IMG/VR virus record: IMGVR_UViG_3300032241_000811
Span: 32,001 to 96,000 of that record
Origin: a virus
Length of the DNA stretch: 64,000 bases
Direction: 5' to 3' (one strand)
Below, piece by piece: positions 1 to 64,000 of the stretch; the stretch's first letter is position 1; the number at the start of each line of letters is the position of its first letter. The position numbers and the translations under genes were made by a program. The notes under the pieces are model-generated. The model had not been told where the DNA came from. It did not search any database and saw nothing but the letters and a program-made list of their open reading frames with translations.

Positions 1-190
1 GCAGCATCACATCAGTATATGGTTCTGATCCGCTTGATTGTCTTCCGGTATATTTTCTAGCCCCGGAGACACCAGATAAGCGAACATCTCCAGCCATAAT
101 AGTTATAGGTTGATTCTTGTTTTTACGGACTGCCGAGTTTATGGCGTTTATAACACCAGTTTCTTGTCTTTCGGCTGTTACACCTGCCAT
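1..190 (-). CDS. Hypothetical phage protein, 5' part (runs off the window)
   Basis: Manual translation MAGVTAERQETGVINAINSAVRK... is open to position 1; ATAAATA late-type element at ~214-220. Confidence 0.65.
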   Translation of the reverse strand, partial: MAGVTAERQETGVINAINSAVRKNKNQPITIMAGDVRLSGVSGARKYTGRQSSGSEPYTDVML

Positions 191-212
191 TTTTCAATAT
201 ACCCTTTATTAT

Positions 213-419
213 CTATTTATCTGTCTTTTGATTTGGCTTCTGCTCTGCTTTCCATTTGCCTAGGGGGCATTCAGCATAGTATAGCTTTGTTTTCATCTCC
301 ATCATACAGCCACATTGTCTGCATAGTTTGAATGTCTTGTCCAGCTTATCGCATTCCATACAGATAGACATGCGGCGATCAGACATTCCATAGCGTTCTT
401 TGAAGTAGTTGTCAAGCAT
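213..419 (-). CDS. Small Cys-rich (CxxC...CxxCGC...CP..KW) putative metal-binding protein
   Basis: ICMECDKL...CRQCGC...CPLGKW; start MLDNY placed downstream of the terminator. Confidence 0.6.
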   Translation of the reverse strand: MLDNYFKERYGMSDRRMSICMECDKLDKTFKLCRQCGCMMEMKTKLYYAECPLGKWKAEQKPNQKTDK

Positions 420-436
420 GTTAGTATATAGACAAA

Positions 437-467
437 TAAAAAAAGCGCCCTTTTGAGGGGGCGCTTT
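437..467 (-). terminator. Rho-independent terminator
   Basis: AAAGCGCCC-loop-GGGCGCTTT followed by a T-run on the minus strand. Confidence 0.8.
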
Positions 468-495
468 GAGTTTGAAAGGTAACAACTATGATATA

Positions 496-783
496 TTAGT
501 TTTGCTGAACAAGCCAGCATTCACGGTGAGGCTGTGAAACCCAAACACCCTGTCTATAATCATAATAGTCTGACCAGCGTGTTTCACACTGTCTGACAAG
601 GGTATGATTATATCGTTCGTGATGATCTTGATGGATAGCTTCACCCAAAACAAGACCACCGAAAAGCCCACCCAGGAAGATGCCAATACCTGCTGCATTA
701 TCAGCCTTTGCTGGTGCTGATGCTGCTACAAGCCCAAGGCTCAATACTGCTGCTAAGGCCACGTTATTCATATTCTTTACCAT
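496..783 (-). CDS. Secreted small protein with signal peptide and glycine-zipper, alphaproteobacterial type
   Basis: Signal peptide ending APAKA, GIFLGGLFGGLVLG, C-terminal Cys pair. Confidence 0.65.
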   Translation of the reverse strand: MVKNMNNVALAAVLSLGLVAASAPAKADNAAGIGIFLGGLFGGLVLGEAIHQDHHERYNHTLVRQCETRWSDYYDYRQGVWVSQPHRECWLVQQN

Positions 784-1233
784 TTACTTATCTTCTCCTA
801 ATGTTGCTTTAAGCATCCAGCCGTGCTTGGCATGAATGTCCATTCTATCCTGCAAAAAGTTTGCTAGTCCATCTTCTTTTGCTTCGTTTGCTAGTATATA
901 GGCTTCTTTGAGACTTGTCAAGACAATTTTGTTTGCATCCAATATATTTCTGACCATATCATCTGATACTGGAATGAGTTCATCTTCATCCACATCTGAC
1001 AACTCAATCATTCGTGCTATTGTTCCAGGTGCAAAGCCATCTATTGCTCTGATATGTTCTGCGATTGGGTCTACTGCGCCCCATAGTTCCTCATAGAACT
1101 TTTCAAAGAAACTGTGGAGTTGTGGAAAGTCTGAACCAATAACATTCCAGTGATAGCCATGTGTTTTCATATACATCACGAAAGTATTGGCTAGAACCTT
1201 CTTCATCGCATCTTGTAGTTTTTCGTTATCCAT
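784..1233 (-). CDS. dps: Dps ferritin-like DNA protection protein
   Basis: HGYHWNVIG.DF.QLH..FE...D.IAE ferroxidase motifs and KHGWML; GGAGG RBS. Confidence 0.92.
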   Translation of the reverse strand: MDNEKLQDAMKKVLANTFVMYMKTHGYHWNVIGSDFPQLHSFFEKFYEELWGAVDPIAEHIRAIDGFAPGTIARMIELSDVDEDELIPVSDDMVRNILDANKIVLTSLKEAYILANEAKEDGLANFLQDRMDIHAKHGWMLKATLGEDK

Positions 1234-1260
1234 GTATGATATAAGCCTCCGTTGCAAGAG

Positions 1261-1268
1261 TATTTATA
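1261..1268 (-). promoter_or_regulatory. T4-type late promoter TATAAATA for dps
   Basis: Exact TATAAATA upstream of the RBS. Confidence 0.7.
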
Positions 1269-1274
1269 ACACGA

Positions 1275-1496
1275 CTAACAAGATATGTTTAGAAATGTCG
1301 GGCAGTCTGGAGATGCACAAACAAATCCCATTACACCTTCCAATCTCATACCACATTTTGGGCAATGACTTATCTTATTTAATTGCGGCTTCTGTGGTAC
1401 ATAAGGTACATAAGGTGCCTCTTGTTTCTTGCCTTCATTGAATCCATCTCGCCATCCATCCCGATAGCCATTTGTATAGTCATTGTTGTCTGTCAT
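1275..1496 (-). CDS. Small zinc-ribbon protein (GY.DG repeats, CPKCG...C....CP)
   Basis: ORF track; GGAG RBS. Confidence 0.6.
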   Translation of the reverse strand: MTDNNDYTNGYRDGWRDGFNEGKKQEAPYVPYVPQKPQLNKISHCPKCGMRLEGVMGFVCASPDCPTFLNISC

Positions 1497-1512
1497 GTTA
1501 TCTCCAATAAAG

Positions 1513-1604
1513 TGGCGGAATGTACTGGATTTGAACCAGTGGTACCTTTTTAGGGGTACGGCGGTTTAGCAAACCGCTGGAATAAGCCTCTCTCCCAACA
1601 TTCC
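1513..1604 (-). tRNA. tRNA-Ser(GCT)
   Basis: GCGGT-TTGCTAA-ACCGC anticodon arm, long variable arm, CCA. Confidence 0.92.
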
Positions 1605-1608
1605 ATTA

Positions 1609-2010
1609 TTATTCAAGATAAGGTATTCATTCTTCGGCGAAAGAGCAGTTCTTAGCCCCCTTGAATAGGGGTGCAATCTGTTCGTCTTTATATCCAGCCA
1701 ATCCACAACCGACACGTGTCACAAACCATTGTGTGTTTTGGTGTGATGTGATTTGGGTATACAGACAAAAGATTTCAATTGATCTAGCTATCGTTTGTAA
1801 ATCAAGTGTTTCTATACTTTGGTTTTTGGTAGCTATAGCATAACTATTTCCACAAAGACCTTGACCAGTTCCTCATACTGCACCAAACTTTTGGAGTGCC
1901 ACTTTAGCAGCGCCAGCACCATGAATGCCAGCTAGATTGCTTCCGAATACAAACACCTCCCCGTTTTGGGGAAGTGTTCCATCTCTATGGAATGTATATA
2001 GGTATGTCAT
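1609..2010 (-). pseudogene. Macro-like phage protein (FVFGSNLAG.HGAGAA family) with two in-frame TGA codons; pseudogene or UGA read-through gene
   Basis: 134-codon frame MTYLYTFHRDG...VFVFGSNLAGIHGAGAAKVALQKFGAV*GTGQG...FVTRVGCGLAGY...FAEE*IPYLE; TGA at 1873-1875 and 1627-1629. Confidence 0.8.
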
Positions 2011-2012
2011 AT

Positions 2013-2525
2013 CTAAGCTACCTTCAGCTTACGATCTTTCTTTTGTGTCATTTGCATGATAGCATCCTTGTAGCGGTCTGCACAATAACTTGCACACCAT
2101 GCGTCTGGCTTGACCATAGGAATAACATTGCACATACCGCGAATGTATCCAACAGCTTCATTGATAACACATGAAGAACCTTCCTTGAGGTCTGGGTTGA
2201 TGTCAAGATGAATCTCAACCTCGCGCTCACCGATGATGTCAACAAGCTTCAAGTATAGTTCTGCTGTCTTCATCACCTCAGTCATCAGGCGCAAACGCGG
2301 GCGATCCTTCTGCTGGTCATAGTCACGCTCACGAGTGATTTCACCAAACACACGGCAGCCGTTCTTGCCATTTATATGGACAACAACGACATTGATGTAG
2401 TCAGCATACCAAACACCATCCATCTGGAAACGCTCGGAGTCGCCACCGATGTATACCTTTGTGTCCAGCGATTGGGTGTTTAGAAATGCTGTGAGTTCGT
2501 CTAAATCTAACTTTTTGCGTAACAT
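2013..2525 (-). CDS. RNase H-like YkuK/DUF458 family protein
   Basis: YIGGDS...RLMTEV...EIHLDIN...KPDAWCASYCAD. Confidence 0.8.
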   Translation of the reverse strand: MLRKKLDLDELTAFLNTQSLDTKVYIGGDSERFQMDGVWYADYINVVVVHINGKNGCRVFGEITRERDYDQQKDRPRLRLMTEVMKTAELYLKLVDIIGEREVEIHLDINPDLKEGSSCVINEAVGYIRGMCNVIPMVKPDAWCASYCADRYKDAIMQMTQKKDRKLKVA

Positions 2526-2535
2526 GATTTTATCC

Positions 2536-2958
2536 TTAGTTTAGTTTCAGTTCTATCCTCTGTCTGAGTTCTGTGGAACTGAAACCATGGCGGCGTTTAT
2601 TGAAATAGTAATCCATATTCAGATCACTACCGGTGAAATCTTTTCCTTTGTATTCTTCACCTAGTATTCTAACATCTATTGGTAGGGTTGTCAACAGATC
2701 ATAGAGTTCCTTTTCCGTGTTATAGACAACAATCTCATCCATAAATTTGCAAGCACGGACCTGCAAAACCCTTTCTACGATTGATTGAATGGGTTTGTTC
2801 TTTTGTGGGCGATCAATGGTTGGATCAATCTGAATACCGACTATGAGCCAATCACATTGTCTTTTTGCTTCTTCAAGCATAGTCACATGACCTGTATGAA
2901 ATAAATCAAAAGCACTGCAAGTAAATCCGATTCGTTTATGTTCCATATTATACTCCAA
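2536..2958 (-). CDS. Cytidylyltransferase (TagD/glycerol-3-phosphate cytidylyltransferase-like)
   Basis: FDLFHTGH (HxGH motif), RHGFSSTELR. Confidence 0.88.
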   Translation of the reverse strand: MEYNMEHKRIGFTCSAFDLFHTGHVTMLEEAKRQCDWLIVGIQIDPTIDRPQKNKPIQSIVERVLQVRACKFMDEIVVYNTEKELYDLLTTLPIDVRILGEEYKGKDFTGSDLNMDYYFNKRRHGFSSTELRQRIELKLN

Positions 2959-2961
2959 AAG

Positions 2962-3035
2962 TGGTGCACAGAAGTAGAATCAAACTACTGTCTCCGCGTT
3001 ACGAGGGCGGCGTTATATTACTTAACTATTCGGGC
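2962..3035 (-). tRNA. Degenerate tRNA-Thr(CGT)
   Basis: CT-CGT-AA loop and CCA end; mismatched acceptor stem; 5' end overlaps the upstream ORF stop. Confidence 0.6.
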
Positions 3036-3715
3036 ATTCTTTTATGTGTTCCAAATCTTTTTCTATCTGGAAAATGGCTGGTCAAAAACATTATTAAGGG
3101 TTTAGGGTTATTCCAACCATATTCTTTAGAAAGTAATTTTGCGTTTTCACCTGATTCATATCTCTCTAAAATTGAAGATTTGTAATTTATGCGCCTTTTA
3201 CGTAGCAGTTCTTTTTCAGTTTCAATTTTTATTTTTTGAGGGTATTTCATCGACAAAGTTTTAGATATTTTCAGTTTTGTCTCGGTTGATCTAGGAATTA
3301 CTTTATTCCATGCTAATCTTGGCTTTTTTATCTTGACTTTTTGACTCTTGAGTAAACCTTTTTCTCTTAGATTTTCTCTAAGTTTTGTTCCTCCCAGTTT
3401 ACCTCTACGCTGTCTTTCTTCTTTTGTTATCGACTGATTGATGAAACCGAATCCACCGGGCCCTCCTGGACATATATTGTAGTTTGTTTCTTTATCAGGT
3501 ACAACTAAAATCTTCTCCAAAAGATTCATGTGTTTCTCATCTTTACAGTGATGAAGAATCTCTCTATGAAAGTTCTCTATTCCATGTTTCTTTATGGAAT
3601 GATTTAGTCTCTTACCTGAGCCAAAATAACCATCGTTTAGATCATTGGTTTTATGTTTGCCGATGTAATATTTTACATTCAGTAGATTGGACGTTTTATA
3701 GATGATATAGTGCAT
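3026..3715 (-). mobile_element. Free-standing GIY-YIG (Seg-like) homing endonuclease with NUMOD3-like motif
   Basis: IIYKT...YYIGKH...GYFGSG...YNI..GG.GGF; ETKLKISKTL. Confidence 0.88.
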
Positions 3716-3719
3716 TTTG

Positions 3720-3775
3720 GAAGGCTCCAGAAAATAAACCCATATAGGTTATTTATACTTCTGGAGCCTTCGATG
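3720..3775 (-). promoter_or_regulatory. Late-promoter hairpin leader copy 1 (sequesters the RBS)
   Basis: GAAGGCTCCAGAA...TTCTGGAGCCTTC inverted repeat enclosing TATAAATA (3750-3757) and ACCTATATGGG. Confidence 0.8.
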
Positions 3776-3846
3776 TGCTCCCAACAGGTACCGACCCTGT
3801 GTCTCAGCTTTACCAAAGCTGTGTACTACCTTTGTACTATGGGAGC
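3776..3846 (-). tRNA. tRNA-Thr(GGT), no encoded CCA
   Basis: CAGCT-TTGGTAA-AGCTG; GCTCCCA/TGGGAGC acceptor. Confidence 0.85.
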
Positions 3847-3986
3847 GGGCTGATTAAATCTTTCCTTGAAACCATGTTTATTTTTTCTTCCGTTAAGAGA
3901 CGCTGATATTTTTTATTGATTTCTTCTTGATTTCTCATTTGAACCTCCACACACATTTTATACTATTTATATGTGTGTGGAGGTTT
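3837..3986 (-). pseudogene. Remnant homing endonuclease with late-promoter hairpin leader
   Basis: AACCTCCACACACAT/ATGTGTGTGGAGGTT hairpin around TATAAATA; ATG at 3938; EEINKK|ISASL NUMOD-like motif broken by a frameshift in an A6 run. Confidence 0.55.
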
Positions 3987-3990
3987 ATAG

Positions 3991-4068
3991 TGGTGCGTTT
4001 GGAGGGATTCGAACCCATCACTGTACAGCTTCTAAGACTGTTGACTCCTACCGTTGGTCTACAAACGC
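3991..4068 (-). tRNA. tRNA-Leu(TAG), short variable region
   Basis: ACAGT-CTTAGAA-GCTGT, CCA. Confidence 0.85.
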
Positions 4069-4070
4069 AT

Positions 4071-4097
4071 GTGTCTCTACCGTTGGACTACGGGCCC
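4071..4097 (-). pseudogene. 5' fragment of a tRNA-Leu-like gene
   Basis: GGGCCCG-TA-GTCCAACGGTAGAGAC; D-arm resembles that of tRNA-Leu(TAA) at 7984; stops before the anticodon. Confidence 0.55.
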
Positions 4098-4103
4098 ATA
4101 AAC

Positions 4104-4178
4104 TGGTTGTCGATGATGGAATCGAACCATCGGACTTCCCCATGTCAAGGGGACGTTGTACCATTCAACTAATCGACA
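4104..4178 (-). tRNA. tRNA-Val(GAC)
   Basis: TCCCC-TTGACAT-GGGGA, CCA. Confidence 0.88.
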
Positions 4179-4179
4179 A

Positions 4180-4255
4180 TGGTAGTCCGAGAGGGATTCG
4201 AACCCCCGACATTCTGCATGTAAAGCAGACGCAGCTACCACTGTGCTACCGGACT
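4180..4255 (-). tRNA. tRNA-Val(TAC)
   Basis: TCTGC-TTTACAT-GCAGA, CCA. Confidence 0.92.
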
Positions 4256-4261
4256 ATATTC

Positions 4262-4336
4262 TGGAGCGGGCAACGGGAATCGAACCCGTGACTCAACCTT
4301 GGCAAGGTCATATGTTACCTCTAGAACCATGCCCGC
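4262..4336 (-). tRNA. tRNA-Gly(GCC)
   Basis: TT-GCC-AA loop, GCGGGCA acceptor, U73-CCA. Confidence 0.9.
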
Positions 4337-4343
4337 AATAATT

Positions 4344-4419
4344 TGGTACCTCCGCCAAGTTTCGAACTGGGTTATCGCCCTTATGAGGAGCGCACGATGT
4401 ACAACACCGTCCCGGAGGT
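4344..4419 (-). tRNA. tRNA with CAT anticodon (Met or Ile2), atypical D-arm
   Basis: CGCTC-CTCATAA-GGGCG; ACCTCCG/CGGAGGT acceptor; CCA. Confidence 0.7.
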
Positions 4420-4425
4420 ATATAG

Positions 4426-4500
4426 TGGTGCCTCAGAACGGAATTGAACCGCTGACACCATGCTCTTCAGGCAGACGCTCTACCACTGAACTACCGAGGC
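4426..4500 (-). tRNA. tRNA-Phe(GAA)
   Basis: CT-GAA-GA loop, standard D and T arms, CCA. Confidence 0.85.
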
Positions 4501-4507
4501 ATTATTT

Positions 4508-4582
4508 TGGAGCGAGTGGCCGGAATCGAACCGGTCCTCTACAGCTTGGAAGGCTGGGGCACCACCAATATACCACACTCGC
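4508..4582 (-). tRNA. tRNA-Gly(TCC)
   Basis: CAGC-CTTCCAA-GCTG, U73-CCA. Confidence 0.9.
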
Positions 4583-4590
4583 TTTATCTC

Positions 4591-4743
4591 TTATTCGTTT
4601 AGAAGCTGCTTTGTGCTTTCCTGTAGTTGCTGCTTGTTATGTTCGTCTAGTTTAGCAACATACTGTTCATTTGTCAAGCCATGCCAGCCAACGCAAAAAC
4701 CTGTTGGTGAACGACCGCAACCACATTTCTTTTTATCTGTCAT
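4591..4743 (-). CDS. Small CDGSH-like iron-sulfur protein
   Basis: CGCGRSPTGFCVGWH resembles CxCxxSxxxxxCDGSH; AAGGA RBS. Confidence 0.7.
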   Translation of the reverse strand: MTDKKKCGCGRSPTGFCVGWHGLTNEQYVAKLDEHNKQQLQESTKQLLNE

Positions 4744-4760
4744 TTTCTTTTCCTTATAGA

Positions 4761-4855
4761 TGGCGGAAGAGGTAGGATTTGAACCCACGGAACCCGATGT
4801 TAGCGGGTTCTCCGGTTTTCAAGACCGGTGCAATCAGCCACTCTGCCACTCTTCC
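4761..4855 (-). tRNA. tRNA-Ser(TGA)
   Basis: CCGGT-CTTGAAA-ACCGG, long variable arm, CCA. Confidence 0.93.
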
Positions 4856-4864
4856 TTATATATG

Positions 4865-5272
4865 TTAGTTTTTGATGATGGTTGCTTCAATCCGACAAAC
4901 GCCAGAACCAATGCAACCCAATAATACTGCGACATGTCTTGATAGGTCGATGTCTCTTCCCTTTACATAGGGGCCGCGATCATTTACGCGAACGATAACT
5001 GTCTTGCTGTTATGTTTCAATCTCAGTTTTGTTCCAAGTGGTAAAGTCTTGTGAGCAACCGTCAATGCGTTTGGGTTGAACTTTTCTCCGCTTGCGGTAA
5101 TCTTACTTCTGCTGCATTCACCTCTGTGTGCGCAGTCATACCATGATGCTCTCATATTGCTTGCTTGAGAGTCTTGTGTTGTTGTAAATATAATACTACA
5201 TATTACAAGAGTCTTTTGGATAATGCTTTTCGTTTTTATCAATATAGATACTCCTCTTTTTATGAGCATCAT
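4865..5272 (-). CDS. rlpA: RlpA-like (DPBB) lytic transglycosylase
   Basis: ASWY...TASGE.F....LT.AHKTLPLGT...VRVNDRGPYVKGRDIDLS; CATAAATA at 5303-5310; exact start uncertain. Confidence 0.88.
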   Translation of the reverse strand: MMLIKRGVSILIKTKSIIQKTLVICSIIFTTTQDSQASNMRASWYDCAHRGECSRSKITASGEKFNPNALTVAHKTLPLGTKLRLKHNSKTVIVRVNDRGPYVKGRDIDLSRHVAVLLGCIGSGVCRIEATIIKN

Positions 5273-5336
5273 TTTCTTCTTCCGAAAAAAACAATGTAGT
5301 TCTATTTATGGCATGACCAAACCCTTGATTTTTTAA

Positions 5337-5428
5337 TGGCGCGCCAGACAGGATTCGAACCTGCATCGGACATATAATCCACTCCAGTTACCTTTGTTCG
5401 CGTTCGTAGCGCGAGGGGATACTAACGC
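5337..5428 (-). ncRNA. D-armless tRNA-like RNA with Arg(ACG) anticodon arm and enlarged variable region
   Basis: GCGTTAG/CTGGCGC acceptor, 7-nt linker, TCGCG-CTACGAA-CGCGA, T-arm, CCA. Confidence 0.7.
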
Positions 5429-5432
5429 ATAT

Positions 5433-5507
5433 TGGAGGAGCAAACAGGAATTGAACCTGTATTGAGGGATTTGCAGTCCCTTGCATCAGCCATTCTGCCA
5501 TTGCTCC
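5433..5507 (-). tRNA. tRNA-Cys(GCA) copy 1
   Basis: AGGGA-CTGCAAA-TCCCT, U73-CCA. Confidence 0.92.
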
Positions 5508-5512
5508 GTTAT

Positions 5513-5587
5513 TGGCGACCCAAGTAGGACTCAAACCCACATCTCTTCGCTTTAGAGGCGACTGCATAATCACTCTGCCATTGGGTC
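5513..5587 (-). tRNA. Amber suppressor tRNA (anticodon CTA)
   Basis: GACCCAA/TTGGGTC acceptor, TCGC-CTCTAAA-GCGA anticodon arm, G73-CCA. Confidence 0.85.
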
Positions 5588-5594
5588 ATAATTC

Positions 5595-5602
5595 TATTTA
5601 TG
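5595..5602 (-). promoter_or_regulatory. Late-type promoter CATAAATA directly upstream of the suppressor tRNA
   Basis: NATAAATA ending 7 nt before the tRNA 5' end. Confidence 0.5.
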
Positions 5603-5908
5603 GTTGTTAATGATTAACAATTCATTATTTCTATAGCAGATAATATAACGTGAATCTATCCAAGCCATATGTGGATTGTTTTTCACGTGCTCCATAATCT
5701 GATTATATGTTTCAAATTTTGGACCAGGAGCACTAAACTTAGTAAATGCCAGATATTCTTGTTTCATCATCATAACTTTAATAATGCTTTATAGAAAAAA
5801 TCATTATGATACTTGTTGAAATACAGCGTATAATAATATCCAGGTTTAATAGGTTTGTTTTCTGGATATGTAAGCCACACTTCTTCTTGATTCATATTCA
5901 TTACAAAT

Positions 5909-6139
5909 TTAATTCTTGTTATCAGTTACAGTAAAACCAAGTTCAATCAAAAAAACTCTTATCTTATCAGAAACTTCATATTCTTTATTTTGTCTATATA
6001 TATCACGAATAGCATTTAATGCCGACAATAACATTGTTATTTTATGCTTTTGATTTTCTGAATACTTAGACATTATCTGAAGTTCATTCTCTAAACGATA
6101 AATTTCATACTGTAATTCATCTTTTGTTTTGTCAGACAT
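5909..6139 (-). CDS. Small protein with CysRS C-terminal anticodon-binding-like domain
   Basis: RDIYRQNKEYEVSDKIRVFLIELGFTVTD resembles R..AR..K.(W/F)..AD.IR..L...G..(L/V).D; AGGA RBS. Confidence 0.6.
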   Translation of the reverse strand: MSDKTKDELQYEIYRLENELQIMSKYSENQKHKITMLLSALNAIRDIYRQNKEYEVSDKIRVFLIELGFTVTDNKN

Positions 6140-6156
6140 AACAAATTCCTAAAAAA

Positions 6157-6231
6157 TGGAGGAGCAAACAGGAATTGAACCTGTATTGAGGGATTTGCAG
6201 TCCCTTGCATCAGCCATTCTGCCATTGCTCC
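6157..6231 (-). tRNA. tRNA-Cys(GCA) copy 2, identical to copy 1
   Basis: Exact 77-bp direct repeat of 5433-5509. Confidence 0.92.
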
Positions 6232-6239
6232 GTAAACAC

Positions 6240-6313
6240 TGGTGCTCCCACAGGGAATTGAACCCCGAATTGATGATTACAAATCAACTGTTATACCTTT
6301 TAACTATAGGAGC
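6240..6313 (-). tRNA. tRNA-Thr(TGT)
   Basis: TT-TGT-AA loop, CCA. Confidence 0.9.
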
Positions 6314-6324
6314 ATTTATAAAAT

Positions 6325-6401
6325 TGGCTGCTCGGGTAGGGATCGAACCTACGACATCCTGATTAACAGTCAGGCGCAACTACCGGCTGTGCTACCGAGC
6401 A
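6325..6401 (-). tRNA. tRNA-Asn(GTT)
   Basis: CCTGA-CTGTTAA-TCAGG, G73-CCA. Confidence 0.93.
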
Positions 6402-6461
6402 ATGAATTTCGCTCCGATTTCTTATAGTGGTTACGGCCTCCACTTATTTGCCTATGTTGTT

Positions 6462-6490
6462 ATTCTAGACTATTACACAGGCTAAGTCAA
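6462..6490 (-). promoter_or_regulatory. Sigma70-type promoter for the tRNA operon
   Basis: TTGACT-N17-TAGAAT. Confidence 0.75.
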
Positions 6491-6498
6491 GCCCTATT

Positions 6499-6572
6499 TG
6501 GCTGCCCGTCATGGAATCGAACCACTGTAACAGGTTCCACAAACCTGCGTTCTACCATTGAACTAAAACGGA
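6499..6572 (-). tRNA. Chimeric/degenerate tRNA-His(GTG)
   Basis: CAGGT-TTGTGGA-ACCTG arm, but the 3' acceptor strand ACGGGCA-G-CCA does not match the 5' strand. Confidence 0.55.
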
Positions 6573-6573
6573 G

Positions 6574-6648
6574 TGGTAGTCCCAGAGGGAATCAAACCCT
6601 CATCTCCGCCTTGAAAGGGCAGCGATCTAATCACTAATCTATGGGACC
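6574..6648 (-). tRNA. tRNA-Glu(TTC)
   Basis: CTGCC-CTTTCAA-GGCGG, CCA. Confidence 0.85.
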
Positions 6649-6654
6649 GTTGTT

Positions 6655-6731
6655 TGGATGCGGGAGGAAGATTTGCACTTCCGATCTCCGACTTATGAGG
6701 CCGGTGAGATAGTCTGCTTCTCTATCCCGCA
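6655..6731 (-). tRNA. tRNA-Met(CAT), initiator-like body
   Basis: TGCGGGA/TCCCGCA acceptor, CT-CAT-AA loop. Confidence 0.8.
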
Positions 6732-6737
6732 ATAATT

Positions 6738-6812
6738 TGGAGGACGCAATGGGATTCGAACCCATGACTTACGGTTTAAAAGACCGCTACTCTACCACTG
6801 AGTTATGCGTCC
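6738..6812 (-). tRNA. tRNA-Lys(TTT)
   Basis: GCGGT-CTTTTAA-ACCGT, CCA. Confidence 0.92.
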
Positions 6813-6816
6813 ATAA

Positions 6817-6890
6817 TGGCTGGGAGACAGGGACTCGAACCCCAATATACGGAATCAAAATCCGCAGTCCTACCATTAGACGATCTCCCA
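6817..6890 (-). tRNA. tRNA-Gln(TTG)
   Basis: GCGGA-TTTTGAT-TCCGT, U1-A72, G73-CCA. Confidence 0.92.
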
Positions 6891-6893
6891 ATA

Positions 6894-7271
6894 TTATTGT
6901 GAAAGTCTCTTTGCTTTAGCTTCTGCTGAGACTGACTCAAATAGGTTCATGTTGTCATGGACTCTCTTGACATCTTCTTCTACATTTGGATTGTAGTCTT
7001 TGAAGTTGTCGCCGTGACCGAGCAAGAGATGGCACTCTTTGTCCATGCACAAAGTAATAAGATTTGTTGGTTCAAGTTCTAATTCAGGAAACAAGTGGAA
7101 CGGCTTCTTGTGATGCACATTCAGCTTCTTGTCTGAACCGCAGCAAGCACATACTGGTTGTTCTTTTAGGTGTGCGTGTTCTACTGCTGGCCAATGAGGG
7201 CTGCGCGGCTTTTCAATGCCTGCTGCATCGTCTCTGTTGGCTGCGACTGATAAATCTTTCTTCTGTGTCAT
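6894..7271 (-). CDS. Small HNH-motif protein
   Basis: CACCG...LNVHHKKP...NLITLC...CHLLLGH. Confidence 0.8.
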   Translation of the reverse strand: MTQKKDLSVAANRDDAAGIEKPRSPHWPAVEHAHLKEQPVCACCGSDKKLNVHHKKPFHLFPELELEPTNLITLCMDKECHLLLGHGDNFKDYNPNVEEDVKRVHDNMNLFESVSAEAKAKRLSQ

Positions 7272-7307
7272 ATCAATACTCCTTGGTTGACGGAGTATTT
7301 ATGAAAT

Positions 7308-7352
7308 TGGTACTAGCGGGTGGGATCGAACCACCTACCACACGGTTATCAG
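7308..7352 (-). pseudogene. 3' half of tRNA-Ile(GAT)
   Basis: CTGATAA loop, T-arm and ACCA present; 5' half missing. Confidence 0.75.
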
Positions 7353-7419
7353 TTTGATGTTTACCTATGTAGAATTTTTGATTTATTTTGTTAGTAATAT
7401 GATAGATAGTGTAGAACAT
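7345..7419 (-). pseudogene. Truncated GIY-YIG endonuclease (first ~25 codons)
   Basis: MFYTIYHITNKINQKFYIGKHQTDN, paralogous to the N-terminus of 3026-3715, fused to the tRNA half. Confidence 0.8.
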
Positions 7420-7423
7420 TTAG

Positions 7424-7478
7424 AGAATCCGATTTGTATAAGCCCATATAGGTTATTTATACAAATCGGATTCTGATG
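7424..7478 (-). promoter_or_regulatory. Late-promoter hairpin leader copy 2
   Basis: AGAATCCGATTTGTATAA/TTATACAAATCGGATTCT with TATAAATAACCTATATGGG. Confidence 0.8.
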
Positions 7479-7554
7479 TCAGCGTAGATGGATTTGAACC
7501 ATCGGTCTCCTGCTCCCAAGGCAGGCGGATTAAACCATACTTTCCCACACGCTG
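7479..7554 (-). tRNA. tRNA-Pro(TGG), no encoded CCA
   Basis: CCTGC-CTTGGGA-GCAGG; C1-G72. Confidence 0.88.
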
Positions 7555-7560
7555 TTATTC

Positions 7561-7604
7561 TGGCGACCCATAGCGGTTACGATCCGCTGACACATCTTAG
7601 ACAG
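7561..7604 (-). pseudogene. 3' half of tRNA-Asp(GTC)
   Basis: CTGTCTA loop, T-arm and TGGGTC-GCCA end; 5' half missing. Confidence 0.7.
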
Positions 7605-7605
7605 A

Positions 7606-7661
7606 GAAGCCTCCGAATACTAAACCCATATAGGTTATTTAGTAAACGGAGGACTTCAATG
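7606..7661 (-). promoter_or_regulatory. Late-promoter hairpin leader copy 3 (downstream ORF deleted)
   Basis: GAAGTCCTCCG...CGGAGGCTTC around CTAAATAACCTATATGGG. Confidence 0.75.
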
Positions 7662-7750
7662 TAGGCGTGTAGGGACTCGAACCCTAGCGAGAACACCGAT
7701 CTAGTGCTAAAGGGATTATAAGGCCCTCCGGTATACCTATACTCACGCCT
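7662..7750 (-). tRNA. Atypical tRNA with TAT anticodon, tetraloop D-arm and long variable arm
   Basis: AGGCGTG/CACGCCT acceptor, GTAT-AGGT-ATAC D-arm, CTTATAA loop, AGCACT/GGTGTT extra arm, T-arm. Confidence 0.65.
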
Positions 7751-7758
7751 TTATTTGT

Positions 7759-7944
7759 TTACAACACCTTGGCAATCAGCCAGAGAATACCTACAACAAG
7801 AATAATCACAATCAAGATGACGGGAATAGCCCAGAAAGGCGCAAGAACCCACCACCAAGACCAGTCAATATAACCCATAAGCTTCAACACAATGAACACA
7901 ATACCCAATGTGCTGAGAAAACCAGGTCCTACTTGAACGCTCAC
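7759..7944 (-). CDS. Small membrane protein (IDWSWWWVLAP type)
   Basis: Two hydrophobic helices and a motif common in phage membrane proteins. Confidence 0.75.
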   Translation of the reverse strand: MSVQVGPGFLSTLGIVFIVLKLMGYIDWSWWWVLAPFWAIPVILIVIILVVGILWLIAKVL

Positions 7945-7983
7945 ATTCTTATCTATGACAATATATCCTTTTCAAAACATTTT

Positions 7984-8059
7984 TGGTAGCCGCTGTGGGA
8001 CTCGAACCCACCCTTGGACGATTTTAAGTCGTCTGTCTCTACCACTGGACTAAGCGGCC
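7984..8059 (-). tRNA. tRNA-Leu(TAA), short variable loop
   Basis: GACGA-CTTAAAA-TCGTC, CCA. Confidence 0.88.
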
Positions 8060-8066
8060 GATATTC

Positions 8067-8143
8067 TGGCGGTCCCGGAGGGATTCGAACCCCCAACTCG
8101 CCGCTTAGAAGGCGGCTGCTCTATCCAGTTGAACTACGGAACC
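8067..8143 (-). tRNA. tRNA-Arg(TCT)
   Basis: GCCGC-CTTCTAA-GCGGC, CCA. Confidence 0.93.
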
Positions 8144-8153
8144 AATAATCTAT

Positions 8154-8357
8154 TTATATAGTTGCAGCAACATCCTTATAGAAGGCTTCAATAAACTTAC
8201 CATCAAGAAACTTTTCGCCCGTCTCAGCAGCCTTAACATAGTCCACAAAGAATAGCTTGTGTATGATAGCATCATCTTCATAGCATGTCAAGTCAAAACC
8301 AATCGGGTCTCCGATATGCAACTCGATATCATACGAACGGTGGCGTGAAAGCATCAT
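8154..8357 (-). CDS. Hypothetical protein
   Basis: ORF in the gene-dense minus-strand run. Confidence 0.55.
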   Translation of the reverse strand: MMLSRHRSYDIELHIGDPIGFDLTCYEDDAIIHKLFFVDYVKAAETGEKFLDGKFIEAFYKDVAATI

Positions 8358-8362
8358 GGTCG

Positions 8363-8812
8363 TTAAGCTGCCTTTTTATTGGTTGTAACACTCGCAACAT
8401 GCTTGCACATTTTGCGAAACTGAAAGCCCAGACAGTCACACGAATAATGCCGGGTTGTTCCATCATAAGTAACAGTGTAAGTCTTTTCTGGCGTCTTGCG
8501 CGATGCAGACTTCACGACCCATGACTTGAGAACAGGCAAATCTTCCTTTACTTTCTCAGCTTTTGTATTGTCATCATACACTATATCTACTACTGTGTCA
8601 AGAGATACCACTGAATGCGGAAAATTAGGATTGCCAGTCGATAGACGAAAAGTATTTGGGCTATCAAGCTTACCACGATCAACAACAATTCCGCGCTTGA
8701 CGCTAATGCGTTCCACATTCTGACTATAACCTTTCATCAACTTTGACCAATCGGAAGTCACGGTAATGCGAGAACCGACCTTGGGTGCTTGAAAAACAAA
8801 AGACTTATTCAT
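8363..8812 (-). CDS. SWIM zinc-finger protein
   Basis: YTVT...YSCDCLGFQFRKMCKHV. Confidence 0.8.
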   Translation of the reverse strand: MNKSFVFQAPKVGSRITVTSDWSKLMKGYSQNVERISVKRGIVVDRGKLDSPNTFRLSTGNPNFPHSVVSLDTVVDIVYDDNTKAEKVKEDLPVLKSWVVKSASRKTPEKTYTVTYDGTTRHYSCDCLGFQFRKMCKHVASVTTNKKAA

Positions 8813-9000
8813 TCCGCTTCCCGAACAATTTCAAATCCATTTTTGAACTCACCATCAAGAAAGCGGATGCCATAAGCAACAGCCTTGTCCTCGGTCTTAA
8901 AGCGATCTTGCCAAACACAATCATCATCCTCAAAACAGAACAGATTGTACATGCCGCTGTGATCTTCATCTTTTTCTACAATAGTATAGCGATAACCCAT
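8809..9000 (-). CDS. Hypothetical protein
   Basis: ORF with GAGGA RBS, overlaps the next gene. Confidence 0.55.
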   Translation of the reverse strand: MGYRYTIVEKDEDHSGMYNLFCFEDDDCVWQDRFKTEDKAVAYGIRFLDGEFKNGFEIVREAE

Positions 9001-9058
9001 ATCTTTTCCTCATCAATACGTATATTATAACACAATAACCTTTGGAAAGCAAGGCATA

Positions 9059-9520
9059 TTAGCCCCGCTTCTTTTGAGCAAGTGACAGCTTATAAAGCTG
9101 AGACAAGGCACGTTCGGTTCCATTGGCTTCAATTTCCCAAGGGTAGAACAAATAGTTGATCAGCTTATCACTCAGCTTCCACTTCTTACCCATCCAGTAT
9201 GCGGTATGAATGTCATGTTCCTTCAGTTCCTTTCGCGCATACTGCTTTACGTGTACCATCTCATGTGCTAGAACCTTGAGTTGCTTTGCACGGCTCATCT
9301 TGGGGTTGATTGAAACTTCAAATACACGTGACCCGTGGCGCCCCTCATCTACAGCAAAACAATGCCCATCAGCCATGCCATCCTTTTCAAATGTCAGCAT
9401 GATGTCAAGGTTCTGGCTCAGCTTGGGGCCCAACAGGGCTTCAGCGTAGAACTTGACGGCGTGCTTTGTTTCGCGGCGCGTCAGAGCGCCTGGCTTTCCA
9501 AATATATCAATGTTGATCAT
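9059..9520 (-). CDS. Zinc metallopeptidase-like protein (HExxH)
   Basis: LAHEMVHVKQY...PWEIEA. Confidence 0.8.
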   Translation of the reverse strand: MINIDIFGKPGALTRRETKHAVKFYAEALLGPKLSQNLDIMLTFEKDGMADGHCFAVDEGRHGSRVFEVSINPKMSRAKQLKVLAHEMVHVKQYARKELKEHDIHTAYWMGKKWKLSDKLINYLFYPWEIEANGTERALSQLYKLSLAQKKRG

Positions 9521-9711
9521 TACCGAACCGCCGGAGAAACACTATAACTTGTAATCATATAGTCCTTATCATTTTGCCACTTGGTATTCAAGATATACTT
9601 GACTAGCTTTTCCTCAGCATTCTTGTAGTCCTTGGCAATGATGCGAAGATAAATCATCTTATCCCAAGGCATCAAGGTTCTTGCTATTCATACTAAAGTC
9701 CTTTCATCAAG

Positions 9712-9845
9712 TTATGCCTTCTTATAGCATAGCTGGACCTATGCCGCAAGCGCAAAATGCGAATGCCTGCTATGCAGTTTATGCAAGGCAGGCAGCTGGC
9801 TAAGTCATTGATTTTATTGGGATTTTAGGAACCCCTTGATTTCAT
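9712..9845 (-). promoter_or_regulatory. Early promoter copy A with IHF-consensus site
   Basis: TTGCGG-N17-TATAAG; AATCAATGACTTA at 9801-9813; similar to 41016-41140. Confidence 0.65.
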
Positions 9846-9867
9846 TGAGTTTTATCTTCTGGTTGTA

Positions 9868-10098
9868 TCAGACCAATAGACTAAACTCCTGGTTGATGTT
9901 GTCAAGGTCCACATGGTTCGTCTTGCGTATCATGAAAGCAGGTGTCCAACCTGAGAAGGCCCCACCGTTGGTGAGAAACTTCACATAATCATGTGCAGCA
10001 TCTTCATAAAAAAAGGACGCAATCGTATGCAGCGTGGTGTGTTCCACTACATCCCAAGTGAAGTCTGTTTCATCCAGAACTACTGTATATTTTGTCAT
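9868..10098 (-). CDS. Hypothetical T4-like phage protein
   Basis: Coupled to gp41; GGAFSGWTPAF motif. Confidence 0.65.
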   Translation of the reverse strand: MTKYTVVLDETDFTWDVVEHTTLHTIASFFYEDAAHDYVKFLTNGGAFSGWTPAFMIRKTNHVDLDNINQEFSLLV

Positions 10099-11507
10099 GC
10101 TACTTTGATTCCTTTGAACTTGTCTCTGTTATTGGTATCATTATTCTTTCCAGTAAATGTTTGTTTACCAGAAACCGGTATAGTTTGCTGCCCACTGTCA
10201 ACAATGTTTTGTGCCGATGCTTCCACATCATATAGCTTCATCTTAGCACGATTGATGCCCAGAACAAATCTCTTGTTGACGTTGGGATCATTATATCTGT
10301 TCTTGAGTTGCTTCACCATGATCTGCCCCAATTTGTCAAGGTTCTCATTTGCGATAAGCGCAAACATGAAGTCAGCAGTTGCAGGCAATCCAAACGATTC
10401 AGAAGTATCTTCAAGCCCCACATCAGTTGATACAAAGCCTGTTCTGTTTGTCTGAGTTGCTGTCAATAGAGGCACTTCGGCTTCAACCGCAAGCCCTCTG
10501 AGTTCTTCTGCAATAGCCTTCACATAGGTATATGAGTTGCCCCCTTCACCAGCACGAATACGAGATGAACAGCAAATGTTCAGATAGTCAATGATCATGA
10601 CATCTGGTTTGAACTTCTTCTTGAGATGCAGTTCGTTCAGCAAAGCCTTGAAGTGAATGGAGCCTGCACTGGCCGTTGGATACTCTTTGACGATCAGTTT
10701 TCCATTGCTCTTGGACTTTAGCTTTTCAGCTTTAGTCTTATACATATCTTTTGGCATGTTCATCAAATCATCAAAAGTCACATTCATCAGATTTGCGTCA
10801 ATGCGCTTAGCCACTTCTTCTTCTGCAAGTTCTAGTGTGATATACAACACATTCTTACCTTGATTGATAAGAGAAGCAGCATAGTGACACATAAAAAGAG
10901 ATTTACCAACACCAGTACCAGCAAGGGCAACATTCAAAGTTTTCTTGGGCAATCCGCCTTTTGTAATCTTGTTGAAAAACTCCAAGTCAAACGGCAGACG
11001 TTCTTCCACACGATGATAGTAATCATAACGCTTGTCATATTGCTCAAAGTAATCATGACCAACATTTGGATCAAATGAAACTGCAAGCGCATCTGAAAGT
11101 ATCTTGGGAATGGCACCTGTAGTCAAGGCGCCACCCTTCTTGTCCATAATCTCAATAGACTTCATGATTGCATGATACAGAGCCTTATCTTGACAGAACT
11201 TTTCAGTTGTGTCAATCAGCCAATCTTCATTGGTAGGCTCATCTTGCGCCTTGAAGTCATTGATGGCCGCTGTGATACTCTTGACTTGATCATCCTTGAG
11301 GTTACGCAAGGAATCAATTTCAATCAACAGTGCATCAGTTGTAGGAGGCTTATTATACTTGAGGATAAATTCCTTGATTTCATTGAATAGAACTTTTTCA
11401 TTCTCATCAGTGAAATACTCAATCTTTATGAAAGGCAATACTCTGCGAGTGTAGCTTTCATTCCTCAGTAACGACTTGAGTATCGTCTTTTCCAGACTTG
11501 TTTGCAT
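10095..11507 (-). CDS. 41: Replicative DNA helicase (T4 gp41)
   Basis: AGTGVGKSLFMC Walker A, IDYLNI, TATQTNR, SESFGLPATAD. Confidence 0.97.
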   Translation of the reverse strand: MQTSLEKTILKSLLRNESYTRRVLPFIKIEYFTDENEKVLFNEIKEFILKYNKPPTTDALLIEIDSLRNLKDDQVKSITAAINDFKAQDEPTNEDWLIDTTEKFCQDKALYHAIMKSIEIMDKKGGALTTGAIPKILSDALAVSFDPNVGHDYFEQYDKRYDYYHRVEERLPFDLEFFNKITKGGLPKKTLNVALAGTGVGKSLFMCHYAASLINQGKNVLYITLELAEEEVAKRIDANLMNVTFDDLMNMPKDMYKTKAEKLKSKSNGKLIVKEYPTASAGSIHFKALLNELHLKKKFKPDVMIIDYLNICCSSRIRAGEGGNSYTYVKAIAEELRGLAVEAEVPLLTATQTNRTGFVSTDVGLEDTSESFGLPATADFMFALIANENLDKLGQIMVKQLKNRYNDPNVNKRFVLGINRAKMKLYDVEASAQNIVDSGQQTIPVSGKQTFTGKNNDTNNRDKFKGIKVA

Positions 11508-11787
11508 CAGCTTCAGCGACCTCCAATATCATAGCATTCAAAATAAGACCAGCGAAGTTCTCAAACTTCTTGTCATTGCGTAAACTGGTTTCAGTATGGT
11601 TCTCACCAAGTTCAATCAGGTCATAGCCAAAGTTTAGCTTTGCTGTGCCATCACCGACTTCCTTGATTGCCACCTTTGTGAAACGCAGTATAACACCTTT
11701 ATACGGATCAATCAAGAGTTCTATTGGCACCGTATCATATTTTTCACTCAGTTCATCATGAAATCTATAATCTTCACCTAGAATCAT
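11458..11787 (-). CDS. Conserved hypothetical protein between uvsX and gp41
   Basis: ORF overlapping both neighbours. Confidence 0.7.
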   Translation of the reverse strand: MILGEDYRFHDELSEKYDTVPIELLIDPYKGVILRFTKVAIKEVGDGTAKLNFGYDLIELGENHTETSLRNDKKFENFAGLILNAMILEVAEADANKSGKDDTQVVTEE

Positions 11788-12848
11788 TGTTCTTCCTCCT
11801 CAATCTCTTTCTCATTGTTGGTATGACCTCCCATACTTTCCAATGAGTATTTTTGCTCTATATATTGTTCGAGATTTGTTGAAGATAGAATGCTCTCCCA
11901 GAAGTCATCATTATCTACAATATCCTTGGCTCGATACTTGTCACCAATGAAGTTGCCAGATTTATCTGTTTTCTGGAACCACCCAACAGTAGGTTTACCC
12001 AAGAATTTACCATCAACAGCTATATCAAGCAGGCCCGACCATTTATTGACTCCGCCCTCAAAAGTCACTGTAATAGGAATCTTAGACTTTTCTTTTACAT
12101 ATCTTGATTTTTCTACATTGATGATAAAATGATATCCTTGGATTTCTGTACCATCTTTTTCTTGCTGGCGCCCAATGATCCAAACATTATCTGCTGAATA
12201 CATAATACCGGTACCGCCTGATACAACATCTTTTGGGAACATACCGATTTCTTTGTATGTATGATTGATGACGATCAAAGGAATATCCTTCATAGTCAAG
12301 TGTGGTGTCACAACCCTAAACAAAGATTTTAGTGCTTTTGCTCTTGACATATCTGCAACTACTTTTCCATCAACCGCATCGTCTACTTCTTTTTTGGATG
12401 CAAGATTACCCAAAGAATCTATAACAATACATACTTTGTCACCTCGATTCAGTTCTTTTAGTTGAACACTCAAGTCATGTTTGAGTTGTTCAATATCAGT
12501 GATAGGTGTATGAATAACTCTATCTGTATCTACATCAAAGTTTTTGAAATATGATTGTGGTGTTCCAAACTCTGAATCATAAAACAATACGACTCCATCT
12601 GAATACTTTTTCTGAAAGGCGGAAGCCATAATCAGTGAAAACGCAGATTTGAAATGCTTAGATGGACCAGCCAACACTGTAACACCTGGAGTTAGCCCGC
12701 CTTTTATAGACCCAGATAGTGCTACGTTTATCATAGGAACGGGTGTTACTACCATATCTTTTTCATTGTAGATTTTAGATTTACGCAACAATGCCGTTTC
12801 AGGGATTGTTGAGTTTTTCTTCAGTTTATCAAAAAGTGCAGATGCCAT
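11784..12848 (-). CDS. uvsX: RecA-like recombinase UvsX
   Basis: AGPSKHFKS, FYDSEFG, IDSLGNLASKKE. Confidence 0.96.
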   Translation of the reverse strand: MASALFDKLKKNSTIPETALLRKSKIYNEKDMVVTPVPMINVALSGSIKGGLTPGVTVLAGPSKHFKSAFSLIMASAFQKKYSDGVVLFYDSEFGTPQSYFKNFDVDTDRVIHTPITDIEQLKHDLSVQLKELNRGDKVCIVIDSLGNLASKKEVDDAVDGKVVADMSRAKALKSLFRVVTPHLTMKDIPLIVINHTYKEIGMFPKDVVSGGTGIMYSADNVWIIGRQQEKDGTEIQGYHFIINVEKSRYVKEKSKIPITVTFEGGVNKWSGLLDIAVDGKFLGKPTVGWFQKTDKSGNFIGDKYRAKDIVDNDDFWESILSSTNLEQYIEQKYSLESMGGHTNNEKEIEEEEQ

Positions 12849-12907
12849 ATTTTCTCCTAATAAAAATCTTGGTTTTACTATATAATCATATATATGGAGT
12901 AGACGAA

Positions 12908-13522
12908 ATGAAACATATCCATCACATACTACCTAAACACAGAGGAGGTTCTGATGAACCTTCCAATCTCATAGAACTTTCTATATCAGAACACGCCAAA
13001 GCCCATAAAACATTATGGGCACAGCACGGGCATATTGAAGATTTTATAGCTTGGAAATGCCTTTCTGGAAGAAGATTGTCTGAGTCTGATCGCATCTTGT
13101 TAGCAAAGTCCGGCTTCATAAAGTATATGTCCAATCCAAAAAATAAAGAAAGTTGGAAGCATAATATCAGAAAGGCAAGAAAAAGTCAAGTGATAACAGA
13201 AGAACATAAAAAAAATATAAGTATAAGTCTAAAACGATCATATAATGAAGGAAGAAAAGTATATAAAAAACCTTCTTCGGAAGTGTTATTGAACAACTAT
13301 AACAAAAATAAAGAAAAGATGGCTGAAAATAGAAAGACATCTTCAAAATGGAAAGCCTCAGTTACTTCAAAAGAAAGCAGAGAAAAGAGACGAAAAAACA
13401 GCAAAAAATCTTTCAAAATATTAATTGATGGAAATGTATATGATTCCATAAGACAGGCCGCAAAAGAAAGCGGTTATTCATATTATACTATTAGGTCTAT
13501 GATAAGAAAAGGGCTTCTATGA
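12908..13522 (+). mobile_element. Free-standing HNH homing endonuclease, antisense to neighbours
   Basis: HIHHILPKHRGGSDEPSNLIELSISEHAKAH; NUMOD3-like EEHKKNISISL; C-terminal HTH; GGAG RBS. Confidence 0.85.
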
Positions 13523-14377
13523 TTTGATAGATTTTGCCCTGATCTTTACTCTAGGCTTCTTCTCTTCTTTGGGTTCTTCATCAGCAATCGTGACATATTC
13601 CAGGCTTCCATAATCATCGCTCATATTTTTCACTGATACGTTGAAAGCTAGAAGCAAACAAATAGCTAACGGATCAAAAACTGCGATAATAATTATTATA
13701 ACAAAACGGATGGCTTTGTCAACTACTTTCGTATCATCAGAGCCATAAATTAGTTCTGCAACATATTTGATAGGTCCAACTTCTGCTTCAACCTTTTTAT
13801 TTTCAGATTCAAGCTTGATCTTTTCAACTTTGAGGCTGGATAGTGTTTCAACTTCCTTTTGCTTTTGATCTATAAGTGCCTTGCGGTTTGCCTTTTGCTG
13901 TTCATTGATTGTTATGGAAGTTGTTGCACGCCCCTTTTCAATCAGCTTATTTACTGAGTTATCAATGACTGCAATCTGCTTGTCTATATCATCCACAACA
14001 CCTTGTTGGATTGAAATCTTTCCATCTACAATCTGAATCTGTTCAGATACGCCTGTGTTGACGGCTAACTGTTGATCAATATGTGCGCGGGATAGAAATC
14101 CAAATATGCCCATGCTGGTGATAAGCATCAACACAATGATTGCAGAGAAAAGATAAACGCGAGTCAGTAGAGGCGCAATCTTCCAGTTGTTATACAACCA
14201 AGAGACAGCGACAAGTTTACCTGTCTCTAATGCTGTGCCCATGATCAGAATCGACCAGAATGCTCCTGCAAACAGCGTTGTCAAACCCACAACAGAATAA
14301 TATGCTGCAACACCAGAAATGGTAATGCCGGATAGAAATGTAAGTATAGGAAGTAGTTTATTTGTGGTCTGTTTCAT
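13517..14377 (-). CDS. Membrane protein with coiled coil, conserved in T4-like phages
   Basis: TM helices, ITSMGIFGFLSRAH, EAEVGPIKYVAE, VFDPLA. Confidence 0.8.
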   Translation of the reverse strand: MKQTTNKLLPILTFLSGITISGVAAYYSVVGLTTLFAGAFWSILIMGTALETGKLVAVSWLYNNWKIAPLLTRVYLFSAIIVLMLITSMGIFGFLSRAHIDQQLAVNTGVSEQIQIVDGKISIQQGVVDDIDKQIAVIDNSVNKLIEKGRATTSITINEQQKANRKALIDQKQKEVETLSSLKVEKIKLESENKKVEAEVGPIKYVAELIYGSDDTKVVDKAIRFVIIIIIAVFDPLAICLLLAFNVSVKNMSDDYGSLEYVTIADEEPKEEKKPRVKIRAKSIKS

Positions 14378-14385
14378 AGACCTAT

Positions 14386-16971
14386 TTATGCGAAGAAGTC
14401 CTCCAGTGATGAAACCTTTTCTGTCTTCCATCCGATAGCATTCAAAATGATACGAACAGGCTCGACAAACGCCTTTTCATATTGGGTTTCATAGTCTATG
14501 TAGTTATCTAAACCAAACTCTTTTGGCAAAGATTGAGGAAATGCAATGATGTCTGACTGTATAGCATTGGGCTCCTTGAGATAGATATACTTGATCTTCT
14601 CACCTTCATTGATGCGATTATACCGCTTTGTCAGATTTTTTTCCTTGAGCAAATGATTATAGAGCAATGAGCCACGCACATGGATTGGTGTTCCCTTGTC
14701 ATAGATGCGTGTCTTGTGGCTATACTCAGATAACCCATTCACGCCACGAGGAAATGAAATCTCAGGCGGCGATGTCTTGCTAAACTGTTTGCGATAGTCA
14801 TCAATGAATGCAATCACATCTTCTTCTGTACCATTCAGAATGATATCAACAATCTTTTTGAGTTTGTCTCGGCAGTCAGATGGAGTTGAGGATTTTACCA
14901 TTTCTAAACCCATGACCTTAACCTTGGGCTTTGCATAGTCAACACCTTCATTATTATGCACATTGAGGATATAGCGTTTCTTTGCCGTCCAGATACCCTT
15001 GTCAGCAAGAGCCTCTCGCTTCATCTTCATTTTTTGCGCATAGGCATTGATATACTCAGCAAGGTTAGAATAAGACTTGTCAATAAACTGTTGTATCTTA
15101 GCTTCGCAAACACGGTCCATGAAGGCGATGATATATTTTGTGTCAGCATTTGGTTTCTCTTCAGTAATAGTTCTGCTGACCAAATCAGCAAGCGATAGGT
15201 AAATACTATCCGTATCTGATGCAATAACATAGTCCTTGTCCTCGGTGTTTTTCAGAATCTTATTCATATATAGATTCATTTCGTTTTCAATCCATCTAAT
15301 GGCTAACTGCCCAGATGTGGTAATAGCAGATGCAAGTCGGATATCAAAGAAACGGAAATATTCAGAACCCAATGCACCATAAGCTGAGTTCAATGAAACT
15401 TTCTTGGCCAATTGCAGATTGTTATATCGTGCAATTCGCTTCTCTACTTCAAATCGCTTGGCTGGGTCTGTTTCTTTTTCAAGTTCTTTCTTTGCTTCTA
15501 TGGACTTTTTCTTATAAACAGCACGGTCATTATACATAGCTTCCATCAACTCAGCAAGGAAGCCCTGCTTAGACTTGTCAAAGAACTGTGCATTTGGAGA
15601 TAGCGTTGCATTGATTGTTTCCAACGCGCTGAGTTCAATCTCTTTATTCAACAGTTTATTCACATTCACACCTTGAGATAAGATGCGGTGGTGTGTGTCA
15701 GTATACTTTTCTGGTGGTATAAACGTATCTGGCGAAATGTTCCACTGCATAATCAAATGTGGATAGAGTGAATTGAGGTCAAAGCTTGCAACCCACTTAT
15801 GCATACCCAGTATAGGGTCTTTGACATATGCGCCAATGTAAGCAGAATCCTTTGAGTGTGTAGTCAAAGGAGGAATTACAATGTTCTTGGATTTGAGATG
15901 ATTATAGATGATTACATCCCACATCCTGACTTGTGTGAATACATCATCATAATTGCACTTGTTATCATAAGCCAAAGTCAAGGATAACTCAATCAACTTG
16001 AGTTTGTCATCTAGGCGACCGACAAGTTCAACGTCTTTGATGTTATACTCAATGAACTTCTGGTAGTTTTCTTTATAGAGATTGTGCAGATTGCCATATT
16101 CTTCATATGACATCTTTCTCTCATTCAGTTCCAAATGGCAGATGGCATCAAGCTTATAGGACTCTTGTGAGTTGCCGCCAGGCGCAAACTTCTTATAGAG
16201 TTCAAGATAATCCAGAATAGCAATGCCAATAGGCTCATAAGATGTTTGCTTACGCCCCATAAGAACTACTGTGCGCTCAGATAGTTTGTTCCAAGGTGAG
16301 ATACGATTGGCCATATCATCGCCGAGCAAAATACGAATACGATTGATGAGATAGGGAATATCAAAGAACTTGACGTTCCATCCTGTGATGATGTCTGGAT
16401 AATCGCCAGACCATTCGTCAATAAATCTCTTGAGCAAGTCTGTTTCAGACCAGCATTTGATATAATGCACATCGGGGCGAGGATTGTCAAAGTCCCCACA
16501 GCCAAGCGCAATGAACTTGCCTTGGTTGTTCTTGAATGTGATTGCTGTGATGGGTTCTGCCGCTGTTGCAGGCTCAGGGAAACCATTTTCAGAACCAACC
16601 TCGATGTCAATGTTGGTAATGTTGATTAGGTTGATATCCCAATCAATATGTCTTTCTGGAAATGTTTCAGCAATATACTGGTACTCATAACGCTGCATAC
16701 CATAGATGGTGAAGTTTTGCACATCTTGATACTGCTTGACAAATTCACGACATTCATAGATTGTCCCAGGATTTACCTCTGAAACATATTCTCCATGAAT
16801 AGTCGTGAACTTTGTAGGCTGATTTGATCTGAGAAATAATGTAGGCTGAAATGACAGCCTCTTTCTTACTTTTGTGTTACCATTCTCAACTCCCCGATAG
16901 AGGATTTTTGAGCCAAATGTTTGGACATTAGTATAAAAGAAAGAAGATGAAGCTGCTTTGTCATTCGTCAT
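14386..16971 (-). CDS. 43: Family B DNA polymerase (T4 gp43)
   Basis: DIEV exonuclease motif, SFDLNSLYP, KVSLNSAYG, SDTDS. Confidence 0.98.
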   Translation of the reverse strand: MTNDKAASSSFFYTNVQTFGSKILYRGVENGNTKVRKRLSFQPTLFLRSNQPTKFTTIHGEYVSEVNPGTIYECREFVKQYQDVQNFTIYGMQRYEYQYIAETFPERHIDWDINLINITNIDIEVGSENGFPEPATAAEPITAITFKNNQGKFIALGCGDFDNPRPDVHYIKCWSETDLLKRFIDEWSGDYPDIITGWNVKFFDIPYLINRIRILLGDDMANRISPWNKLSERTVVLMGRKQTSYEPIGIAILDYLELYKKFAPGGNSQESYKLDAICHLELNERKMSYEEYGNLHNLYKENYQKFIEYNIKDVELVGRLDDKLKLIELSLTLAYDNKCNYDDVFTQVRMWDVIIYNHLKSKNIVIPPLTTHSKDSAYIGAYVKDPILGMHKWVASFDLNSLYPHLIMQWNISPDTFIPPEKYTDTHHRILSQGVNVNKLLNKEIELSALETINATLSPNAQFFDKSKQGFLAELMEAMYNDRAVYKKKSIEAKKELEKETDPAKRFEVEKRIARYNNLQLAKKVSLNSAYGALGSEYFRFFDIRLASAITTSGQLAIRWIENEMNLYMNKILKNTEDKDYVIASDTDSIYLSLADLVSRTITEEKPNADTKYIIAFMDRVCEAKIQQFIDKSYSNLAEYINAYAQKMKMKREALADKGIWTAKKRYILNVHNNEGVDYAKPKVKVMGLEMVKSSTPSDCRDKLKKIVDIILNGTEEDVIAFIDDYRKQFSKTSPPEISFPRGVNGLSEYSHKTRIYDKGTPIHVRGSLLYNHLLKEKNLTKRYNRINEGEKIKYIYLKEPNAIQSDIIAFPQSLPKEFGLDNYIDYETQYEKAFVEPVRIILNAIGWKTEKVSSLEDFFA

Positions 16972-16974
16972 TAT

Positions 16975-17307
16975 TTACCTTGGTAGAATCAGTTTGTTAC
17001 TGTTTTGTGGAAGAACTAAACCACCAAATAGGGACTTATACTGGTTCAGAAACTCCGGGATGGGGTTCATTATACAGACAATATGGCTGTTGTCAATAGT
17101 AAAGTCCTTGTCGTCAGAAAATTCTGCCCAAGGCAAGAAACCAATATTGGGTGTCTTGGGATCAGCCTTTGACACACCAGCATAGACGACACGAATCGGC
17201 TGCCGAATGGTAGTTGTCCTATCGCTCTTAGCCACAACTTCGGCTAAGAGTTCATCACGATTGGACATCTTGATAAGCTTGATCTTGTTTGTTTCTGTAG
17301 TCATCAT
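16975..17307 (-). CDS. Conserved T4-like hypothetical protein (Sm-like fold candidate)
   Basis: IKLIKM...EL.AEV...IGFLPW...QYKSLFGG.V.P. Confidence 0.7.
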   Translation of the reverse strand: MMTTETNKIKLIKMSNRDELLAEVVAKSDRTTTIRQPIRVVYAGVSKADPKTPNIGFLPWAEFSDDKDFTIDNSHIVCIMNPIPEFLNQYKSLFGGLVLPQNSNKLILPR

Positions 17308-17313
17308 ATCACC

Positions 17314-17499
17314 TCAAACATCTAACTGGAGAAGCCAATCAAATACCCCGACAGTCATCCACTTCTCTGGAATGTAAGTCAAACGGTGCCCGCTCTCAGA
17401 CTTATAGACATACTTATTGTCATAGTCTATGACCTTGACGATCTTCTCCCACTTGCCGTCATATTCGCGCTGCTTGAACTGAGTTTCGAGGATTTTCAT
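17314..17499 (-). CDS. Hypothetical protein
   Basis: AGGAG RBS. Confidence 0.65.
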   Translation of the reverse strand: MKILETQFKQREYDGKWEKIVKVIDYDNKYVYKSESGHRLTYIPEKWMTVGVFDWLLQLDV

Positions 17500-17508
17500 T
17501 TTTATCTC

Positions 17509-17739
17509 CTAGTTATTGAATGCGTTTGGTGTTTTCAGTTTCTCGGCGGTTGTGACAGTCACATTACCATTCTCATTATTGAGTAGAAACAATGGTGTCA
17601 ACCCTGCGTTTTTATATTCGTCTGCCATCTTGATGATCTTTTGCAGGTTGCTGCCTTTTTCAGGACCAAGAATATCAAGCCCTTCTTGAATCATCTGTTG
17701 TGAAATCACTATCAGATTATCTTCTTCACCAGAAATCAC
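17509..17739 (-). CDS. Hypothetical protein
   Basis: ORF in the operon; GAGGT RBS. Confidence 0.6.
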   Translation of the reverse strand: MISGEEDNLIVISQQMIQEGLDILGPEKGSNLQKIIKMADEYKNAGLTPLFLLNNENGNVTVTTAEKLKTPNAFNN

Positions 17740-18019
17740 GATCTACCTCTTTTTCTTCTGCTATCTTTTCGTTTACTAGCTTGGTAATACATTCATCACA
17801 TATAGGGCCCAACTCATATCTGTCAGGAGAAGCATTCAACTCATACTTTTTCATATCAGCTACTCTTGAACCATAGTAGCCTTGAATGTAGTGCTTGCCC
17901 TCTGATAGATATACATCTGCTGCACAACCATAAAACTGGTCTGTATTGTAGCTGCCAGGAAATACTTCCTGTGTATAAGTTTCACCACAAGTCTTGCATA
18001 TGATACGAGGTGTGATCAT
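17726..18019 (-). CDS. Cys-containing hypothetical protein
   Basis: CKTCG...GCAA...GYYGS...ICDEC. Confidence 0.6.
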   Translation of the reverse strand: MITPRIICKTCGETYTQEVFPGSYNTDQFYGCAADVYLSEGKHYIQGYYGSRVADMKKYELNASPDRYELGPICDECITKLVNEKIAEEKEVDRDFW

Positions 18020-18462
18020 TTTCTCTTTTCAAACTCATCAATGTATTGCGTCAATGCTGTCTTGACACCCAGGCCAATCAAAGAATCCCTCACATCAATA
18101 GGCAAGTCAAGAGTGAGAGTCAACGAGCCATCATCGTTCTCAACAGTTGATACAATCAGATCATCCGGTTCTGAAACAGGATTATACATCTCCTCAAAGA
18201 TGTGCTTCTTGTTGAACCAATACTCACCCTTTGGTCCCTTGATAAGATAGTCACCATTCATTGCGGTCATATGCCCTTCTAGTGTGATGATCGTGAGAGC
18301 AGACATATCCAGAGGATCAATAGGGTTGATGCGATGCACAGCCTTGTCTTCATAGATTGCTCTATGAACCCAATCAGGAATGTTACCTTGATTATCTATC
18401 TCCAAGGTATCTATCTGCCAAGCATCCACAGGGATGGGCTTCTTGATGTATTTACCTACCAT
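18016..18462 (-). CDS. PGDYG-like phage protein
   Basis: KYIKKPIPVDAWQ...ITLEG.M.A..GDYLIKGPKGE. Confidence 0.7.
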   Translation of the reverse strand: MVGKYIKKPIPVDAWQIDTLEIDNQGNIPDWVHRAIYEDKAVHRINPIDPLDMSALTIITLEGHMTAMNGDYLIKGPKGEYWFNKKHIFEEMYNPVSEPDDLIVSTVENDDGSLTLTLDLPIDVRDSLIGLGVKTALTQYIDEFEKRK

Positions 18463-18474
18463 GATTGTCCTTTA

Positions 18475-18738
18475 TTACATCTGAGACTTGTCGCCCTGAG
18501 CCATGCCAGAAAGAATGTCCTTAGGGGCCGCAGGAATGCACTGATAGTAAACTGTGCCGTTATTCGTTCCAATAGAGTTCTGTTCTTTACCAGCAATCTG
18601 ATCACCATAGTATTTGCACTTCTTTTCAGTGCTATCATCTGGCGTGTTTGGAAAATACAACTTGTTATTGACTGTACCGTTTTGCAGAATTGTAGTGACA
18701 ACTAAAATCCAAATCATAATCATATACCTTTCATACAA
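18475..18738 (-). CDS. Hypothetical protein with hydrophobic N-terminus
   Basis: MIWILVV... and a Cys pair. Confidence 0.55.
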   Translation of the reverse strand: MYERYMIMIWILVVTTILQNGTVNNKLYFPNTPDDSTEKKCKYYGDQIAGKEQNSIGTNNGTVYYQCIPAAPKDILSGMAQGDKSQM

Positions 18739-18940
18739 GTAGTTTGAGTTTGGGAGATAAGCGACTCAGTTGAAGAAGTGCTTCTTCCTTTTGATCGCGC
18801 ATAAGAAGTTCTTGAATGTGGTCCAAGGAATCAGTCCACTTTTCATTTATCTTATATCCTCGGCTTTCCAGTTCATCAATAAGTTCATTATCTGAAAATT
18901 CATCCAGATCAACCTTAACCTCTGCTGATACATGAGCCAT
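18731..18940 (-). CDS. Hypothetical protein
   Basis: VDLDEFSDNELIDELESRG; GGAG RBS; sigma70 promoter TTGACT-N17-TATAGT at 18978-19006. Confidence 0.65.
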   Translation of the reverse strand: MAHVSAEVKVDLDEFSDNELIDELESRGYKINEKWTDSLDHIQELLMRDQKEEALLQLSRLSPKLKLLV

Positions 18941-19014
18941 GGTGACTTCTTTTCTCCATTCAAGTTATTAATATGACACTATAGCAAAAGCTTGATGGTA
19001 AGTCAAGCTTTATT

Positions 19015-19164
19015 TTATTGCCCTCTACCAGATGGTCTTCTGGAAGGCTTCCTCATAGCTGCACTGGAAGGCTTTTTTGGTGTTTCCAGTTTGGGCTTTC
19101 TGACCTTGCTAAGACGAGCAGCGGCTTCAGAAATGTAATCACGAATGGATTTATTATTAGGCAT
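19015..19164 (-). CDS. Small basic protein (49 aa), below the ORF-track cutoff
   Basis: MPNNKSIRDYISEAAARLSKVRKPK...SGRGQ; AAGGAGA RBS. Confidence 0.6.
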   Translation of the reverse strand: MPNNKSIRDYISEAAARLSKVRKPKLETPKKPSSAAMRKPSRRPSGRGQ

Positions 19165-19176
19165 TGAGTATCTCCT

Positions 19177-20064
19177 TTATGCTATCAACGATTCTATCTT
19201 GTCTTGCAAGTCTTGTACACCAGTGAACTTATGCCCAATGAACTTGCATTTCAACTTGTCATAACTGCCGTAGAAAAAGCATGTTATGTCAGGGTCTTTA
19301 CTAAATGACATGAATGTTTTGTTTGGGTTCATCAGGTTCTCTCTGGTATGTGTAAAGCAGAATGGTCCTGAGTCTCGCCCAATAATCACATCACAGAATG
19401 TGGATATGTATCCAATCTCATTCAAATCGGTTCTATTCAGCTTATTGATTTCAGTTGTGGATATGATGTTATTCTGCTTGTGTTCAAACCGCTTTGTCAC
19501 GATAAACATCTTGTCTTGATGCTTCTCAGCGATGAACCTTATCATTTCAGACATATCACTATTGAACTCTGGTATCTGCTTACTCATACCTGGACCGTTA
19601 GATATTAGAATCTTTTTTCGCTTTTCAATGCGATCAAACTCTTTTGCATTGTCAATGGCATAATAAGAATAGTCAGTAGTTGGCAGCCAGAACTCATCTT
19701 GCGGCTTGGGCATCAGATTAAGATGAAACATATTGTTCAGCAGTCTTATGATTTCGCAGTAGAACTTGTAATAGAAGTTCCATGTAACTTCTGCTTGATT
19801 GAATACCTTTAAGTAAGTTCCCAGCCAAGTATTGACAAGCACTGCATCAGGCCCATAAAGTATTGTTGCATGATCTGATATAGCACTGGTGTTGAATGGA
19901 CCCTGTGGAATATTCAAGTCTCTGACAACCCAATATCCATTCAGATGTGCATAAGAAAACTCAGAATTTGGTAACTGGCTCATCAAGTCACGCACCAATG
20001 GCTTGGTGTAATGCAAATCACCATTATGATAGTGATTGTAGAATATGATCTTCTGCCCCATCAT
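19177..20064 (-). CDS. Putative glycosyltransferase (GT-B, GT9-like)
   Basis: HNGDLH N-terminal motif, CDVIIGRDSGP. Confidence 0.65.
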   Translation of the reverse strand: MMGQKIIFYNHYHNGDLHYTKPLVRDLMSQLPNSEFSYAHLNGYWVVRDLNIPQGPFNTSAISDHATILYGPDAVLVNTWLGTYLKVFNQAEVTWNFYYKFYCEIIRLLNNMFHLNLMPKPQDEFWLPTTDYSYYAIDNAKEFDRIEKRKKILISNGPGMSKQIPEFNSDMSEMIRFIAEKHQDKMFIVTKRFEHKQNNIISTTEINKLNRTDLNEIGYISTFCDVIIGRDSGPFCFTHTRENLMNPNKTFMSFSKDPDITCFFYGSYDKLKCKFIGHKFTGVQDLQDKIESLIA

Positions 20065-20453
20065 ACGCCTTTATATAACTTCACTGAGTTTTCTTTGAGT
20101 GCCTTGCCGTTGACAATGGCATCATCAAGTATCTGGTTGATTGCTTGCACCAGCTTGGGGCGCTTGACTTTGAAGCATTGGTCGATCTTCTGCTTGATGT
20201 CTGCAATATCTTCTGGTGTTGTTGCTTCCTTGATCTTATCTTCAAGCATCCAAGTCCTGATGTGAAGAATAATCAGCTTCTCTATTACCTCACCGATATT
20301 GTCGGTATTATTGTATTCCATTGCTCTTACAAACTGTGCTTTTTCAGTAAAGCTGTCAAAATCTGTAGCAAGATAAGTGCTTATTCGGTTCATCAACAAC
20401 AGGTCGATGTATTCACCAATCACAAGGTTCTCATTCATATTCACATACTCCAT
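20061..20453 (-). CDS. Small helical protein of sugar-biosynthesis loci
   Basis: DNIGEVIEKL.ILHIRTW.LED; start uncertain. Confidence 0.55.
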   Translation of the reverse strand: MEYVNMNENLVIGEYIDLLLMNRISTYLATDFDSFTEKAQFVRAMEYNNTDNIGEVIEKLIILHIRTWMLEDKIKEATTPEDIADIKQKIDQCFKVKRPKLVQAINQILDDAIVNGKALKENSVKLYKGV

Positions 20454-21619
20454 AAAATCTCACCAAGCATGTCCATATCCGCATTATGAACAAACTGGTT
20501 ATTACCTATATATACACCATTTTCATGTAGGATGTCAACATTAAAATTGCCATTCTTATCTGATTCTATCTTGTAACCAGATTCTTTCAGATAAGGCTGC
20601 CTCAAAAGGTTTCCGCCAACAATCGGTCTGTACTCAATGGAGTTTTCATTCAGAGTCTTTATCAAGTCTTGCTTTATCTCCTTGCTGCGGCAGATCAATG
20701 GAAAGCAGAACGAACTGTTATTGGGTGTGTTGTTGACTGGATAGAATAAGTCTTGACGCCCCTCAACTATATTATAGAACACTTCATGGTTATCTCTGCG
20801 AGTTTTTATAAAGCAATCAAGCTTCTTCAACTGTGATAACCCAAGCACAGCAGCAAGTTCTGTATTGCGGAAGTTATATCCGTCAAGCACAAACAAGAAC
20901 TGTTTTTCAATGTCAGGATATTTTCTGTTATAAAAATGAGGAGCCAAGGCGTTGCGTGACATACCATGTGAACGCATCATACGCATTGCATTATATAACT
21001 CGGTGTCATTGGTTGTAATCATACCACCTTCAATGGTTGACATATGATGCCCAAAGTAGAAAGAGAAAGTTGCGCCAGTGCTTCTTGAACCAACCAAATC
21101 TCCATGATGATCTACGCAGCCGTGTGATTCACAAACATCATCAATATAGATAGCATTGGGCAGAATCTTCTTGAATAGATGCACTGGTGCTGGAATGCCC
21201 AATAGATGTGTGACAAACACAGCCTTGATGTCAGTATGCTTCTCAGAAATGTATTTGAGATTGTGCAGATCAAAAGAATAGTTATGCAGATCAATGTCAC
21301 AAAATATAGGCTGCAACCCCAACTGTATGATAGGGTTGATGTTCGTCACCCAGGTGCAAGCAGGAACAACAACCTTGTCACCCTTGTTGAGGCGCTTGGT
21401 TGCTATCAATGCAGCAATCAGCAAAAAGTTTGCGGTGCTACCAGAAGATACAAACAAAGAGTGTTTGCCGCCCAACCACCAAGACCATTCGCGTTCAAAT
21501 TCTTCAACTTTCTTGCCCTGTGTGAACTTGTCTGTTGTCAAAACAAACTTTGCTAGTTTCAGCCTGTCCATGAATGACAAGCTGTTCTTTTGCAGGGGCC
21601 AATCAAACTCTGATTTCAT
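20441..21619 (-). CDS. colD: DegT/DnrJ-family PLP enzyme, ColD-like GDP-4-keto-6-deoxymannose 3-dehydratase
   Basis: SSGSTAN, DVCESHG, SFYFGHHMSTIEGG (His in place of the Schiff-base Lys). Confidence 0.75.
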   Translation of the reverse strand: MKSEFDWPLQKNSLSFMDRLKLAKFVLTTDKFTQGKKVEEFEREWSWWLGGKHSLFVSSGSTANFLLIAALIATKRLNKGDKVVVPACTWVTNINPIIQLGLQPIFCDIDLHNYSFDLHNLKYISEKHTDIKAVFVTHLLGIPAPVHLFKKILPNAIYIDDVCESHGCVDHHGDLVGSRSTGATFSFYFGHHMSTIEGGMITTNDTELYNAMRMMRSHGMSRNALAPHFYNRKYPDIEKQFLFVLDGYNFRNTELAAVLGLSQLKKLDCFIKTRRDNHEVFYNIVEGRQDLFYPVNNTPNNSSFCFPLICRSKEIKQDLIKTLNENSIEYRPIVGGNLLRQPYLKESGYKIESDKNGNFNVDILHENGVYIGNNQFVHNADMDMLGEILWSM

Positions 21620-22550
21620 TTGTATCTCTGTTGTTCAAATACCAGTCTATTGTCATTCTCAGACCTTGACGCAGATCAACTTTTGGTTTCCATCCAAGAG
21701 CATCCATCTTTGATGTGTCTAATGCTCTGCGTGGTGTGCCATTTGGTTTTGATGTATCCCAAACAATCTGACCTTGATAGCCAAAGATGTCTGCTACAGT
21801 TTCGGCAAGTTCCTTGATCGTCACTTCATGGTTTGGTCCAATGTTGATAGGACCAGGGTCATCATAGTTGTTCATCAAGAAGATGCAAGCATCAGCAAGG
21901 TCATCACTATATAGAAACTCTCTGGTTGGTGTGCCATCTCCAAAACAGGTTATTGTCTGATAGTTATTTTCCTTTGCAGCAATGAAGCGATTGATGAATG
22001 AAGGAATCACATGGCACTTCTCTGGATCAAAGTTATCGTGAATGCCATATAGATTATTTGGCATGACTGAGACTGTCTTGAAGCCATACTGCTCTGTATA
22101 TTTCTGGCACATTGTCAGACCAATGATCTTTGACAGCGCATAGCCTATGTTAGTAGGTTCCATTGGACCTGTGAGCAGGTCTGTTTCCTTGATTGGAACA
22201 GGAGCAAACTTGGGGTAGATGCAAGCTGAACCCAAGAATAATAGCTTCTTGGCTCCTGATACATATGCTGAATCAATCACATTTGTCTGTATAAGCAGAT
22301 TGTCTCTGATGTATTCTGCTGGGTGCTTTTGATTATGCCCAATGCCACCAACCTTTGCTGCTGCTAGAAACACATAGTCAGGCTTCTCTGCTCTGAAAAG
22401 TTCAAATGTTTCTTGCTGATTGCGAAAGTCGCATCTTTGACGCCCAACACCTACGATGTTTGTATAGCCTTGCTGTCTCAGTTGTCGGTCAATAGCAGAA
22501 CCAACAAGACCATTAGCCCCTGCTATCAAAATCTTCTCATTACTGTCCAT
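21603..22550 (-). CDS. fcl: GDP-L-fucose synthase / ColC-like epimerase-reductase
   Basis: [28 protein letters not shown]. Confidence 0.93.
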
Positions 22551-23556
22551 AGAGACACATCTCCTTTACAAGGTCTTTGAATGAATACTGTGGCTTCCAA
22601 CCAAGTGCTTTACGCGCCTTTGTGGAATCACCCAATAGCGTTTCAACTTCTGATGGTCTGAAGTATCTTTCATTGATGCGAATACGAACTTCACCAGTCT
22701 GATCAACACCAACTTCATTCAATCCTTCACCCTGCCATGTGATATTCATGCCAAAATATGGTGCAGCTTCATTGACGAAATCCCTGACTGAATACTGCTC
22801 ACCAGTAGCTATGACATAATCATCTGGCTCTGGTTGTTGCAGCATCAGCCACATTGCTTCAACAAAGTCTTTTGCATGACCCCAATCTCGCTTTGCATTG
22901 AGATTACCAAGTTCCAAGACTTTTTGATAACCAGAACTGATGCGAGACAGCCCCTTGACAATCTTGCGTGTCACGAATGTTTCACCGCGTCTTGGTGATT
23001 CGTGATTGAATAGAATGCCTGATGAGCAGTGCATACCATATGCTTCACGATAGTTCTTTACAATCCAGAAGCCATAAATCTTAGCCACACCATATGGCGA
23101 TCTCGGATAGAACGGTGTCTTTTCTGTCTGTGGCGTTTCTTGCACCAGCCCATAGAGTTCAGATGTTGAAGCCTGATAGATACGAACCTGCTTCTCCAGG
23201 CCCAATAGCCTCACAGCTTCCAAAACACGCAGCGTTCCCAAAGCATCTACTTGACCAGTATACTCTGGAATCTCAAATGATACTTTGACATGGGACTGTG
23301 CGCCCAGATTGTAAATCTCTGTGGGTTGTATATCCTTGATGATACGAATCAGGCTTGAACCATCAGTCAAGTCACCATAATGCAGTTTCAGCTTATGATA
23401 GATATGGTCGATGCGATCTGTATTGATCAGAGAAGCACGGCGCACAATGCCATGCACTTCATATCCCTTTTCAAGCAACAACTCAGCCAAGAATGAACCG
23501 TCTTGCCCGGTGATGCCTGTTATCAGTGCTACATTTCTGGGTCTTATCGCTGTCAT
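22540..23556 (-). CDS. gmd: GDP-mannose 4,6-dehydratase
   Basis: [30 protein letters not shown]. Confidence 0.97.
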
Positions 23557-24458
23557 TGTATCATTATCCTTGTATAAACATTTGTGTCAAACCATCTTGT
23601 GAATCGGTCCAAGTTGGTAAATCTATTTCCTATTGAACTATGAAATAAAGGCTGTTGGTATATTTGGTTGTATACACTATCATTACTGTCTACCAACTCT
23701 ATTGCTTTAATAAAATCTTCATCACTGGCAAAGTTATGCCTATTGAGAAATGCCAATGGATTGAAATCAACTTCAATTGTTGGGCTGCCCCAATAGATCG
23801 GAATAGTTCCTCCCATATACGCTTCATATAGCTTTTCAGTAGCATAGCCAGGATAGCTGCTGTTTTCATAACAGATGTTGAACTTATAATCTTTTAGCCA
23901 TTCCATTTTTGCCTTGGGCGCATTGTCACCATATTCCAATACATGCCCTATATTATTGAACAACGGACCGCCGCTGTCAACCTTTTTATATTCGGAAAGC
24001 TTATGAAACATATTGTTGCGCATTTGGCAACTAGGATTGCGCACCAAAAAAGAGCAGAACTTAGTCTTTGAGTTTACATCTTCTGGGCTTCTAATATGAC
24101 TTTGAGACATATTAGGCCATCCTTTCACCTTGTTATGCCAATCATAGATCACATACAAAGGTAGTCTGTAGTGTGTTTCATCCTCAATGTGATCAAAAGA
24201 AATAAAGCAATGTGCATCATAGTTCCAGGGTCTTTGGTTCTCACCAGTGTAGAATACCTTGACGACTTTGTTCTTGTCTATGTTGAGATTGTTATGCCCA
24301 AAGTTACTATCACCAAAGATAACAACCTGAGGATTGTTTTGATCAACAGTAACAGCAAACTTGCTACTCAACACATTTAAGAAGAACGTGGCGATCTGAT
24401 TATTGGTATCAGTAAAGCCAAGGCGCAACGGCTTCTTCATCATCTGGAAAATATCCAA
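23553..24458 (-). CDS. Alpha-1,3-fucosyltransferase family (GT10)
   Basis: [26 protein letters not shown]...IPIYWG. Confidence 0.88.
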
Positions 24459-25063
24459 TCTTCTTGAACAATTTCTTTTGTTGATGGGTCATGGTGCTTA
24501 TAGATCGTATTGACAAGCACATTTGGCTTAAAACCCATGTCTTGCAGAAACTTTGATACTTCATCCTTGAGTGGCGAGCCTTTGTTGTATTCAACCAAAG
24601 ACAGTTCAATCATGATGTGCTTTGCTTTTTCAAATGTCTTGGGTCCGCCCTTGATGATGTCAAGTTCAGACCCCTGTGTATCCATCTTGATCAACTCAAA
24701 CTCTTTCTGCTTTTCAAACTTCTTGAGTATGACTTCATCCAAAAGCTTTGTCTGTGTCTTTGAATAATCGTTTTCATTGAAATACGGAGTATTCTCAAGA
24801 TAATATGAAACACCAGTTGAAATGAAGTCCTTTGTATTGAAGAACAGCTTGACCTCTTTATGTTCGTCGGAGAGACAAGCAATCTCATATGGAATGCCAA
24901 CCCTGCTGAGATGATTGTCACACCAAGGGTTTGCTTCAATCATGAAGATGTCTATGTTGGGAAAGACATACTTTACAGTATGGGAGAACCGACCCACATT
25001 TGCGCCTATGTCAAGCACACTCAGAATGTTATTGTGGTCGATGAAGTCAATGATTTTCTGCAT
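24440..25063 (-). CDS. FkbM family SAM methyltransferase
   Basis: LDIGANVG...IEAN...IKMDTQGSELDII. Confidence 0.9.
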   Translation of the reverse strand: MQKIIDFIDHNNILSVLDIGANVGRFSHTVKYVFPNIDIFMIEANPWCDNHLSRVGIPYEIACLSDEHKEVKLFFNTKDFISTGVSYYLENTPYFNENDYSKTQTKLLDEVILKKFEKQKEFELIKMDTQGSELDIIKGGPKTFEKAKHIMIELSLVEYNKGSPLKDEVSKFLQDMGFKPNVLVNTIYKHHDPSTKEIVQEDWIFSR

Positions 25064-25083
25064 AATAAAACTCCGTTACTGTA

Positions 25084-26019
25084 TTATATAGTGGCGCTGC
25101 CGTATAGTGCTTCAACCTTATCCTTGAGTGCAGGCACACGATCATATTGATGCACTATGCAGAATGGTTCATTGTGATCATTATAGACTATTCCCTCTTC
25201 ATCAAAGTGTGGCTGAATGTCTTTATATGCTGCAAGATACTCATCGACCGCTGATGGTTTATGTTGAGCAAGCAAGCCAATGTCACCCTTACCTGCATTG
25301 ATTGCTTGCAGGGTTGCACCAAGTTGTGCAGCCCAGGCATCCACATTTGACAATCTACGCACACCGCTCAGATATGGTTGTTGATTGATGAGGAAGTTGA
25401 ACACCGCTTGGTCAACAACAGGAATAGGTCTGTTGATAGACATCTGGAAAATCTGCAACAGAAGGTCTTTGATATATCTGTATTCACCTGCAAGAACACC
25501 AACATTACAAATCATAGCATCTTTCAGATGATTATGAAAGTATGGTCCAAATGCTTCATAGAGGTTTCTATTGTTCCATGGTTCGTCTTTATAGAGCAAG
25601 CCTTCTGCTGAAACAATATACTCATGCCCCATTGAATTATTGATGCGCAGATACTCAGAAGGGTTCAACTGAAACACCACATCGCGGGTGTCTGTTGCTA
25701 TCACATATGCAAACTGCCCACGGGTAGGCAACTTCTCCAAAAAGTTCCACATATAGAAGAAACGCTCAACATGTGGTGCGCCATTGCTTTGTGCCTTGAA
25801 GCTGCCGTCTTGCTGCTGTGTGCCATAGAGCGAGAGTGTTACACCTTCTGCTACCAGCTTGTCTATTGTCTCTTTTGATATGTTGGTTGCTACAAGAGCG
25901 ATCATACCCTTGAAGCCAGATTTCTTGATTGAGTTGACCCAACACTTCAAATGGTCCCATGTATAGTTGGATGCACCACCGATGATGATGTCGGGAAAGT
26001 TGTTTTCATTGTCTGTCAT
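25084..26019 (-). CDS. GT-A-like putative glycosyltransferase
   Basis: TDTRDVVFQ.NP, CNVGVLAG, DQA.FN, IVHQYDR. Confidence 0.65.
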   Translation of the reverse strand: MTDNENNFPDIIIGGASNYTWDHLKCWVNSIKKSGFKGMIALVATNISKETIDKLVAEGVTLSLYGTQQQDGSFKAQSNGAPHVERFFYMWNFLEKLPTRGQFAYVIATDTRDVVFQLNPSEYLRINNSMGHEYIVSAEGLLYKDEPWNNRNLYEAFGPYFHNHLKDAMICNVGVLAGEYRYIKDLLLQIFQMSINRPIPVVDQAVFNFLINQQPYLSGVRRLSNVDAWAAQLGATLQAINAGKGDIGLLAQHKPSAVDEYLAAYKDIQPHFDEEGIVYNDHNEPFCIVHQYDRVPALKDKVEALYGSATI

Positions 26020-26789
26020 TATGTGTTCTTCCATGGTAAGTTGCCTTTATAGTTTTCAAGTTGTATTTTGTTTCCGTTGTCAAAGAACTCTTTATTGACA
26101 GACTTGGGATTGCCATCTAGTCTATAGCAAAGAGTATGCTTGCATGTGGTGTTCCACTTTGATCTGTCTTTTATTGCATAGAAATACCTGCGATCTTCAC
26201 CCCAAGGTCCACTATGCCAAAGATGACAGGTTTGCTTGATAAAGTTTCGTGTAAATGCAAAAGAAGATGTATCAACCAAATATTGAGGATTATCATGAGT
26301 GAAATAGATGGGCCACTTACCCAGGCTCTCACAGTTATCTTCTGCTACAAATTTCTTATCAAGAGAGTATGCAGACCTAAAAGAGTGTGCCCAATCCAAT
26401 CCTTCACTCTCAATCAAGTCAATCAGTGTCTCCACATGGTTATCTTGATACCAGTTATCTTCATCAAGAAAGAACACATAGTCTGAGTTGACAAGATGAG
26501 GATAAGCAGCGTATATTCTCTGCCCATTGAAACCATTTGCACCAGTGTTCCATGGAGTAACCGTTGTAATGACCTTTCTATAATCTTCTGGTTTACGGTC
26601 TTTACGGCTATCAATAGCTTCTATGACATTATCAATGACTGAATCAAAGTGTTCAGGACCATCAGATACAACAAGGTGCTTGACACCTTCATAAGTTTGA
26701 TTGAGGATGGATTGAACAGCATCTTGCAGCTTTGCAGAGCCAACTGTTGGGGTGATGACTGTGACTGATTTGAGTATCTTGAGTTTCAT
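26019..26789 (-). CDS. Glycosyltransferase family 2
   Basis: VTVITPT...QTY...FLDEDNW. Confidence 0.85.
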   Translation of the reverse strand: MKLKILKSVTVITPTVGSAKLQDAVQSILNQTYEGVKHLVVSDGPEHFDSVIDNVIEAIDSRKDRKPEDYRKVITTVTPWNTGANGFNGQRIYAAYPHLVNSDYVFFLDEDNWYQDNHVETLIDLIESEGLDWAHSFRSAYSLDKKFVAEDNCESLGKWPIYFTHDNPQYLVDTSSFAFTRNFIKQTCHLWHSGPWGEDRRYFYAIKDRSKWNTTCKHTLCYRLDGNPKSVNKEFFDNGNKIQLENYKGNLPWKNT

Positions 26790-26821
26790 ATTATATCATT
26801 CCATAATGGCAGGACATAGGT

Positions 26822-26850
26822 ATTATATGCCCTGATTCAAGTGTTGTCAA
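26822..26850 (-). promoter_or_regulatory. Sigma70 promoter for the glycosylation operon
   Basis: TTGACA-N17-TATAAT, perfect consensus. Confidence 0.8.
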
Positions 26851-26852
26851 GT

Positions 26853-26890
26853 AAAAAAATAGGAGAGGTCGTTTCTGACCCCTCCTATTT
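26853..26890 (-). terminator. Rho-independent terminator
   Basis: AAATAGGAGGGGTC...GACCTCTCCTATTTTTTT. Confidence 0.8.
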
Positions 26891-26908
26891 AGTAGAGTAA
26901 TTTATCGG

Positions 26909-27055
26909 TTAGTATGAACTTCGTTTCTCATAAGACATACGATCCCATTCCCTTTGTAGCATTTCAAGGTGAACTATATCGACGGCTTGTGATAGAAAGT
27001 TGTTCATTCTTTCCTGTTCAGTCGGAAAAAACTTTTTGATATACTTTTTTATCAT
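26909..27055 (-). CDS. Small DUF3563-like protein coupled to hsp20
   Basis: MIKKYIKK...FLSQAVDIVHLEMLQREWDR; TAATG overlap; missed by the ORF track. Confidence 0.6.
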   Translation of the reverse strand: MIKKYIKKFFPTEQERMNNFLSQAVDIVHLEMLQREWDRMSYEKRSSY

Positions 27056-27519
27056 TAGTTTGCCTCATCTTCTTCGGTAAGAAGTTCTTTCTTGGTAGCG
27101 ACTGTGTTTACAGGCACCTTCTTTGGCTTCTTCTCTTCCGGAATGAAGCGTTCAAGCCAAATCTTGAGCATACCATTGATAAGGTCTGCATTCTTGACTT
27201 CAACAGAATCAGCAAGAGTGAACTTGCGAGTGAAGGCACGGTCTGCAATACCCTTGAAGATATAGTCGCTGTTATCCTTTGCTGTGATGATTCCTGTGAT
27301 TGTCAAGATACCATCCTGAATTTCAACATCGATGTCTTGCTGGCCAAAGCCAGCGACAGCAATCTCAACGACATAGTGATTGTCATTGACCTTGCGGATA
27401 TTGTATGGGGGATAAGTTGGAATCTTTGGAAGGGTTTCAGTCAGTTCGTTCAGCTTCTTGAACATATCGTCAAAGCCGACAGTGGACTTATAAAAGTTGA
27501 ATGGATCAAATGTATTCAT
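27055..27519 (-). CDS. hsp20: Small heat-shock protein (IbpA-like)
   Basis: YPPYNI...EIAVAGF...GIA.R.FTR.F.LA...NGML. Confidence 0.95.
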   Translation of the reverse strand: MNTFDPFNFYKSTVGFDDMFKKLNELTETLPKIPTYPPYNIRKVNDNHYVVEIAVAGFGQQDIDVEIQDGILTITGIITAKDNSDYIFKGIADRAFTRKFTLADSVEVKNADLINGMLKIWLERFIPEEKKPKKVPVNTVATKKELLTEEDEAN

Positions 27520-27613
27520 GTATATTCTCCTTGTTAAGCGAGTTATGATTTCCTCTCCCATGATGGCAAGAGGTTTGTGCGCGAGATACGCAATACCTTA
27601 TTCCCGCGCACAA
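27520..27613 (-). promoter_or_regulatory. ROSE-like RNA thermometer 5' UTR
   Basis: Two upstream hairpins, then CTCGCTTAACAAGGAG (UCGCU anti-SD); TTGACA promoter upstream. Confidence 0.7.
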
Positions 27614-27663
27614 TAGTATATATAACACATCTCTACAGAAATGTCAAGTGTTTATGAGATTTT

Positions 27664-28020
27664 TTATGATGATGGGCTGCCGTCTGAAAAGTTTGCTGAG
27701 CCGCTAGAGATAATATGCCCATCATAAGCATCACCAACGCGAGCCAGACCCCTTCCTTCTACTGTTACATGAGCAGAAGCAGTTGATAATGCAGGAGCGT
27801 GTGCAGAGCAGAAGCATCCAAATGGATGGGAAAGCATGGCATCGCCTCGTCTGACAACACCTATTCCATTTATTGTGACAGTGGAAGAGCCTGCATCTGT
27901 TGCTTGAACAGAGGGGGCTAGGCAAGAAGGTGGATCAGTTGGTGGACCGCATGGTGGTGCTGGATTTCCATCGGGAGATTGAACAGAATCAAATCCACTC
28001 TTTCTTGCTACAGCAGGCAT
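27664..28020 (-). CDS. PAAR spike-tip protein (gp5.4-like)
   Basis: MPAVAR...GSSTV.ING.GVVR.GD...ARVGD...ISSGS. Confidence 0.85.
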   Translation of the reverse strand: MPAVARKSGFDSVQSPDGNPAPPCGPPTDPPSCLAPSVQATDAGSSTVTINGIGVVRRGDAMLSHPFGCFCSAHAPALSTASAHVTVEGRGLARVGDAYDGHIISSGSANFSDGSPSS

Positions 28021-28655
28021 TATTTTATCCCAGTTGAACCCAGCCCTCCAACTCTATCGGTTTTCTGCGTGGGTTTTGTTTTTGTTTCTTCTATCGTATA
28101 GACTTCAGACTTGACAAGTTCAGCCTGAGCAATACGATCACCATTATTTATTGTAAAATCGGTTTCTGAAATGTTTGTCAGCAAAACAAAAATCTCATTC
28201 ACATAGTCTGAATCAATGACGCCTTCAAGATTGGCCAAGACAATACCATTATTATATGACAGACCAGACCTTGGATGAAAGCGAACTGAGTATCCTTCTG
28301 GTATGTCAAAGAACAATCCAGTCGGCACCAAAATTCTATCACCAGGCATAATGCGTATATTACCATAATGCAATGGGCGAGAGAAAGGCGCACAATATTG
28401 GTTTATGCCCTCATATACATGCTTGCCTTCTGCTTGAAACGATAGATCAAAGCAAGCAGACTGCTTTGTAGCAAATGATGGCAGCTTGATGTTGTCGTTT
28501 ATCCTATAGATTTTCAAAGAACGAGGCTTGTAGATAAGTTCCTGTAAAGGTATGTGTTTGACTTCACCAGTATATGTGATGTTAGTATTTTTTAGGATTT
28601 CAGTTAGTTCTATTGTTTTCTTCTTTGTAGATGTCTTGATAGGTTTCTTTGCCAT
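28020..28655 (-). CDS. dut: Trimeric dUTPase with N-terminal extension
   Basis: SACFDL, PRSGL, GVIDSDY, GDRIAQ, RVGGLGSTG. Confidence 0.93.
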   Translation of the reverse strand: MAKKPIKTSTKKKTIELTEILKNTNITYTGEVKHIPLQELIYKPRSLKIYRINDNIKLPSFATKQSACFDLSFQAEGKHVYEGINQYCAPFSRPLHYGNIRIMPGDRILVPTGLFFDIPEGYSVRFHPRSGLSYNNGIVLANLEGVIDSDYVNEIFVLLTNISETDFTINNGDRIAQAELVKSEVYTIEETKTKPTQKTDRVGGLGSTGIK

Positions 28656-29683
28656 TATGAAATTCCCAGCCATTCTTTGTTGTTGAGGTACCAATCACTC
28701 ACTTGCTTGATGCGATTGGTAAAGGTGATCTTTGGTTGCCATCCCAGCGACTTCATCAAGTCTCCAGACAGTGCATAGCGCAAGTCATGCCCAGGACGAG
28801 ATGAATGAAAGTCAACCATTTCATATTTGAGTTCCTTGCCCTGCGCCTCTGCTACCATTTTTGCAAGAGATAGATTATCAATTTCTTCTGCACCTACGAT
28901 ATTAAACTTGGGAATGTATGCTCCACCAAAGTCTGGTGGTGTCTTGGGCTTGTTCTGCACCAAGAACATTACGGCATCAGCAACATCCTTTGCGTGAATG
29001 TAGAAGCGTGAGCCTGCTTTAGTCTTTGTCTTGTCAGCATGAATGGTTACAGGTTCACCCAGATGCACCTTGCGTATGCACATTGGAATGAACTTCTCTG
29101 GTGTCTGCCGTTCGCCAAACACATTCATCGTGTGTGTAATCATAATAGGCAGCTTGTATGTATTCTCAAAAGCAACACACATTTCTTCACCAGCAGCTTT
29201 GGTAGCAGCATATGGATTAGAGGAGTTATATCTTGCTCTCTCATCATATCTGACACCAAGAGGTGCAGGTCCAAAGACTTCATCTGTGCTGAAATAAAGT
29301 AACGAATCTAGGTTATCAAGCTGTCTGGCATAGTTCAAGAGATTGACTGTGCCTACCACATTGTCTTGCACAAACTCCATTGGGTTCTGAATTGATCTAT
29401 CCACATGCGATCCAGCAGCAACATGCAGAATGATGTCGGGCTTGCCAATGAGGTTTGCTGTGTGGGCGTTTATTTCAGCGCGAAGGTCATGAAACACAAC
29501 CTTTACTCGCTTTCTTTGTTCAGGAGAATATCCTTCAAGTATCTGACTCAGGCGATTGAGATTGCCTGAAAAGTCAAGACGATCAAGTGTAATCACATTA
29601 TAGTCGGTGGTGGCGATAATGGCATCAACAATATGATGCCCAATAAAGCCTGGTCCGCCTGTCAATAATACATTCTTTGTCAT
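28655..29683 (-). CDS. NDP-glucose 4,6-dehydratase (RmlB-like)
   Basis: TGGPGFIG, AAGSHVDRS, STDEVFG, YAATK, RPGHDLRY. Confidence 0.9.
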   Translation of the reverse strand: MTKNVLLTGGPGFIGHHIVDAIIATTDYNVITLDRLDFSGNLNRLSQILEGYSPEQRKRVKVVFHDLRAEINAHTANLIGKPDIILHVAAGSHVDRSIQNPMEFVQDNVVGTVNLLNYARQLDNLDSLLYFSTDEVFGPAPLGVRYDERARYNSSNPYAATKAAGEEMCVAFENTYKLPIMITHTMNVFGERQTPEKFIPMCIRKVHLGEPVTIHADKTKTKAGSRFYIHAKDVADAVMFLVQNKPKTPPDFGGAYIPKFNIVGAEEIDNLSLAKMVAEAQGKELKYEMVDFHSSRPGHDLRYALSGDLMKSLGWQPKITFTNRIKQVSDWYLNNKEWLGIS

Positions 29684-29698
29684 AACAAAAACTTTCTG

Positions 29699-30148
29699 TT
29701 AGTAAGTCTTGGGATACTTTGCTTTTACAGCATTGATCTTTGCAACTATATCCTGATACTCAGCAGAGTCAATACCCTTGCCAATAGCACCCAACTGGTC
29801 ACCAATAGATGGATATTCAGCACGGCGCAGAGCATAATAGTCAGGCATGTAAGGTTTTACGATCTCTTCCTTTGCAACATCACGAGTTCTTGGTTGCCCT
29901 GTCATATTATCAATATCGTCTACTGTTTTTGGTGCAGCAGCCCATTGTGCTTCTCTTGCATCAATCTGTGCAGCAACATTAGCTTCAGCAGTAGCTAGAG
30001 ATTCCCCTACTGGTGCAAACTGAGGTATATAGATAGCCCAGTTTGGATATGTGTTACCCTTGTAAGTGACATTGAGAAAAGCAATGTCTCTTGTCTCAGG
30101 TGCTGGTGGTGTTTGAACACCGATTAGTTCAAGTGTAATATCAGCCAT
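29699..30148 (-). CDS. Tail-fibre assembly/chaperone-like protein
   Basis: YALRRAEYPSIGDQL...VKAKYPK; TATAAATA at 30151-30158. Confidence 0.65.
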   Translation of the reverse strand: MADITLELIGVQTPPAPETRDIAFLNVTYKGNTYPNWAIYIPQFAPVGESLATAEANVAAQIDAREAQWAAAPKTVDDIDNMTGQPRTRDVAKEEIVKPYMPDYYALRRAEYPSIGDQLGAIGKGIDSAEYQDIVAKINAVKAKYPKTY

Positions 30149-30186
30149 TTTATTTATAATCTCCTATTATATTTCTGTATTTATTA

Positions 30187-31539
30187 TTACGGTTTTACGA
30201 TGTACCATAGGTCTTGTTGAGCATTTTCAATTCTCAAGCCTACGGAATCAGAAAACTTGTTAGCAGCCTTGTTGACATGCTCTAGCCGAGCAAAGCCATG
30301 ACCAAACATCAATCCTCCGGACTTGAGTTTCTTCCAATAGTTAGCGCAATCTTTGAGTATCTGGTCATATTCAGAACGACCATCAACAAAGACAAAATTG
30401 AGTGAGTTATCTTCAAACTGTACCAGAGCATCATCAGAAGATGCCTTGATGAACGTGAAGTTTTGCCGCTTTTCTGTCTTGCGCAGAAGTTCTTTATAGT
30501 GTTCTTCAACAGGCGGAACATGCCCATCATAATCCACATATGACACATAAGGATCAACACCATATAGCTTTAGATTTGTCATGGATGACAGCAAGTGTTC
30601 TGTTGTGATACCATCTGCTGTGCCTATTTCAAGCCCTGTTATGAGTTGCTGTGTTCCCCATTTCTCTGTTACAAGTTTTGGAATATCTTGACCTGGAAGC
30701 CAACGATCAAAGCCACCCTTTGGATTGTTGATGCCACCTGGCAATCTTGAGAACCAACGATGATCAACAAACTTCTTATCATCAATTGTCAATACGCCTG
30801 AGGGCTTGATGTTGGTGTAATACTTGTTGAGATTGACATCAGGGTGTGCTGTATACTTGCCCGTGGCGATGTCCATATGCAGACATTGCACATCTGTATT
30901 GACAAGCAGCTTGACACCGCGCTTACGGATTCTATGAACAAAGAAGTTATCTTCGCCAACGAAAGGAATGTCCTCAATATCCTTTGCGACAACGCAGAAA
31001 GGAAGTTCAGGTTCTTCTTGCTTCATCTTGCGCAGAAGATCAACAGGGATCAACATACAATCCATACCAGTCTGCCATGCTTCAAGAATCTGCCCAGGAT
31101 CGACATTAGGTACAACGATATGATTGTCCTTCTTGACAGAAATCATTGCGTGGCTGCACTTGATGTAATACACACCAGTTACTACTGAGCCTGGATTCTC
31201 TTCTGCTGTTTTGTGAAGTATCTTGAAAGCATCATAAGGCACCACAGTATCGTCACCGATAAAGAACATATACTTTGCGTCTGAGTCATTGATGACACGC
31301 TCAATCAGGTAGTTACGCGCAACGTCAACCATCTCACCAATGACATCAATATAAGCAAAGCTATGCCCCATGACATCAACATGGTTCAAACCATATCCAT
31401 TGAAAGTCTGTGCTGGGGTATCTTCTTTGGTTCTGCGAGGCTGAGCGATGATCACATAAGGGAATATCTGCTCTGCTTCTTTCTTGATGTCTCTCAAAGT
31501 CTGAATAATCTTTTCACGGCTATACATGGTAAAACTCAC
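30187..31539 (-). CDS. GT-A glycosyltransferase fused to class I SAM methyltransferase
   Basis: ARNYL...FIGDD...GEDNFF then GLEIG...YGVDPY...FVFVDG...GG.MFGH. Confidence 0.75.
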   Translation of the reverse strand: MSFTMYSREKIIQTLRDIKKEAEQIFPYVIIAQPRRTKEDTPAQTFNGYGLNHVDVMGHSFAYIDVIGEMVDVARNYLIERVINDSDAKYMFFIGDDTVVPYDAFKILHKTAEENPGSVVTGVYYIKCSHAMISVKKDNHIVVPNVDPGQILEAWQTGMDCMLIPVDLLRKMKQEEPELPFCVVAKDIEDIPFVGEDNFFVHRIRKRGVKLLVNTDVQCLHMDIATGKYTAHPDVNLNKYYTNIKPSGVLTIDDKKFVDHRWFSRLPGGINNPKGGFDRWLPGQDIPKLVTEKWGTQQLITGLEIGTADGITTEHLLSSMTNLKLYGVDPYVSYVDYDGHVPPVEEHYKELLRKTEKRQNFTFIKASSDDALVQFEDNSLNFVFVDGRSEYDQILKDCANYWKKLKSGGLMFGHGFARLEHVNKAANKFSDSVGLRIENAQQDLWYIVKP

Positions 31540-31576
31540 CTCTCATAATAATGTTGGTAACAGTATATATGTGTTT

Positions 31577-31993
31577 TTATTTTGTGTCAAGTGGTGTCTT
31601 GAGTTTTCCAATGTTATATTTTGCAACAAGATTCCACTCTGATTTTTCCTTATGTGCAATGATCTTTATCTGGCTGATCGGAGCCACTGGGTCTTTGCTT
31701 TTTTCAGCGTCTACCAGCTTGACAAGTTCCCATTCGCTCAATAGATTTGCAATGGTATTTCTGCGAGACTTATCTTCATCTGAGAAGTCGGATTGCTTGC
31801 CATCAAGGATGAATAGTTCCTTGAAATGAATGATGTAATACTTGCCCTGCTTGTGTAGTATATGGCACGACTGATACAGGGTCTTTTCTTTTTTTGATGC
31901 CACACCAATACGAGAAAGAGTTTCTTTTACTTTCAGAAAGTCGTCTGGTTTATCTAGTGTCACCTCCAACAGATTTTCTATTAGATTTTGCAT
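31577..31993 (-). CDS. regA: Translational repressor RegA
   Basis: PDDFLKVKETLSRIG...LYQSCHILHKQGKYYIIHFKE. Confidence 0.96.
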   Translation of the reverse strand: MQNLIENLLEVTLDKPDDFLKVKETLSRIGVASKKEKTLYQSCHILHKQGKYYIIHFKELFILDGKQSDFSDEDKSRRNTIANLLSEWELVKLVDAEKSKDPVAPISQIKIIAHKEKSEWNLVAKYNIGKLKTPLDTK

Positions 31994-32375
31994 TATTGAC
32001 GCCACCTTTATTCGTTAGTCTTTTTATTTCGTTTAGCTGGTCGTCTGAAAGGATGTTTATAGCCTCTCTGGCCTTTTCATTGGAATAACCGAAGTATTCT
32101 TTGACAGCATTCAACCCATCAGTATCCTCCCGCTTCTGCCACTTCTGAAAAGGTCTTTTATACGACCTAATGGTATTTAGCAGATATTGGAACTGCAAAA
32201 GATTGTCGGTGTCTGGCAACTTGTTCATCTCATTGACGAGCATAACACAGTCATAATGAAACGACAAAGCACGATTGACAACGAAAGGGTTGTAGTCCCT
32301 CTCATTGTCTTTCGTGATCACATGCTGCTTTGTTTGCAGTATAGCCGGTAAGACTTCTTTGAATATGTCAGACAT
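31950..32375 (-). CDS. 62: Clamp loader small subunit (gp62)
   Basis: YNPFVVNRALS...VKEYFGYSNEKA...KGG. Confidence 0.92.
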   Translation of the reverse strand: MSDIFKEVLPAILQTKQHVITKDNERDYNPFVVNRALSFHYDCVMLVNEMNKLPDTDNLLQFQYLLNTIRSYKRPFQKWQKREDTDGLNAVKEYFGYSNEKAREAINILSDDQLNEIKRLTNKGGVNNAKSNRKSVGGDTR

Positions 32376-32808
32376 TATTAACCTTTTCATCAGAAGGAAG
32401 ATTTTCCAATAGATACCTTAAAGCATTTCTAACGCCTTCAATATTGTCTCCTAGATATCCTATACCAGAGTTACACTGTTTACATAACCATCCACGAAAG
32501 TATGCTTCTCCTTTAGAATCGTAGTGGTGATCAAAAGATAGATTGACGTTGCTTTGTTTTTTTCTGCCACAGCACTCACAAGCATCAGGCATTTCACGCA
32601 CTGTAACGTCTAACTTCAGTGCTTTGAGTTCAGTAAAGTATTTGTTCTTACAATCGGTACATCTTGTATCTGGCCAAGTTCCTAATCTTATAGGAAACAA
32701 AGAAACAGCTTTTTCTACACCACAAAGGCTACACGTTCTTTGTGGTTCTTTTTTATTAGTTTCTATTCCCAAGAATCTTTCTAATGTTGACACTAATACC
32801 TCAGACAT
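32368..32808 (-). mobile_element. Endonuclease VII-like nuclease inserted between gp44 and gp62
   Basis: CECCG...FDH....RGWLCKQCNSGIG.LGDN; flanked by 8-bp direct repeat ATGTCTGA. Confidence 0.8.
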
Positions 32809-33739
32809 ACTCACAATCAACCATCATCTCAGTCAGCATAGCTACAAGATTTATCTCTTGGTCAGCAACAAAAGCTGACTGGTACTGATACTTTGATATG
32901 ATAACCACAGCTTGAGGAATGCTTTGCGGCTTGATGTATTCAGCAAGACTGTCATAGATTTTTCTGAATATGCTTGATGCATCAATGTCCGAGTTTGTGG
33001 TTACCCACTTCCTCATCTCATTAAAGTTCTTATCCTTCAAGGATGAAACCAACTCAGCAAGCTTCTTCACATCAGACAACTGAGCAACAGTGCTTGCATC
33101 AATGGTTCCAGAAACGCTGAACCGCTGCAACTCATTTATGGTTCTGCGATAGTCGGGAAAATACTTCTCAACAATCTTGGCCAGAGAAGCCTTATCATAG
33201 GTTATCTTCTCTTCTTTGAGAATAGACTGAAGCCTTTTGAATAGCTGAGTAGCCATCTCTTTCTTCTCATCGTTCTTGAGCGAGAACTCCAGAACAGTGC
33301 AACGAGAGTGTAGAGCATCAATCAGGCGAGACTTGAAGTTGCAGGTAAAGATGAATGTGCAGTTATCTGCAAACTCCTCAATGACACCGCGCAGGCCTGC
33401 TTGAGCATCTGGTGTAAGATGGTCTGCTTCGTCTAGGATGATCACCTTCTTGCCTCCAGTAAGAGATACTGTAGAAGCATAGCCAATGATCTTGGTGCGC
33501 AGCGTGTCAATACCACGCTCTTCCGAAGAGTTGATAAACAGATAGTTGACACCAATCTCCTCACACATGGCCAGTGCAATGGTTGTCTTACCGACACCAG
33601 CAGAGCCAGTGAGCATGAGATTTGGAATCTCTTTTCTGTTTACATATTCTTGGAAAGGCTGCTTGAGACGCTCAGGCAGAATACAGTCATTTACTGTTGT
33701 CGGGCGGTAACGCTCCACCCAGAGGAAGGATTTTTTCAT
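32801..33739 (-). CDS. 44: Clamp loader AAA+ subunit (gp44)
   Basis: LWVERYRP, GSAGVGKTT, ILDEAD, LHSRC. Confidence 0.96.
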   Translation of the reverse strand: MKKSFLWVERYRPTTVNDCILPERLKQPFQEYVNRKEIPNLMLTGSAGVGKTTIALAMCEEIGVNYLFINSSEERGIDTLRTKIIGYASTVSLTGGKKVIILDEADHLTPDAQAGLRGVIEEFADNCTFIFTCNFKSRLIDALHSRCTVLEFSLKNDEKKEMATQLFKRLQSILKEEKITYDKASLAKIVEKYFPDYRRTINELQRFSVSGTIDASTVAQLSDVKKLAELVSSLKDKNFNEMRKWVTTNSDIDASSIFRKIYDSLAEYIKPQSIPQAVVIISKYQYQSAFVADQEINLVAMLTEMMVDCEYV

Positions 33740-33941
33740 CTATATCATCCGTCATTTGTTGAAATAATGTCTTGGCACCTTTGCCACCCAAGTTCTGCAT
33801 GTATATGCGCAGAGCAGTGGTTGTCATAATAGATGCCAATAGTAGCAGATCATTCTGATTATCGCACATCATGATCTGTCTGTCAATAGGCCGCATGAGT
33901 TCCATCATACGGACTATTTGCTTTTCTTTATCTGGCGGCAT
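33687..33941 (-). CDS. Conserved hypothetical protein
   Basis: RM.ELM.PIDRQIMMCD...LLLLAS. Confidence 0.65.
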   Translation of the reverse strand: MPPDKEKQIVRMMELMRPIDRQIMMCDNQNDLLLLASIMTTTALRIYMQNLGGKGAKTLFQQMTDDIDEKILPLGGALPPDNSK

Positions 33942-34447
33942 TATTTCTTTACTCCCTTTCGGGTGTTGAAACGAGACTTCATAAGATGGGCCACCGTCTC
34001 ATCAATATAATCCAAATCAAAGCGCAACTCACCTCTATAAGGTAGTTCTGATAGTTTTAGATTCTTGAAATAAAGGTTCTTTGGTTTGATTCCCATAAGT
34101 CTTGCTTTCTTGGCAGCAGGATGATCTTCATCATGTCTGGAGAAACCCAACAAAAGTTCTTTACCAAATCGATATAATCGATGTGACACAGATGAAAAAC
34201 TCAATCCTACATACAAGCATTCCATTTTGTTGCCTTTGGACTTTTGAAAGATGGCATATAGACCAGGTTCATCAAAATTTACTTGTTTGATGTAGTTTTT
34301 ATTTTCATCCATGATAAACAGAGATACTTCTCTACCTTTTGTCAAGTATTCCAAACTATAGAACTGCTTCTTGGCTCCTTTGGTTATCAAAGTTCGAGCA
34401 TAGTCCCACTTATCTACATACTCTTTACCGTAAAGGTCGATAGCCAT
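33941..34447 (-). CDS. GIY-YIG-like nuclease domain protein
   Basis: PGLYAIF...CLYVG.S...RL. Confidence 0.5.
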   Translation of the reverse strand: MAIDLYGKEYVDKWDYARTLITKGAKKQFYSLEYLTKGREVSLFIMDENKNYIKQVNFDEPGLYAIFQKSKGNKMECLYVGLSFSSVSHRLYRFGKELLLGFSRHDEDHPAAKKARLMGIKPKNLYFKNLKLSELPYRGELRFDLDYIDETVAHLMKSRFNTRKGVKK

Positions 34448-34732
34448 TTACTTCATGACTCCATCATAGAACTCTTCAAAGCGGCGGTTGTCTTCCTGCT
34501 CTTGGTTGTAGTTGGCCTTGAAATAGACCTTTGCCATACGGCGAATGGTTTTCTTATCAACGCCAGTTCCAGAAGATGCTGTCTCCAAAGCTTCTTTCTG
34601 AAAGTCTCTCTCAGCAGCAGTACGAGTCATACTGTCATTCAAGGACTTGATTGCATTCCGCAACTTATCCTTTTGCTCTGAGGTGAGTGAGTTGATGCTA
34701 ACGTAGTTTTGGTTGTGACCGATGCCTGACAT
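34448..34732 (-). CDS. dsbA: dsDNA-binding protein (T4 DsbA/GapR-like)
   Basis: SMTR.AAERDF.KE...KK.IRRMAKVY.K.NY; MSGIGHN N-terminus. Confidence 0.75.
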   Translation of the reverse strand: MSGIGHNQNYVSINSLTSEQKDKLRNAIKSLNDSMTRTAAERDFQKEALETASSGTGVDKKTIRRMAKVYFKANYNQEQEDNRRFEEFYDGVMK

Positions 34733-34733
34733 A

Positions 34734-35387
34734 TTATTTCGTTTCCAATGCAATAAAGTATTTCAGCTTCTTGTTCTTTGCAGTTAACTTTGCAAACCCA
34801 TCAATCTGGATTTCAACATCATAATCATCTGGGATAAGCTTGAGGTTTTCTGTCTTGAATGATACGGTGAAGTCCTTGCTTTGCGTATCAACAATCTTGA
34901 TTGAAGCAAAATTGGAAGTATCATTAGCCTTTTCATGCGTCTGCAAATAGATGCCATCAGACTTGCCAATGACAGTGATGTTGGGCAAGCTGTTAAGTGC
35001 AGCAATCTTGAGAAGCTTTTGCAGATTGGCATTTGTCAGAACAAACTGGACATCAACAGACTTCATGACAAGCGCCTTTTCTGGCGGTGATATGATCGTA
35101 CTTGGAGACGAGCCAAAATAATTGAGGCTCAACTCACCGTCATTGATAACAACCTTGATTGCATCAAATGTCAGGTCAGGATTGTCTAGTGTGGACACAT
35201 TCCCCAAGAACTGATTCAGGTCATAGATTCCAAAAGAGTTGGGAATGCTTTCGTCAAGTTCTGCTTCAACCAGAATAGACTTTTCTGGAGAGATTGTCTT
35301 TTGCACATTACCGATATGCAAAACAATTCCAGAGTTGATTGCTGCAAAGTTCTTCAAGATTGAAAGAGTATTTTCGCTAAGTTTCAT
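34734..35387 (-). CDS. 45: Sliding clamp (gp45)
   Basis: MKLSENTLSILKNFAAINSGI...FGIYDLNQFL...YFIALE. Confidence 0.95.
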   Translation of the reverse strand: MKLSENTLSILKNFAAINSGIVLHIGNVQKTISPEKSILVEAELDESIPNSFGIYDLNQFLGNVSTLDNPDLTFDAIKVVINDGELSLNYFGSSPSTIISPPEKALVMKSVDVQFVLTNANLQKLLKIAALNSLPNITVIGKSDGIYLQTHEKANDTSNFASIKIVDTQSKDFTVSFKTENLKLIPDDYDVEIQIDGFAKLTAKNKKLKYFIALETK

Positions 35388-35407
35388 GATATAAAGTTCC
35401 TTGTGTT

Positions 35408-36079
35408 TCAGTTTAGATTAGGTATTGTATCACATCTGCCCGGGCCTGTAAAGACTTTTAAGCATTGCTTTATGTCTCCACCAAGCATTTCTATCGTTCC
35501 TTGATTGAAAAACTCATAGTTCACTGGTTGCCCAATCCAAGCCCATTCGGAATAATGGACATGAGGGTACAATCTTGCCATTGCGCTATCTTCATGCTCA
35601 TCTGCAAGTTCATCTGAAGTGTTCTCAGCAAGCGCAGTTGAATACCATTCTGGATCAGCACCTCTGGTTACACGAACCACAAAGCCGCCCATATTCTTGA
35701 TTGCTTCAATTTCATTTGGAAAACGCACATCAGCAATGACTACATTGTTATACATTCCAATCTTGCGTTCAAGGGAATATATCCAGATGTTGGGGTGAAG
35801 CCCATCGCGCATGGCCTCAGTTCCCATGAGTTGCAGGGCCAGGCGCGGTGTAAAGTCTCTGCCAAGCTTATCTGACCACCATTCGTCTTTGGTCTCTCTA
35901 AACTCTCGGCTCTCTGCTGTATCGCCTTCTAGAAGGTTCCTCTGCCATCCGAAGATAGCAGAGATTGCGTCCTTGAGTGAATCAGCAAAAGATAGCTTGG
36001 TAAAGCCATGATTCTTGACAAGCAGATCAGCAAAGGTTCCTTTACCACTGTTGATAAAACCTAATATACCAATGATCAT
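35408..36079 (-). CDS. Deoxynucleoside monophosphate kinase (gp1-like)
   Basis: G.INSGKGT, SFADSLKD, PR.ALQ.MGTE, DVRFPNE. Confidence 0.9.
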   Translation of the reverse strand: MIIGILGFINSGKGTFADLLVKNHGFTKLSFADSLKDAISAIFGWQRNLLEGDTAESREFRETKDEWWSDKLGRDFTPRLALQLMGTEAMRDGLHPNIWIYSLERKIGMYNNVVIADVRFPNEIEAIKNMGGFVVRVTRGADPEWYSTALAENTSDELADEHEDSAMARLYPHVHYSEWAWIGQPVNYEFFNQGTIEMLGGDIKQCLKVFTGPGRCDTIPNLN

Positions 36080-36081
36080 GA

Positions 36082-36975
36082 TCAGAGATTTCCAGTGTGA
36101 TTGGCAATAGAAGGTAGATTACCAGTAAAGGCAAATGTACCAATGTGTTGTGTCTTCATCCATGGGCAAAGCCAAATCTGAAAGCCGATCTTTCGTGCAT
36201 ACTGACAGAACATATAATCTTCTGACAGATACCGATGTGATGCAGTCTTTTCCGCTTCAAGAAGATTGGCAAAGTCTTGCTTGACATTTTCACCAGCAGC
36301 AGCACGAGTCATCAGGCGATACACATCATCAAATGTATAGCCATTGTCAATGACAGTCTCAAAGTATGCATGAATATAGCGAGAGCCGTCAAAGTTTGCT
36401 TGCCCAACATGGTCTGGCTTGTAGTTCAGCTTAGGATATGCTTCCCGGAATTTTTCAAACACCTGGCGCTTGACCATCATGAAACCAGTACCGATTTCCA
36501 TGACTTCAAGTGGCTCAGTAACCTTGAACTGTTTGGTTCCAGGAACTGGATTGAATACATAGTCACCAACAAGCCCATCAAGTTCTCCTGGTGAGATGGC
36601 AGGGTTGCGCACCATTGCTGTAGCGATGTTACGCCAGTTGATTGACTTCTTTGGATATGGTGCACCAATGATGTCCTTGTCAAGGGCGATCAAGGCTAAT
36701 ACATCGTTGGGGTCAAAATGAATGTCTGAGTCGATAAAGAGAAGATGAGTAAACCCAGAGCGGAGAAACTCATCAACAAGATAGTTTCGTGCGCGGGTAA
36801 TCAGGGATTCATTGAAAAGAAACGAGAAGCGGATATCAATACCGTTCTGTATGCACATGCCTTGCAAGTCAAGGCACGATTTCATATAGAGGCCTGCATT
36901 CTGCCCACCATATTGTGGTGTACAGACAAACAGTTTTGCCTTTCTTAGGTCTTCAAGGGATATTTTTAGTTCCAT
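36082..36975 (-). CDS. GT-A-fold glycosyltransferase-like protein
   Basis: ESLITRARN, HLLFIDSDI, GTGFMM, SEDYMFC. Confidence 0.75.
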   Translation of the reverse strand: MELKISLEDLRKAKLFVCTPQYGGQNAGLYMKSCLDLQGMCIQNGIDIRFSFLFNESLITRARNYLVDEFLRSGFTHLLFIDSDIHFDPNDVLALIALDKDIIGAPYPKKSINWRNIATAMVRNPAISPGELDGLVGDYVFNPVPGTKQFKVTEPLEVMEIGTGFMMVKRQVFEKFREAYPKLNYKPDHVGQANFDGSRYIHAYFETVIDNGYTFDDVYRLMTRAAAGENVKQDFANLLEAEKTASHRYLSEDYMFCQYARKIGFQIWLCPWMKTQHIGTFAFTGNLPSIANHTGNL

Positions 36976-37056
36976 ATTATTCACTCCTTACATGATAACA
37001 AAAAGGGACGCTATAGTATATATAGCATCCCTTTTCAAGGTTGTCAAGAATTATTT

Positions 37057-37269
37057 TTATGAGGCAATACGATAATACATCTTGCGCTCACCGTTTACCA
37101 TACGGTAGTTGCTATAGATGTTATGCCCTTCGTTTACGCGCAGATCATACACACGCTTGTAAACAGACTCCTTGGGTGCGCCGGTCAGCCTAGCAATCTT
37201 AGCAGCGGTGATACCAACACCGCGGTTATTGGAACGCAAAACCTTAGCAACCTTAGACAACTGTGACAT
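37057..37269 (-). CDS. Small winged-HTH protein
   Basis: ITAAKIARLTG..ESVYKRVYDLR. Confidence 0.65.
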   Translation of the reverse strand: MSQLSKVAKVLRSNNRGVGITAAKIARLTGAPKESVYKRVYDLRVNEGHNIYSNYRMVNGERKMYYRIAS

Positions 37270-37403
37270 ATTATATAACTCCATTATAAAAAATAAACCG
37301 CTTCCATTTAGGACAGCGACAACAAGCGCGGTTTACATTACCTGTTGTCACTGTATAACGCATATATTACACTAAGGATGGCTTAGTGCCAAGCCTTTTT
37401 TTA

Positions 37404-38639
37404 TTAGAACGCAACTTCCGTATTGTCAATCGCAGGAGCAGCAGCCGGCTGCGGATTGAGTGTTTCATCAAGCTTGAGGTAGAGTTCCATGAAGTTGTTC
37501 TTGGTATCCACATCAAAGCGGTTCAAGCACAAGCGAATTGCCTTTTCACGATCCTTACCGAAGATGCTATAGGCTTCAGCGATATGGACAAGACGGCGGG
37601 TAGAGATGATATCCGACACAGCGCCTTCATAGAAGGACTTGCGGATCATATCAGCCCAGACAACCAGCTTTTCAGCAAAGGACGAATCCTCCACACCAGC
37701 ATTGTTGAGAACATTGTTGATGATCTTGGTCTCAGACTTGATCGGAGGATATTCTTGTTCAAACGTGATTGAGAAACGCTCAAGAAAAGCTTCGTTCATC
37801 ACGTTGGTACCGATAAAGCGGCCGTCATCTGAACCCTTGCCCTTGGTGTTAGCTGTAGCAAGGATGTTGAAGCCAGGAGCAGGGGCGATCACGCGGTTGA
37901 TCTTCTTGAGATAGATCGGCTTGCCTTCAAGCACAGGCTGCAAGCACATCAGCTTGGCATCACCTAAGTCAACTTCATCAAGCAACAGTACAGCGCCGCG
38001 CTCCATTGCAACAACCACAGGGCCATTCTGCCAGACGGTCTTGCCGTCAATAAGGCGAAAGCCACCCATCAAGTCATCTTCATCGGTCTCCTTGGTGATG
38101 TTAGCACGGACAAGTTCGCGGTTTTCAGAAGCGCAAATCTGCTCAATCATCATTGTTTTACCGTTACCGGAAAGGCCAGTCACATAAGTCGGATAGAACC
38201 GCTTTGACTTGATAATGGAACGAACGTCATTGAAGTGCCCGAAAGGAACATAACCAGTTGCCTTTGAAGGAACAAGATTGACAGTAGCAGCAGGAGCCGC
38301 AGGTGAAGCAACAGCAGCAGCCATCTGCAATTCATCGGCATTAGCCACAGGGATAGACTGGTTCGACACAGGCACGACCGAAGCAATCTCAGCAGCAGGC
38401 ATAGCATTGGAACGCTTCTGGCGCTTTACAGCAGGTACAGCAATAGAAACACCCTTGACATCACCCAGCGCATACACACCGCGACCAATACGGGTCGAAG
38501 GGTCGTTCACAAGCCAAGCAGGCCACTTGACATTGTGCTTGCCGCACACATCAACAATTTGCTGGCGAGACAGGCTGGGTACATCGCCAAATTCCTTGTT
38601 TACCGCAGCGAGAAAGTCAGAGCGGGAAGAGGTCGTCAT
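37404..38639 (-). CDS. CobS/MoxR-like AAA+ ATPase
   Basis: GLSGNGKT, LLLDEVD, ATANTKGKG, NEAFLERF. Confidence 0.92.
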   Translation of the reverse strand: MTTSSRSDFLAAVNKEFGDVPSLSRQQIVDVCGKHNVKWPAWLVNDPSTRIGRGVYALGDVKGVSIAVPAVKRQKRSNAMPAAEIASVVPVSNQSIPVANADELQMAAAVASPAAPAATVNLVPSKATGYVPFGHFNDVRSIIKSKRFYPTYVTGLSGNGKTMMIEQICASENRELVRANITKETDEDDLMGGFRLIDGKTVWQNGPVVVAMERGAVLLLDEVDLGDAKLMCLQPVLEGKPIYLKKINRVIAPAPGFNILATANTKGKGSDDGRFIGTNVMNEAFLERFSITFEQEYPPIKSETKIINNVLNNAGVEDSSFAEKLVVWADMIRKSFYEGAVSDIISTRRLVHIAEAYSIFGKDREKAIRLCLNRFDVDTKNNFMELYLKLDETLNPQPAAAPAIDNTEVAF

Positions 38640-38669
38640 AGTGTATCATTTCCTTTCGATTATGGAATA

Positions 38670-38698
38670 ATTATAGCATAGTTTATCTGGAATGTCAA
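38670..38698 (-). promoter_or_regulatory. Sigma70 promoter
   Basis: TTGACA-N17-TATAAT with extended TG. Confidence 0.8.
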
Positions 38699-40998
38699 GC
38701 AGCAATTAGCTTGATAAACCGTTGTAATAACACGCGATTTACAGTCTTTTTTTCACAATGTTCCAAGAACATCTTGGCCATCTTGTTTTTAGTCATGGTG
38801 GAATTGATTTCCAGTGGCTTGTTTACAATGTTCAAAGTCTTGGAATTGATTACATAGTTTTCATCATAGCCAGCACTGGTAACGGCAAGAAAGCCATTGT
38901 CAAGCCAAAGTTTCCGTTGCTTTTCAAAAAAAGCATCATCATAGTTCATATTGTTCCGATAAGCATCATTAAAAACAAACTTGAAGTTTTTAGAACTTTC
39001 AAGGAAGAAACCAACAAGATTGGTACCAGTCCGATCCTTGAGGATTTTCAGCAAAGTCGGAGTCATCACACGATGGCTAATTGTAATTGGAATATCTTCC
39101 TTGTAGTATGACGAATGACTTATATATGCTTTTTGATGCCCAATTTCATATGTCTTTTTAGTCACATCATCGGTGATGTGGAACTTGCGGTACTTTACGT
39201 CAGGGTTTGTATTAGATTTGTGGCCAAAAACATTTTGGTTGCCGTCACTGTTACCGTCAGTCAAGAAGATGGTATTGACAATCTGGACTTTGCTACGCGC
39301 CTGGAAAGCCTTGATAACAAGTTCTGAAGCAAGAATAGCTTCATTCAAAGGCGTGGAGCCCATGCTTTCAGTATGCCAAATCTGGCCGCTGGCAAAACAC
39401 CAGATGTAATACATAGCCTTGTTGAAGTCGGCAAGGTTCATGCGAGAGGACAATAAATTGCGCAAGCGGAAAGTGGACATTTCAATATCGCCATCTTTAT
39501 GCGACCAGCACGGACCTTCCTTGTCATAATTGTCATGTGTAGTGCCATTCTTGAAAGAATAGACTTCAAAAGGAATGTTCACACGTTTACAGAACCAGAC
39601 AAGCGAGAATAGTTGCTTGATGGTGTTTTTCAGACAAGTATCCATTGAACCAGACCAGTCAATAATCATGACAAAGCCATGAGACTTGCCAGAGGCAATC
39701 ATTGCATTGCGCTTGAACAAGTCATCATTATAGCGGTATGAATGAAGCTTGTTGGTGTCAATCACACCAGTTTTGGAAACAGAGGTGCGTGAGTATTCGT
39801 CAGCAGCCTTGCGCATCTCAAATTCCTTGACCATAAAGGAAATGGCTGCATTCTCAGAAGACTTGAAGTTATTCAATTCAGTCCGCACGGCATCAAACCA
39901 TGCAGGCTTGCTTTGATACTTCATGCGGAAGTCACCGTCAATAGCAGCTAGGACTTGCTTATAATCAACAAGGATTGTACCAAGATTTGCATGGGGCAAA
40001 GTTGCGTAGATGTACTCAGTTTCTGGATTTGCAATCAGGTCAGCCTGCTTTTCCTGCCAAGCTTGTTCAGTCTTGGGAGCATCGGGTTCAGGCTTTGCAA
40101 AAGTGCCTTCGCCGCCGTCATGATCTCCAGCCTGCTTCTTATCAGAGGAATCATCTTCGCCGGCATCTTCAGGCTTTTCAGGCTTTTCACCTTCATCACC
40201 GGCGCCAGGCGAGTCATCTTCGCCAGCATCATCGGAAGCATCAGCATCGGATGATTCCTCGCCGTCAGAGTCATCATCATTTTCCTCTTCTTCCTGATCA
40301 TCAAAGTCATAATCGGAATCGGAAGAGGACGAATCAGTCTCATATTCCTCATCATCATCATCGGATGAAAAGTCATCAAGGTTTTGACTGAGGGATTGCT
40401 GTTCCTGTTTTTGTTCTTTAGCGTAGGCGTAAATTTCTTCGGTCAGCGCAAGGACTTCATCAAAGGTCTCAGCCGTTTCAATACGCTTGACAAAGGCGCG
40501 TTCCACAGGGGTGTTGAAATTGACGCCAGACATTGCGCCAGCCTTGAAATGAATATTGACGCGGTCGATGAAAGTCAAACCGTTCACATCGGTGTTGACA
40601 GTGCCTAAGAAGTTCTTTTCAAGGAGTTCATTATAACCCTTGATATAGTTGCGGCGTGCGCCAGGGAAGCGGCGCTTTTGGCGCTTGTCAATACGGGCAT
40701 CTTCAATAATATTGAGGAAGCCCTTGAGGGATTGAATATTGCCGTTTAGGCGCTTGTTCATATCAATCAGCTTTGCTGGAAAGTCAGCGGGTGTGTCAAG
40801 AGCATGGCCAACTTCATGGACGATCATCATATCGTAAAGGTCGCTGGACATTTCACGCCAGACAGGTAGAATAAGCACTCGCTTTGCAACATCAAAGGAA
40901 GCGGTCTTGGCACCGTGCTGGTGCTGCACTATAATGTTTTCAGTGGCTAGCAGCTTGGCTAGCAGGGACTTTTGGTTGTTATTGGTTACTTGTTCCAT
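38695..40998 (-). CDS. Metallopeptidase-like (HExxH) plus acidic linker plus VWA domain protein (CobT-like partner)
   Basis: HEVGHAL, NIIEDARI, DWSGSM MIDAS, STPL, LTDG. Confidence 0.88.
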   Translation of the reverse strand: MEQVTNNNQKSLLAKLLATENIIVQHQHGAKTASFDVAKRVLILPVWREMSSDLYDMMIVHEVGHALDTPADFPAKLIDMNKRLNGNIQSLKGFLNIIEDARIDKRQKRRFPGARRNYIKGYNELLEKNFLGTVNTDVNGLTFIDRVNIHFKAGAMSGVNFNTPVERAFVKRIETAETFDEVLALTEEIYAYAKEQKQEQQSLSQNLDDFSSDDDDEEYETDSSSSDSDYDFDDQEEEENDDDSDGEESSDADASDDAGEDDSPGAGDEGEKPEKPEDAGEDDSSDKKQAGDHDGGEGTFAKPEPDAPKTEQAWQEKQADLIANPETEYIYATLPHANLGTILVDYKQVLAAIDGDFRMKYQSKPAWFDAVRTELNNFKSSENAAISFMVKEFEMRKAADEYSRTSVSKTGVIDTNKLHSYRYNDDLFKRNAMIASGKSHGFVMIIDWSGSMDTCLKNTIKQLFSLVWFCKRVNIPFEVYSFKNGTTHDNYDKEGPCWSHKDGDIEMSTFRLRNLLSSRMNLADFNKAMYYIWCFASGQIWHTESMGSTPLNEAILASELVIKAFQARSKVQIVNTIFLTDGNSDGNQNVFGHKSNTNPDVKYRKFHITDDVTKKTYEIGHQKAYISHSSYYKEDIPITISHRVMTPTLLKILKDRTGTNLVGFFLESSKNFKFVFNDAYRNNMNYDDAFFEKQRKLWLDNGFLAVTSAGYDENYVINSKTLNIVNKPLEINSTMTKNKMAKMFLEHCEKKTVNRVLLQRFIKLIAA

Positions 40999-41015
40999 AT
41001 GACCGTTCTCTTGAT

Positions 41016-41140
41016 TTATGCTTACTTTTAGCACGGCTGGACATGCTTTGCAATAGATAAAAGCGCATAACAGGTATGCGCTTTTTGCAGAGGTGTGTAA
41101 GTCATTGATTTCCTTGACTATTTTACCAAGTCATTGATTT
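41016..41140 (-). promoter_or_regulatory. Early promoter copy B with two IHF-consensus sites
   Basis: TTGCAA-N17-TAAAAG; AATCAATGACTTR at 41098-41110 and 41127-41139. Confidence 0.65.
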
Positions 41141-41266
41141 GTCAGGGTTTTCTGTAAAGATATAAGTTGTATTGACTAAAAAGAACACTAAATAGTTGTA
41201 GGTCGCGGATAGCAGTCCCACCTACTCTAATGCAGAAAGGAGTGCCGCTATTAGATATCAAAATAA

Positions 41267-42892
41267 TCACGGCTTGTAATATATATATATCGGCTCATAT
41301 TTCAGTTTCATTTTTTTACCCCCTGCTGATGTAACTTCAACACAGTTTTTCATCATACCTTCTGTGACAGAAACTTCTTCTGTTTCTTCACCAAATACAG
41401 TGTTTTTTGTAACAATCTCTTTTTCACCTGTTTCCACAAATCTGTTACCACCGGGCATAGGTGCAAGAGTCATTTTTATTGTCGTGATGTATTTCATTCC
41501 GAGTTCTTTTAGTATATTGCAAGAATCTTCTTCCAAAGAAAGAAGTTTTCCGTCAAGTGCAATGTCAGCAATATTCCAAGCCAAGTATCTATCGTTTCGT
41601 AAATACTCAACTGCGGTTTCCAAAGTGGGTCTTAGAAATCCATCTCGCCAAGAATCATAAGTTGAAAACTTATGGCACGATTGTTCTTTGTCGTCAGAAT
41701 AAACTTCCTTATTGAAATAAGGCGGAGATGTGAAAACAAAATCTAGTTTTCCTTTATATTTTTGAAATTCAGGTTGGGTGCGCATCATTTCAGAACCACA
41801 TTGGTATATTTCATATATATGTGATTTAGGAAATAAACTATTGCTTTCTCTTATATTTTGATTGAAAAAATCTGCTACTTCGTGATACTTTGTTCTTCCT
41901 GTAGTAGTATTATGATCAGTATTAGGATCAGTACCAATATAATGTATTTGTTTTTTATCGTTCATAGCCATTGCACCAATGAGACGGCCTGCCCAGCCTG
42001 CGGAAGGATCCCAAATAATAGCGGTGTCTTGATTCTTGATTGGATTTATAAACTTTTCATATATAAATCTAGCTGTAAGAGGTGGATATTGCACAGCATA
42101 TTGGCAGAACGATACTCTGAAAGCTTTCAAGCCAATAGGGAATACTTTTTGCCCCAACTTGAACCAGCGAATGCTATACTTGTTTGTCTTTGTCTTATCC
42201 ACATTGACCTTGTGCTTTGCAGGCACATCAAAGTCAGCAGTTACAAAGAGGTTCTGTCTCTTAGCAAGTGCTTGATTATAGCCAGTATAGTTACCATCTT
42301 CTTTGACAGGGCAAAGCCAATAACTGTAGCCATAGTTCTCTTCAATGTTGTTCTCGGTGAACCACAAGAAAAAGTTCTCTGGTGTCGTTACTGTATAGTT
42401 TATATTGCCGGCTTGCAGTATCTCACCGACAGAAATAGGTGAGGAATAATGATAGAACGAATCACGTTTGAAGTGTCGCGTTGCATAAGTGACAAAGGTA
42501 TCAAGCAGTGAATCATCTGCAAAGTAGGTATAGATAGACCTTGCTTCACCCTTTGATGAATAAGAGATTCCTGTTTTCATCATAGTTGGAAACCAAGAGT
42601 TCACTGCATTACCAACAATAGATGTATTGCGCACAACATCCTTTTGAACCTCAAGTTCATGAACAGGAAAGGTTGTCATCTCAGTGAAGTTGTCAATGAT
42701 GTCCTTCTTGCTATAGCCTACTCTGGGCGGCAAGCCTTTGTTGTCCCAAAGGTCTACCACCTTCTTGCGCATATCTATGACCCATTGACGGAAATCTGAT
42801 TGACTCATCCACAGCAATTCGTCAAATGTCTTGTTTACCTCGCTGTTGATCAGTTCATCATTTCTACCATAGAACCAGTTCTTCTCAGTCAT
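41267..42892 (-). CDS. Large amino-methyltransferase-fold DNA modification protein
   Basis: WDPSAGWAGRL SAM motif, GTDPN, FTSPPYF. Confidence 0.8.
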   Translation of the reverse strand: MTEKNWFYGRNDELINSEVNKTFDELLWMSQSDFRQWVIDMRKKVVDLWDNKGLPPRVGYSKKDIIDNFTEMTTFPVHELEVQKDVVRNTSIVGNAVNSWFPTMMKTGISYSSKGEARSIYTYFADDSLLDTFVTYATRHFKRDSFYHYSSPISVGEILQAGNINYTVTTPENFFLWFTENNIEENYGYSYWLCPVKEDGNYTGYNQALAKRQNLFVTADFDVPAKHKVNVDKTKTNKYSIRWFKLGQKVFPIGLKAFRVSFCQYAVQYPPLTARFIYEKFINPIKNQDTAIIWDPSAGWAGRLIGAMAMNDKKQIHYIGTDPNTDHNTTTGRTKYHEVADFFNQNIRESNSLFPKSHIYEIYQCGSEMMRTQPEFQKYKGKLDFVFTSPPYFNKEVYSDDKEQSCHKFSTYDSWRDGFLRPTLETAVEYLRNDRYLAWNIADIALDGKLLSLEEDSCNILKELGMKYITTIKMTLAPMPGGNRFVETGEKEIVTKNTVFGEETEEVSVTEGMMKNCVEVTSAGGKKMKLKYEPIYIYYKP

Positions 42893-43886
42893 TTGCTATA
42901 TTTCTTTCCATAAGATTTTCAAATATGTCATAGTATTCATCTGGTGTTTTTACCACACTCAGAAACTTTGTTTTGGCTTCCAAAAGCCTTTGATTGAAGT
43001 TATCACTATACGATATATAGGAAACTTTGTCAACAAAATCTTCATATGAATTGACTCTTTGCCATTCTGAGGAAACAAATATATTGTTGGTGTCGTAGTT
43101 TTGCCACACCAAAGGTATCATATCACAAGCTATTGCTTCAATGTAGCGTGATGTTGTTGCTTCTGGATTCATCCAGTTGAAACATAGTGTGCATTTGGAT
43201 GCTTTCAGTGTGGGTATGATGTTCTTCATCTTTCCCCATTTTTGATTTCTTTCAAAGCCATAGAAGCGCCCAATGAAATAAGACTTGATGTTTTCGTTCT
43301 TGTGTATCTGTTTCAGTATTGTGTGGCGAACATCACCAGATGATTTGCCATCTATTGTCTTTCGCTTATCAGAACCCCAATAGGCAAAGTCGTATGTCTT
43401 TTCGGTATTCTCATATAGCGTCTGTATATTCTTGATGAAGTGGTATTTCATTCCGTGAACATTGCCAAAGTCTATTTCATCAATGACACGATAATCTATA
43501 TCAAGACCAGGAAATACTTTTGTCTGATACAATTCAATGTCATCGCGCCGATCAGATCGTAGAATGATAACTCTCTTGCCGTTGATATACGGCTTTATTT
43601 GTTCAAGCTGGCTGTTTGACCGCTTCAAGTCAAGTGTATGAATGGCACCAGGAATGTGATAAGTAAACTCTGCTTCAGATGGTATAACTATGATGTCTGC
43701 GTTTTTGATTGCTTCTATATTGCGAACGGGCTTCTGGTTGAATCCAAAGTTGTAATGGTAATACTCATGCTCAGTATGCTTCATGACATAACGAAGCATC
43801 AAGGCATAAAACGAATCCATTATGTGGTCAAGTGGTGTGACATAGTTATCACCAGAACGAAGCCTTGCAAAACAGATTTTCATCAT
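42885..43886 (-). CDS. T4 beta-glucosyltransferase-like GT-B protein
   Basis: YDFAYWGS.KR...R, TSRYIEAIACD; motifs parallel T4 BGT. Confidence 0.6.
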   Translation of the reverse strand: MMKICFARLRSGDNYVTPLDHIMDSFYALMLRYVMKHTEHEYYHYNFGFNQKPVRNIEAIKNADIIVIPSEAEFTYHIPGAIHTLDLKRSNSQLEQIKPYINGKRVIILRSDRRDDIELYQTKVFPGLDIDYRVIDEIDFGNVHGMKYHFIKNIQTLYENTEKTYDFAYWGSDKRKTIDGKSSGDVRHTILKQIHKNENIKSYFIGRFYGFERNQKWGKMKNIIPTLKASKCTLCFNWMNPEATTSRYIEAIACDMIPLVWQNYDTNNIFVSSEWQRVNSYEDFVDKVSYISYSDNFNQRLLEAKTKFLSVVKTPDEYYDIFENLMERNIAND

Positions 43887-44674
43887 GCTCCTACATTCCA
43901 AAATAGACAAGTATCGCCAGACTTGCCGTAAATACTTTGATAATCTTTCATTATGTGCCAAGCCTTTGCATCATATGTGGGCGCAGAAGGAAACGGAGGC
44001 ACATGTTCTTTTTTTACAGGCTTATCAAACTTGTAGGGAGACTTATGATAATACGCCCTACCTATATCTTCTTCTTTCATTGTATGCCCTACAGAAACTA
44101 CATGTACCATAGCCTTTGGAAATGCAAGCTGCAATGATCTTGTAAGTGTGCCTGATGAACCTACTGACCATACTTCTGTTGGTTCAATAGGCAATGATCT
44201 TGCAACTTTGATAAGACAACCAATAGCAGTATCATGTCTGACACCAATCGGCACTAACAGTTTGTTATCAGGGTCCTCTGCTACATAATCTCTTGCGCGT
44301 TTTTCAGTAACAGGAAGCATACCCATCTTGACCCAGCGCATATCTGCACCAAGTTCTATTGCTTTCTTCTGATATGGATGAAGCTTATCCATAGACCTTT
44401 CAGCCATGAATATGACAGCTTTCTTGCCATACTTGGAGCAGACATAGGGCAATGACATCTGTGCATAGCCGGTTGCTGGTGATGATCCATAAACGATTTC
44501 ATTTTGCTTTGCATTGCGTATCAGATAATCAGCAGCGCGAGCCTTTGAACCTACTTCAAGCATATCATCACGAACAACATGGATACCTTCGTGTTCAACA
44601 ATAACAGGTGGGGGATTTGGGTCTTGCCAATCACCGATCAAATCTAGATAATAATCCGCTGTGTTGAAAAACAT
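43883..44674 (-). CDS. Fold-type II PLP-dependent enzyme
   Basis: VVRDD....GSKAR, SVGSSGTL, PTYDAKAW, LFWNVG. Confidence 0.8.
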   Translation of the reverse strand: MFFNTADYYLDLIGDWQDPNPPPVIVEHEGIHVVRDDMLEVGSKARAADYLIRNAKQNEIVYGSSPATGYAQMSLPYVCSKYGKKAVIFMAERSMDKLHPYQKKAIELGADMRWVKMGMLPVTEKRARDYVAEDPDNKLLVPIGVRHDTAIGCLIKVARSLPIEPTEVWSVGSSGTLTRSLQLAFPKAMVHVVSVGHTMKEEDIGRAYYHKSPYKFDKPVKKEHVPPFPSAPTYDAKAWHIMKDYQSIYGKSGDTCLFWNVGA

Positions 44675-44675
44675 A

Positions 44676-46391
44676 CTATGTTACTAACCTGCTGAAATTT
44701 TGAACCTTCTCAAAACGATATACACGATCAAACTTGTCTACAAGCTGATCGGTCTTGTGTGATATAATAAACGTATTTGTTCCGTCTGTCAAGTCTTTTA
44801 TGATCTTGAGGAACTCATCTGTGCCATTTGCATCCAAGGAGCCATCAAGTATTTCATCAAGCAAAAGCAGATTGGTGTTTACTGAGTTTTTGAGTTTTGC
44901 AATATGACGCCAAGTGAATAGCAAAGCAAGGTCAATCCTTGTTTTCTCGCCTTCGGAAAAGTTGGCATAGCTAAACTCATCACGGTATCTGGACTTGATT
45001 ACTTCCTCAAAGTTCTCATTCACATTGAAATTGACAAAGAACCCCATCTGCGACAGGTATTTGTTGACAACTTTGTTGATGATCGGAATGTATTGCTTGA
45101 TGATCTTTGTCTTGATGCCACCATCTTTGAGTAACTGTGTGGCCACATCAATCATTTGTTTGTTGAGCAGGAAGTTGTTCTTTGCTCTTTCCTTTGCTGC
45201 AATCTCATTCTCGGTTGTAGCCAGTTCTTTTTCGTTCTCTTGAATGAGTGTGTCTGAGTTCTTGATCTTGTCTATAGCATCCTCAGTATCATTTATGGAT
45301 GAAACCAAGTGCATCATCATGGACTTGTTCTTGCTGATTTCAGTATTGATATTCTGAATGCGCTTCACATACTTTTCTTTTTCGGTTATGCTGCTAAGTA
45401 GCGCATTGCTGTCAATCTCTTTAGCTTGTGCTTCTACACATTGCTTACTAATCTCTTCTGCAAGTTCAAGCACTCTCTTTGATTTGAAGTTTGCATCTAT
45501 GGTTTGCTTGCATGTTGGGCATGTTTCTGAATGCTTGATGAAGTCTTTTTCTACATCAAGTCTCTTTGTATCTGCATCAAGAGTAGCAACATACTTTATC
45601 ATCTGCTCATACCGTTTCTTGTCATCATCAAGGTTCAACACCTTGTTGACTAACTGTTCCTTTTCATCAATTATGATTTGCACAGCAGCAAGCAATGTCT
45701 TTTTTTGCTCATTCAGTGATGCAAGCTGTTCTTCAAGATCCTTGAGTTTGTCCTCATTGTTCTTGCGCAGGCTTGTCAAAGTCTTTTCAATGAACTTCTT
45801 CTTTTCTTCTCTTGAACCCAGTTCAATGCGGTTGCGCTCAATCAAGTCCTTGTTCTCTTGAAACCTCTGCTTCATCAATAGAGACATCACTGAAAAGATT
45901 TGAATGTCAAGCAAATCTTCAATAATGGTTCTTCTGTCAGCAGGCGACAATTGCATGAAAGGCACAAATGATGCAGAACCCAATATGACGATCTGTGAGA
46001 ATGACTTCATGTTCATCTTGAGGATATATTTCTCAAGGTATTCCTGATAGTCTTTTGAAGCTGAGTCCTGGTTCAATAACTCATCATCAACATAGATTTC
46101 AAATATGTTGGGCTTGATGCCACGAATGATCTTGTATTGCTTGCCATGTGTTTCAAACTCAATCTCAACAACACAGTCTTTGTTGTTCACACTATTGACT
46201 AATGCAGGCTTATTGATCTTGCGAAACGGCTTGCCAAACAAAACAAAAGTCAGAGCATCAAGTATGGTTGACTTACCATGCCCGTTGGCTCCAACTATAA
46301 ATGATGTTTGTGCTTTGTTTAGTTCTATCTCGGTAAAAGCATTACCGGTAGATAAAAAATTCTTCCATCTAATAACTTTGAGTACAATCAT
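44676..46391 (-). CDS. 46: Recombination nuclease ATPase subunit (gp46, Rad50-like)
   Basis: GANGHGKST, CPTC zinc hook, FSEGEK, LLDEILD. Confidence 0.97.
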   Translation of the reverse strand: MIVLKVIRWKNFLSTGNAFTEIELNKAQTSFIVGANGHGKSTILDALTFVLFGKPFRKINKPALVNSVNNKDCVVEIEFETHGKQYKIIRGIKPNIFEIYVDDELLNQDSASKDYQEYLEKYILKMNMKSFSQIVILGSASFVPFMQLSPADRRTIIEDLLDIQIFSVMSLLMKQRFQENKDLIERNRIELGSREEKKKFIEKTLTSLRKNNEDKLKDLEEQLASLNEQKKTLLAAVQIIIDEKEQLVNKVLNLDDDKKRYEQMIKYVATLDADTKRLDVEKDFIKHSETCPTCKQTIDANFKSKRVLELAEEISKQCVEAQAKEIDSNALLSSITEKEKYVKRIQNINTEISKNKSMMMHLVSSINDTEDAIDKIKNSDTLIQENEKELATTENEIAAKERAKNNFLLNKQMIDVATQLLKDGGIKTKIIKQYIPIINKVVNKYLSQMGFFVNFNVNENFEEVIKSRYRDEFSYANFSEGEKTRIDLALLFTWRHIAKLKNSVNTNLLLLDEILDGSLDANGTDEFLKIIKDLTDGTNTFIISHKTDQLVDKFDRVYRFEKVQNFSRLVT

Positions 46392-46405
46392 TACAAACCT
46401 TTGTA

Positions 46406-47485
46406 TTAGTCTATCTGTTCAAGTGACAATGCTTCCTGATAGACTTCTCGCATGTAAATTTTCATCTTATCACTTTCCACAGGCAATGTCAAGCCCTCAA
46501 TATAGGAATCAAGTATTGTCACCGTGTCTTGTGCTTCATCCACAAACTCTTCTGTTTTGGTATCAGTAAACAATGAAGCATCTTCAACAACAGATATATC
46601 TGCTGGTGACTCTTTATATAGCTTGTCCATGAGCATGTCAAAGGCAAATGGGTTTGACTTGTTGACACACACAATCTTCACATAGCAATCTTTATACTTG
46701 GAATAATCAGTCTCGTTTATTGTTTCTATGATGTCAGTATTCTTGACATCATCATAAGCAAGCATATGAAAAATACGGAAAGGATTGCGGACAAAATCGA
46801 TTGTATTAGATACGGTATCGTATATTGAGAAGCCACGAGAATCGTTATGGTCTGACCAAACATGCTCGCCAAAAGCACCCACATAATGAATGTTATCACG
46901 GACAGACCTATGGTGATAATGCCCTGTAAAAACATAGTCAAACCTCTGATACATTTTGTGATTAGAGCCATGATCTGATAATAATCCTTTCTGCATTTCA
47001 AAACCATCCAACTCAAGATGAGCGCAGCATATTCTTGCTTTTGACTGCTCCATCGCTTCATAAGACGCAAGTTCGTTTGCTTTGGTGATCCAAGGCAATA
47101 GAAAGAACTGGCAGCCATCTATCTCAATATGCTGTGGTGTAGAATAGACATTGATGTTCTTATAGCGATTGCCTACAAACTCTTCAAGCGCATTTACCTT
47201 GTAAGTGTCTTTATAGTATTCATCATGATTGCCTGCGATGATGTGCATCATGCAAAGATCATTCAAAGGCTCAAGGAAGTCTTCACGCAGCCTAGCATGA
47301 GTCAAGACATTGATATACTTTCTGCGGTCAACAAGGTCGCCCAGATGTATGATGTGCTTGATGCCATGCTCACGTATATAAGGTAGGAAAAACTCATTCA
47401 TTGACTTCTTGAAGTAATCAAGAAATACGGGGCTGTCATTTCTGACGCCCCAATGAGTATCAGCGATTATTGCAATCTTTGTCAT
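46406..47485 (-). CDS. 47: Recombination nuclease subunit (gp47, Mre11-like)
   Basis: DTHWG, HLGDLVDRRK, GNHD, GHYH. Confidence 0.96.
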   Translation of the reverse strand: MTKIAIIADTHWGVRNDSPVFLDYFKKSMNEFFLPYIREHGIKHIIHLGDLVDRRKYINVLTHARLREDFLEPLNDLCMMHIIAGNHDEYYKDTYKVNALEEFVGNRYKNINVYSTPQHIEIDGCQFFLLPWITKANELASYEAMEQSKARICCAHLELDGFEMQKGLLSDHGSNHKMYQRFDYVFTGHYHHRSVRDNIHYVGAFGEHVWSDHNDSRGFSIYDTVSNTIDFVRNPFRIFHMLAYDDVKNTDIIETINETDYSKYKDCYVKIVCVNKSNPFAFDMLMDKLYKESPADISVVEDASLFTDTKTEEFVDEAQDTVTILDSYIEGLTLPVESDKMKIYMREVYQEALSLEQID

Positions 47486-47685
47486 TATGATTTGGACTTT
47501 TTTTTTCTCTCTGTCTGATTAGCTGCTTGCAACTCTGCATCAAACTTCTTCAATGCTTTACCTATGTGGTAGCTGATTGTGTCAAGGCGCTTTCTATAGT
47601 TAGCCCTGATATAGACATTTTCCTTGCTATTCAATAGCAACTTGATGAGATGTTCCACCTGAAATGGAATTTCTTGTTCTTGCAT
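47485..47685 (-). CDS. Small conserved hypothetical protein
   Basis: IPFQVEHLI...R.NYR.RL. Confidence 0.6.
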   Translation of the reverse strand: MQEQEIPFQVEHLIKLLLNSKENVYIRANYRKRLDTISYHIGKALKKFDAELQAANQTERKKKSKS

Positions 47686-48298
47686 TTGATTTTATTTCAA
47701 CCTCTTTCTTTACTATACTTTCATCATCATAAAACTTGTCAAGACCTTCCTTGACGATCTTTCTTTTGGCCTTTTTGAGTTCTTCCTTTTTCTCATACTT
47801 GCTCATAAAGTCATTTATGTTATCATACATTGGCGCTGTTAGCAAGTGATTATTATCACTATCTGTCAAAAGACTATCTTTACCATAGTTCACAATGTTT
47901 TCCTGGAAGTTCTTGTAAATGGTATATCTCTGTCTTTCTTCCTTGCTGATACGCCTTAGGAAGGCATAATACACTATTTGCGTGAAATATGCAAATGGAT
48001 TATCATACTTTTCAGGATTGAAATCATTGAAATACATAATGCAGTTTTCAATACCATCCGAAATCATTTCATCACGAAACGAATAGCTGATAAAGCAAGG
48101 CTTGTTGGATAACTTTGATGCTATACGGTATATACAGTCACCAATATAGTTGGACAGCTTGGGGTCAGGTAATCCTTTCTGTCTGTATTCCTCAACCTTC
48201 TTCTTGTGTTTCAGTATTTCATCGTAGAATGTCTTGTTATTGACATAGTGGACGACTTCTTTTTTTGCTTTAGTAATATTTTTTTCTACCTGACTCAT
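47627..48298 (-). CDS. 55: Late transcription sigma factor (gp55)
   Basis: HYVNNK, EMISDGIENC, NPFAYFTQI.YYAFLRRI. Confidence 0.95.
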   Translation of the reverse strand: MSQVEKNITKAKKEVVHYVNNKTFYDEILKHKKKVEEYRQKGLPDPKLSNYIGDCIYRIASKLSNKPCFISYSFRDEMISDGIENCIMYFNDFNPEKYDNPFAYFTQIVYYAFLRRISKEERQRYTIYKNFQENIVNYGKDSLLTDSDNNHLLTAPMYDNINDFMSKYEKKEELKKAKRKIVKEGLDKFYDDESIVKKEVEIKSNARTRNSISGGTSHQVAIE

Positions 48299-48370
48299 CT
48301 TTTCTCCTTGACAAACTCAACAAACTTGTGTAAAAGGGCTATGTGCCGCCTTCAATGAATAGCTTTGGAC

Positions 48371-48667
48371 CTAGACCTTGGTTAGTGTCTGAAGCTTCCT
48401 CAACTGTTTATCTATGACTTCCTTGCGATTGGGCCACTTGATCATTGGCTTATCAGGATCTCTAGATAGGTTCTCCAGCAAAGGTGTGAAAATCTTATTT
48501 AGTGCTTGAAGCCTTGCTTTCAAGTCATCCACTTGTTCCTGTAAAGAAGAATATTCTTTATTGGTCTCAACAATCTCATCTTCATGAGCAAATGTAAATC
48601 CAAAGTCATTGTCTTCTTCTGCAAGTGTCAGGTAGTTATTCTTATTTGTGGTAGGGTTATTAGCCAT
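48371..48667 (-). CDS. Conserved hypothetical protein
   Basis: DFGFT...PLL.NL..DP.K..IKWPNR. Confidence 0.65.
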   Translation of the reverse strand: MANNPTTNKNNYLTLAEEDNDFGFTFAHEDEIVETNKEYSSLQEQVDDLKARLQALNKIFTPLLENLSRDPDKPMIKWPNRKEVIDKQLRKLQTLTKV

Positions 48668-48669
48668 GA

Positions 48670-49137
48670 TTAATTCAAGTTCCTCTTGTCTTTGGTTTTC
48701 TTCATCTTCTCCAAATAGCTTTCAAGCATTTCAAGGGTTTCTTCTGGAGATATATGCCCCATATCATCAACATCTTCTGAATTGGATATGAAATTGACTC
48801 CAGCAGACTGTTCATTATCTTCAAAGTGGCTGAGTGTCTGACTGTAATACCTCATCACATCCTTAGATGGATTGCCAGCAAGTAACACATCTGTTTCCTT
48901 CAAATCAAAGTTCTGTGCATCGCATAGCTTATAGAATACCCACTGCATAAAAGCAATGGAGATATAGCCTGGATTTTTTGATGTTGCATAGACGATCTTC
49001 AAAGGATCAATGATCTTGTATCTCTTTGATGTCTTGTTATGCTCAACCTTTGCAATGATATCTTCACCGCTTGACAGCCTTAAAAACATGATCTGTTGCT
49101 TGGTTGCTTTATTTTGTTGAAGGGGATGTGTTTTCAT
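48670..49137 (-). CDS. Conserved hypothetical protein downstream of uvsW
   Basis: LRLSSGEDIIA...P...W motif. Confidence 0.7.
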   Translation of the reverse strand: MKTHPLQQNKATKQQIMFLRLSSGEDIIAKVEHNKTSKRYKIIDPLKIVYATSKNPGYISIAFMQWVFYKLCDAQNFDLKETDVLLAGNPSKDVMRYYSQTLSHFEDNEQSAGVNFISNSEDVDDMGHISPEETLEMLESYLEKMKKTKDKRNLN

Positions 49138-50647
49138 TACTATTCAATCCAATCTTATAGAGTTTGAACTTGAACTTTTCTTCGCTGAACATCTTGATGC
49201 GTTCTGCCAAGTGTTTCAAGGTGTAGTTCTCATGCTTCCTATATCTCAAATCATCTGCTATGTCAAACAATATAGCAGTTGTTTTGGTTTCACTGATACG
49301 CAAACCACGACCGATGGATTGCAGATTGCGTATGCGTGACTTGCTGGGAGAAGCAAATATGATGTTATGCAAGTTCTTTATATTTATGCCCGTTGAAAAA
49401 GTGCCAAATGAAGCAACAATGATTGCGTCTTTTTCTAACTCAACAACTTTGCGGATATTCTCTCTGATTTCTACATCAGTGCCGCCATGCACATAGAATA
49501 CCTTTCTGTCTTGCCCAGCAAGCTTTTTGGATATCATATCATTCAGTATGCTTCCATGCTTGTCAACGTATTGGTATAGTATGAGTGTGTTACCAGATAA
49601 GGATAATGCGAGATTAGAAATGAATTTGTTTCTTGATTCATTGAGAATGATGTATTCAATCTCTTGTTGATATGTAAAGTCTTTAGCTGCCTGACATACA
49701 GAATCAGGATGTCTAAGTAATAAGCACTTGATTTGGAAGTCAGCCAAGTGTTTAGCATCCATGAGTTCTTTTGTTGTAGTGACTTTTCGTACAGTTCCAA
49801 ATAGTCCTTCAAGGACCATTTTGTTTGTCTTTGTTCCATCTAGTGTTCCTGTTGTACCAATGCGATAATTTGCATTTGTGGTCCCCACCATTATATCAAT
49901 CAATGACTTTGCCTTGAACTGGTGCGCTTCATCACCAATGACAAAATCAAACTGATTGAAGAAACTCTTGGGCATTTTGTAGAGAGACTGCCATGTAGAA
50001 ATGGTAATAGGTTTATCTGTCAGCTTTTCCTTGCCCTGATATATTCTGTGAATGTAGCTGTCCACGTCCCATTTGTTGAGTGATGAGTAATCCTTGAAGT
50101 CTGAGTATAGCTGTTCAACAAGAGAAATTGTTGGAACAATGATTAGACCCTTCTTGAGAGACTTTCTGTTGACAAGATAAGTTGCGATCAGATATAGTAT
50201 CAGAGACTTGCCTGAACCTGTGGGGCTGAGTAGCAAAGCACGCCGGGTGCGCATAGAATGAACAAAAGCTTCTAGCTGATAGTCTCTGGGTTCATACTTG
50301 GGATTGAGTTGTTTGACAAACTCTTTGCCTTCTTCAAGAGAAAACTCTTCATCATAATCTTCATTGTCATAAGACCATTCATAGTTGTTTTCTTCACAGT
50401 ATTTTGCAATCTCAGGAACAAGCCCACGATATATCTGTCTCTTGTTGATGTCAAATAGACGTATTTTACCATCCCATAGCCTTGCCTTATACTGAGGCGT
50501 AAACTGATACCCAGGAACTTGGAATGTAAACTTTTCTCTAAGTTCATAAGCAACACCATCACTGCATTCAACAACGACAAAGACTTCATTCAGATTGTGT
50601 ATGATGATTTTGGTATCAGATTCCACCAGTGAACTTCTCCCAATCAA
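49109..50647 (-). CDS. uvsW: SF2 helicase UvsW
   Basis: SPTGSGKS, GDEAH, TTGT, QSIGRGLR; start uncertain. Confidence 0.96.
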   Translation of the reverse strand: MIGRSSLVESDTKIIIHNLNEVFVVVECSDGVAYELREKFTFQVPGYQFTPQYKARLWDGKIRLFDINKRQIYRGLVPEIAKYCEENNYEWSYDNEDYDEEFSLEEGKEFVKQLNPKYEPRDYQLEAFVHSMRTRRALLLSPTGSGKSLILYLIATYLVNRKSLKKGLIIVPTISLVEQLYSDFKDYSSLNKWDVDSYIHRIYQGKEKLTDKPITISTWQSLYKMPKSFFNQFDFVIGDEAHQFKAKSLIDIMVGTTNANYRIGTTGTLDGTKTNKMVLEGLFGTVRKVTTTKELMDAKHLADFQIKCLLLRHPDSVCQAAKDFTYQQEIEYIILNESRNKFISNLALSLSGNTLILYQYVDKHGSILNDMISKKLAGQDRKVFYVHGGTDVEIRENIRKVVELEKDAIIVASFGTFSTGINIKNLHNIIFASPSKSRIRNLQSIGRGLRISETKTTAILFDIADDLRYRKHENYTLKHLAERIKMFSEEKFKFKLYKIGLNSNENTSPSTK

Positions 50648-51065
50648 TTATGGAGCGAACCTGGAATGTGCGGTTGTTTAGTTCTTTCAAGACTGACTTG
50701 CAGAACTCAACGATTTCATCATGCATGGCTTTCTTCAATAGGATATCATTCAACTCCCTATCAGAATCAAGATAAGTTGATATGTCTGCACGTAGAACCT
50801 TCTTCATCATAGGCTCAAGCTTATACTTAGCTAAGTCATCTGGGTTGTTCAAATCACCGTTATAATATTCCCACTTGACTCTTCTGAGATGATTGTAGTC
50901 ACTCAAAGTCTTTTTCACAACCAAATTATGATGTGTCATTATACGCAGATACTTGGAATGCATAAGTGGTATTCTAGCCAGTTCTTTACCAGGCTCAGTT
51001 GTGTCAATGACAGAATCTTTTGACCATTCTTCCATCAATGTTTCAATGCTCACAGGTGGTTTCAT
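50616..51065 (-). CDS. uvsY: Recombination mediator UvsY
   Basis: W.KDS.ID...HSKYL...IIDWEKF; TTGACA-N17-TATAGT promoter upstream. Confidence 0.9.
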   Translation of the reverse strand: MKPPVSIETLMEEWSKDSVIDTTEPGKELARIPLMHSKYLRIMTHHNLVVKKTLSDYNHLRRVKWEYYNGDLNNPDDLAKYKLEPMMKKVLRADISTYLDSDRELNDILLKKAMHDEIVEFCKSVLKELNNRTFQVRSIIDWEKFTGGI

Positions 51066-51133
51066 AATATAAGACAATGCTCCAAACAAAAAATGTAATC
51101 TACTATACAGGAAATATTCCTGTTTGTCAAGAA

Positions 51134-51652
51134 CTAAATGCGTTCAATTTCAAAATAATCGTAGCGCAAGCCGAGTTCCGCTGTGATTGTATTTTCAGCA
51201 GAGTCAGAGACATTGAATGTCACACCGCTGAGTGAGACAGGATTGCAGTTGAAAAACTTGAAGCGAATGTTTGGATTATTAGCATTGGTATTGACAGTCA
51301 ACATACCGTCATAGTAGATAGCAGCATCCTTGTTTTTATACTTTGCATAGTCTTTGAACCCTGTGGGCGCAGCTACGCTTCTCAGCCAGTCATATGTTTC
51401 TTCCCATACACGCAAATCTTCATCAACAATGAATGTGATTGTCATTGGGTCATATGTCAGCTTCCAACCTGCACGGAATGTATCTGAGAATGGGGTCGGC
51501 ATTGTTACAGGACCTGTAGAGACACCAGGCATTGTTACAGTCTGGCAGAAATACTTTGCAAATGACAGATTAGGAATCGTAAAGGTATACTTTGTAGCCT
51601 GTAGAAAGCTGGGGTTCTGCGGCACCCTTGTAACAAAATTTTCTGTTGTCAT
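51134..51652 (-). CDS. 3: Tail completion / sheath stabilizer (gp3)
   Basis: YFCQ.V.MPG...F.VDEDL..W.E...W; position after gp23. Confidence 0.85.
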   Translation of the reverse strand: MTTENFVTRVPQNPSFLQATKYTFTIPNLSFAKYFCQTVTMPGVSTGPVTMPTPFSDTFRAGWKLTYDPMTITFIVDEDLRVWEETYDWLRSVAAPTGFKDYAKYKNKDAAIYYDGMLTVNTNANNPNIRFKFFNCNPVSLSGVTFNVSDSAENTITAELGLRYDYFEIERI

Positions 51653-51690
51653 TGATTGTAAGTCCTTTGCTGTGACTATTTATTTGAAAT

Positions 51691-51722
51691 AAAAAAAAGA
51701 GGGGAAATGAATCCCCTCTTTT
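51691..51722 (-). terminator. Terminator after gp23
   Basis: AAAAGAGGGGA...TCCCCTCTTTTTTTT. Confidence 0.8.
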
Positions 51723-51754
51723 CAGTTAGTATAACAACTTGTTATAGTTATTGA

Positions 51755-53101
51755 TTAGGTCAAGTTGCGAACGCGGAAGATACGATAATACTGATTGGTG
51801 CGATCAGCGATAACACCAAGACCAGGAGAAGCGTAGTCATAGCCACGAGCAAATGGGTTTGCCACCATGCCATAACGGGTCTTGAAACCAATCTTTGGCT
51901 GGAAGGTATCCTGACCGATGGCACGTACCATCTGGAGAGGAACGTATGGGCAATAGAACAGACCAGCGTCATAAGGAGAAGTACCCTTATAACCAACGGT
52001 GCAGAGTTCGTCGCCGTTAGCAGATCCACCGAAGTATGGGTCGATATAGACCTTGATACGTCCGTGCATTGTACCAGCGAAGGTGTTGCCTGTATCGTCA
52101 ACAACGAGATTGACGTTTAGAGCAGGTGTGTAGTCGAGAACACCAGCCATTGCGAGGGCGCTTGCTACGTCTGAAGAAACGAGCAAGATATTGCCCTTAC
52201 CACGACGAGTTGCCTTGGCGATAGCGTTGCATTCACGTTCAATTTGGAATACAAGACCCTTGAACTTTTCAACAGACCAACGGCCGTTTGAGTCAGTGTC
52301 AAGGTCGAATGTGCCAGGAGTTGTAACGCCATACTGAGCGCCAACGACAGCAGAGGTATAAACAGTTCTTACAACTTCTCTGTTGATTTCAGCGAGGATT
52401 TCAGTTGAGAGAATGTTTGCAAGTTCTGTTTCAGCATCAAGACCATGAACTGCCTTCAAGTCTTGTGCAAGTTCCATTGTGTACTCAGCCTTCAGAGCGC
52501 GTGAACGTGCTGTGACTGTTACCTTTTCAATGCTGAAAGCCATTTCAGCGAAAGCGTTTGAACCGCTGTCACCAAGAGATTCAGCTTGAGTTGTTGACAT
52601 ACCGTTAGCTGTGGTATATGCACCAGTGTTTGCTGTGTTAGAAACAGGGTTGTTGCCAACCATGCCGTTTGTAGAACCGTTAGCACCCAGAGCGTTCTGG
52701 GCAGTAAAAGCGTCATTGACTTCGTTGAAGAAGGTTTCAGCGCCAGACTGATTTGTGTAACGTGAGCGCATAGCGAAGATCAAGCCGGTTGGACCGGTCA
52801 TTGGCTGAACGCCAGCGATATCATAAGCAATCAAGTTTGGCAGCGCACGGCGTACCAAGCTGATCAAGATTGGGTCGTAAGCAGCGATAGCTGAGTTACC
52901 ACCAGCAGCCTGACCGAGACCACCACCGTAGTTGGTTGGTGCTGATTCGTTCAACTGACGGCCTTCTTCAGCCATAGCACGTTCCTGGTTTTCCAGGATC
53001 ATAGCTGTAACTGCACGGCGATATGGATCCTTAATCTTTATAACGCCATCGTGGTCAAGAACAGGTGACCACTTATTTTCGAGTTCTTCTGTTAGATACA
53101 T
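51755..53101 (-). CDS. 23: Major capsid protein (gp23)
   Basis: LVRRALPNLIAYD..GVQPMTGPTGLIFAMR; FQPKIGFKTRYG; TATAAATA at 53157-53164. Confidence 0.98.
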   Translation of the reverse strand: MYLTEELENKWSPVLDHDGVIKIKDPYRRAVTAMILENQERAMAEEGRQLNESAPTNYGGGLGQAAGGNSAIAAYDPILISLVRRALPNLIAYDIAGVQPMTGPTGLIFAMRSRYTNQSGAETFFNEVNDAFTAQNALGANGSTNGMVGNNPVSNTANTGAYTTANGMSTTQAESLGDSGSNAFAEMAFSIEKVTVTARSRALKAEYTMELAQDLKAVHGLDAETELANILSTEILAEINREVVRTVYTSAVVGAQYGVTTPGTFDLDTDSNGRWSVEKFKGLVFQIERECNAIAKATRRGKGNILLVSSDVASALAMAGVLDYTPALNVNLVVDDTGNTFAGTMHGRIKVYIDPYFGGSANGDELCTVGYKGTSPYDAGLFYCPYVPLQMVRAIGQDTFQPKIGFKTRYGMVANPFARGYDYASPGLGVIADRTNQYYRIFRVRNLT

Positions 53102-53171
53102 TTTTATTTTTTCCTTCTAAAAATTATAGAGTTACTTCTATAGCATTCTTATATGTTATTTATAATTTCCG

Positions 53172-54551
53172 TTAGTTTGGGAGTGTCTTTCCGAGAGTCT
53201 TGACGTAAGCAGCCATTGGGCCAGTCAACTCTTCAGAAATCATGCCTCTTCCATCAGAAACGGTTTCAGCAGAGTCAAGAACCTTTCCGCTCTTGACAGA
53301 TGTTGTGAAATAGTTTTCTCTCAAAACGCTGAGTTTCTGTGCATATTCATTGACGTTTGCGTATTCAATGCCTTCTGCAAGTGTCTTCAGCTTCTCAGTT
53401 TGTGTGTCTGTCAGACCTTCGCAAGCGTTGGCTAGAACTTCATTTGCAGTTGATTCACTTAGCATCTTGTTCAAAGCAACATTGTGGTCAATCTCTTCAT
53501 TCAACTTGTTCTTGAGTGAAAAGATTTCTTTGCCCATTTCTTCAACAACAGAGACCTTATCTTCTGGAATGTCAATGTAGTGTTCAGCGAACAAGCTACG
53601 TAGACCAGAGATGAAGTCCTCAGTCAATTCAGAGCGGAGACCAGCTTCAATTGCGATTTCATTTTCAGAAGCCCACTGCTCAACGACATAGTTGAGGTAG
53701 TCATCTACATTTGATGACAGGCTTTCTTCAATAGTGTTTACTTCTTCTTCAAGAGTAGCAGCATATGCTTCTTCAAGGACAACAACTTCTTCTGCAAGCT
53801 TTGCTTTTACAGCAGCTTCAAAAATGGTAGCAGCCTTGGCTTTGAAGTCCTCAGAGAGTTCTTCACCAGCAAACAGAGCATCCATGGCTTCTTGCATGTC
53901 TACTTCATAGCTTGCAGCAACATCTTCTTCGGTTACAAACTCAAAGTTTTCTTCAATAGCAGCTATGATCTGGTCATCGCTGTATCCTTCAACCATCATG
54001 CCTTCAATAAAGGCTTCGAGTTGTTCTTCCAACTCTTCCTCTTCTTCTTCCTTGCGCTTATGAGCCTTGGCTTCTTCGAGTTCTTCCTCTTCTTCCTTCT
54101 TGCGAGACTTGACCATCTTCATGGCTTCTTCGAGTTCTTCCTCTTCTTCCTTCTTGCGAGACTTGACCATCTTCATGGCTTCTTCAAGTTCTTCCTCTTC
54201 TTCCTTCTTGGCACGGCGCTTTGCTTCTTGAAGTCTTTCAGAATACTTCTTCATTGGCTCAGCGGGGCGAGCACCTTGCTTTGGCTTGCTCTTGTCTTCC
54301 TTGATTTCAGAAGAAGCAGCAGCACCGAAATTATCACCTTCACCAGGTGCCTTTGGGGCTACAGCTACAAGCTTGGCTCCATCCTTGGGCGCAGTCGCTC
54401 CTGGATTAGAGAATGGCTCTTCCTTATACTTTGAGCCTGGGCGCAAAGTAGCCAAGTTTGGATTTGTTTTCTTTGCATCGCGGTCTGGTGCAGAATCGTT
54501 TGATTCGTTCATCAGAACTGCCTTTGCAACTTCAGTAAGTGACTTACCCAT
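53172..54551 (-). CDS. 22: Prohead core scaffold protein (gp22)
   Basis: ELSEDFK.KA.TIFEAA, VDDYLNYVVEQW, EHYIDIPE; TATAAATA at 54577-54584. Confidence 0.93.
   Translation of the reverse strand: MGKSLTEVAKAVLMNESNDSAPDRDAKKTNPNLATLRPGSKYKEEPFSNPGATAPKDGAKLVAVAPKAPGEGDNFGAAASSEIKEDKSKPKQGARPAEPMKKYSERLQEAKRRAKKEEEEELEEAMKMVKSRKKEEEEELEEAMKMVKSRKKEEEEELEEAKAHKRKEEEEEELEEQLEAFIEGMMVEGYSDDQIIAAIEENFEFVTEEDVAASYEVDMQEAMDALFAGEELSEDFKAKAATIFEAAVKAKLAEEVVVLEEAYAATLEEEVNTIEESLSSNVDDYLNYVVEQWASENEIAIEAGLRSELTEDFISGLRSLFAEHYIDIPEDKVSVVEEMGKEIFSLKNKLNEEIDHNVALNKMLSESTANEVLANACEGLTDTQTEKLKTLAEGIEYANVNEYAQKLSVLRENYFTTSVKSGKVLDSAETVSDGRGMISEELTGPMAAYVKTLGKTLPN
54027..54210 (-). repeat. Tandem 54-nt coding repeats in gp22
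   Basis: KKEEEEELEEAMKMVKSR twice plus two variant units. Confidence 0.85.
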
Positions 54552-54588
54552 TGTTAGAATACTCCTTGTTTATTTTTATTTATATAAC

Positions 54589-55233
54589 CTAAAGTTTTGA
54601 GACGTAACTCTTGAAAATTCTGAGTGCAACATCTTCAATTTCTGATTGGCTAGCTTCTTTTAGCATCTGACGAGCGCGTTCCTGATGAACCGGTGTCCAA
54701 CCTTGGTTGGTCATGATCCATTCAGTGCCTTCCATAATACCATGCACAAATGCGTCAGGTGCAGAAGGATCAGCAACAATGTCTGCTGCTGTAGCCAAAT
54801 GAAAATCGTCTTGGACAAGTTGATAGCCATTCTGCGGCTTCAGAGACCCTACGCCTCTAGTGCTAACACCTAGGCTAGCACCACCATCCAACAAACTCTT
54901 TACAATCTTACCATTTGGAGTATCTAATATCTTGGCTTTACCGACGAAGTTGTTACCTTCGGGAGTCAAGTCTACAATCATATGCGACACACGGTCGAGA
55001 TTGATTGTGGGTGAATCTGGGTGTCCAAGTTCACCAAATGCTCTGTTCTTTTGAACATAATCTTTATTATAGCGTTCTACTTCTTTTTGTAGAACGTGTC
55101 TTGGGTATACACGGCCATTGCGGTTCTTCTTTTCGGCTTGAATGAAGATACCATGAATGAAATGTTCCTTCTTACCGTTTCTTTCCTCGGTAAGATACTT
55201 CACATCTAAAACTTCTTCTTTTATCAGCTTCAT
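54589..55233 (-). CDS. 21: Prohead protease (gp21)
   Basis: NRNGRVYP, GELGHP, GVSTRGVGS, DIVADPSAPDA. Confidence 0.96.
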   Translation of the reverse strand: MKLIKEEVLDVKYLTEERNGKKEHFIHGIFIQAEKKNRNGRVYPRHVLQKEVERYNKDYVQKNRAFGELGHPDSPTINLDRVSHMIVDLTPEGNNFVGKAKILDTPNGKIVKSLLDGGASLGVSTRGVGSLKPQNGYQLVQDDFHLATAADIVADPSAPDAFVHGIMEGTEWIMTNQGWTPVHQERARQMLKEASQSEIEDVALRIFKSYVSKL

Positions 55234-55252
55234 TTCTTCTATCTCTTTCTTA

Positions 55253-55570
55253 TTACTTTAGACCCATTGCGTGTCTTCTGCGAATGGAACGAGCCCTTTT
55301 CATTAGTATTCTTCTCATCTTTGATCTGCGTTTGATCTTGCCTCTGCGTTGCCCCATTTTACGATGGCGTCTTTCAGCAAAAGACATTCTCTTCAATCTA
55401 TTATGAACCAACTTGAAACCAGGAACATTAGAGACACGTTTACGTCTCTGCACTTTACCATTTCTAATACGGGCGCGAATGACCTTTATTCTTGGCCCTT
55501 TAGACTTGGTATAGGCTTCAGATATGATTTCATCAATCTGTTCCTCAGTTAGTTCGTCTAGCAATCCCAT
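55253..55570 (-). CDS. Basic prohead core protein (gp68-like position)
   Basis: Arg/Lys-rich protein immediately upstream of gp21. Confidence 0.6.
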   Translation of the reverse strand: MGLLDELTEEQIDEIISEAYTKSKGPRIKVIRARIRNGKVQRRKRVSNVPGFKLVHNRLKRMSFAERRHRKMGQRRGKIKRRSKMRRILMKRARSIRRRHAMGLK

Positions 55571-56322
55571 GCTCTGCGTGACCAATAGTTTGCTTTTGTC
55601 TTGTCAGTCAGATTACCCTGCCCAGAAGAACGCGCACAATATGAACGCTTTCTTGCTGGCTGATCTTTCTTGATGCTTAGTGTCTTGTCACCAAAGTTGA
55701 CCTTCTTGACATTACCAGTTGAAGAGTCCTTGACATAGACTTTTGACTTCTTGACATCACCCTTCATAGGTTTGTTCAAAGGAACTTCACGACCCTGATA
55801 CTTTGCTTCATTCATTGCGCATGGGCACTTGCCGCTCATGCACTCATTCATTTCCAGTTGCTCTTTGATTGAACGCTTTGCATCTTCACCATATGTTGCT
55901 GAGCCAAGACCTGCTTGTTCGTTACGTGCAGCCCAGATGTTGTCAACCATATTAGGATACTTGCGCCCAGCACGAGCAGCACGAGCCTTTGCTTTTGCTT
56001 TATCAGATGGAGAAAGCTTCTTGTGGTCTTTTACAGGATTTGGCTTGTCCCAGACTGGCTTATCTTCTTTAAGCTTTTCATGGTCCATTATACCTTCATC
56101 ATCTTCTGTGATGCCTGCACGAACTTTAGAAGCAGCAGTAGGATATCTCTTGTGCATCTGCTGTCGTTCGGTTTCTTCATTGACGAACATCTTTGCAGAC
56201 AAAGCTTTTTTCATTTCAACCAATTTCTTGGCTGCAATGTCAGCTATGTTCTGCTCAAACAACTTAGAAGCAGAATCGTAATTTTTTTCCAAAACACTCT
56301 TGATGAAAGTCTTGTTTGTCAT
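55558..56322 (-). CDS. Modular internal head protein
   Basis: gp67-like N-terminus, repeated [ILVM]-x-E sites, C-terminal KKVNFGD...RSYCAR...ANYWSRRAW module. Confidence 0.65.
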   Translation of the reverse strand: MTNKTFIKSVLEKNYDSASKLFEQNIADIAAKKLVEMKKALSAKMFVNEETERQQMHKRYPTAASKVRAGITEDDEGIMDHEKLKEDKPVWDKPNPVKDHKKLSPSDKAKAKARAARAGRKYPNMVDNIWAARNEQAGLGSATYGEDAKRSIKEQLEMNECMSGKCPCAMNEAKYQGREVPLNKPMKGDVKKSKVYVKDSSTGNVKKVNFGDKTLSIKKDQPARKRSYCARSSGQGNLTDKTKANYWSRRAWDC

Positions 56323-56325
56323 GGC

Positions 56326-56817
56326 TTAGGTTACTCTATTGAATGCATATGGATCAGCAGTTTGACCAGCATCATAGTCTCTTGAATCTTTTTTAAGTTC
56401 AAGGAATATTGTTGCAAAGTCGCCATTTGACATGCTTGATGTAGTGATAAGAATAGTTCCGTCTGTATTTGCTTCATTATTCCACATTACAGCGCCATCG
56501 CCCATGCTTTGAAAATCGTAGTCAAAAGAACCGGCGCCTGCTGTGAAGATTTCAGTGTTGCTATCTCCATCCCACTGTAACTTGAGCGCACCATTACCTG
56601 TAATATTACCAAAGGCGCGCTTGACTGCTGTTCTATAAACGCTTTTTGGATGAGTATTGGTTTTCATGATATATCCATTTGCGTTCAGTGCATAAGCAAG
56701 TGTAGACACATTGACAAGCACTTCGTTTGTGTTTTGTGAACCACTGCCTAGAATAACATATTTGAGCAATGCTCTCTTATTGCTATCAACTAATCTTTGT
56801 TCTTTTATCGTTGCCAT
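56326..56817 (-). CDS. Conserved hypothetical virion-cluster protein
   Basis: ORF within the head operon. Confidence 0.65.
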   Translation of the reverse strand: MATIKEQRLVDSNKRALLKYVILGSGSQNTNEVLVNVSTLAYALNANGYIMKTNTHPKSVYRTAVKRAFGNITGNGALKLQWDGDSNTEIFTAGAGSFDYDFQSMGDGAVMWNNEANTDGTILITTSSMSNGDFATIFLELKKDSRDYDAGQTADPYAFNRVT

Positions 56818-56821
56818 CTTT

Positions 56822-58828
56822 TTAATACCTTACTGCAAAATTTAGTATCTTGTTGAAAGAAGAGGCACTTTCATTAAGCATTGTTTCCATCTTCTTTTTG
56901 TTTGTCTTGTTCATGGATTCGTGAACTGTAACAAGTTTTCTAGCTACTGTGTTATTTATTTTAATCTGCTGTTCACCGAATTGAACTGTGCTTTCATTCA
57001 GATTATTATAGACAATATTCTTGATTGTCTTATAGACATTTTCTTGAACCGGAAACATAGCCTGGGATGCTTTCAGATTTACTTGTCGTTCGCGTTCTGC
57101 TCTTGCAGCATCCGTACGCGCATCTGTTGGACCAACATATTGTGGTTGTGCGCGCCCTGCTGCTGTAAATTGATAGTCTTGTCTTTCTGTTCCTGGAACA
57201 CTTGAGCCTGTGCTTGAGCCTGATTGACCTCCACCAGATCCTCCGCCGCCCAATGCTGTATCCAAAGCTTTATACTTTGCATAGTTTTTCAAGAAGTTCT
57301 TTGCTCTTGCAAGGTTACTCAATTTTTGCCCGGCTGCAACTTCCGCTTCTGGATTCGCCGGACTTCTAACATTAAGGATATCGCTCTCTGCGGCGGCTTT
57401 CCCGGCATCTGATGCTGCTTTTTCTGTTCCTGTAACGGCAGCGTTTTCTGCATCAGTTGCAACAGACAAAGCTTTTTCACCGCCTGCGGCTGCTGCCTCT
57501 TCTGGAGCCGCCGCGGTACCTGCACCTAAAACTTCAGGCGCTGCCGCAGCCAATGCCGCAGCGCCGGCTGCGGTAAGAGCCGCGCCCGCTGGCGATGACA
57601 TAAATGGATGTTGTTGTTTTGCTTGTGCATCATATGCCCTTTGTTTTGCCAACTCTTGTGCATATGATGTTTTTTGGCCAAGCACTTTATTTACAGCATA
57701 GTTTCCCCCTGCTGCAATATAATCTCCGCCCATATAGTTGGCAAGATTTCTCACACCGGCATCAACAGTGTCTAACACACCTTCATCAATCTGGTTCTCT
57801 GAAATACCTACACCATGAAACTCTGGTGTTACAGAAGGGGATGGAGCAGGTGTGGTAGGACCAGCTTTAGGTTTCATTACTGGTTTTCTAGGAACTGTCG
57901 GACCCGTCAGCCCCAGCTTTGCTTTTTGTCTGTTTGCATATGAGCCTGGTAACTTTTCAACAGCAGCGGCAAGAGCAGAAGAAACTGGTCCCATGCCTGC
58001 CTTTTGACGGTATTGTGATACTCTTTGTGCAAACGATCCAGCAACATCTGATACACCTCTTTTGATTTGCTTTTGTGTATCAGAACCCATTGACTTTGAA
58101 ACGCCTGCACCAACTTTACCTAGTGCCTTGGAGAGTGGCGATCTTCTCGCGGAAGCATCATCACCCTTTTCCATACTCTTTGCGAGAAGCCTTGCATAGA
58201 CTTGCTTTTTTCTTTCATTGGAAGCTTCTGGAGCAGAGAATAGCCCGCCTGTTCTGGGCTTATTCATTCGTGACTTGTTCTTTTGTGTATAATAATAATC
58301 ATCATCATTCATATCTTTCTTAGCTTCGTGCAGAGAATGTGTTGATGTCTGAATGCCAGTAAATGGAATGGTCACATACTTGTCAAGTGCTTGTGAGTAA
58401 TACAGCACAACTTTTTGATTATCAGGGAACACACGAATCGCCTTTCTCTTCAGAATAATAACAGAAGGAATGTTCTTATCCTTTGGCATAGCCTTGTCTG
58501 CACGAGGATCAGCCTTGGATAAAAAGTCTGGAGTAGTTTCTTCCTTCAATCCAGATACTTTTTCTTTAGTTACTGACTGTCTGATCTTCTGATAAATCTG
58601 TGGTGAATCCAATACCTCAGACATCAAAGCATCCAATAGAGAGATTAGCATACGCTTGTCTTGAGGTGTCATACTATCAACACCCTTTTCCAATGCTCGT
58701 TTCAGAGCAGGAAGTTTCTTTGCATCAAACAGACCAGCACGAACCAGGGTGGTAAGTTTACTTTCTTCCTTATCCCCTTTGTGTGTGATAGAGTCGTATT
58801 CTTCTCTAATCTGTTTGATGTTGCGCAT
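56822..58828 (-). CDS. Large internal head protein with Ala/Gly-rich central region
   Basis: MRNIKQIREE N-terminus, P.V.ILKRKAIR.FP...V.LYY...LDKY module, many x-x-E sites. Confidence 0.65.
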   Translation of the reverse strand: MRNIKQIREEYDSITHKGDKEESKLTTLVRAGLFDAKKLPALKRALEKGVDSMTPQDKRMLISLLDALMSEVLDSPQIYQKIRQSVTKEKVSGLKEETTPDFLSKADPRADKAMPKDKNIPSVIILKRKAIRVFPDNQKVVLYYSQALDKYVTIPFTGIQTSTHSLHEAKKDMNDDDYYYTQKNKSRMNKPRTGGLFSAPEASNERKKQVYARLLAKSMEKGDDASARRSPLSKALGKVGAGVSKSMGSDTQKQIKRGVSDVAGSFAQRVSQYRQKAGMGPVSSALAAAVEKLPGSYANRQKAKLGLTGPTVPRKPVMKPKAGPTTPAPSPSVTPEFHGVGISENQIDEGVLDTVDAGVRNLANYMGGDYIAAGGNYAVNKVLGQKTSYAQELAKQRAYDAQAKQQHPFMSSPAGAALTAAGAAALAAAAPEVLGAGTAAAPEEAAAAGGEKALSVATDAENAAVTGTEKAASDAGKAAAESDILNVRSPANPEAEVAAGQKLSNLARAKNFLKNYAKYKALDTALGGGGSGGGQSGSSTGSSVPGTERQDYQFTAAGRAQPQYVGPTDARTDAARAERERQVNLKASQAMFPVQENVYKTIKNIVYNNLNESTVQFGEQQIKINNTVARKLVTVHESMNKTNKKKMETMLNESASSFNKILNFAVRY

Positions 58829-58834
58829 GATATA

Positions 58835-58999
58835 TTACTTGTTTGTCTTTTGTGCAAAGTAGCTTTGAGCGACCTGAATCTTGCGTTCTTCAAGATTTAC
58901 CACTGCCTTTTCTGTCAAAGCAGAAGAAAGGTTCTTGCGCATTTCATCAAGGTTGCCCTCAAGAATGTTATTCAATGCTTTCTTGATAGTTGTTGTCAT
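58835..58999 (-). CDS. Prohead core protein (gp67-like), below the ORF-track cutoff
   Basis: MTTTIKKALNNILEGNLDEMRKNLSSALTEKAVVNLEERKIQVAQSYF; GGAG RBS. Confidence 0.7.
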   Translation of the reverse strand: MTTTIKKALNNILEGNLDEMRKNLSSALTEKAVVNLEERKIQVAQSYFAQKTNK

Positions 59000-59029
59000 C
59001 TTTGTTTACTCCAAATGGTATTGTATTTA

Positions 59030-59977
59030 TTATACATCTTCAATTAGCACGCCGCGAATCAATGCGACTGTCAAGCCTTGATCTCTACCCAAAACAGAAC
59101 TGTCAACCATATCAGGACCGGACAGTATTTCCACTTTGGCGCCTCTTGGCAATAGAGTTTCCATGCTGTTGTTTACCTTGTTTGTAGTCAAGCCTGAAAC
59201 ATAGATTGCCTGTTGTCCCTTTTGAACTTCAAGCTGCAATATAGTTTTGGGTGCTTGTGGGTCTTGTGAAACCTCATTATAGACATCAAGCAGATTATGA
59301 TAATCCAATGTTGTTGAAGCATAACCTCTGAACTGGTAAACACTACCAGCTTTTAGCTTTGTTGCATCATATCTATCTGATAGACCTACATACGTGGGAT
59401 AATCAAATGGTGCTGATGTACCTTGAAATGCAGCATCAAGAGTATCAACAATGGCACCAATCTGTTGTGCATCATCAGGTGTCTGTGTAGCATCAATACC
59501 CTTATAAAGGAAGGAGTTGACTGGACCAAAAGATGTGTTGACAAAATTCTGTATGGCACTCAACTCATCGCTGCTGAATAGCCCGTTATTATAGTATTGT
59601 GACAATGCATTATGGATTTGATCAGCTTCCTGAGCCTGCTGCATTGTCATTGCAGAATCAATCTTCTGTTGCTTGTTTACAACCTTACTGGCCTTATTGA
59701 TTTGAACAGCAGCTTTTTTGTTTATCTCTGGGTCTTTGTCAGGCTTTGCCATCAGATTGGCAGAAGCATTAGCCACTTCTTGTTTACCCTTGTAAGGAAC
59801 AAGCTTGTTGTTTTGAACGGTATAAGTAACTTTTCCAGTAGAATCTGAATATCGCCCAAATCCAACATAAGTCAGATTGAGTTTCTTTGCTTCTTTAGCA
59901 GCCTCAGACGAAGGTTCAGTCTGTGCTGATGCAGCAAGGGATTCGTTGAGATAATCTTTGTATTTCTTTATAGCCAT
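59030..59977 (-). CDS. ADP-ribosyltransferase-fold (Alt/VIP2-like) putative virion-packaged protein
   Basis: F.PVN.FL, GYASTT, ILQLEV.KG..AIY, ETLLPRG; MAIKKYKDYLNE capsid-targeting-like start. Confidence 0.7.
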   Translation of the reverse strand: MAIKKYKDYLNESLAASAQTEPSSEAAKEAKKLNLTYVGFGRYSDSTGKVTYTVQNNKLVPYKGKQEVANASANLMAKPDKDPEINKKAAVQINKASKVVNKQQKIDSAMTMQQAQEADQIHNALSQYYNNGLFSSDELSAIQNFVNTSFGPVNSFLYKGIDATQTPDDAQQIGAIVDTLDAAFQGTSAPFDYPTYVGLSDRYDATKLKAGSVYQFRGYASTTLDYHNLLDVYNEVSQDPQAPKTILQLEVQKGQQAIYVSGLTTNKVNNSMETLLPRGAKVEILSGPDMVDSSVLGRDQGLTVALIRGVLIEDV

Positions 59978-59979
59978 TA

Positions 59980-61683
59980 TTATACCAACTCCAATGAATC
60001 ATTTATAAATCTCATGTTGGAACTGTCAAACAAAGGATCTTCATTCATCTTGTTGCTGCCATCTTTTATGTTAGGTGGAGCGCCCTGTTGTGCTGATGCT
60101 TGTTCTTCTCCAGGTGTAGGAGGAACTTGATTGACAGGCATTTGTGGATCAGCTTGTTCTATAGGATTGCCATTGGCATCTGTCTGTATTGGATTGCCAT
60201 TCTCATCTGTCGGCTGGCTCTGTGCAGCCTCCATAGTCATCTCTTCTTGTAGTTTTTCAATTTCTTCATCGTCAAGCTGTAGAATATTGTGGCGAACCCA
60301 AGCCATTGAATAGTAACGACCAACATAAGGATCAACCATCTGCAAAACGGACATACGGTTTAAAAGTAATTCTGATTCTTTCAGTTCGGTAAAGTTGTTG
60401 TCTTTCTTGAAGTCATAATAGATGTCTTCCTTGAAAGCTTTCCATTCTTCTTCTGTACAGACTTTCTTGAGGACAAGCTGGACACGCATCACATCATCAA
60501 AGAGTGTTGAGAACTTGTTTCTCAGACGATTGACAAACTTAGAAAACTTCAGTTCGTCTCTGGTGATTTCTGTGCTGCGCCCTAATGAGAAGCCTTGCTG
60601 TGGTTCAAGTCTTGAGACTGGAACACTCAAAGCCTTATACAGCTTCTTTTCAAAATACTTTACATCTTCCAACTCACCCAGGTTCATACCGCCAGGCAGA
60701 GTTGTGATTTCAGTACCTTTACCACCTTCACGGCGAGGCAACCAGAAATCTTCAAGCATGGACAAATGCTTTCTGTCATCCTTGATTTCACCTGTGTTGC
60801 TGTCATATACAAGCTTGTTACGATACTTGACCATCACATCTCGCAGGTATTGTTCAGCTTTGATTGTTGGCATGTTACCAACGTCAATATAGAATACACG
60901 GCGTTCTGGTGCGCGAGACAGTCTGTAGATAACTGTAGCATCTTCAACCATACGTAACTGGTTGAGCGGCTTGATAGCCTTGTGCAGATATGAGAGAACC
61001 ATTGCTCTCTTGGAGTCCATCAGACCTGAGTTGACATTTACAACAGCGTCAATAGCAATCTTGGTGCCCAACTGAGAGTGAGCGCCAATCATACCTCTTT
61101 CATTGTAGAGGTAGTATTCTTTCATTGCTTTGATGATTTCCATACCGCTGTTTGGATCTTTTGCCTTTTGCACTTCGCGGATTTTGCGAATACGGCGCGG
61201 GTCAATATATCTGAGTTCTTGAATGCCTTTGTTAGGAGACTTTTCATCTATAACGACATGATAGAATAATCTTCCATCAACATACCATCTGCGAAAGAGT
61301 TCATGCCCCATGTTGCCAAAGTCCAATAGCTTTAGGACAACATCAAATTCATCTCTGATTCTTTTCTTGATTGCGTCTGGCTGATTGAGTTCATCCGTGA
61401 CGATCTTGACGCCTTGTTCTTCATCGTCATTGACAATAGCTTCATTTACGATTTCATCCACAGCAGTTTCAAGTTCGGGCTGCATGGACATTTCACGATA
61501 GCGAGTGATAAGTTCTATTTCGTTTCGGACAACGCCGTCTAAGTCTACATATGTGCCATAGTAGGCACCCGACTGTATGGTTACGGCACCATCATCGGTT
61601 GTCGGCAGTGCGAAAGATTTGTTCTTTTCGTCCTGTTCTAGATTTTTCTTGCGGTTTATCTCAAACCCGAAGATTTGGACCAT
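59980..61683 (-). CDS. 20: Portal protein (gp20)
   Basis: FRRWYVDGR, SYLHKAIKP.NQL, EDFWLPRREGG. Confidence 0.98.
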   Translation of the reverse strand: MVQIFGFEINRKKNLEQDEKNKSFALPTTDDGAVTIQSGAYYGTYVDLDGVVRNEIELITRYREMSMQPELETAVDEIVNEAIVNDDEEQGVKIVTDELNQPDAIKKRIRDEFDVVLKLLDFGNMGHELFRRWYVDGRLFYHVVIDEKSPNKGIQELRYIDPRRIRKIREVQKAKDPNSGMEIIKAMKEYYLYNERGMIGAHSQLGTKIAIDAVVNVNSGLMDSKRAMVLSYLHKAIKPLNQLRMVEDATVIYRLSRAPERRVFYIDVGNMPTIKAEQYLRDVMVKYRNKLVYDSNTGEIKDDRKHLSMLEDFWLPRREGGKGTEITTLPGGMNLGELEDVKYFEKKLYKALSVPVSRLEPQQGFSLGRSTEITRDELKFSKFVNRLRNKFSTLFDDVMRVQLVLKKVCTEEEWKAFKEDIYYDFKKDNNFTELKESELLLNRMSVLQMVDPYVGRYYSMAWVRHNILQLDDEEIEKLQEEMTMEAAQSQPTDENGNPIQTDANGNPIEQADPQMPVNQVPPTPGEEQASAQQGAPPNIKDGSNKMNEDPLFDSSNMRFINDSLELV

Positions 61684-61702
61684 TTACTCTCACTCCTATG
61701 AA

Positions 61703-61736
61703 ATGGAGTGGACATGGGTTGACATATCCACTCCAT
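61703..61736. other. Intergenic stem-loop between gp19 and gp20
   Basis: ATGGAGTGGA...TCCACTCCAT inverted repeat without a strong U-tract. Confidence 0.55.
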
Positions 61737-61755
61737 CAGAAAACATTACAATATA

Positions 61756-62346
61756 TTAGCTAGCAAAGTTGGCAATAGTGACAGAACTAGATGTAGAATC
61801 CGTAGTTGGGTCAATGTCAATAGACTCCCACCATTGATAGCCGAATGTTACAGCAAACTCTTCTATGGTATCGTTTGCAGCCCAATCAAGATCAATAGGT
61901 GATACGTCAATAGGGAAAAGACCAACAAACTTGTATGTCTTGATGACACTGCCATCTTTACCATACTGTGTAACATATGCGTCCTTCTGATAGTCTGTTG
62001 GGCTTGTAAGAGAACGCAAGTTGCCAACGTGTGAATTGAGTTTGCTCATCCACTTTTCAAAAGTATTACGTACCTGGAAGTTTTCATCATTGATAATAGA
62101 AACCGTCCAGTCAGCAAATGATCTATTACCAGAAAACTTCAGTTCGCGTCCAAAGTAGAACAGAGGAACGTGATTGACCATTGAACCAGGAAGTTGACCA
62201 GTGCGGCACATAAAGTTGAAAGTCACATCGGCGCCAGATGTTGCGCCGATGTTTGTTGTTAGACCTGGAATAGAGCAAGAGAAAAGATTGGGGCGTGCGC
62301 CGTCTCCCGTCATGCGTGATCTAAAGTCTGATACGTTGAATGCCAT
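61756..62346 (-). CDS. 19: Tail tube protein (gp19)
   Basis: GARPNLF, GR.LK..GNR.F.DW...INDENF; TATAAATA at 62374-62381. Confidence 0.95.
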   Translation of the reverse strand: MAFNVSDFRSRMTGDGARPNLFSCSIPGLTTNIGATSGADVTFNFMCRTGQLPGSMVNHVPLFYFGRELKFSGNRSFADWTVSIINDENFQVRNTFEKWMSKLNSHVGNLRSLTSPTDYQKDAYVTQYGKDGSVIKTYKFVGLFPIDVSPIDLDWAANDTIEEFAVTFGYQWWESIDIDPTTDSTSSSVTIANFAS

Positions 62347-62396
62347 TTTAGTATGAACTCCTTCTTATAATTCTATTTATATGCTTTTCTCAACCG

Positions 62397-64000
62397 TTAG
62401 AACTGTCCAACGATTTCGTCAAATGATACTCCGGTTCTTACGGCAACGAAGTTCAGTTGAATGAAGTTGATACTTCTGGCAGGCTTGATATAGATGTCGC
62501 CAACAAACTGATTAGCGTCAATGACATCTGGTGTATTGTTTGTAGTATCGCAAACAACACGATAGTCATAGATACCTCTACGACCTTGTACGTCTCTCAA
62601 GAAAGGTTCTACAAGAGATACGAACTGAGCGCGGGTAAACTCGTCATTGAACTCAAACAAGCTGTACTTTGCTGCTCTGGAAATAGCTTTTTCAAGAACG
62701 ATAAACAAGCGACGAACATTGATTCTATCAAATGCTGATGGACGATCAAGAAGTGTCTTGTCTCCATAAAGCACTGTGCCTTCGCCTGGGAATGAAACAA
62801 CAGGGTTGATACCTGACTTGTAGAGAGTATCACGATCTGTCTTGTTTGGATTCCAAGCAAGCTTGACAACATTCTTGATCTGACCGCGGTTGAAACCAGC
62901 TGGTGAATACCAAGGATCGCGGTCATTGTCAGTACGAACACAGAGACCAGCGATGTCACCGTTGAGAGGAACCCAACGATAGATGTTGTTATACTTGTCA
63001 AACTGATATTTCCAGCCTGAGTCCATAACAGCATAAGAAGAAGATGGAAGCAAGTTTCTGTACGCAACAGCATTATCAGCCTCATATCCAAATTGATTGA
63101 TTACATTTGAAGAAAGAGGAGAAATGAATGCTACACAATCATTACGTGACTCTACAACATTGTTGATGACGTAGGTTGCGACATTATATGAAGCGGCACC
63201 TGTCAGAACAAGAGAGACATCAACTTCTTCTGCGTTCGTGAAGCGATCATATGCGGTAACAATTTGTGCATCTGTTACATTAGCTGCAAGACCATTTGCT
63301 AGAACATATGAATAGTTTGCGTCTGAACCAAATGTTGTATTTGCACCAGTTGAGCCCCAATTTACATTGTTGGCAGCATGGTTGATGATGTAGATATACT
63401 TAGACTGATCATTGATGACGTTTACATAGTAGTTTGAAGAACCATCATCGTTCTTAGCGTCAAATGCCTTAGAGACATATGAATATTTTTCAAGAACTGT
63501 ATTAGGAGTAGCAAACTTACCCTTTTCGTCAATGACAAGGATGTGCATTTCGTCATTGGCGCCACCACGAGAACCAACATAGTTAGAAGTAGAAGGTGCA
63601 CCATTGAACTGATTTGCATAGTTAATTGTGCTGCTTCCCCATGCTGTCCAAGCCTGTGAGTTTGCAGAGTTGGCAAAAATTTCAATACGCAGACCGTTGC
63701 CCAGATCACCAGGATAACGAGCAGCGATAGAACCGTTGAGAGCAAGGCTGGCTGTGAAAGGATTGTTCCAGTTATAGTTATAATCAGCTTGATTGGCAAT
63801 AAAAACGCCATTTGATCCGCTAGTTGCGTTCAAATCAGCAGCAGAATTAGCTGCACGGACAACAAGCAAATCACTGCCATATGACAAGAAGTTAGCTGCT
63901 GTGAACCAAGAAGCGATGGAATTTGCATCGCCGTATGGCTTACCGAAAGTGTTTACAAGTTCAACTTCATTACTGATCGTGACGATTGTGTTGGCTGGGC
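62397..64000 (-). CDS. 18: Tail sheath protein (gp18), 3' part; start lies beyond the window
   Basis: SPAGFNRG, SAFDRINVRRLF, KPARSINFI. Confidence 0.96.
   Translation of the reverse strand, partial: PANTIVTISNEVELVNTFGKPYGDANSIASWFTAANFLSYGSDLLVVRAANSAADLNATSGSNGVFIANQADYNYNWNNPFTASLALNGSIAARYPGDLGNGLRIEIFANSANSQAWTAWGSSTINYANQFNGAPSTSNYVGSRGGANDEMHILVIDEKGKFATPNTVLEKYSYVSKAFDAKNDDGSSNYYVNVINDQSKYIYIINHAANNVNWGSTGANTTFGSDANYSYVLANGLAANVTDAQIVTAYDRFTNAEEVDVSLVLTGAASYNVATYVINNVVESRNDCVAFISPLSSNVINQFGYEADNAVAYRNLLPSSSYAVMDSGWKYQFDKYNNIYRWVPLNGDIAGLCVRTDNDRDPWYSPAGFNRGQIKNVVKLAWNPNKTDRDTLYKSGINPVVSFPGEGTVLYGDKTLLDRPSAFDRINVRRLFIVLEKAISRAAKYSLFEFNDEFTRAQFVSLVEPFLRDVQGRRGIYDYRVVCDTTNNTPDVIDANQFVGDIYIKPARSINFIQLNFVAVRTGVSFDEIVGQF

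Follow-up and report, generated by a model that had tools for sequence, protein, structure and literature searches.

Two in-frame UGA codons at tryptophan positions of a predicted macrodomain gene in a T4-like phage

The interrupted gene and its surroundings

The stretch of DNA analyzed here, referred to as the window (64,000 nucleotides, positions 32,001 to 96,000 of the source record), comes from IMG/VR record IMGVR_UViG_3300032241_000811, a metagenome-derived linear contig of 109,580 bp that is estimated to be 63% complete. This phage has T4-type replication genes, and its DNA polymerase shares about 52% identity with those of cyanomyoviruses and marine phages. Early in the window, in a tRNA region, a gene of the phrog_2072 family carries two TGA codons within its reading frame. 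The features of the locus, in window coordinates and with the stop codons numbered in the direction of translation, are the following.

1275 to 1496, minus strand: ORF of 73 aa encoding a zinc ribbon; in the homolog P0036, a homologous sequence is fused to the macrodomain as a C-terminal tail
1513 to 1604, minus strand: tRNA-Ser(GCT), immediately downstream of the macrodomain gene
1606 to 1611, minus strand: tandem TAA TAA ending the full-length frame, one base ahead of the tRNA-Ser gene
1609 to 2010, minus strand: predicted macrodomain gene of the phrog_2072 family, a frame of 133 sense positions and a terminal TAA, with two in-frame TGA codons
1624 to 1626, minus strand: codon 129, ATA (Ile), directly 3' of the second TGA; the homolog column is 90% Arg/Lys
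1627 to 1629, minus strand: second in-frame TGA, codon 128, context GAA UGA AUA
1726 to 1728, minus strand: W95, the sole remaining TGG tryptophan codon
1825 to 1827, minus strand: Lys62 codon, downstream of the first TGA; aligns with TARG1 Lys84 and PhiKZ AdfM Lys78
1873 to 1875, minus strand: first in-frame TGA, codon 46, context GUA UGA GGA
2013 to 2525, minus strand: upstream RNaseH-like gene (PF04308), with its TAG stop 2 nt before the macrodomain ATG
5513 to 5587, minus strand: suppressor-type tRNA with anticodon CUA (amber), which reads UAG, not UGA

The ATG at 2010 opens a minus-strand frame that runs for 133 codons without a frameshift down to its stop (translation of 1612-2010). This is the 134-codon frame, absent from the ORF list, that the initial annotation had described, and its account of the interruptions also holds: the only ones are the TGA codons at 1873-1875 and 1627-1629, which lie 246 nt apart, and one tryptophan codon, W95 (1728-1726), is still TGG. 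Under translation table 11 the frame is split into a 45-aa ORF (1873..2010) and a 31-aa ORF that starts with GTG (1627..1722). The read-through product matches the phrog_2072 profile (E = 4.9e-43, 147.4 bits) over residues 10 to 132, which correspond to positions 12 to 133 of the 143 in the profile. It has no Pfam hit. This end-to-end match indicates a genuine gene rather than a frame open by chance, and it bears out the earlier recognition of a phage protein family. The RNaseH-like gene and the macrodomain gene form a tightly coupled arrangement. On the other side, the zinc-ribbon ORF shares 30% identity with the tail of P0036 (E = 9e-7, pairwise), which suggests that macrodomain and zinc ribbon may be a functional pair, split in this phage by the tRNA-Ser(GCT) gene.

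Relation to DarG2/TARG1-class macrodomains

The phrog_2072 family has more than 8,000 members (for the read-through product, over 7,900 homologs were found, typically about 130 aa long), including 17 short forms that are split or frameshifted copies. It is listed as "unknown function", has no Pfam model, and is represented in 443 GenBank phage records, among them those of N4-like, T4-like, and many other phages. An AlphaFold model of the read-through protein, built on a 36-sequence alignment (pLDDT 86.4, pTM 0.84), has the three-layer alpha/beta macrodomain fold. The top Foldseek matches are TARG1 (4j5q; TM 0.69, probability 1.0, E = 2.5e-3) and DarG (5m3i/5m3e), and the structural matches are nearly all macrodomains, including alphavirus nsP3, at TM scores of 0.6 to 0.69 and with borderline E-values.

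Profile alignments place "AIATK" on the "ITK" motif of TARG1, with the invariant K62 on the catalytic K84, and "RVGCGLAGY" on "RIGCGLD" of TARG1 and "RIGCGLAGG" of SCO6735. AdfM (PhiKZ gp104) is a phage macrodomain that removes the ADP-ribose added by DarT2 from DNA, and its putative active site includes N23 and K78 (PMC13309987). K62 and N25 of the invariant "GSN" align with K78 and N23 of this protein, at an hhalign probability of only 38.6%. Thus, the catalytic lysine of the class (TARG1 K84, DarG2 K80, AdfM K78) is matched by K62, and the active-site asparagine of the first loop (DarG2 N22, AdfM N23) is aligned to N25 in that same weak hhalign comparison. The catalytic Asp125 that follows GCGL in TARG1 has no counterpart; the position holds Ala105 (GCGLAGY), as in the "GCGLAGG" of SCO6735, so the chemistry may be closer to that of DarG and SCO6735 than to that of TARG1. 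Across the family, an invariant Lys occupies its AdfM/DarG2 active-site position, and an invariant Asn may occupy the other.

The phrog_2072 protein is therefore best read as a small macrodomain of the DarG2/TARG1 class and is probably an ADP-ribose hydrolase of the counter-defense kind, an assignment drawn from the model and the alignments. It resembles macrodomains of this type in its predicted fold and the aligned lysine, perhaps also in the asparagine, and its "GCGLAG" motif matches that of SCO6735. Unlike them, it is short (about 130 aa), and the copy described here has two in-frame UGA codons; it belongs to a separate sequence family, with about 21% identity to AdfM. Because K62 lies downstream of the first TGA, an active enzyme would need read-through, and the 45-aa fragment cannot be the enzyme.

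Tryptophan columns, preservation, and the genetic code

Both stops fall where homologs carry aromatic residues. Column 128 is Trp in all 120 of the closest homologs; column 46 is W in 53 and Y in 40, followed by Q, M, L, and F, with W in the closest relatives. These counts support the initial annotation, which had given W or Y for the first site and W for the second. To compare codons, we used 145 related loci from IMG/VR and the JGI metagenomes, and here too the relatives are uniform in lacking the stops: codon 128 is TGG in 142 of 142, codon 46 is TGG, TAY, ATG, and others, and in none of the 145 is the gene interrupted by an in-frame stop. A TGA in the W128 column was also sought with a degenerate pattern, N-C-S-F-A-E-E plus TGA, which had no match in 2.9 million IMG/VR contigs and 7 matches, all by chance, in the GTDB species representative genomes. 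By these comparisons both TGA codons are unique to this phage. Since no relative shares them, they are young and lineage-specific and not a conserved feature; the stop conservation expected of programmed read-through is absent from the 145 loci, and column 128 has no TGA in IMG/VR or GTDB. The best full-length homolog of the read-through protein is 76% identical. We found no near-identical relatives, with TGG or with TGA, in the phages collection, IMG/VR, or the JGI metagenomes, and synonymous sites are saturated at the protein divergence of at least 24% that separates the gene from its homologs.

Apart from the stops, the gene is in excellent condition. None of the 69 columns that are at least 80% conserved carries a mismatch (30 of them upstream of the first stop, 36 between the two, and 2 beyond the second), and 11% of intact homologs are equally free of mismatches at conserved columns. 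With an independently built phrog_2072 profile the read-through protein scores 147 bits, versus 133 to 144 bits for nine intact homologs. There are no indels, and the start, the frame, and the tandem terminator are intact. All conserved residues downstream of the stops are retained, which, with the closest relative at 76% identity, may or may not reflect selection after the stops arose. Only Y3 and I129 are residues unseen in the homolog set, and of the two only I129 lies downstream of either stop; its place in a column that is 90% R/K hints that constraint on the tail may have relaxed. A relative-rate test gave no acceleration and carries little weight, since the homologs had been picked for their resemblance to the query. 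Gene calls on two further contigs, from Logan and ENA (the longest being 105,877 bp), include the same 45-aa N-terminal ORF, and the genes that neighbor the macrodomain gene appear in JGI, Logan, and ENA. At least the first stop thus recurs in separately made assemblies, maybe from the same reads, which argues that the allele is not an assembly slip.

How surprising such a pattern is can be gauged by enumerating all single-base changes in a simple model of neutral change. TGG>TGA accounts for only 5 to 12% of first nonsense mutations, and the chance that the next visible change after the first stop is another stop, and not a missense change at a conserved column, is about 0.1. The joint chance of the observed pattern, in which both stops are TGG>TGA, is 2e-4 to 1e-3. 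For a gene chosen in advance this is strong evidence; for one picked from millions it is much weaker, because a scan of that size expects a few such coincidences.

The phage itself uses TGA as a stop. Crude calling of 133 genes gave 85 that end in TAA, 32 in TGA, and 16 in TAG, and the gp41-like helicase, uvsX, and gp44 are all terminated by TGA, as the initial annotation had stated. Every uncalled gap and all long same-frame segment pairs joined by TGA were inspected, and the contig contains no second TGA-interrupted gene; its other tryptophan codons, about 358, are TGG. With TGA so common as a terminator and every other gene uninterrupted, genome-wide use of code 4 was rejected. The rest of the genome had been proposed as a place to look for a UCA or Trp tRNA, and neither is among the 24 tRNAs of the 63%-complete contig (ARAGORN; Rfam at the gathering and E ≤ 1 thresholds). 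Nor does the contig, at that completeness, encode an RF-1-domain protein or a class-Ib aminoacyl-tRNA synthetase (TrpRS), so a phage-encoded UGA decoder was rejected for the contig. Recoded phages have in-frame stops in 26 to 71% of their genes, encode a cognate suppressor tRNA, and avoid ending genes with the codon that they have recoded (bioRxiv 10.1101/2021.08.26.457843). Here, a multitude of TGA-interrupted genes, a UCA tRNA, release factor, or aminoacyl-tRNA synthetase (in the 63%-complete contig), and avoidance of TGA for termination are all absent, and the phage is not recoded in the sense of Borges et al. It shares with the code 4 phages of the Agate and Jade clades (Borges et al.) an in-frame TGA on Trp and a host that probably has the standard code. 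Unlike them, it has a single affected gene among about 140, no UCA tRNA in the contig, and TGA as the terminator of 24% of its genes.

A stop-suppressor tRNA is indeed present in the neighboring array (5513-5587), as had been noted at the outset; its suggested link to the UGA codons fails, because a CUA anticodon reads UAG. For this tRNA, ARAGORN draws four Watson-Crick anticodon-stem pairs, with a G27.A43 mismatch at the top of the stem, and a 3-bp D stem. No genes with in-frame TAG were seen in the contig. Close by, at 5340-5428 on the minus strand, an 89-nt tRNA-like element scores 27.6 bits against an Rfam threshold of 29 and is not called by ARAGORN; its acceptor stem, T arm, and CCA end are good, but it has no normal D or anticodon arm and is probably a degenerate or rearranged tRNA. 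As a UGA decoder it was rejected, being degenerate and having no UCA loop. Another tRNA-like sequence, at 7661-7745 (minus strand), has an anticodon loop with TAT (Ile, reading AUA) and a long insertion ahead of the T arm, and is called by neither ARAGORN nor Rfam (E ≤ 1).

Signs of mobile and repeated DNA are found at several places. Amid the tRNA genes, 7272-7758 (minus strand) holds the truncated start of a GIY-YIG homing endonuclease (MFYTIYHITNKINQKFYIGKH...); this decaying gene shares its region with the macrodomain gene. At 32368-32820 (minus strand), an ORF of the Endonuclease VII family (PF02945) lies between the clamp-loader genes gp44 (32801-33739) and gp62 (31950-32390), overlapping both, and looks like an inserted mobile nuclease. 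Past the end of the window, at genome positions 104,800-107,500, 43-codon segments separated by TAG occur on both strands; these indicate a periodic repeat of roughly 130 bp inside three adjacent genes of about 380 aa.

Possible origins of the two stops: silencing, read-through, and others

The reading that we prefer, while granting that it may well be wrong, is that the macrodomain gene is an accessory gene that was silenced very recently by nonsense changes. Two independent G>A transitions would each have turned a TGG tryptophan codon into TGA. Since the phage decodes TGA as a stop, ribosomes would end at codon 46 and release a 45-residue fragment without the catalytic Lys62. Reinitiation after the first stop, which would give a two-piece enzyme, was rejected: the frame has no in-frame ATG, GTG, or TTG before codon 97, so a restart at V97 cannot rescue the catalytic part. 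The only standard route to the full-length protein is insertion by the near-cognate Trp-tRNA(CCA) at both UGA codons, which would require this tRNA to beat RF2 twice. At rates like those of E. coli, 2 to 4% per UGA, full-length yield would be about 0.04 to 0.16% of initiations. The gene would then be effectively off, and its loss would be recent, preceding any other decay. Once the gene was dead, a second stop would be neutral, so two hits in one gene fit.

Normal TGA termination, the lack of a UGA decoder in the contig, and the absence of the stops from every relative all support silencing, as do the position in a tRNA region with decaying homing-endonuclease remnants and the occurrence elsewhere of split or frameshifted members of the family. 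Accessory genes of the anti-defense type are often dispensable, and inactive alleles of anti-DarT factors circulate naturally, for example, ICP1 AdfB (PMC11481870). In these respects the gene resembles other nonsense pseudogenes of accessory or anti-defense phage genes, which have premature stops in a dispensable gene that are absent from relatives. It departs from them in that constraint elsewhere in the gene is not relaxed and in that both lesions are the same change, one that would be silent if read through. Of the usual marks of a pseudogene, premature stops under the genome's own code are present, whereas those of relaxed constraint (missense at conserved sites, indels, acceleration) are missing, with I129 as the sole hint. 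Against silencing, then, stand the lack of any other decay, with 0 of 69 conserved columns changed, and the chance of 2e-4 to 1e-3 for the pattern; an intact, near-identical allele is known from none of the collections searched.

The alternative that competes most directly, possible in our view though on the unlikely side, is functional decoding, in which UGA is read as Trp in the natural host often enough for the gene to be expressed. The basis could be a tRNA-Trp with a 4-bp anticodon stem or of the Hirsh type, an opal suppressor, a weak RF2, or some factor encoded in phage DNA outside the contig, and the two UGA codons would serve as an attenuator or as a host- or condition-dependent switch for a counter-defense enzyme. 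A stronger form of this idea, to which we give slightly less credence still, has the two codons act as two "locks" on one counter-defense gene, so that the wild-type enzyme would be made only where the tRNA-Trp reads UGA efficiently; the gene would then have a translational switch of its own, or would show the earliest observable stage of recoding toward TGA=Trp in a phage. Both stops are TGA and both are on Trp columns, one of them invariant, exactly as read-through predicts, for only Trp codons can be replaced by UGA under read-through without a change in the protein. The improbability of the pattern by chance, the top-of-range family score with all conserved downstream residues kept, the tight coupling to the upstream gene, and the recurrence of the 45-aa allele in further assemblies (three in all, maybe from the same reads) count on the same side. 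In wild-type E. coli, Trp-tRNA reads UGA at about 2% per site at 37°C and 4% at 25°C (PMC10570021). Variants of tRNA-Trp with a 4-bp anticodon stem, a feature associated with relaxed reading of the third position, are much better at reading UGA and are found in diverse bacterial lineages; suppressor tRNAs are present in 0.3% of the genomes that use the standard code (PMC13092985). The contexts here are UGA-G and UGA-A, whose strength would depend on the host. Several observations tell against decoding. The contig, 63% complete, lacks a UGA decoder, two sequential UGAs multiply the loss of yield, and a generally leaky host would scatter TGG>TGA over the roughly 358 Trp codons rather than twice in one gene. 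Back-up stops within 3 codons, a sign of a leaky host, are not in excess after TGA terminators (12 of 32, versus 30 of 85 for TAA). The stops are conserved in no relative, and no significant RNA structure that could stimulate read-through follows either UGA (z = -0.18 and -1.11), which argues against a structured read-through signal. The model thus requires an unseen factor of host or phage together with gene-specific selection for two successive attenuations. The coat/A1 protein of Qbeta is a natural example of UGA read-through. What such cases, and the E. coli background, have in common with this gene is competition between near-cognate Trp insertion and RF2 at UGA; in the known cases a single conserved stop closes a functional ORF and read-through adds an extension, whereas here two unconserved stops lie inside a single-domain enzyme and the upstream fragment is an implausible product.

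The remaining explanations concern where the codons came from. A recent import from a TGA=Trp genome, either the phage of a code-4 host or a TGA-recoded phage sharing the host, would have brought the TGA codons in as sense codons into a gene that is now silent or only leaky; we consider this improbable. Two of the three Trp codons are TGA while the protein is intact, and the gene prefers A- over G-ending codons (NNA:NNG 20:6, versus 51% genome-wide; p = 0.01), with a G3 of 0.11 (rank 3 of 66) and a GC3 of 0.29 against 0.41 ± 0.08. TGA-recoded phages on standard-code hosts do exist (bioRxiv 10.1101/2021.08.26.457843), and nearby homing endonucleases could mobilize DNA. However, TGA at the W128 column was found neither in the 2.9 million IMG/VR contigs nor, beyond the 7 chance matches, in the GTDB species genomes, nor in the 145 fetched relatives, where all 142 scored have TGG; the GC content of the gene, 0.416, equals the genome mean, and several native genes show the same A-ending bias. 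In another T4-like contig the gene is also in a tRNA array beside the same RNaseH-like gene, with identities of 59% and 61%, and the similar divergence of both genes in a shared setting fits vertical descent. A sequencing or assembly artefact, or a minority variant carried into the consensus of a phage that really has TGG at both sites, is far less credible. In its favor is the metagenomic origin of the 63%-complete linear contig; two separate substitutions of identical type 246 nt apart are atypical of assembler error, the truncated 45-aa ORF is also on the separately assembled contigs from Logan and ENA, and all other genes in the 109.6 kb look undamaged. Artefact and other explanations taken together are still quite improbable. 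Insertion of selenocysteine, for which UGA is the codon, is scarcely conceivable and was rejected: the homolog columns are Trp or aromatic and never Cys, neither UGA is followed by a significant hairpin, and no tRNA-Sec was found (ARAGORN, Rfam). The absence of RNA structure together with the Trp columns excludes it.

The initial annotation had offered three explanations. Import from a UGA=Trp lineage finds no support, as no family member in IMG/VR or the GTDB representative genomes bears the TGA at W128, the tRNA-region neighborhood is as in other T4-like contigs, and the one oddity of composition is a modest bias toward A-ending codons; conditional read-through and two independent TGG>TGA mutations both stay viable and are not told apart by these data.

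Assignment of phrog_2072 to the TARG1/DarG2/AdfM class, if right, gives this family a testable predicted function, the removal of ADP-ribose from DNA or protein. If the two stops are simply a fresh nonsense allele, the gene would be a tidy example of an accessory gene of the anti-defense type that has been switched off, and a warning that ORF callers hide genes like this one. If read-through is real, it would show that UGA-to-Trp decoding can gate individual genes in phages with the standard code. That would tie the UGA-reading tRNA-Trp variants of bacteria to the regulation of phage genes, and it would represent a first step toward stop-codon recoding in phages, ahead of the acquisition of a suppressor tRNA.

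Follow-up and report, generated by a model that had tools for sequence, protein, structure and literature searches.

Amber suppression by altered tRNAs is exemplified by E. coli su7, a tRNA-Trp whose anticodon was changed from CCA to CUA and which inserts mainly Gln, and by T4 psu1, a tRNA-Ser suppressor. As psu1 shows, a functional amber suppressor can reside in the tRNA cluster of a phage. Both, however, are laboratory mutants of known tRNAs, whereas the gene described here, which we refer to as tRNA(CUA), is a natural one; it resembles su7 in that its anticodon loop, CUCUAAA, is one base from the Trp loop and in that its discriminator is G73.

Suppressor tRNAs have already been published for tRNA-rich myoviruses and for standard-code relatives of recoded phages. 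The Xanthomonas jumbo phage XacN1, which uses the standard code, encodes CUA suppressors for which there is no identifiable target (PMC5852040), and the T4-like Agrobacterium phage Atu_ph07 encodes a UCA suppressor (PMC6102473). For the phages that use code 15, among them crAss-like and Lak phages, the published model also comprises relatives with the standard code that have acquired a suppressor (bioRxiv 10.1101/2021.08.26.457843).

As in XacN1 and Atu_ph07, the suppressor tRNA described here is found among many canonical tRNAs. In contrast to those phages, the gene is located in a short insertion of low GC, between two tRNA-Cys genes of the same sequence, with a putative T4-type late promoter directly upstream and an adjoining gene for a CysS_C-like miniprotein, and the tRNAs of XacN1 have no sequence similarity to it. 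The likeness to the code-15 phages lies in a phage-encoded tRNA(CUA) that is probably charged by the host GlnRS or TrpRS; unlike those phages, the virus studied here has no in-frame TAG, no TAG depletion, a GC content of 41% and no RF2 or aminoacyl-tRNA synthetase partner. This tRNA(CUA) is a further case of a known phage oddity and not a change of code.

The source virus and its tRNA array

The DNA analyzed was a stretch of 64,000 nucleotides (the window), corresponding to positions 32001-96000 of a linear IMG/VR virus contig of 109,580 bp, which is ~63% complete as estimated by CheckV. The source virus is an uncultivated T4-like myovirus because the contig encodes a T4-type protein set, including a gp43-type DNA polymerase with 52% identity to cyanomyovirus polymerases, a DnaB-like helicase, portal and scaffold proteins, a gp46/47-like nuclease, the major head protein, the head protease, the tail-tube protein and UvsY, as well as a gp55-type late sigma factor (47627-48298, E=1.9e-53). 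Nearly all genes of the contig are on the minus strand, and its mean GC content is 41.3%.

All 24 tRNA genes of the contig form a single array (window 1513-8143), which is broken by the genes of two homing endonucleases, an HNH enzyme (6894-7271) and a GIY-YIG SegE-like enzyme (3026-3715). Relatives of the virus were found through the helicase (60-76% identity), and in these genomes, too, large tRNA arrays occur downstream of the helicase gene. Near the islet that contains tRNA(CUA), in-frame TGA was observed at two conserved Trp positions of the gene at 1612-2010.

A low-GC insertion between two identical tRNA-Cys genes

The original prediction described an islet bracketed by an exact 77-bp direct repeat, and the two copies, 5433-5509 and 6157-6233, are indeed 100% identical with a spacing of 724 bp. 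Each copy consists of a complete tRNA-Cys(GCA) gene and 2 nt on its 5' side. In the direction of transcription on the minus strand, the upstream copy (tRNA-Cys at 6157-6231, called by ARAGORN and scoring 64.7 bits with Rfam) comes after tRNA-Thr(UGU) in the array. The three AT-rich small ORFs that had been described between the repeats follow over 5594-6139, with GC contents of 25-31%. The first, ORF76 (5909-6139; 76 aa; GC 25.5%), has an N-terminal helix and then a CysS_C-related region; the second, ORF43 (5770-5901; 43 aa; GC 26.5%), is an ORFan without a family match; and the third, ORF59 (5594-5773; 59 aa), is an ORFan whose TAG stop is located within the candidate promoter box (CATAAATAG). 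This box, CATAAATA at 5595-5602, is followed by tRNA(CUA) at 5513-5587 and, 5 nt further on, by the downstream repeat copy, with its tRNA-Cys(GCA) at 5433-5507.

Downstream of this second tRNA-Cys is a conserved tRNA-like element (5340-5428), which belongs to the flanking context and lies outside the insertion. It scored 27.6 bits with the Rfam tRNA model, below the cut-off, and ARAGORN made no call. A homologue of the element follows tRNA-Cys in the relative L007, with compensatory changes in the acceptor stem, and the downstream tRNA-Cys copy has retained this ancestral 3' neighbour.

Two further proposals, that the module was gained recently and that it could be excised, agree with these data. 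In addition to the exactness of the repeats, the islet has the lowest GC on the contig: the 569 bp with the three ORFs have a GC content of 26.7%, lower than any other 569-nt stretch (minimum elsewhere 27.8%). The relatives each have a single tRNA-Cys, and none has a tRNA(CUA). In the best-covered of them, L007 (contig G001), the homologous DNA extends across the tRNA-like element and tRNA-Cys, ending at the 5' end of the latter, beyond which tRNA-Gln(CUG) occupies the place of the suppressor. Exact repeats, foreign composition and absence from relatives are together consistent with recent entry of the insertion through recombination at tRNA-Cys, and the same two identical 77-bp repeats would allow deletion of the module by homologous recombination.

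An integrase-borne island at a tRNA gene was also considered and was rejected because no integrase-like ORF was found in the islet and because the repeat comprises the whole tRNA with 2 nt on its 5' side and not the 3' part of a tRNA. Nor were terminators or σ70 promoters found inside the islet above the level expected by chance.

We take the duplication as real, with a small residual doubt. Exact repeats longer than this one, of 98 and 84 bp, were resolved elsewhere on the same contig, indicating that 77 bp was not at the limit of the assembler, and the length of the repeat follows from a tRNA of 75 nt plus 2 nt. A search of IMG/VR, JGI metagenomes and GenBank phages returned no independent assembly and no close relative of the islet.

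Structure and probable charging of tRNA(CUA)

The proposed intact tRNA with a CUA anticodon was recovered by ARAGORN, which called a CTA anticodon at 5513-5587 with tRNA-Cys(GCA) on both sides, all on the minus strand. The Rfam tRNA model (RF00005) gave tRNA(CUA) 52.1 bits against a gathering score of 29, with the other tRNAs of the array scoring 39.9-75.2. The gene is 75 nt long, with the anticodon at 5555-5553, and its ARAGORN cloverleaf has stems of 7/3/5/5 bp. All 7 bp of the acceptor stem are Watson-Crick pairs, the discriminator is G (G73) and CCA is encoded; the 7-nt anticodon loop, CUCUAAA, has U33 and A37 on either side of the CUA anticodon. The sole blemish is a G.A mismatch at the top of the anticodon stem. 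By its predicted structure, the gene is therefore an amber-suppressor-type tRNA. No homologue of it was found in the phage relatives.

A likeness of the D-arm of tRNA(CUA) to that of the neighbouring tRNA-Cys had been pointed out, and this likeness is real (19 of 25 positions), but it is matched by a tRNA-Lys (19) and the Leu and Ser tRNAs (18 each) of related phages and so is no proof of descent from tRNA-Cys. In these phages G73 is used by the Arg, Asn, Asp, Gln, Ser and Trp tRNAs, and among these isotypes a single anticodon change leads to CUA only from Gln(CUG) and Trp(CCA). The array itself is without a tRNA-Trp, which is present in the relatives L007 and L013. The best and only significant database match of tRNA(CUA) was the tRNA-Trp of Xanthomonas phage PB119 (43/53, E=3e-5), the anticodon arm of which differs only in the middle anticodon base. 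Speaking against a Trp origin, bacterial genomes scanned for tRNAs with the same anticodon stem and T-stem yielded Leu, Arg, Lys, Thr and Cys tRNAs, with no Trp among the 120 matches listed. Outside the anticodon arm, tRNA(CUA) is not close to the Trp tRNAs of the relatives, nor to their Gln tRNAs.

Descent from tRNA-Gln(CUG), which in L007 and L008 directly precedes tRNA-Cys at the place of tRNA(CUA), was examined as a separate candidate and rejected: the sequences are unrelated, the DNA homology ends at the 5' end of tRNA-Cys, and the Gln tRNAs begin with U1-A72. A tRNA(CUA) with an identical anticodon arm was also observed on the IMG/VR contig L087, which is from an unrelated high-GC phage.

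Amber suppressors with G73 and U35 are usually charged by GlnRS and less so by TrpRS, and our best guess is that the residue inserted by tRNA(CUA) would be Gln or Trp. The main identity element of CysRS is U73, which is present in all six tRNA-Cys genes of these phages; the G73 of tRNA(CUA) in its place argues against charging by CysRS.

A candidate late promoter with the geometry of the first tRNA of the array

A late-type promoter 7 nt upstream of tRNA(CUA) was part of the original prediction, which assigned it to this gene as its own. The box is present, CATAAATA at 5602-5595 on the minus strand, and is of the T4 late-promoter type. On the contig the NATAAATA motif has 33 copies on the coding strand versus 3 on the opposite strand, typically 24-31 nt upstream of the ATGs of structural genes. 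This strand bias, the location before structural genes and the presence of a gene for the matching sigma factor make the CATAAATA box credible as a late promoter. The box is not, however, special to tRNA(CUA): at the head of the array, tRNA-Arg (5' end 8143) is preceded by TATAAATA with the identical 7-nt spacing, and further late boxes are found at 7461, 7303, 5310, 3971 and 3757. The late-promoter geometry common to tRNA(CUA) and the first tRNA of the array is a new observation.

TAG remains an ordinary stop codon

The absence of code 15, which had been proposed from the window, holds for the whole 109.6-kb contig, in which no conserved gene has an in-frame TAG. Coding density is 94% under code 11, and the core proteins align with their profiles end to end. 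The 136 main-strand genes end in TAA (84), TGA (33) or TAG (19, or 14%), and the TAG-ended genes include those for the late sigma factor gp55, the tail-tube protein, the head maturation protease and the gp46-like nuclease. Where orthologues are present in G001, TAG corresponds to their C-terminus, and the best tail-tube homologues stop exactly at the position of the TAG.

Comparison with G001, which lacks a suppressor, revealed no depletion of TAG: this codon ends 13 of 133 genes there (9.8%), fewer than the 14% observed here, and between orthologues TAG/TAA swaps were counted 6 times in one direction and 5 times in the other. The open frame past TAG has a median of 8 codons (maximum 64), compared with medians of 7 past TGA and 10 past TAA. 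Genes behind late promoters use TAA in 18 of 21 cases, but TGA is depleted among them as much as TAG, and so this preference for TAA is not specific to TAG.

Potential targets of read-through were also evaluated. The TAG at 17511-17509 had been put forward as one because it was in frame with the next gene. It overlaps TAGGAG, a ribosome-binding site located 9 nt upstream of the ATG of the next gene. This gene, conserved and 61 aa long, starts at its own Met in every relative, and in L007 and L003 the two genes are in different frames; the TAG is thus an ordinary stop. For a second in-frame pair, at 488, no fused homologue was found, and it was discarded. The search for TAG-split genes that had been suggested found none on the 109.6-kb contig. 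Likewise, no gene with an early in-frame TAG was found beside tRNA(CUA), and the search for such genes across the contig gave only off-frame or upstream noise.

Searches of the ~63%-complete contig for a release factor (PF00472), GlnRS (PF00749) and TrpRS (PF00579) detected none of them, with positive results in control genomes, and the PTH2 family (PF01981) had no match on the contig at E<=1.

Efficient late suppression would add 23 residues to the tail-tube protein, and the late sigma factor and head protease would be altered as well. Such changes to essential late proteins argue for weak suppression or none. The suppressor is not required by any gene on the 109.6 kb, where its effect would amount to short tails, with a median of 8 residues, on 19 proteins.

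ORF76 is related to the C-terminal domain of CysRS

A new point that emerged from the islet proteins is that ORF76, as judged by sequence comparison, is a free-standing protein related to the anticodon-binding domain at the C-terminus of CysRS. Three small homologues of 75-93 aa, with 36-48% identity, were found among 1.8 billion representative proteins, and a phmmer comparison of ORF76 with two repeat proteins carrying PF23493 (CysS_C) gave E values of 5e-5 and 1.3e-4. The profile of the four small proteins matched two CysRS structures, both at the extreme C-terminus: 6ujd_A at residues 414-484 of 494 (E=1e-5) and 8qhp_A at residues 434-478 of 490 (E=3.6e-5). The ESM Atlas also pointed to a CysS_C relation for ORF76.

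In the alignment with the CysRS domain (PF23493; 6ujd, 8qhp), residues ~26-75 of ORF76 correspond to the last ~50 residues of CysRS, and the two have in common a conserved basic and acidic motif. They differ in that ORF76 is free-standing, has 76 aa and no catalytic domain, and by itself is below the Pfam cut-off: hmmscan against Pfam did not match it to CysS_C (PF23493) even at E<=10. A PDB fold search with a single-sequence model of ORF76 (pLDDT 75) returned no significant match. Given these two results, we consider the homology to CysRS to be real but distant.

The position of ORF76 between two tRNA-Cys genes and tRNA(CUA) may hint at a functional link. The only relative of the ORF76 motif in IMG/VR, on contig L097, has no tRNA within 3 kb. 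The other two islet proteins gave no family: family searches with ORF43 and ORF59 found no match, and in a search among 5.8 billion proteins ORF59 matched only itself. In IMG/VR and GenBank phages the islet proteins had no close relatives.

Interpretation of the islet

The most probable explanation of these results is, in our judgement, that a standard-code T4-like phage carries a real suppressor-type tRNA in a 724-bp low-GC insertion, with no recoding. The insertion would consist of the gene for the CysS_C-like miniprotein, the two ORFans, the late promoter, tRNA(CUA) and the second tRNA-Cys. We infer that it entered a hyperplastic, homing-endonuclease-rich tRNA array by recombination at tRNA-Cys, leaving the exact 77-bp duplication. 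Polymerase carrying the gp55-type late sigma factor would then start at the CATAAATA box ~1-2 nt before the tRNA and transcribe tRNA(CUA), tRNA-Cys and the tRNA-like element. The tRNA(CUA) could be charged by a host synthetase that tolerates CUA and uses G73, most likely GlnRS or TrpRS; once charged, it would compete late in infection for UAG with release factor 1.

Since nothing on the contig needs the suppressor, its selected role, if any, would be partial read-through or the expression of an amber-interrupted gene in the missing third or so of the genome. Weak late read-through and a target in the unsequenced part are, taken jointly, a fairly probable account of what tRNA(CUA) does.

A different possibility, which we consider unlikely although not negligible, is that tRNA(CUA) is a passenger brought in on a foreign cassette of low GC, which a TAG-recoded low-GC phage may have donated. 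In that case, and with the same modest probability, the tRNA would be neutral or slightly harmful and would eventually be lost when the 77-bp repeats recombine. In base composition no other part of the contig is as extreme as the islet, its proteins are without close relatives in IMG/VR or GenBank phages, no target was seen and TAG is not depleted, all of which speak for a passenger. The in-frame TGA codons of the 1612-2010 gene could likewise indicate that this region gathers DNA of other codes or tolerates broken genes, and low GC has been reported for recoded phages (bioRxiv 10.1101/2021.08.26.457843). These points are to be set against an intact tRNA placed 7 nt from a candidate late promoter, just as the first tRNA of the array is, against the persistence of the islet in the consensus despite its recombinogenic flanking repeats, and against three ORFs that are open under the standard code.

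The relation of ORF76 to the anticodon-binding domain of CysRS, and its position directly after one tRNA-Cys in the same unit as tRNA(CUA) and the second tRNA-Cys, raise the improbable alternative of a module directed at tRNA-Cys, in which the miniprotein would bind the anticodon loop of tRNA-Cys or of tRNA(CUA). Such binding might protect tRNA-Cys against an anticodon nuclease of the host, or it might alter charging in such a way that UAG is read as Cys or, late in infection, as an unusual residue, uses that we think equally improbable. The second tRNA-Cys would then belong to the device instead of being a scar, which is doubtful to the same degree. Against this, tRNA(CUA) has G73 and not the U73 of all six tRNA-Cys genes, the sole IMG/VR relative of the motif is on a contig without a tRNA within 3 kb, and ORF76 obtained neither a score from the Pfam model nor a significant fold match.

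The original prediction raised the further possibility that the islet is an incipient step toward reassignment of TAG. On this reading the suppressor would have been gained first, and in-frame TAGs would follow in late or lysis genes. The published model does place suppressor gain before recoding, standard-code relatives with suppressors exist, and tRNA(CUA) has a candidate late promoter. This reading nevertheless fared poorly, and we regard it as very unlikely: TAG accounts for 14% of stops compared with 9.8% in the suppressor-less G001, essential late genes such as those for the tail-tube protein, the protease and the sigma factor end in TAG, the GC content is 41%, the contig encodes no RF2, GlnRS or TrpRS, and the proposed target is an ordinary stop. 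The continued use of TAG as a normal stop, even in essential late genes, is what makes incipient recoding a weak interpretation.

Least likely of all, and with only a slight chance of being correct, is an artefact or minority variant, either an assembly loop or an ordinary tRNA-Trp(CCA) in which U35 arose by error or polymorphism. A k-mer size of 77 is widely used in assembly, the 801-bp unit is shaped like a graph loop, the array lacks the tRNA-Trp that L007 and L013 have, G73 fits Trp, the anticodon arm differs from that of a phage tRNA-Trp by one base and no independent assembly was found, but the exact 98- and 84-bp repeats were resolved on the same contig, the repeat length is accounted for by the 75-nt tRNA plus 2 nt, tRNA(CUA) is not close to the Trp tRNAs of the relatives beyond the anticodon arm, and at normal coverage a consensus is seldom wrong at a single base.

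With essential late genes still ending in TAG, the analysis favours a passenger or a narrow use of tRNA(CUA) over recoding. The family of ORF76 is unstudied and provides a concrete biochemical lead. The locus adds a T4-like, non-gut example with 41% GC to the standard-code phages that have a stop-codon-reading tRNA, and it places the suppressor gene inside an apparently fresh, still excisable insertion. As such, it is a useful intermediate for asking whether suppressors are passengers, gene-specific switches or the first steps of recoding.

A reading frame interrupted by TGA codons

Analysis of the window revealed a gene of 133 codons (window 1612-2010, minus strand) whose product is homologous to a widespread phage protein, with a full-length identity of 57-61%; homologues are found in Xanthomonas phage BUDD, Acidovorax phage ACP17 and Rhizobium phage RHph_X2_28B. 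The reading frame is interrupted solely by two TGA codons, both falling at alignment positions where Trp (or Tyr) is conserved, while a non-conserved Trp is encoded by TGG. The contig carries no tRNA(UCA), and TGA serves as the stop codon for 24% of its genes. There are three readings: UGA is leakily decoded as Trp, the gene was acquired from a donor with recoded TGA, or it is a pseudogene of very recent origin.

Late promoters and tRNA-like elements

T4-type late-promoter boxes on the minus strand closely precede two tRNA genes, tRNA-Arg(UCU) (tRNA 5' end and box within window 8143-8158) and the amber-suppressor-type CUA tRNA (5' end and box within window 5587-5602). For both, the distance from the end of the box to the mature tRNA 5' end is exactly 7 nt, and the flanks are similar (NATAAATAGAWTAT). 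With this spacing, a late transcript would begin at most 1-2 nt from the tRNA and would be almost leaderless.

An 89-nt tRNA-like element lies 3' of tRNA-Cys on the minus strand (window 5340-5428; Rfam tRNA, 27.6 bits), with a canonical T-arm, a 7-bp acceptor stem and a CCA end, lacking a normal D-arm and not called as a tRNA by ARAGORN. A homologue occupies the same position in a divergent relative (L007:18181-18290), where base changes compensate one another both in the acceptor stem and in an internal hairpin with the loop CUACGAA. Also on the minus strand, a fragment resembling the anticodon-loop-to-T-arm part of tRNA-Ile(GAU) (window 7322-7353), recognized as a tRNA by neither ARAGORN nor Rfam, adjoins an HNH homing-endonuclease gene (6894-7271), just upstream of it, and may be a tRNA gene disrupted by homing-endonuclease insertion.

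Similar elements in other viruses

An unrelated GC-rich viral contig of 26.9 kb (IMGVR_UViG_3300050821_016722) encodes a tRNA(CUA) at L087:2031-2107 with G73 and a fully paired anticodon stem, whose 19-nt anticodon arm is identical to that of the CUA tRNA in the window. On the contig of another large phage (IMGVR_UViG_3300032893_000002, 180 kb), a 92-aa protein (L097:2860-3138) has a Cys-rich N-terminus followed by the CysS_C-like motif (KNYEVSD..IR) that it shares with ORF76, the 76-aa islet protein related to the CysRS anticodon-binding domain; no tRNA genes lie within 3 kb of this gene.

Finally, the discriminator bases of this phage group, surveyed in the window's tRNA array and in those of the related contigs L003, L007, L008, L013 and L014, depart from E. 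coli rules, with A73 in all five tRNA-Glu genes and U73 in five of the eight tRNA-Lys genes. These unusual discriminator bases may be informative about the host of the phages.

Follow-up and report, generated by a model that had tools for sequence, protein, structure and literature searches.

Introduction

Free-standing paralogues of synthetase domains include proteins of the Trbp111/Arc1p type, the YbaK/AlaX editing domains and proteins that NCBI names 'CysS/YqeB C-terminal domain-containing protein'. Their shared principle is that an accessory domain of an aminoacyl-tRNA synthetase becomes an independent, tRNA-directed protein. These paralogues are cellular, and most have either a demonstrated activity or a non-specific affinity for tRNA structure. 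The phage gene described here, ORF76, follows the same principle, but it is viral and its product would be specific for an anticodon. To our knowledge, almost all of the small proteins encoded among phage tRNAs are unexplained, and ORF76 is a case in which a precise and testable ligand can be assigned to one of them.

The domain concerned is the C-terminal domain of cysteinyl-tRNA synthetase (CysRS; PF23493, residues 403-461 of the E. coli enzyme, PDB 1U0B). According to PMC12684709 (citing Hauenstein et al. 2004), R427 and D436 hydrogen-bond to the anticodon base G34 in the solved structure of the E. coli CysRS-tRNACys complex, W432 stacks on this base, and a network of water molecules links it with D436 and R423. 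Replacement of G34 lowers CysRS activity more than 1000-fold, and acceptance of a CUA anticodon by CysRS needed mutation of R427, W432, D436 and R439 (PMC13449415).

Defences that target tRNA, and phage tRNA counter-measures against them, are established (PMC10264068, PMC11464382), with examples in the tRNA-Lys of phage T5, which acts against PARIS, and in tRNAs of mycobacteriophages whose anticodon loops are altered (PMC11464382, PMC10264068). Clusters of tRNA genes in phages have come to be regarded as weapons against tRNA-cutting host defences. ORF76 shares this arena, namely a phage tRNA cluster and host nucleases that attack anticodon loops. The known phage counter-measures are, however, replacement tRNAs or RNA repair enzymes, and in the literature that we searched we found neither an anticodon-capping protein nor a description of a protein like ORF76. 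ORF76 is a new form of a known domain, CysS_C. Should its product bind tRNA-Cys, we would have no earlier example in our searches of a viral protein in which the recognition domain of a synthetase serves as a non-catalytic tRNA binder with anticodon specificity, and isoacceptor-specific tRNA capture would gain a compact module of natural origin. Without such binding, ORF76 is one further sporadic accessory domain.

Results and discussion

ORF76 lies in an islet between duplicated tRNA-Cys genes

We analysed a 64,000-nt window (the whole stretch of DNA under study), which forms part of a 109,580-bp IMG/VR virus record. Judged by its genes, the record belongs to a myovirus of the T4-like kind. 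Its portal protein shares 53% identity with the portal proteins of T4-like cyanophages, and the window further codes for a gp43-type polymerase, a gp41-type helicase, a gp46-like SbcC protein and a prohead scaffold. An array of 24 tRNA genes, identified with ARAGORN and Rfam and found on the minus strand throughout, extends from about 1500 to 8150, with GIY-YIG and HNH homing-endonuclease genes scattered through it.

Within this array, two tRNA-Cys(GCA) genes bracket a short islet. Copy 2 (6157-6231, minus strand; ARAGORN, Rfam tRNA 64.7 bits) adjoins ORF76 on its upstream side, and copy 1 (5433-5507, minus strand; ARAGORN, Rfam and the repeat itself) forms the islet's closing end. In the metagenome assembly the tRNA-Cys repeats are exact 77-nt duplicates standing 724 nt apart, the one at copy 1 covering 5433-5509. 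Between the two tRNA-Cys copies lie, in the order of transcription, ORF76 (5909-6139 with its stop codon, minus strand; 76 aa), a 43-aa ORF with no family match (ORF43; 5770-5901, minus strand), a 59-aa ORF with neither a family nor a phage match (ORF59; 5594-5773, minus strand) and a tRNA of the amber-suppressor type with anticodon CUA (5513-5587, minus strand; ARAGORN), the two smaller ORFs being taken from the ORF list. The first-pass annotation had placed the gene directly downstream of tRNA-Cys copy 2 and inside a duplicated islet, and the exact 77-nt repeat bears this out, as does the gap of 17 nt between the 3' end of copy 2 and the ATG of ORF76. Its statement of the discriminator bases was likewise correct, with G73 in the CUA tRNA (which ends ...TTGGGTC-G-CCA) and U73 in tRNA-Cys. 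The gap holds an AGGA site resembling a Shine-Dalgarno sequence, 7 nt 5' of the ATG (6147-6150, minus strand; read from the sequence).

The part of the islet outside its tRNAs (5588-6156) has a G+C content of 26.7%, against 41.2% for the window, and we therefore take the islet to be acquired DNA; a GIY-YIG homing-endonuclease gene, at 32.9%, lies above it. The three small ORFs of the islet all look horizontally acquired. A search of 5200-6500 gave no terminator-like site and, for promoters, only weak sigma-70-like matches on the minus strand (6490-6462 and 5620-5591), no more than are obtained from shuffled sequence. Thus, the simplest reading of the sequence is that ORF76 is co-transcribed with the tRNA array. 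T4-type late-promoter boxes lie farther upstream of the islet on the same strand.

The ORF76 protein is related to the C-terminal domain of CysRS

Searches with the single ORF76 sequence led to the C-terminus of CysRS. In the PDB the best match was 6ujd, residues 437-486 (E 0.098), and in TIGR00435 (cysS) positions 383-459 of 466 were matched at E 0.0054. When the whole 109,580-bp record was scanned with TIGR00435, ORF76 gave the sole cysS-like match (positions 381-459). A profile of four family members (see below), run against the PDB with hmmsearch, had CysRS C-termini as its best three matches (E 1e-5, 3.6e-5 and 0.14); a PDB search with a wider alignment reached E 8.8e-11, a value that is not independent, that alignment itself holding six CysRS C-termini. 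The cleanest test set the profile of the six-member family against one built independently from 16 CysRS C-termini, that of E. coli among them; hhalign aligned the two over 49 columns with a probability of 95.7% and E 8.8e-9. Residues 26-76 of ORF76 correspond to residues 408-456 of E. coli CysRS, and the protein is collinear with the last ~80 positions of the cysS model. In a metagenome scan the four-member profile recovered full-length CysRS genes, aligned to query residues 9-76. An exhaustive phmmer search of 1.8 billion representatives matched two eukaryote-like proteins (E 5e-5 and 1e-4) that carry four to five significant Pfam CysS_C repeats, and the neighbours of ORF76 in the ESM Atlas include small viral clusters with PF23493 as well as CysRS itself. 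The resemblance to CysRS far exceeds chance.

The relationship is a distant one. The PF23493 HMM found no match to ORF76 at E<=1, nor any in the record at E<=10, and the best score of any family member against it is 15.3 bits (E 0.023), for the homologue P0003, where the gathering threshold is 23 bits; ORF76 is thus a divergent relative of the domain and not a textbook member. Scans of ORF76 against Pfam, PHROG and PADLOC returned only weak coiled-coil noise. Against TIGR00435 the score of ORF76 is 13.8-15.9 bits, spread over the C-terminal 80 positions, where membership of the enzyme family takes at least 340 bits, and the class I catalytic Rossmann domain (HIGH/KMSKS) is absent from the 76 residues.

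The first-pass annotation had read a CysRS C-terminal anticodon-binding pattern in the protein and had proposed profile and Foldseek comparisons with that domain. The profile-profile and PDB matches given above confirm the pattern. Its further claim that a catalytic domain is lacking holds as well, since ORF76 has 76 aa and is the only cysS-like match in the record. The Foldseek comparison did not follow suit, there being no match in the PDB at E<=0.001 with either a single-sequence or an alignment-based model, and a wide VIA-align search returned only generic long-helix and coiled-coil matches (Z<=7). We consider both searches uninformative, because the fold of ORF76 is too small and too helical for them. 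In the ESM Atlas, the structure search reached CysS_C and CysRS clusters with TM values, by query, of 0.55-0.75.

Compared with CysRS, ORF76 shares the helix-loop-helix-strand order (in its model), the residues that read G34 and the invariant residues of the core. It differs in lacking the Rossmann catalytic domain, the DALR_2/stem-contact domain and the last strand, in standing alone at 76 aa, and in the helix before the domain, which is extended into a predicted dimeric coiled coil.

A small family with many invariant positions

In the exhaustive phmmer search the small homologues were P0003 (75 aa), P0004 (89 aa) and P0007 (93 aa); two more, P0008 (84 aa) and P0009 (78 aa), came from looking up clusters and from searching with a profile. 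These five metagenomic proteins of 75-93 aa are 36-49% identical to ORF76, and JGI names three of them (P0007, P0008 and P0009) 'cysteinyl-tRNA synthetase'. Across the six-member family 22 positions are invariant. They include a heptad series of hydrophobic residues (L9, I34, L37, L41 and I44) and the motif I-R-x3-R-x2-K-x-Y-x-V-x-D-x2-R-x2-L-x3-G-x2-V-x-D. With six sequences among ~15 billion proteins, this is a very rare family. We found no homologue among GenBank phages, none in IMG/VR when it was searched with the single ORF76 protein, and no such gene in 80 gp41 neighbourhoods of related phages; a search with the DPBB protein that neighbours ORF76 gave no close relative.

Such rarity raises the question of whether ORF76 is an inert remnant, either the decaying 3' end of a captured cysS or a chimeric product of assembly. 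The islet is AT-rich and foreign-looking, and in the metagenome assembly exact repeats stand on either side of it; both features, like the tiny family, would suit such an origin. However, the homologues are similar in length and have start codons of their own, and 22 positions, the heptad pattern and the recognition residues among them, are kept despite 36-49% identity. This pattern of invariance, with matching lengths and separate start codons, indicates purifying selection on a stand-alone protein, to which a gene fragment does not fit. The ribosome-binding site and the confident predicted fold (pLDDT 89.9) also speak against a remnant, as does the DNA upstream of ORF76, which has no cysS-like sequence and in which a tRNA abuts the start. 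We consider a remnant very unlikely, and on these sequence features ORF76 is a real gene.

The residues that read G34 are retained

Residues 45-73 of ORF76 (5921-6007, minus strand) form a CysS_C-type anticodon-recognition core, as delimited by alignment with E. coli CysRS and by hhalign. In this alignment R45 of ORF76 is equivalent to R423 of the E. coli enzyme, R49 to R427, K52 to K430, D58 to D436, R61 to R439, L64 to L442, G68 to G446 and D73 to D451, and Y54 takes the place of W432, a Tyr for a Trp. All nine of these ORF76 residues are invariant in the six family members, and R423, K430, D436, R439, L442, G446 and D451 are invariant in the 16 CysRS. As far as the alignment tells, therefore, every residue reported to read G34 is kept in the ORF76 family in the wild-type, G34-reading state, with Tyr for Trp. 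With these contact residues retained, tRNA-Cys(GCA) is a reasonable candidate ligand.

The last strand of the domain, which in E. coli holds G455 and W458 and is nearly invariant in CysRS, is absent, and ORF76 ends three residues past D73. Some genuine CysRS enzymes of marine Flavobacteriaceae likewise lack this strand and have the same end point, and they share the motif K-N-Y-E-V-S-D exactly. The shared motif and the missing strand may hint at Flavobacteriaceae as the donor lineage.

The retained residues also bear on whether ORF76 might bind or escort the neighbouring CUA tRNA, aiding its charging or protection as part of a suppression module. The first-pass annotation had offered this tRNA as an alternative ligand. 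Both genes lie in one 724-nt islet between identical copies of tRNA-Cys, and the CUA tRNA (short variable arm, G73, Rfam 52.1 bits) resembles the phage tRNA-Cys in its D-arm. Only the D-arm does so, however; over its whole length this tRNA is closest to tRNA-Glu (71%). The residues that had to be mutated before CysRS accepted CUA are those that read G34, and ORF76 keeps the equivalents of Asp436, Arg427 and aromatic 432, where in CysRS a change of G34 costs more than 1000-fold in activity (PMC13449415). This argues against the CUA tRNA as a ligand. Nor does the coding strand suggest a use for suppression: among the 69 ORFs that reach 100 aa or more, 12 end in TAG, with only short in-frame extensions downstream, and TAG is thus a normal stop. 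A role with the CUA tRNA is in our view highly improbable. On the same count of stop codons, genome-wide recoding of TAG was rejected.

The N-terminal helix is predicted to form a parallel homodimer

AlphaFold2, given an alignment of 13 rows, modelled ORF76 with a pLDDT of 89.9 as a helix over residues 3-50, a turn, a second helix over residues 54-66 and an extended tail. The coiled-coil-like helix that the first-pass annotation had seen ahead of the CysRS-like domain thus appears in the model. An exposed helix of 50 residues would need a partner, and we modelled the homodimer with ESMFold2, which gave an ipSAE of 0.58, where the highest-scoring of three controls had 0.32. Among proteins solved as one-chain pairs, 20 of 30 attained a score of 0.58, as did one of 23 solved as single chains; these counts apply only roughly, because the alignment used was our own. 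At least 95% of contacts agreed between homodimer runs, and the pLDDT of the partner was at least 83.

The predicted contacts lie within residues 5-44 and are in register (13-13, 16-16, 30-30, 34-34, 37-37 and 41-41), which implies a parallel coiled coil over these residues, and the residues of the predicted interface are the invariant hydrophobics L9, I34, L37, L41 and I44. Combining the AlphaFold2 and homodimer models, we assign residues 3-44 (6008-6133, minus strand) to a predicted parallel, in-register homodimeric coiled coil. ORF76 is thus probably a parallel homodimer, an arrangement that would place its two recognition heads next to each other.

No tRNA genes in the fetched surroundings of other viral CysS_C genes

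In IMG/VR, a degenerate DNA pattern representing the CysS_C motif matched mostly full-length cysS, but also ten small ORFs of 51-178 aa, at least six of which are clearly complete stand-alone proteins (L101, 75 aa; L120, 62 aa; L133, 51 aa; L137, 83 aa; L145, 61 aa; L161, 64 aa). A profile that included the E. coli sequence was rejected as a means of searching for stand-alone proteins, since it returned mostly enterobacterial cysS fragments. Like ORF76, the other phage stand-alone CysS_C proteins, among them the 61-64 aa PF23493 clusters of the ESM Atlas, are small, non-catalytic, sporadic accessory genes. Unlike ORF76, they carry the motif in its canonical form, K-D-[WFY]-x-x-A-D, and as a rule also the closing G-x-x-W strand, their N-termini are short and without a conserved coiled coil, and no tRNA occurs in the DNA fetched around them.

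The neighbours of these genes differ from locus to locus and include a P22-type portal, a tail fibre protein, enzymes of sugar metabolism (TPP and epimerase) and a methyltransferase; tRNA genes were found at none of the ten loci (1.4-13 kb fetched). A closer relative is a 92-aa viral protein encoded on a 180-kb viral contig (L002, 5860-6138, plus strand) and also found on L011 and L016. Its N-terminus is Cys-rich and zinc-ribbon-like, and its CysS_C-like core, K-N-Y-E-V-S-D-x-I-R, has lost the equivalent of R427. Its gene on L002 lies directly upstream of a 287-aa ORF, read as primase-like without a family scan, and there is no tRNA within 6 kb of genes of this type. No neighbour is common to the ten loci and the 92-aa relative. 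It follows that linkage to tRNA is not a rule for phage CysS_C genes in general. The first-pass annotation had suggested a protein-tRNA module, to be recognised by co-occurrence with tRNA-Cys or suppressor tRNAs. No tRNA of any kind was found at the ten viral CysS_C loci or at the L002-type loci, which goes against a conserved module for the loci counted, the loci of the five closest homologues (P0003, P0004, P0007, P0008 and P0009) standing outside the count.

These loci are one argument for reading ORF76 as a generic adaptor, whose CysS_C-like head would bind some other RNA, host CysRS or a host factor and whose place in a tRNA cluster would be incidental. Viral relatives without tRNA genes, beside a portal, sugar-metabolism genes, a methyltransferase or a primase-like ORF, are in keeping with such a role, as is the existence of CysS_C proteins with tandem repeats. 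The tRNA regions of T4-like phages are, moreover, peppered with small accessory ORFs and homing-endonuclease genes, and the cluster around ORF76 itself carries GIY-YIG and HNH genes. Had anticodon reading been abandoned, however, it would be unexpected to find all of the G34-contacting residues invariant in the family, and the 92-aa relative, with its lost R427 equivalent, illustrates the drift that would otherwise occur. We regard a generic adaptor as possible but unlikely.

The tandem-repeat proteins, P0005 (470 aa) and P0006 (450 aa), are eukaryote-like, low-complexity sequences from Logan assemblies in which four to five CysS_C repeats stand in tandem, with a conserved D-D-K-[ST]-H-T-[FW] motif after each. 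They suggest that this fold is able to work with partners of other kinds, whether RNA or protein. A further group of matches, L105-L187, comprises many IMG/VR contigs of ~43 kb, with dozens of predicted proviruses that carry a near-identical full-length cysS, the motif standing at position 1321 from one contig end. Here cysS is probably host DNA at the edge of the prophage call, from a prophage family integrated beside cysS.

A possible role in binding tRNA-Cys

With the G34-reading residues kept and no catalytic domain present, the most likely reading is that ORF76 binds the anticodon loop of tRNA-Cys(GCA) without charging it. Stated in full, we propose that ORF76 is a putatively expressed phage accessory gene, whose product would be the last ~70 residues of CysRS made into an independent protein. 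The gene would derive from a cysS 3' end and may have entered the phage with the AT-rich islet, which looks horizontally acquired and has the same tRNA-Cys gene on both sides. The helix of residues 3-44 would pair with that of a second copy in a parallel coiled coil, and residues 45-73 would provide the core of the anticodon-binding domain found at the C-terminus of CysRS, with its helix-turn-helix-strand order. The dimer would then hold the anticodon loop of a tRNA-Cys(GCA) that is either host-encoded or made from the two phage copies. We put the probability that ORF76 is a dimeric, non-catalytic binder of the tRNA-Cys anticodon loop at roughly 0.45. An isolated recognition head of ~30 residues may be too weak a binder to matter.

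The most plausible consequence of such binding would be that the anticodon loop of tRNA-Cys is covered, or that tRNA-Cys is titrated, during infection. Covering could shield the loop from an anticodon-directed nuclease or modifier, and titration could buffer a tRNA-Cys pool enlarged by the duplicated phage gene; either role, like a third one as a chaperone of tRNA-Cys, is speculative. The specific proposal of an 'anticodon cap', in which the dimer covers the GCA loop against a host anticodon nuclease or modifier, or else holds a reserve pool, with the duplicated tRNA-Cys supplying the ligand, we consider quite unlikely as it stands.

Other features of the tRNA array and its surroundings

The T4 late-promoter box TATAAATA occurs nine times in the window, where 2.3 copies are expected by chance (1261, 3750, 3964, 7454, 8151, 30151, 53157, 54577 and 62374, all on the minus, coding strand), and five of the nine lie in or adjoin the tRNA array.

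Directly upstream of the window, at 5201-10689 of the fetched stretch L188 (25201-30689 of the record), a 1052-aa protein is encoded that combines a cytidylyltransferase-like domain with a P-loop kinase domain of the AAA_33/zeta-toxin type. It is followed by a 366-aa ORF without a family match and then by a 393-aa DUF6267 protein. If this block serves RNA repair, it would suit selection by tRNA-targeting defences.

Directly downstream of tRNA-Cys copy 1 is a tRNA-like element (5334-5430, minus strand) that is called by neither of the two tRNA searches, ARAGORN and Rfam. Its tRNA-like features are an acceptor-like stem of 7 bp, a T-arm (GGTTCGAATCC), a discriminator G and an encoded CCA; it also contains a long insert and lacks a normal D-arm, and its predicted fold is no better than that of shuffled sequence. 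The element is 77-81% identical to unannotated DNA of the Xanthomonas phages BUDD and X1, and it may be a degenerate or unusual tRNA.

Follow-up and report, generated by a model that had tools for sequence, protein, structure and literature searches.

To our knowledge, every amino-acid-derived DNA hypermodification described so far starts from a hydroxymethyl-pyrimidine that is produced ahead of replication. An uncultured ocean T4-like phage, represented by a record of 109.6 kb that is 63% complete, carries downstream of gp47/gp46 three intact and overlapping minus-strand genes for a PLP-dependent enzyme (PLP), a glycosyltransferase (GT) and a SAM-dependent enzyme with an SPPY motif (MT). The locus, contained in the 64,000-nucleotide stretch analyzed here (the window), raises the question of whether these proteins constitute one DNA modification pathway, as proposed in an initial annotation of the sequence, and which of them would install the modified group. 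In this work, we addressed this question by profile, structure and motif comparisons of the three proteins, and by surveying their gene contexts.

Locus organization and gene coupling

The locus is read on the minus strand from gp47, an SbcD-like subunit (46406-47485; phrog_100, E 5e-92), into gp46, an SbcC-like recombination nuclease subunit (44676-46391; phrog_77, E 7e-159). These are followed by the PLP-dependent enzyme (43883-44674; 263 aa), assigned as a truncated PALP (fold-type II) member of the M6 gp52 / ViI gp226 family, by the GT-B glycosyltransferase (42885-43886; 333 aa counted from the ATG, the ORF list using an upstream TTG at 43961), and by the SAM-dependent amino-alkyltransferase-like enzyme (41267-42892; 541 aa), whose motif I precedes TSPPYF. 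PLP, GT and MT are translationally coupled to gp46: the gp46 stop codon TAG (44678-44676) is separated by a single T from the PLP ATG (44674), ATGA (43886-43883) comprises both the stop of PLP and the start of GT, and the stop of GT overlaps the start of MT within ATGACTGA (42892-42885). The three ORFs and their junctions are placed as initially annotated. A sigma-70-like promoter candidate (TTGACA-17-TATTAT, 11 of 12; 44764-44792, minus strand) lies in the 3'-terminal part of gp46, some 90 nt upstream of the PLP start; such matches numbered 28 in the region against a shuffled expectation of 22.7 ± 5.1, with no excess, and a terminator scan of the region did not rise above the shuffled background.

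The anchor order, with gp47 and gp46 followed by the module, is conserved in most related loci, and the interval between gp46 and gp45 houses many different inserts across loci. The position of GT recalls that of T4 alpha-gt, which had been cited as a neighbor of genes 46/47 and adjoins gene 47.

The PLP-dependent enzyme

The PLP protein matches phrog_7093 over residues 28-263 (E 1.3e-42), and scores 17.6 bits against Pfam PALP, under the cut-off. Its Schiff-base lysine Lys44 (GSKAR) and phosphate-binding loop GSSGT (G172-T176) are invariant in 23 homologues, and both align by hhalign (97.8%, E 8.8e-13, 229 columns) with PAE1 Orf44, an M6 gp52 orthologue that adjoins a radical-SAM gene. Members of the M6 gp52 family decarboxylate amino acids attached to DNA (Lee et al., PMC8989533). 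By these alignments, the protein is a full-length homologue of this family of DNA-amino-acid decarboxylases, and its predicted activity is the decarboxylation of an amino-acid side chain carried by DNA. When PLP and MT were searched against PDB sequences, with single sequences as well as profiles, nothing useful was returned, and NCBIfam contained no model for PLP, GT or MT. The searches for homologues retrieved 765 protein clusters for PLP, 533 for GT and 1379 for MT, nearly all of them from marine and freshwater metagenomes.

The glycosyltransferase and its acceptor

The AlphaFold model of GT (pLDDT 93) was compared with solved structures by two methods. Foldseek, a check suggested in the initial annotation, placed T4 beta-glucosyltransferase (BGT) at ranks 1-5 (top E 6.5e-9), followed by T4 AGT; in VIA, BGT reached Z 19.5 (rmsd 3.8, 289 residues aligned), AGT reached 16.3, and the remaining GT-B enzymes 15.4 or less. 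BGT (PDB 1bgt, 1c3j, 1j39) is the best whole-length structural match, at only about 14-15% identity, and was the sole PDB match of the GT family profile (E 5.6e-4). Residues S171, K173, R246 and E249 of GT align with S189, R191, R269 and E272 of BGT, the nucleotide-sugar binding residues of that enzyme; the corresponding Arg/Glu pair is conserved, with K173, R246 and E249 invariant in 26 homologues. The catalytic base of the BGT acceptor domain is Asp100, and the sequence alignments of GT with BGT cover the C-terminal domain only. The closest solved relative of GT is the T4 DNA beta-glucosyltransferase.

The GT family is widespread without PLP or MT, as in Pelagibacter phage HTVC008M, where a homologue (46%) adjoins gp46. 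It is also found in other DNA-modification settings, namely next to CmoA and a C5-methylase homologue (locus L122), and next to TAGT. Gene 42 of T4 makes hydroxymethylcytosine, whereas no counterpart was found in the source record: the ThyA/hydroxymethylase family (PF00303) had no member in the 109.6 kb (63% complete), so that the lack of a gp42 hydroxymethylase, first reported for the window, extends to the whole of this incomplete record. Likewise, a relative that is 100% complete and carries this cassette lacked the family, and no 5-hmdU DNA kinase or aGPT-Pplase-type transferase was present among the ORFs scanned around the cassette. Since no hydroxymethylase-family gene was found, the GT acceptor would probably differ from hydroxymethylcytosine.

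The SAM-dependent enzyme

MT consists of an N-terminal domain (about residues 1-270) and a class I methyltransferase domain of gamma type, in which motif I is DPSAGWAGR (295-303) and motif IV is FTSPPYF (387-393). Both motifs are invariant in 32 homologues, and the catalytic motifs are identical across all gene architectures. MT thereby shares the SAM-binding motifs and SPPY of the N6/N4 DNA amino-methyltransferases (PF01555, gamma-class), but differs from them by a sub-cut-off score against Pfam N6_N4_Mtase (20.6 bits vs 26.7, over model positions 2-90 only) and by its 270-residue N-terminal domain, which matched only viral hypothetical clusters in the ESM Atlas; a precomputed PF01555 call accompanies about half of the listed MT homologues. 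The MT model (pLDDT 86) found only generic class I methyltransferases in Foldseek, and its best VIA matches were aTrm11 (Z 15.7), TrmN (15.6), lmo1582, METTL5 and PrmC. Its nearest solved structures are tRNA m2G methyltransferases and not DNA enzymes, which counts against the pathway proposed below. The MT sequence displayed no feature separating transfer of the 3-amino-3-carboxypropyl (acp) group of SAM from methyl transfer. As a whole, profiles, structures and motifs bear out the initial identification of the three proteins as a fold-type II PLP enzyme, a BGT-like GT and an SPPY-type SAM enzyme.

Co-occurrence, fusions and module structure

Gene contexts were taken from IMG/VR loci. Among distinct PLP loci followed by 2.5 kb of sequence or more, 31 of 39 contain MT, and three of five exceptions checked carry it elsewhere on the same incomplete contig; at the genome level, PLP almost always depends on MT. 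Conversely, PLP is missing from 26 of 48 MT loci, and two complete or near-complete genomes (positive control run) contain MT and no PLP, which rules out strict co-dependence of the two. Of the distinct PLP loci for which both flanks were available, only 7 of 45 contained GT. The commonest third partner was a hydroxylase of AspH type, weakly similar to amino-acid hydroxylases. GT and the hydroxylase are nearly mutually exclusive, as PLP loci carried GT only (6), the hydroxylase only (26) or both (1); one locus, L068, has the order MT-hydroxylase-PLP-GT. The hydroxylase is absent from the window and from the complete relative with the same cassette, and a Tet_JBP search, run without a positive control, gave no match.

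Fusions link the same domains. An N6_N4/Eco57I-type MT domain is present in 13 of the 20 fused PLP-domain proteins scanned, in both domain orders and from two different MT classes; two of the 20 are MT-hydroxylase-PLP triples, one holds ParB_N, and none has a GT domain. Among named phages, gp1 of Erythrobacter phage R6L is an MT-PALP fusion, and the MT and PLP genes are adjacent in Microcystis phage Mae-JY30. Given this recurrence in dozens of distinct loci together with the domain fusions, the association is far beyond chance. Cultured phages gave no megablast match to the cassette, and the PLP-GT-MT module is missing from all cultured phages of the phage collection.

MT occurs with no partner, or with the AspH-like hydroxylase, PLP, GT, or combinations of these, pairs of MT and hydroxylase without PLP included. 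MT is the hub of the module, and GT is an accessory member, whose minority status rules out a single fixed three-gene operon. Of the co-occurrence expected in the initial annotation, the link between PLP and MT was found in loci and fusions alike, but the notion of the trio as one cassette had to be abandoned.

Proposed pathway

We propose that PLP, GT and MT act in a single pathway of post-replicative DNA base hypermodification, centered on MT, a reading to which we assign a probability of about one half. The pathway would comprise three steps. MT would bind SAM, and an exocyclic base amine would attack it, as with (D/N/S)PPY enzymes; the SPPY variant points to cytosine N4, adenine N6 being possible. 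The group transferred would be acp and not methyl, so that the base would acquire an alpha-amino-acid side chain and methylthioadenosine would be released. PLP would then form a Schiff base with the alpha-amine and remove CO2, like M6 gp52 and ViI gp226, the product being a cationic 3-aminopropyl group. Finally, the BGT-like GT may use a nucleotide-sugar to glycosylate the side chain or a site close to it, an optional decoration of this phage lineage; the sugar could perhaps come from the phage sugar operon, as suggested in the initial annotation. The pathway would probably serve to shield phage DNA from host nucleases.

MT is placed first, with the other enzymes tailoring its product, because MT without PLP exists and its motifs are the same everywhere. 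Homology of PLP to proven DNA-amino-acid decarboxylases implies that its substrate would be an alpha-amino acid attached to the polymer, and SAM is the only evident amino-acid source that a methyltransferase-fold enzyme could deliver; an amino-acid-like side chain is also indicated by the AspH-type hydroxylase being the commonest third partner. Transfer of acp followed by decarboxylation, one of the options in the initial annotation, would therefore be the simplest chemistry fitting the linkage of PLP and MT, whereas the glycosylation step there attached to it belongs to an inconstant member. Against the pathway, GT would meet no obvious hydroxyl acceptor in the source lineage, where the hydroxylase is absent and an aminopropyl group offers an amine only. 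Further points against it are the frequency of the GT family in the absence of PLP and MT, the lack of a GT domain in the 20 fused proteins, the sub-cut-off Pfam scores of PLP and MT from the window, an MT sequence that accommodates methyl and acp transfer alike, and the absence of the module from the cultured phages of the collection.

Alternative explanations

MT could instead be an ordinary orphan N4-cytosine/N6-adenine methyltransferase with an anti-restriction role, PLP and GT having unrelated functions and simply lying in the same variable region downstream of gp46. In keeping with this are the SPPY motif and the partial matches to N6_N4_Mtase, as well as the occurrence of GT alone in many phages and the diversity of inserts between gp46 and gp45; further, MT alone behind gp46 in complete genomes fits a plain methylase equally well, and in this respect tells against our proposal. 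We nonetheless regard this explanation as unlikely, as PLP is almost never found without MT, the two types of domain are fused in 13 of 20 proteins regardless of domain order and MT class, and the PLP family acts on DNA adducts and cannot take a methyl group as substrate. Plain methylation would leave the coupled or fused PLP enzyme with no role, and this coupling argues for a transferred group other than methyl.

Alternatively, the module may target protein or RNA (tRNA or rRNA), the latter for example through a modification of acp type or N2-guanine type. The structural neighbors of MT lend themselves to this reading, as they include enzymes for tRNA m2G (aTrm11, TrmN, Trm14), rRNA m6A (METTL5) and protein (PrmC). 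So does the fact that all natural transfers of acp from SAM to nucleic acid known to us are on RNA (acp3U, m1acp3-pseudouridine, wybutosine). TYW2/Taw2 (wybutosine), Tsr3 and TapT are SAM-dependent acp transferases of RNA, TYW2, with its methyltransferase-type fold, being a precedent for the delivery of acp from SAM to a nucleobase; they differ from the present module in their RNA substrates, in their motifs and in the lack of a subsequent decarboxylation, and none of them matched MT in sequence or structure among the matches listed. In Z-score, the RNA enzymes stand no more than about 1-2 units above methyltransferases unrelated to them. Moreover, GT is closest to the two T4 DNA glucosyltransferases, the PLP family works on polymer DNA, ParB_N and DNA methylase domains of the beta class and of Eco57I type occur among the fusion partners, and the module is coupled to recombination nuclease genes. 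We hence give little credence to an RNA or protein target.

A reversed order, in which PLP decarboxylates SAM and MT then transfers aminopropyl, would lead to the same final product. Spermidine synthases have a methyltransferase-like fold and use decarboxylated SAM, a precedent for such an order, and the PLP-MT domain fusions would suit cofactor channelling. This order seems quite improbable in view of the MT genes with identical motifs in complete genomes with no PLP gene, the pairs of hydroxylase and MT without PLP, and the DNA-bound amino acids that are the proven substrates of the PLP family. Lastly, it is very improbable that MT methylates a base amine whose methyl is oxidized to N-hydroxymethyl and glycosylated like hydroxymethylcytosine, PLP being peripheral: the frequent pairing of MT with a 2OG-type hydroxylase, the likeness of GT to an enzyme glucosylating a hydroxymethyl group, and locus L068 would accord with it, but the window and its complete relative have the cassette without hydroxylase, GT and hydroxylase rarely meet, and PLP would be left without a substrate, yet is fused to both MT and hydroxylase.

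Comparison with known systems

The MT-centered pathway resembles the thymidine hypermodification of phages M6 and ViI (Lee et al., NAR 2021/22, PMC8989533), which is likewise post-replicative, with combinatorial tailoring of an amino-acid side chain on the base by accessory enzymes swapped between lineages, among them M6 gp52, the PLP homologue. It differs in that no dUMP/dCMP hydroxymethylase-family gene was found with the present module, and in that the presumed side-chain installer is a SAM-dependent (S)PPY enzyme of methyltransferase fold; the attacked atom is therefore probably a base amine and not the pyrimidine C5.

A second point of comparison is the 5-carboxymethylcytosine of Synechococcus phage S-B43, where CmoX, a C5-cytosine enzyme, uses carboxy-SAM made by CmoA (PMC12783734). 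In that system, as proposed here, a methyltransferase fold puts a non-methyl group on phage DNA for subsequent tailoring, and homologues of CmoA and of a C5-methylase also neighbor the GT family of the window, at L122. In contrast, MT is of the amino-type (S)PPY class, no cofactor-making gene was seen at this locus, and tailoring depends on an ATP-dependent ligase in S-B43 and would depend on a PLP-dependent enzyme here. The literature yielded no description of acp or aminopropyl DNA or of a PLP-methyltransferase module, and nothing related was found in the literature on YunG.

Significance

It is possible, and we suggest it tentatively, that these ocean T4-like phages hold the first natural acp/aminopropyl DNA modification, transferred straight from SAM to a base amine by the methyltransferase-fold enzyme, and tailored by differing combinations of PLP, hydroxylase and GT. 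If true, the module, which is built around a SAM enzyme and comes without a hydroxymethylase-family gene, would be a new entry to DNA hypermodification and might represent a novel use of SAM on DNA. Amino-acid-derived DNA hypermodification would then have a second route, independent of hydroxymethyl groups, with over a thousand metagenomic gene variants. If real, the modification could influence the evasion of host defences in major ocean phage groups, as well as the sequencing, cutting and amplification of phage DNA in metagenomics.

Gene layout around gp47 and gp46

The source phage is a T4-like myophage, and the virus record around the window spans 109.6 kb, with an IMG/VR completeness estimate of 63%. 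The genes gp47 (46406-47485; SbcD PHROG match, E 5e-92) and gp46 (44676-46391; SbcC PHROG match, E 7e-159) are followed by cobS and a large peptidase gene, as is likewise the case in Pelagibacter phage HTVC008M and cyanomyophages. Since the best gp46 matches in the cultured-phage collection (Methylophilales, Sinorhizobium and Synechococcus phages) reached only about 46% identity, a close cultured relative is absent from that collection. A 300-aa protein with a weak Anp1 mannosyltransferase-like match (phrog_1574; 36082-36984, minus strand) is also encoded in the window, and its gene keeps its place behind cobS in the majority of related loci.

The three genes named in the initial annotation were all recovered on the minus strand with uninterrupted reading frames, encoding a PLP-dependent enzyme (PLP; 43883-44674, 263 aa), a glycosyltransferase (GT; 42885-43886, 333 aa counted from the ATG, the mechanical ORF starting at an upstream TTG) and a methyltransferase-fold SAM enzyme (MT; 41267-42892, 541 aa). 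Their junctions proved as tight as described: a single base separates the gp46 TAG stop from the PLP ATG, PLP and GT overlap by ATGA, and GT and MT by ATGACTGA. Two putative sigma-70-like sites (each 11/12, minus strand) lie within the gp46 3' end just upstream of the PLP start (44764-44792) and within the GT 3' end just upstream of the MT start (43005-43033); no excess of such sites was found across the whole region.

Composition of the module across related loci

A PLP profile scan of IMG/VR returned 340 loci, the best 80 of which comprised 59 distinct PLP sequences. MT was present, usually immediately downstream of PLP, in 31 of the 39 distinct loci among these 80 having at least 2.5 kb downstream; of five loci lacking a local MT that were searched contig-wide, three carried it elsewhere, the remaining two contigs being 47% and 4% complete. 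Conversely, among the 48 distinct MT loci whose upstream flank reached 3 kb or more, PLP was found in 22 and was absent from 26, the latter arranged as gp47-gp46-MT or gp47-gp46-HYD-MT, where HYD is an AspH-like hydroxylase. No PLP homologue was detected anywhere in two such PLP-less genomes (one 100% complete with terminal repeats, the other 95% complete), by a genome-wide search that recovered PLP in three positive controls. PLP is thus dependent on MT and MT independent of PLP, which would place MT first in the proposed pathway.

In 45 PLP loci with both flanks (from the best 80 of 340), 26 had as third gene an AspH-like 2OG hydroxylase immediately 5' of PLP, six a BGT-like GT and four a different 457-aa GT-B enzyme; hydroxylase and GT occurred together once (L068: MT-HYD-PLP-GT), and eight loci had no third gene. 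The cassette originally proposed therefore holds as an arrangement, with the PLP-GT-MT order repeated in L004-L016 (62-81% protein identity) and in more distant lineages (L098-L114, L163), some with a 355-420-aa MT, but not as the usual composition, the BGT-like GT being found in only seven of the 45. The AspH-like protein (Asp_Arg_Hydrox, cupin; ~380 aa; L039:6517-7674, L069:1193-2320, L068:1467-2759 and ~45 other related loci) lies directly upstream of PLP, or of MT in loci without PLP; more often than any other protein it makes up the third member, it hardly ever co-occurs with the BGT-like GT, and the window lacks it. In L045:8777-10150, L065:8071-10432 and L070:4832-6217, the end of the PLP gene is overlapped by the other GT-B enzyme, which is longer (457-461 aa) and is followed in L065 by an NAD-dependent sugar epimerase/dehydratase; MT lies elsewhere on these contigs.

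When 1.84 billion representatives were searched in full with HMMER, the PLP profile matched 1356 proteins, many far longer than 260 aa. Twenty long ones were scanned: in 13 a methylase domain of N6_N4 or Eco57I type lay before or after the PLP domain, two were MT-hydroxylase-PLP triple fusions (1081 and 1138 aa), and others were hydroxylase-YunG-PLP (one), YunG-PLP (three) and PLP-ParB_N (one), with no GT domain in any of the 20. In Erythrobacter phage R6L, gp1 combines a beta-class methylase and PALP in one protein. With two methylase classes and both domain orders represented, the fusions argue strongly for a single pathway in which MT, hydroxylase and PLP all act; they count against the rival view of a plain methylase with unrelated neighbouring genes, which the PLP-less layouts favour. 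Proteins P0366 and P0376 join an AspH-like domain to MT and PLP. A YunG-family domain (PF24585) is repeatedly fused or adjacent to PLP (P0369, P0389, P0399, P0498, L075), its gene lying between thyX and PLP in L075:7565-7996.

Characterization of the encoded proteins

The PLP protein matched phrog_7093 (E 1.3e-42) and, weakly, Pfam PALP (17.6 bits). Across 23 homologues, K44 (the Schiff-base lysine, GSKAR), the phosphate loop GSSGT and the C-terminal signature PPFPSAPTYDAKAW...LFWNVGA were invariant. By tblastn, identity was 25% to Yuavirus phages and 41-43% to phage R6L and Microcystis phage Mae-JY30. The homologue PAE1 Orf44 adjoins a spore-photoproduct-lyase-like radical SAM gene and is therefore the orthologue of M6 gp52; profile comparison aligned the window's family with Orf44 over 229 columns (97.8% probability, E 8.8e-13), taking in the lysine, the SSGT loop and the C-terminal signature. 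Purified M6 gp52 decarboxylates C-alpha-glycinyl-thymidine, and ViI gp226 O-serinyl-thymidine, in polymer DNA (Lee et al., PMC8989533).

MT carries motif I DPSAGWAGR (295-303), a GTD motif II, a GSE motif III and FTSPPYF (387-393), with motif I ahead of motif IV in the gamma arrangement. These motifs were invariant in 32 homologues, at identities down to 38%, and identical across MT-only, HYD-MT, PLP-MT, HYD-PLP-MT and PLP-GT-MT genomes; the Pfam N6_N4_Mtase match was partial and under cut-off. The structures closest to the MT model (pLDDT 86) were the amino-methyltransferases aTrm11 (Z 15.7), TrmN (15.6), Trm14, lmo1582, METTL5 and PrmC, by a small margin over unrelated methyltransferases. 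Residues 1-270 are well conserved, with matches confined to uncharacterised viral proteins. Shortened MTs of 355-420 aa, with PLP and GT still as neighbours, occur in L104:8980-10047, L110:8980-10074 and L163:5969-7231; as they lack most of this virus-only domain, it is dispensable in some lineages.

The GT sequence alone matched T4 beta-glucosyltransferase (BGT) in the PDB at E 0.015, and its family profile (26 members) did so at E 5.6e-4, with no other PDB match. For its AlphaFold model (pLDDT 93), Foldseek ranked BGT entries first to fifth (E 6.5e-9) and T4 alpha-glucosyltransferase (AGT) next, and an independent structure search again placed BGT first (Z 19.5, 289 residues, rmsd 3.8), ahead of AGT (Z 16.3) and other GT-B enzymes (<=15.4), bearing out the BGT-like assignment. 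R246/E249 align with BGT R269/E272, and S171/K173 with S189/R191; these BGT residues contact UDP.

The GT family is wider than the module: of 80 GT loci, the majority lack both PLP and MT, as does phage HTVC008M, which encodes a family member. In L122 (6074-9008), GT directly follows homologues of a C5-cytosine methylase and of the carboxy-SAM synthase CmoA (TIGR00740, E 1.5e-36) and precedes a RecA/UvsX gene, an arrangement resembling the published CmoA/CmoX carboxymethylcytosine system with an added glycosyltransferase, in a position matching that of T4 beta-gt near uvsX. In L116 (8001-9756), it overlaps a TET-associated glycosyltransferase gene (PF20691), with a DruA-like protein upstream; this pair could perform a two-sugar DNA decoration. 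From these neighbours, the GT family therefore keeps company with DNA-modifying enzymes outside the module too.

Proposed modification pathway

The record encodes ThyX outside the window (G000:C1:16423-16998, E 7.8e-45), and no ThyA/hydroxymethylase family member was found in its 109.6 kb (63% complete), implying ordinary thymidylate synthesis. PF00303 was likewise not found in a 100%-complete relative of 174.5 kb carrying the PLP-GT-MT cassette; the usual hydroxymethyl-pyrimidine route therefore appears to be missing, in agreement with the gp42 hydroxymethylase absence reported for the window. Regarding hydroxylases, neither AspH-like nor common 2OG-oxygenase families were matched in the record (63% complete), and the relative gave only a weak 62-residue cupin match.

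The PLP family would need an alpha-amino acid on the polymer, and the only one that a SAM enzyme could supply would be the 3-amino-3-carboxypropyl (acp) group of SAM. TYW2, of related fold, transfers this group onto RNA. Decarboxylation by PLP would then leave a cationic aminopropyl group, comparable in function to the side chains of aminoethyl and putrescinyl thymidines. An amino-acid-like side chain suits the AspH-type partner, given its weak similarity to amino-acid hydroxylases. Among the rival readings, the module may instead target RNA or protein, and two more invoke other chemistries: PLP may act on SAM first, or an N-methyl group may be oxidized and then glycosylated.

The GT step is the weak point in the window's lineage, where, without the hydroxylase, an evident hydroxyl acceptor is missing. 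For this reason, we assign a probability of roughly 0.7 to a single MT-centred DNA modification pathway, and regard acp transfer followed by decarboxylation, though the best single reading of the chemistry, as tentative and less likely than not. None of the cultured phages in the collection carries the module, and our literature search returned no paper on it, nor on any acp or aminopropyl DNA base. If true, the proposed chemistry would be of a new kind, beyond the known phage DNA hypermodification clusters.
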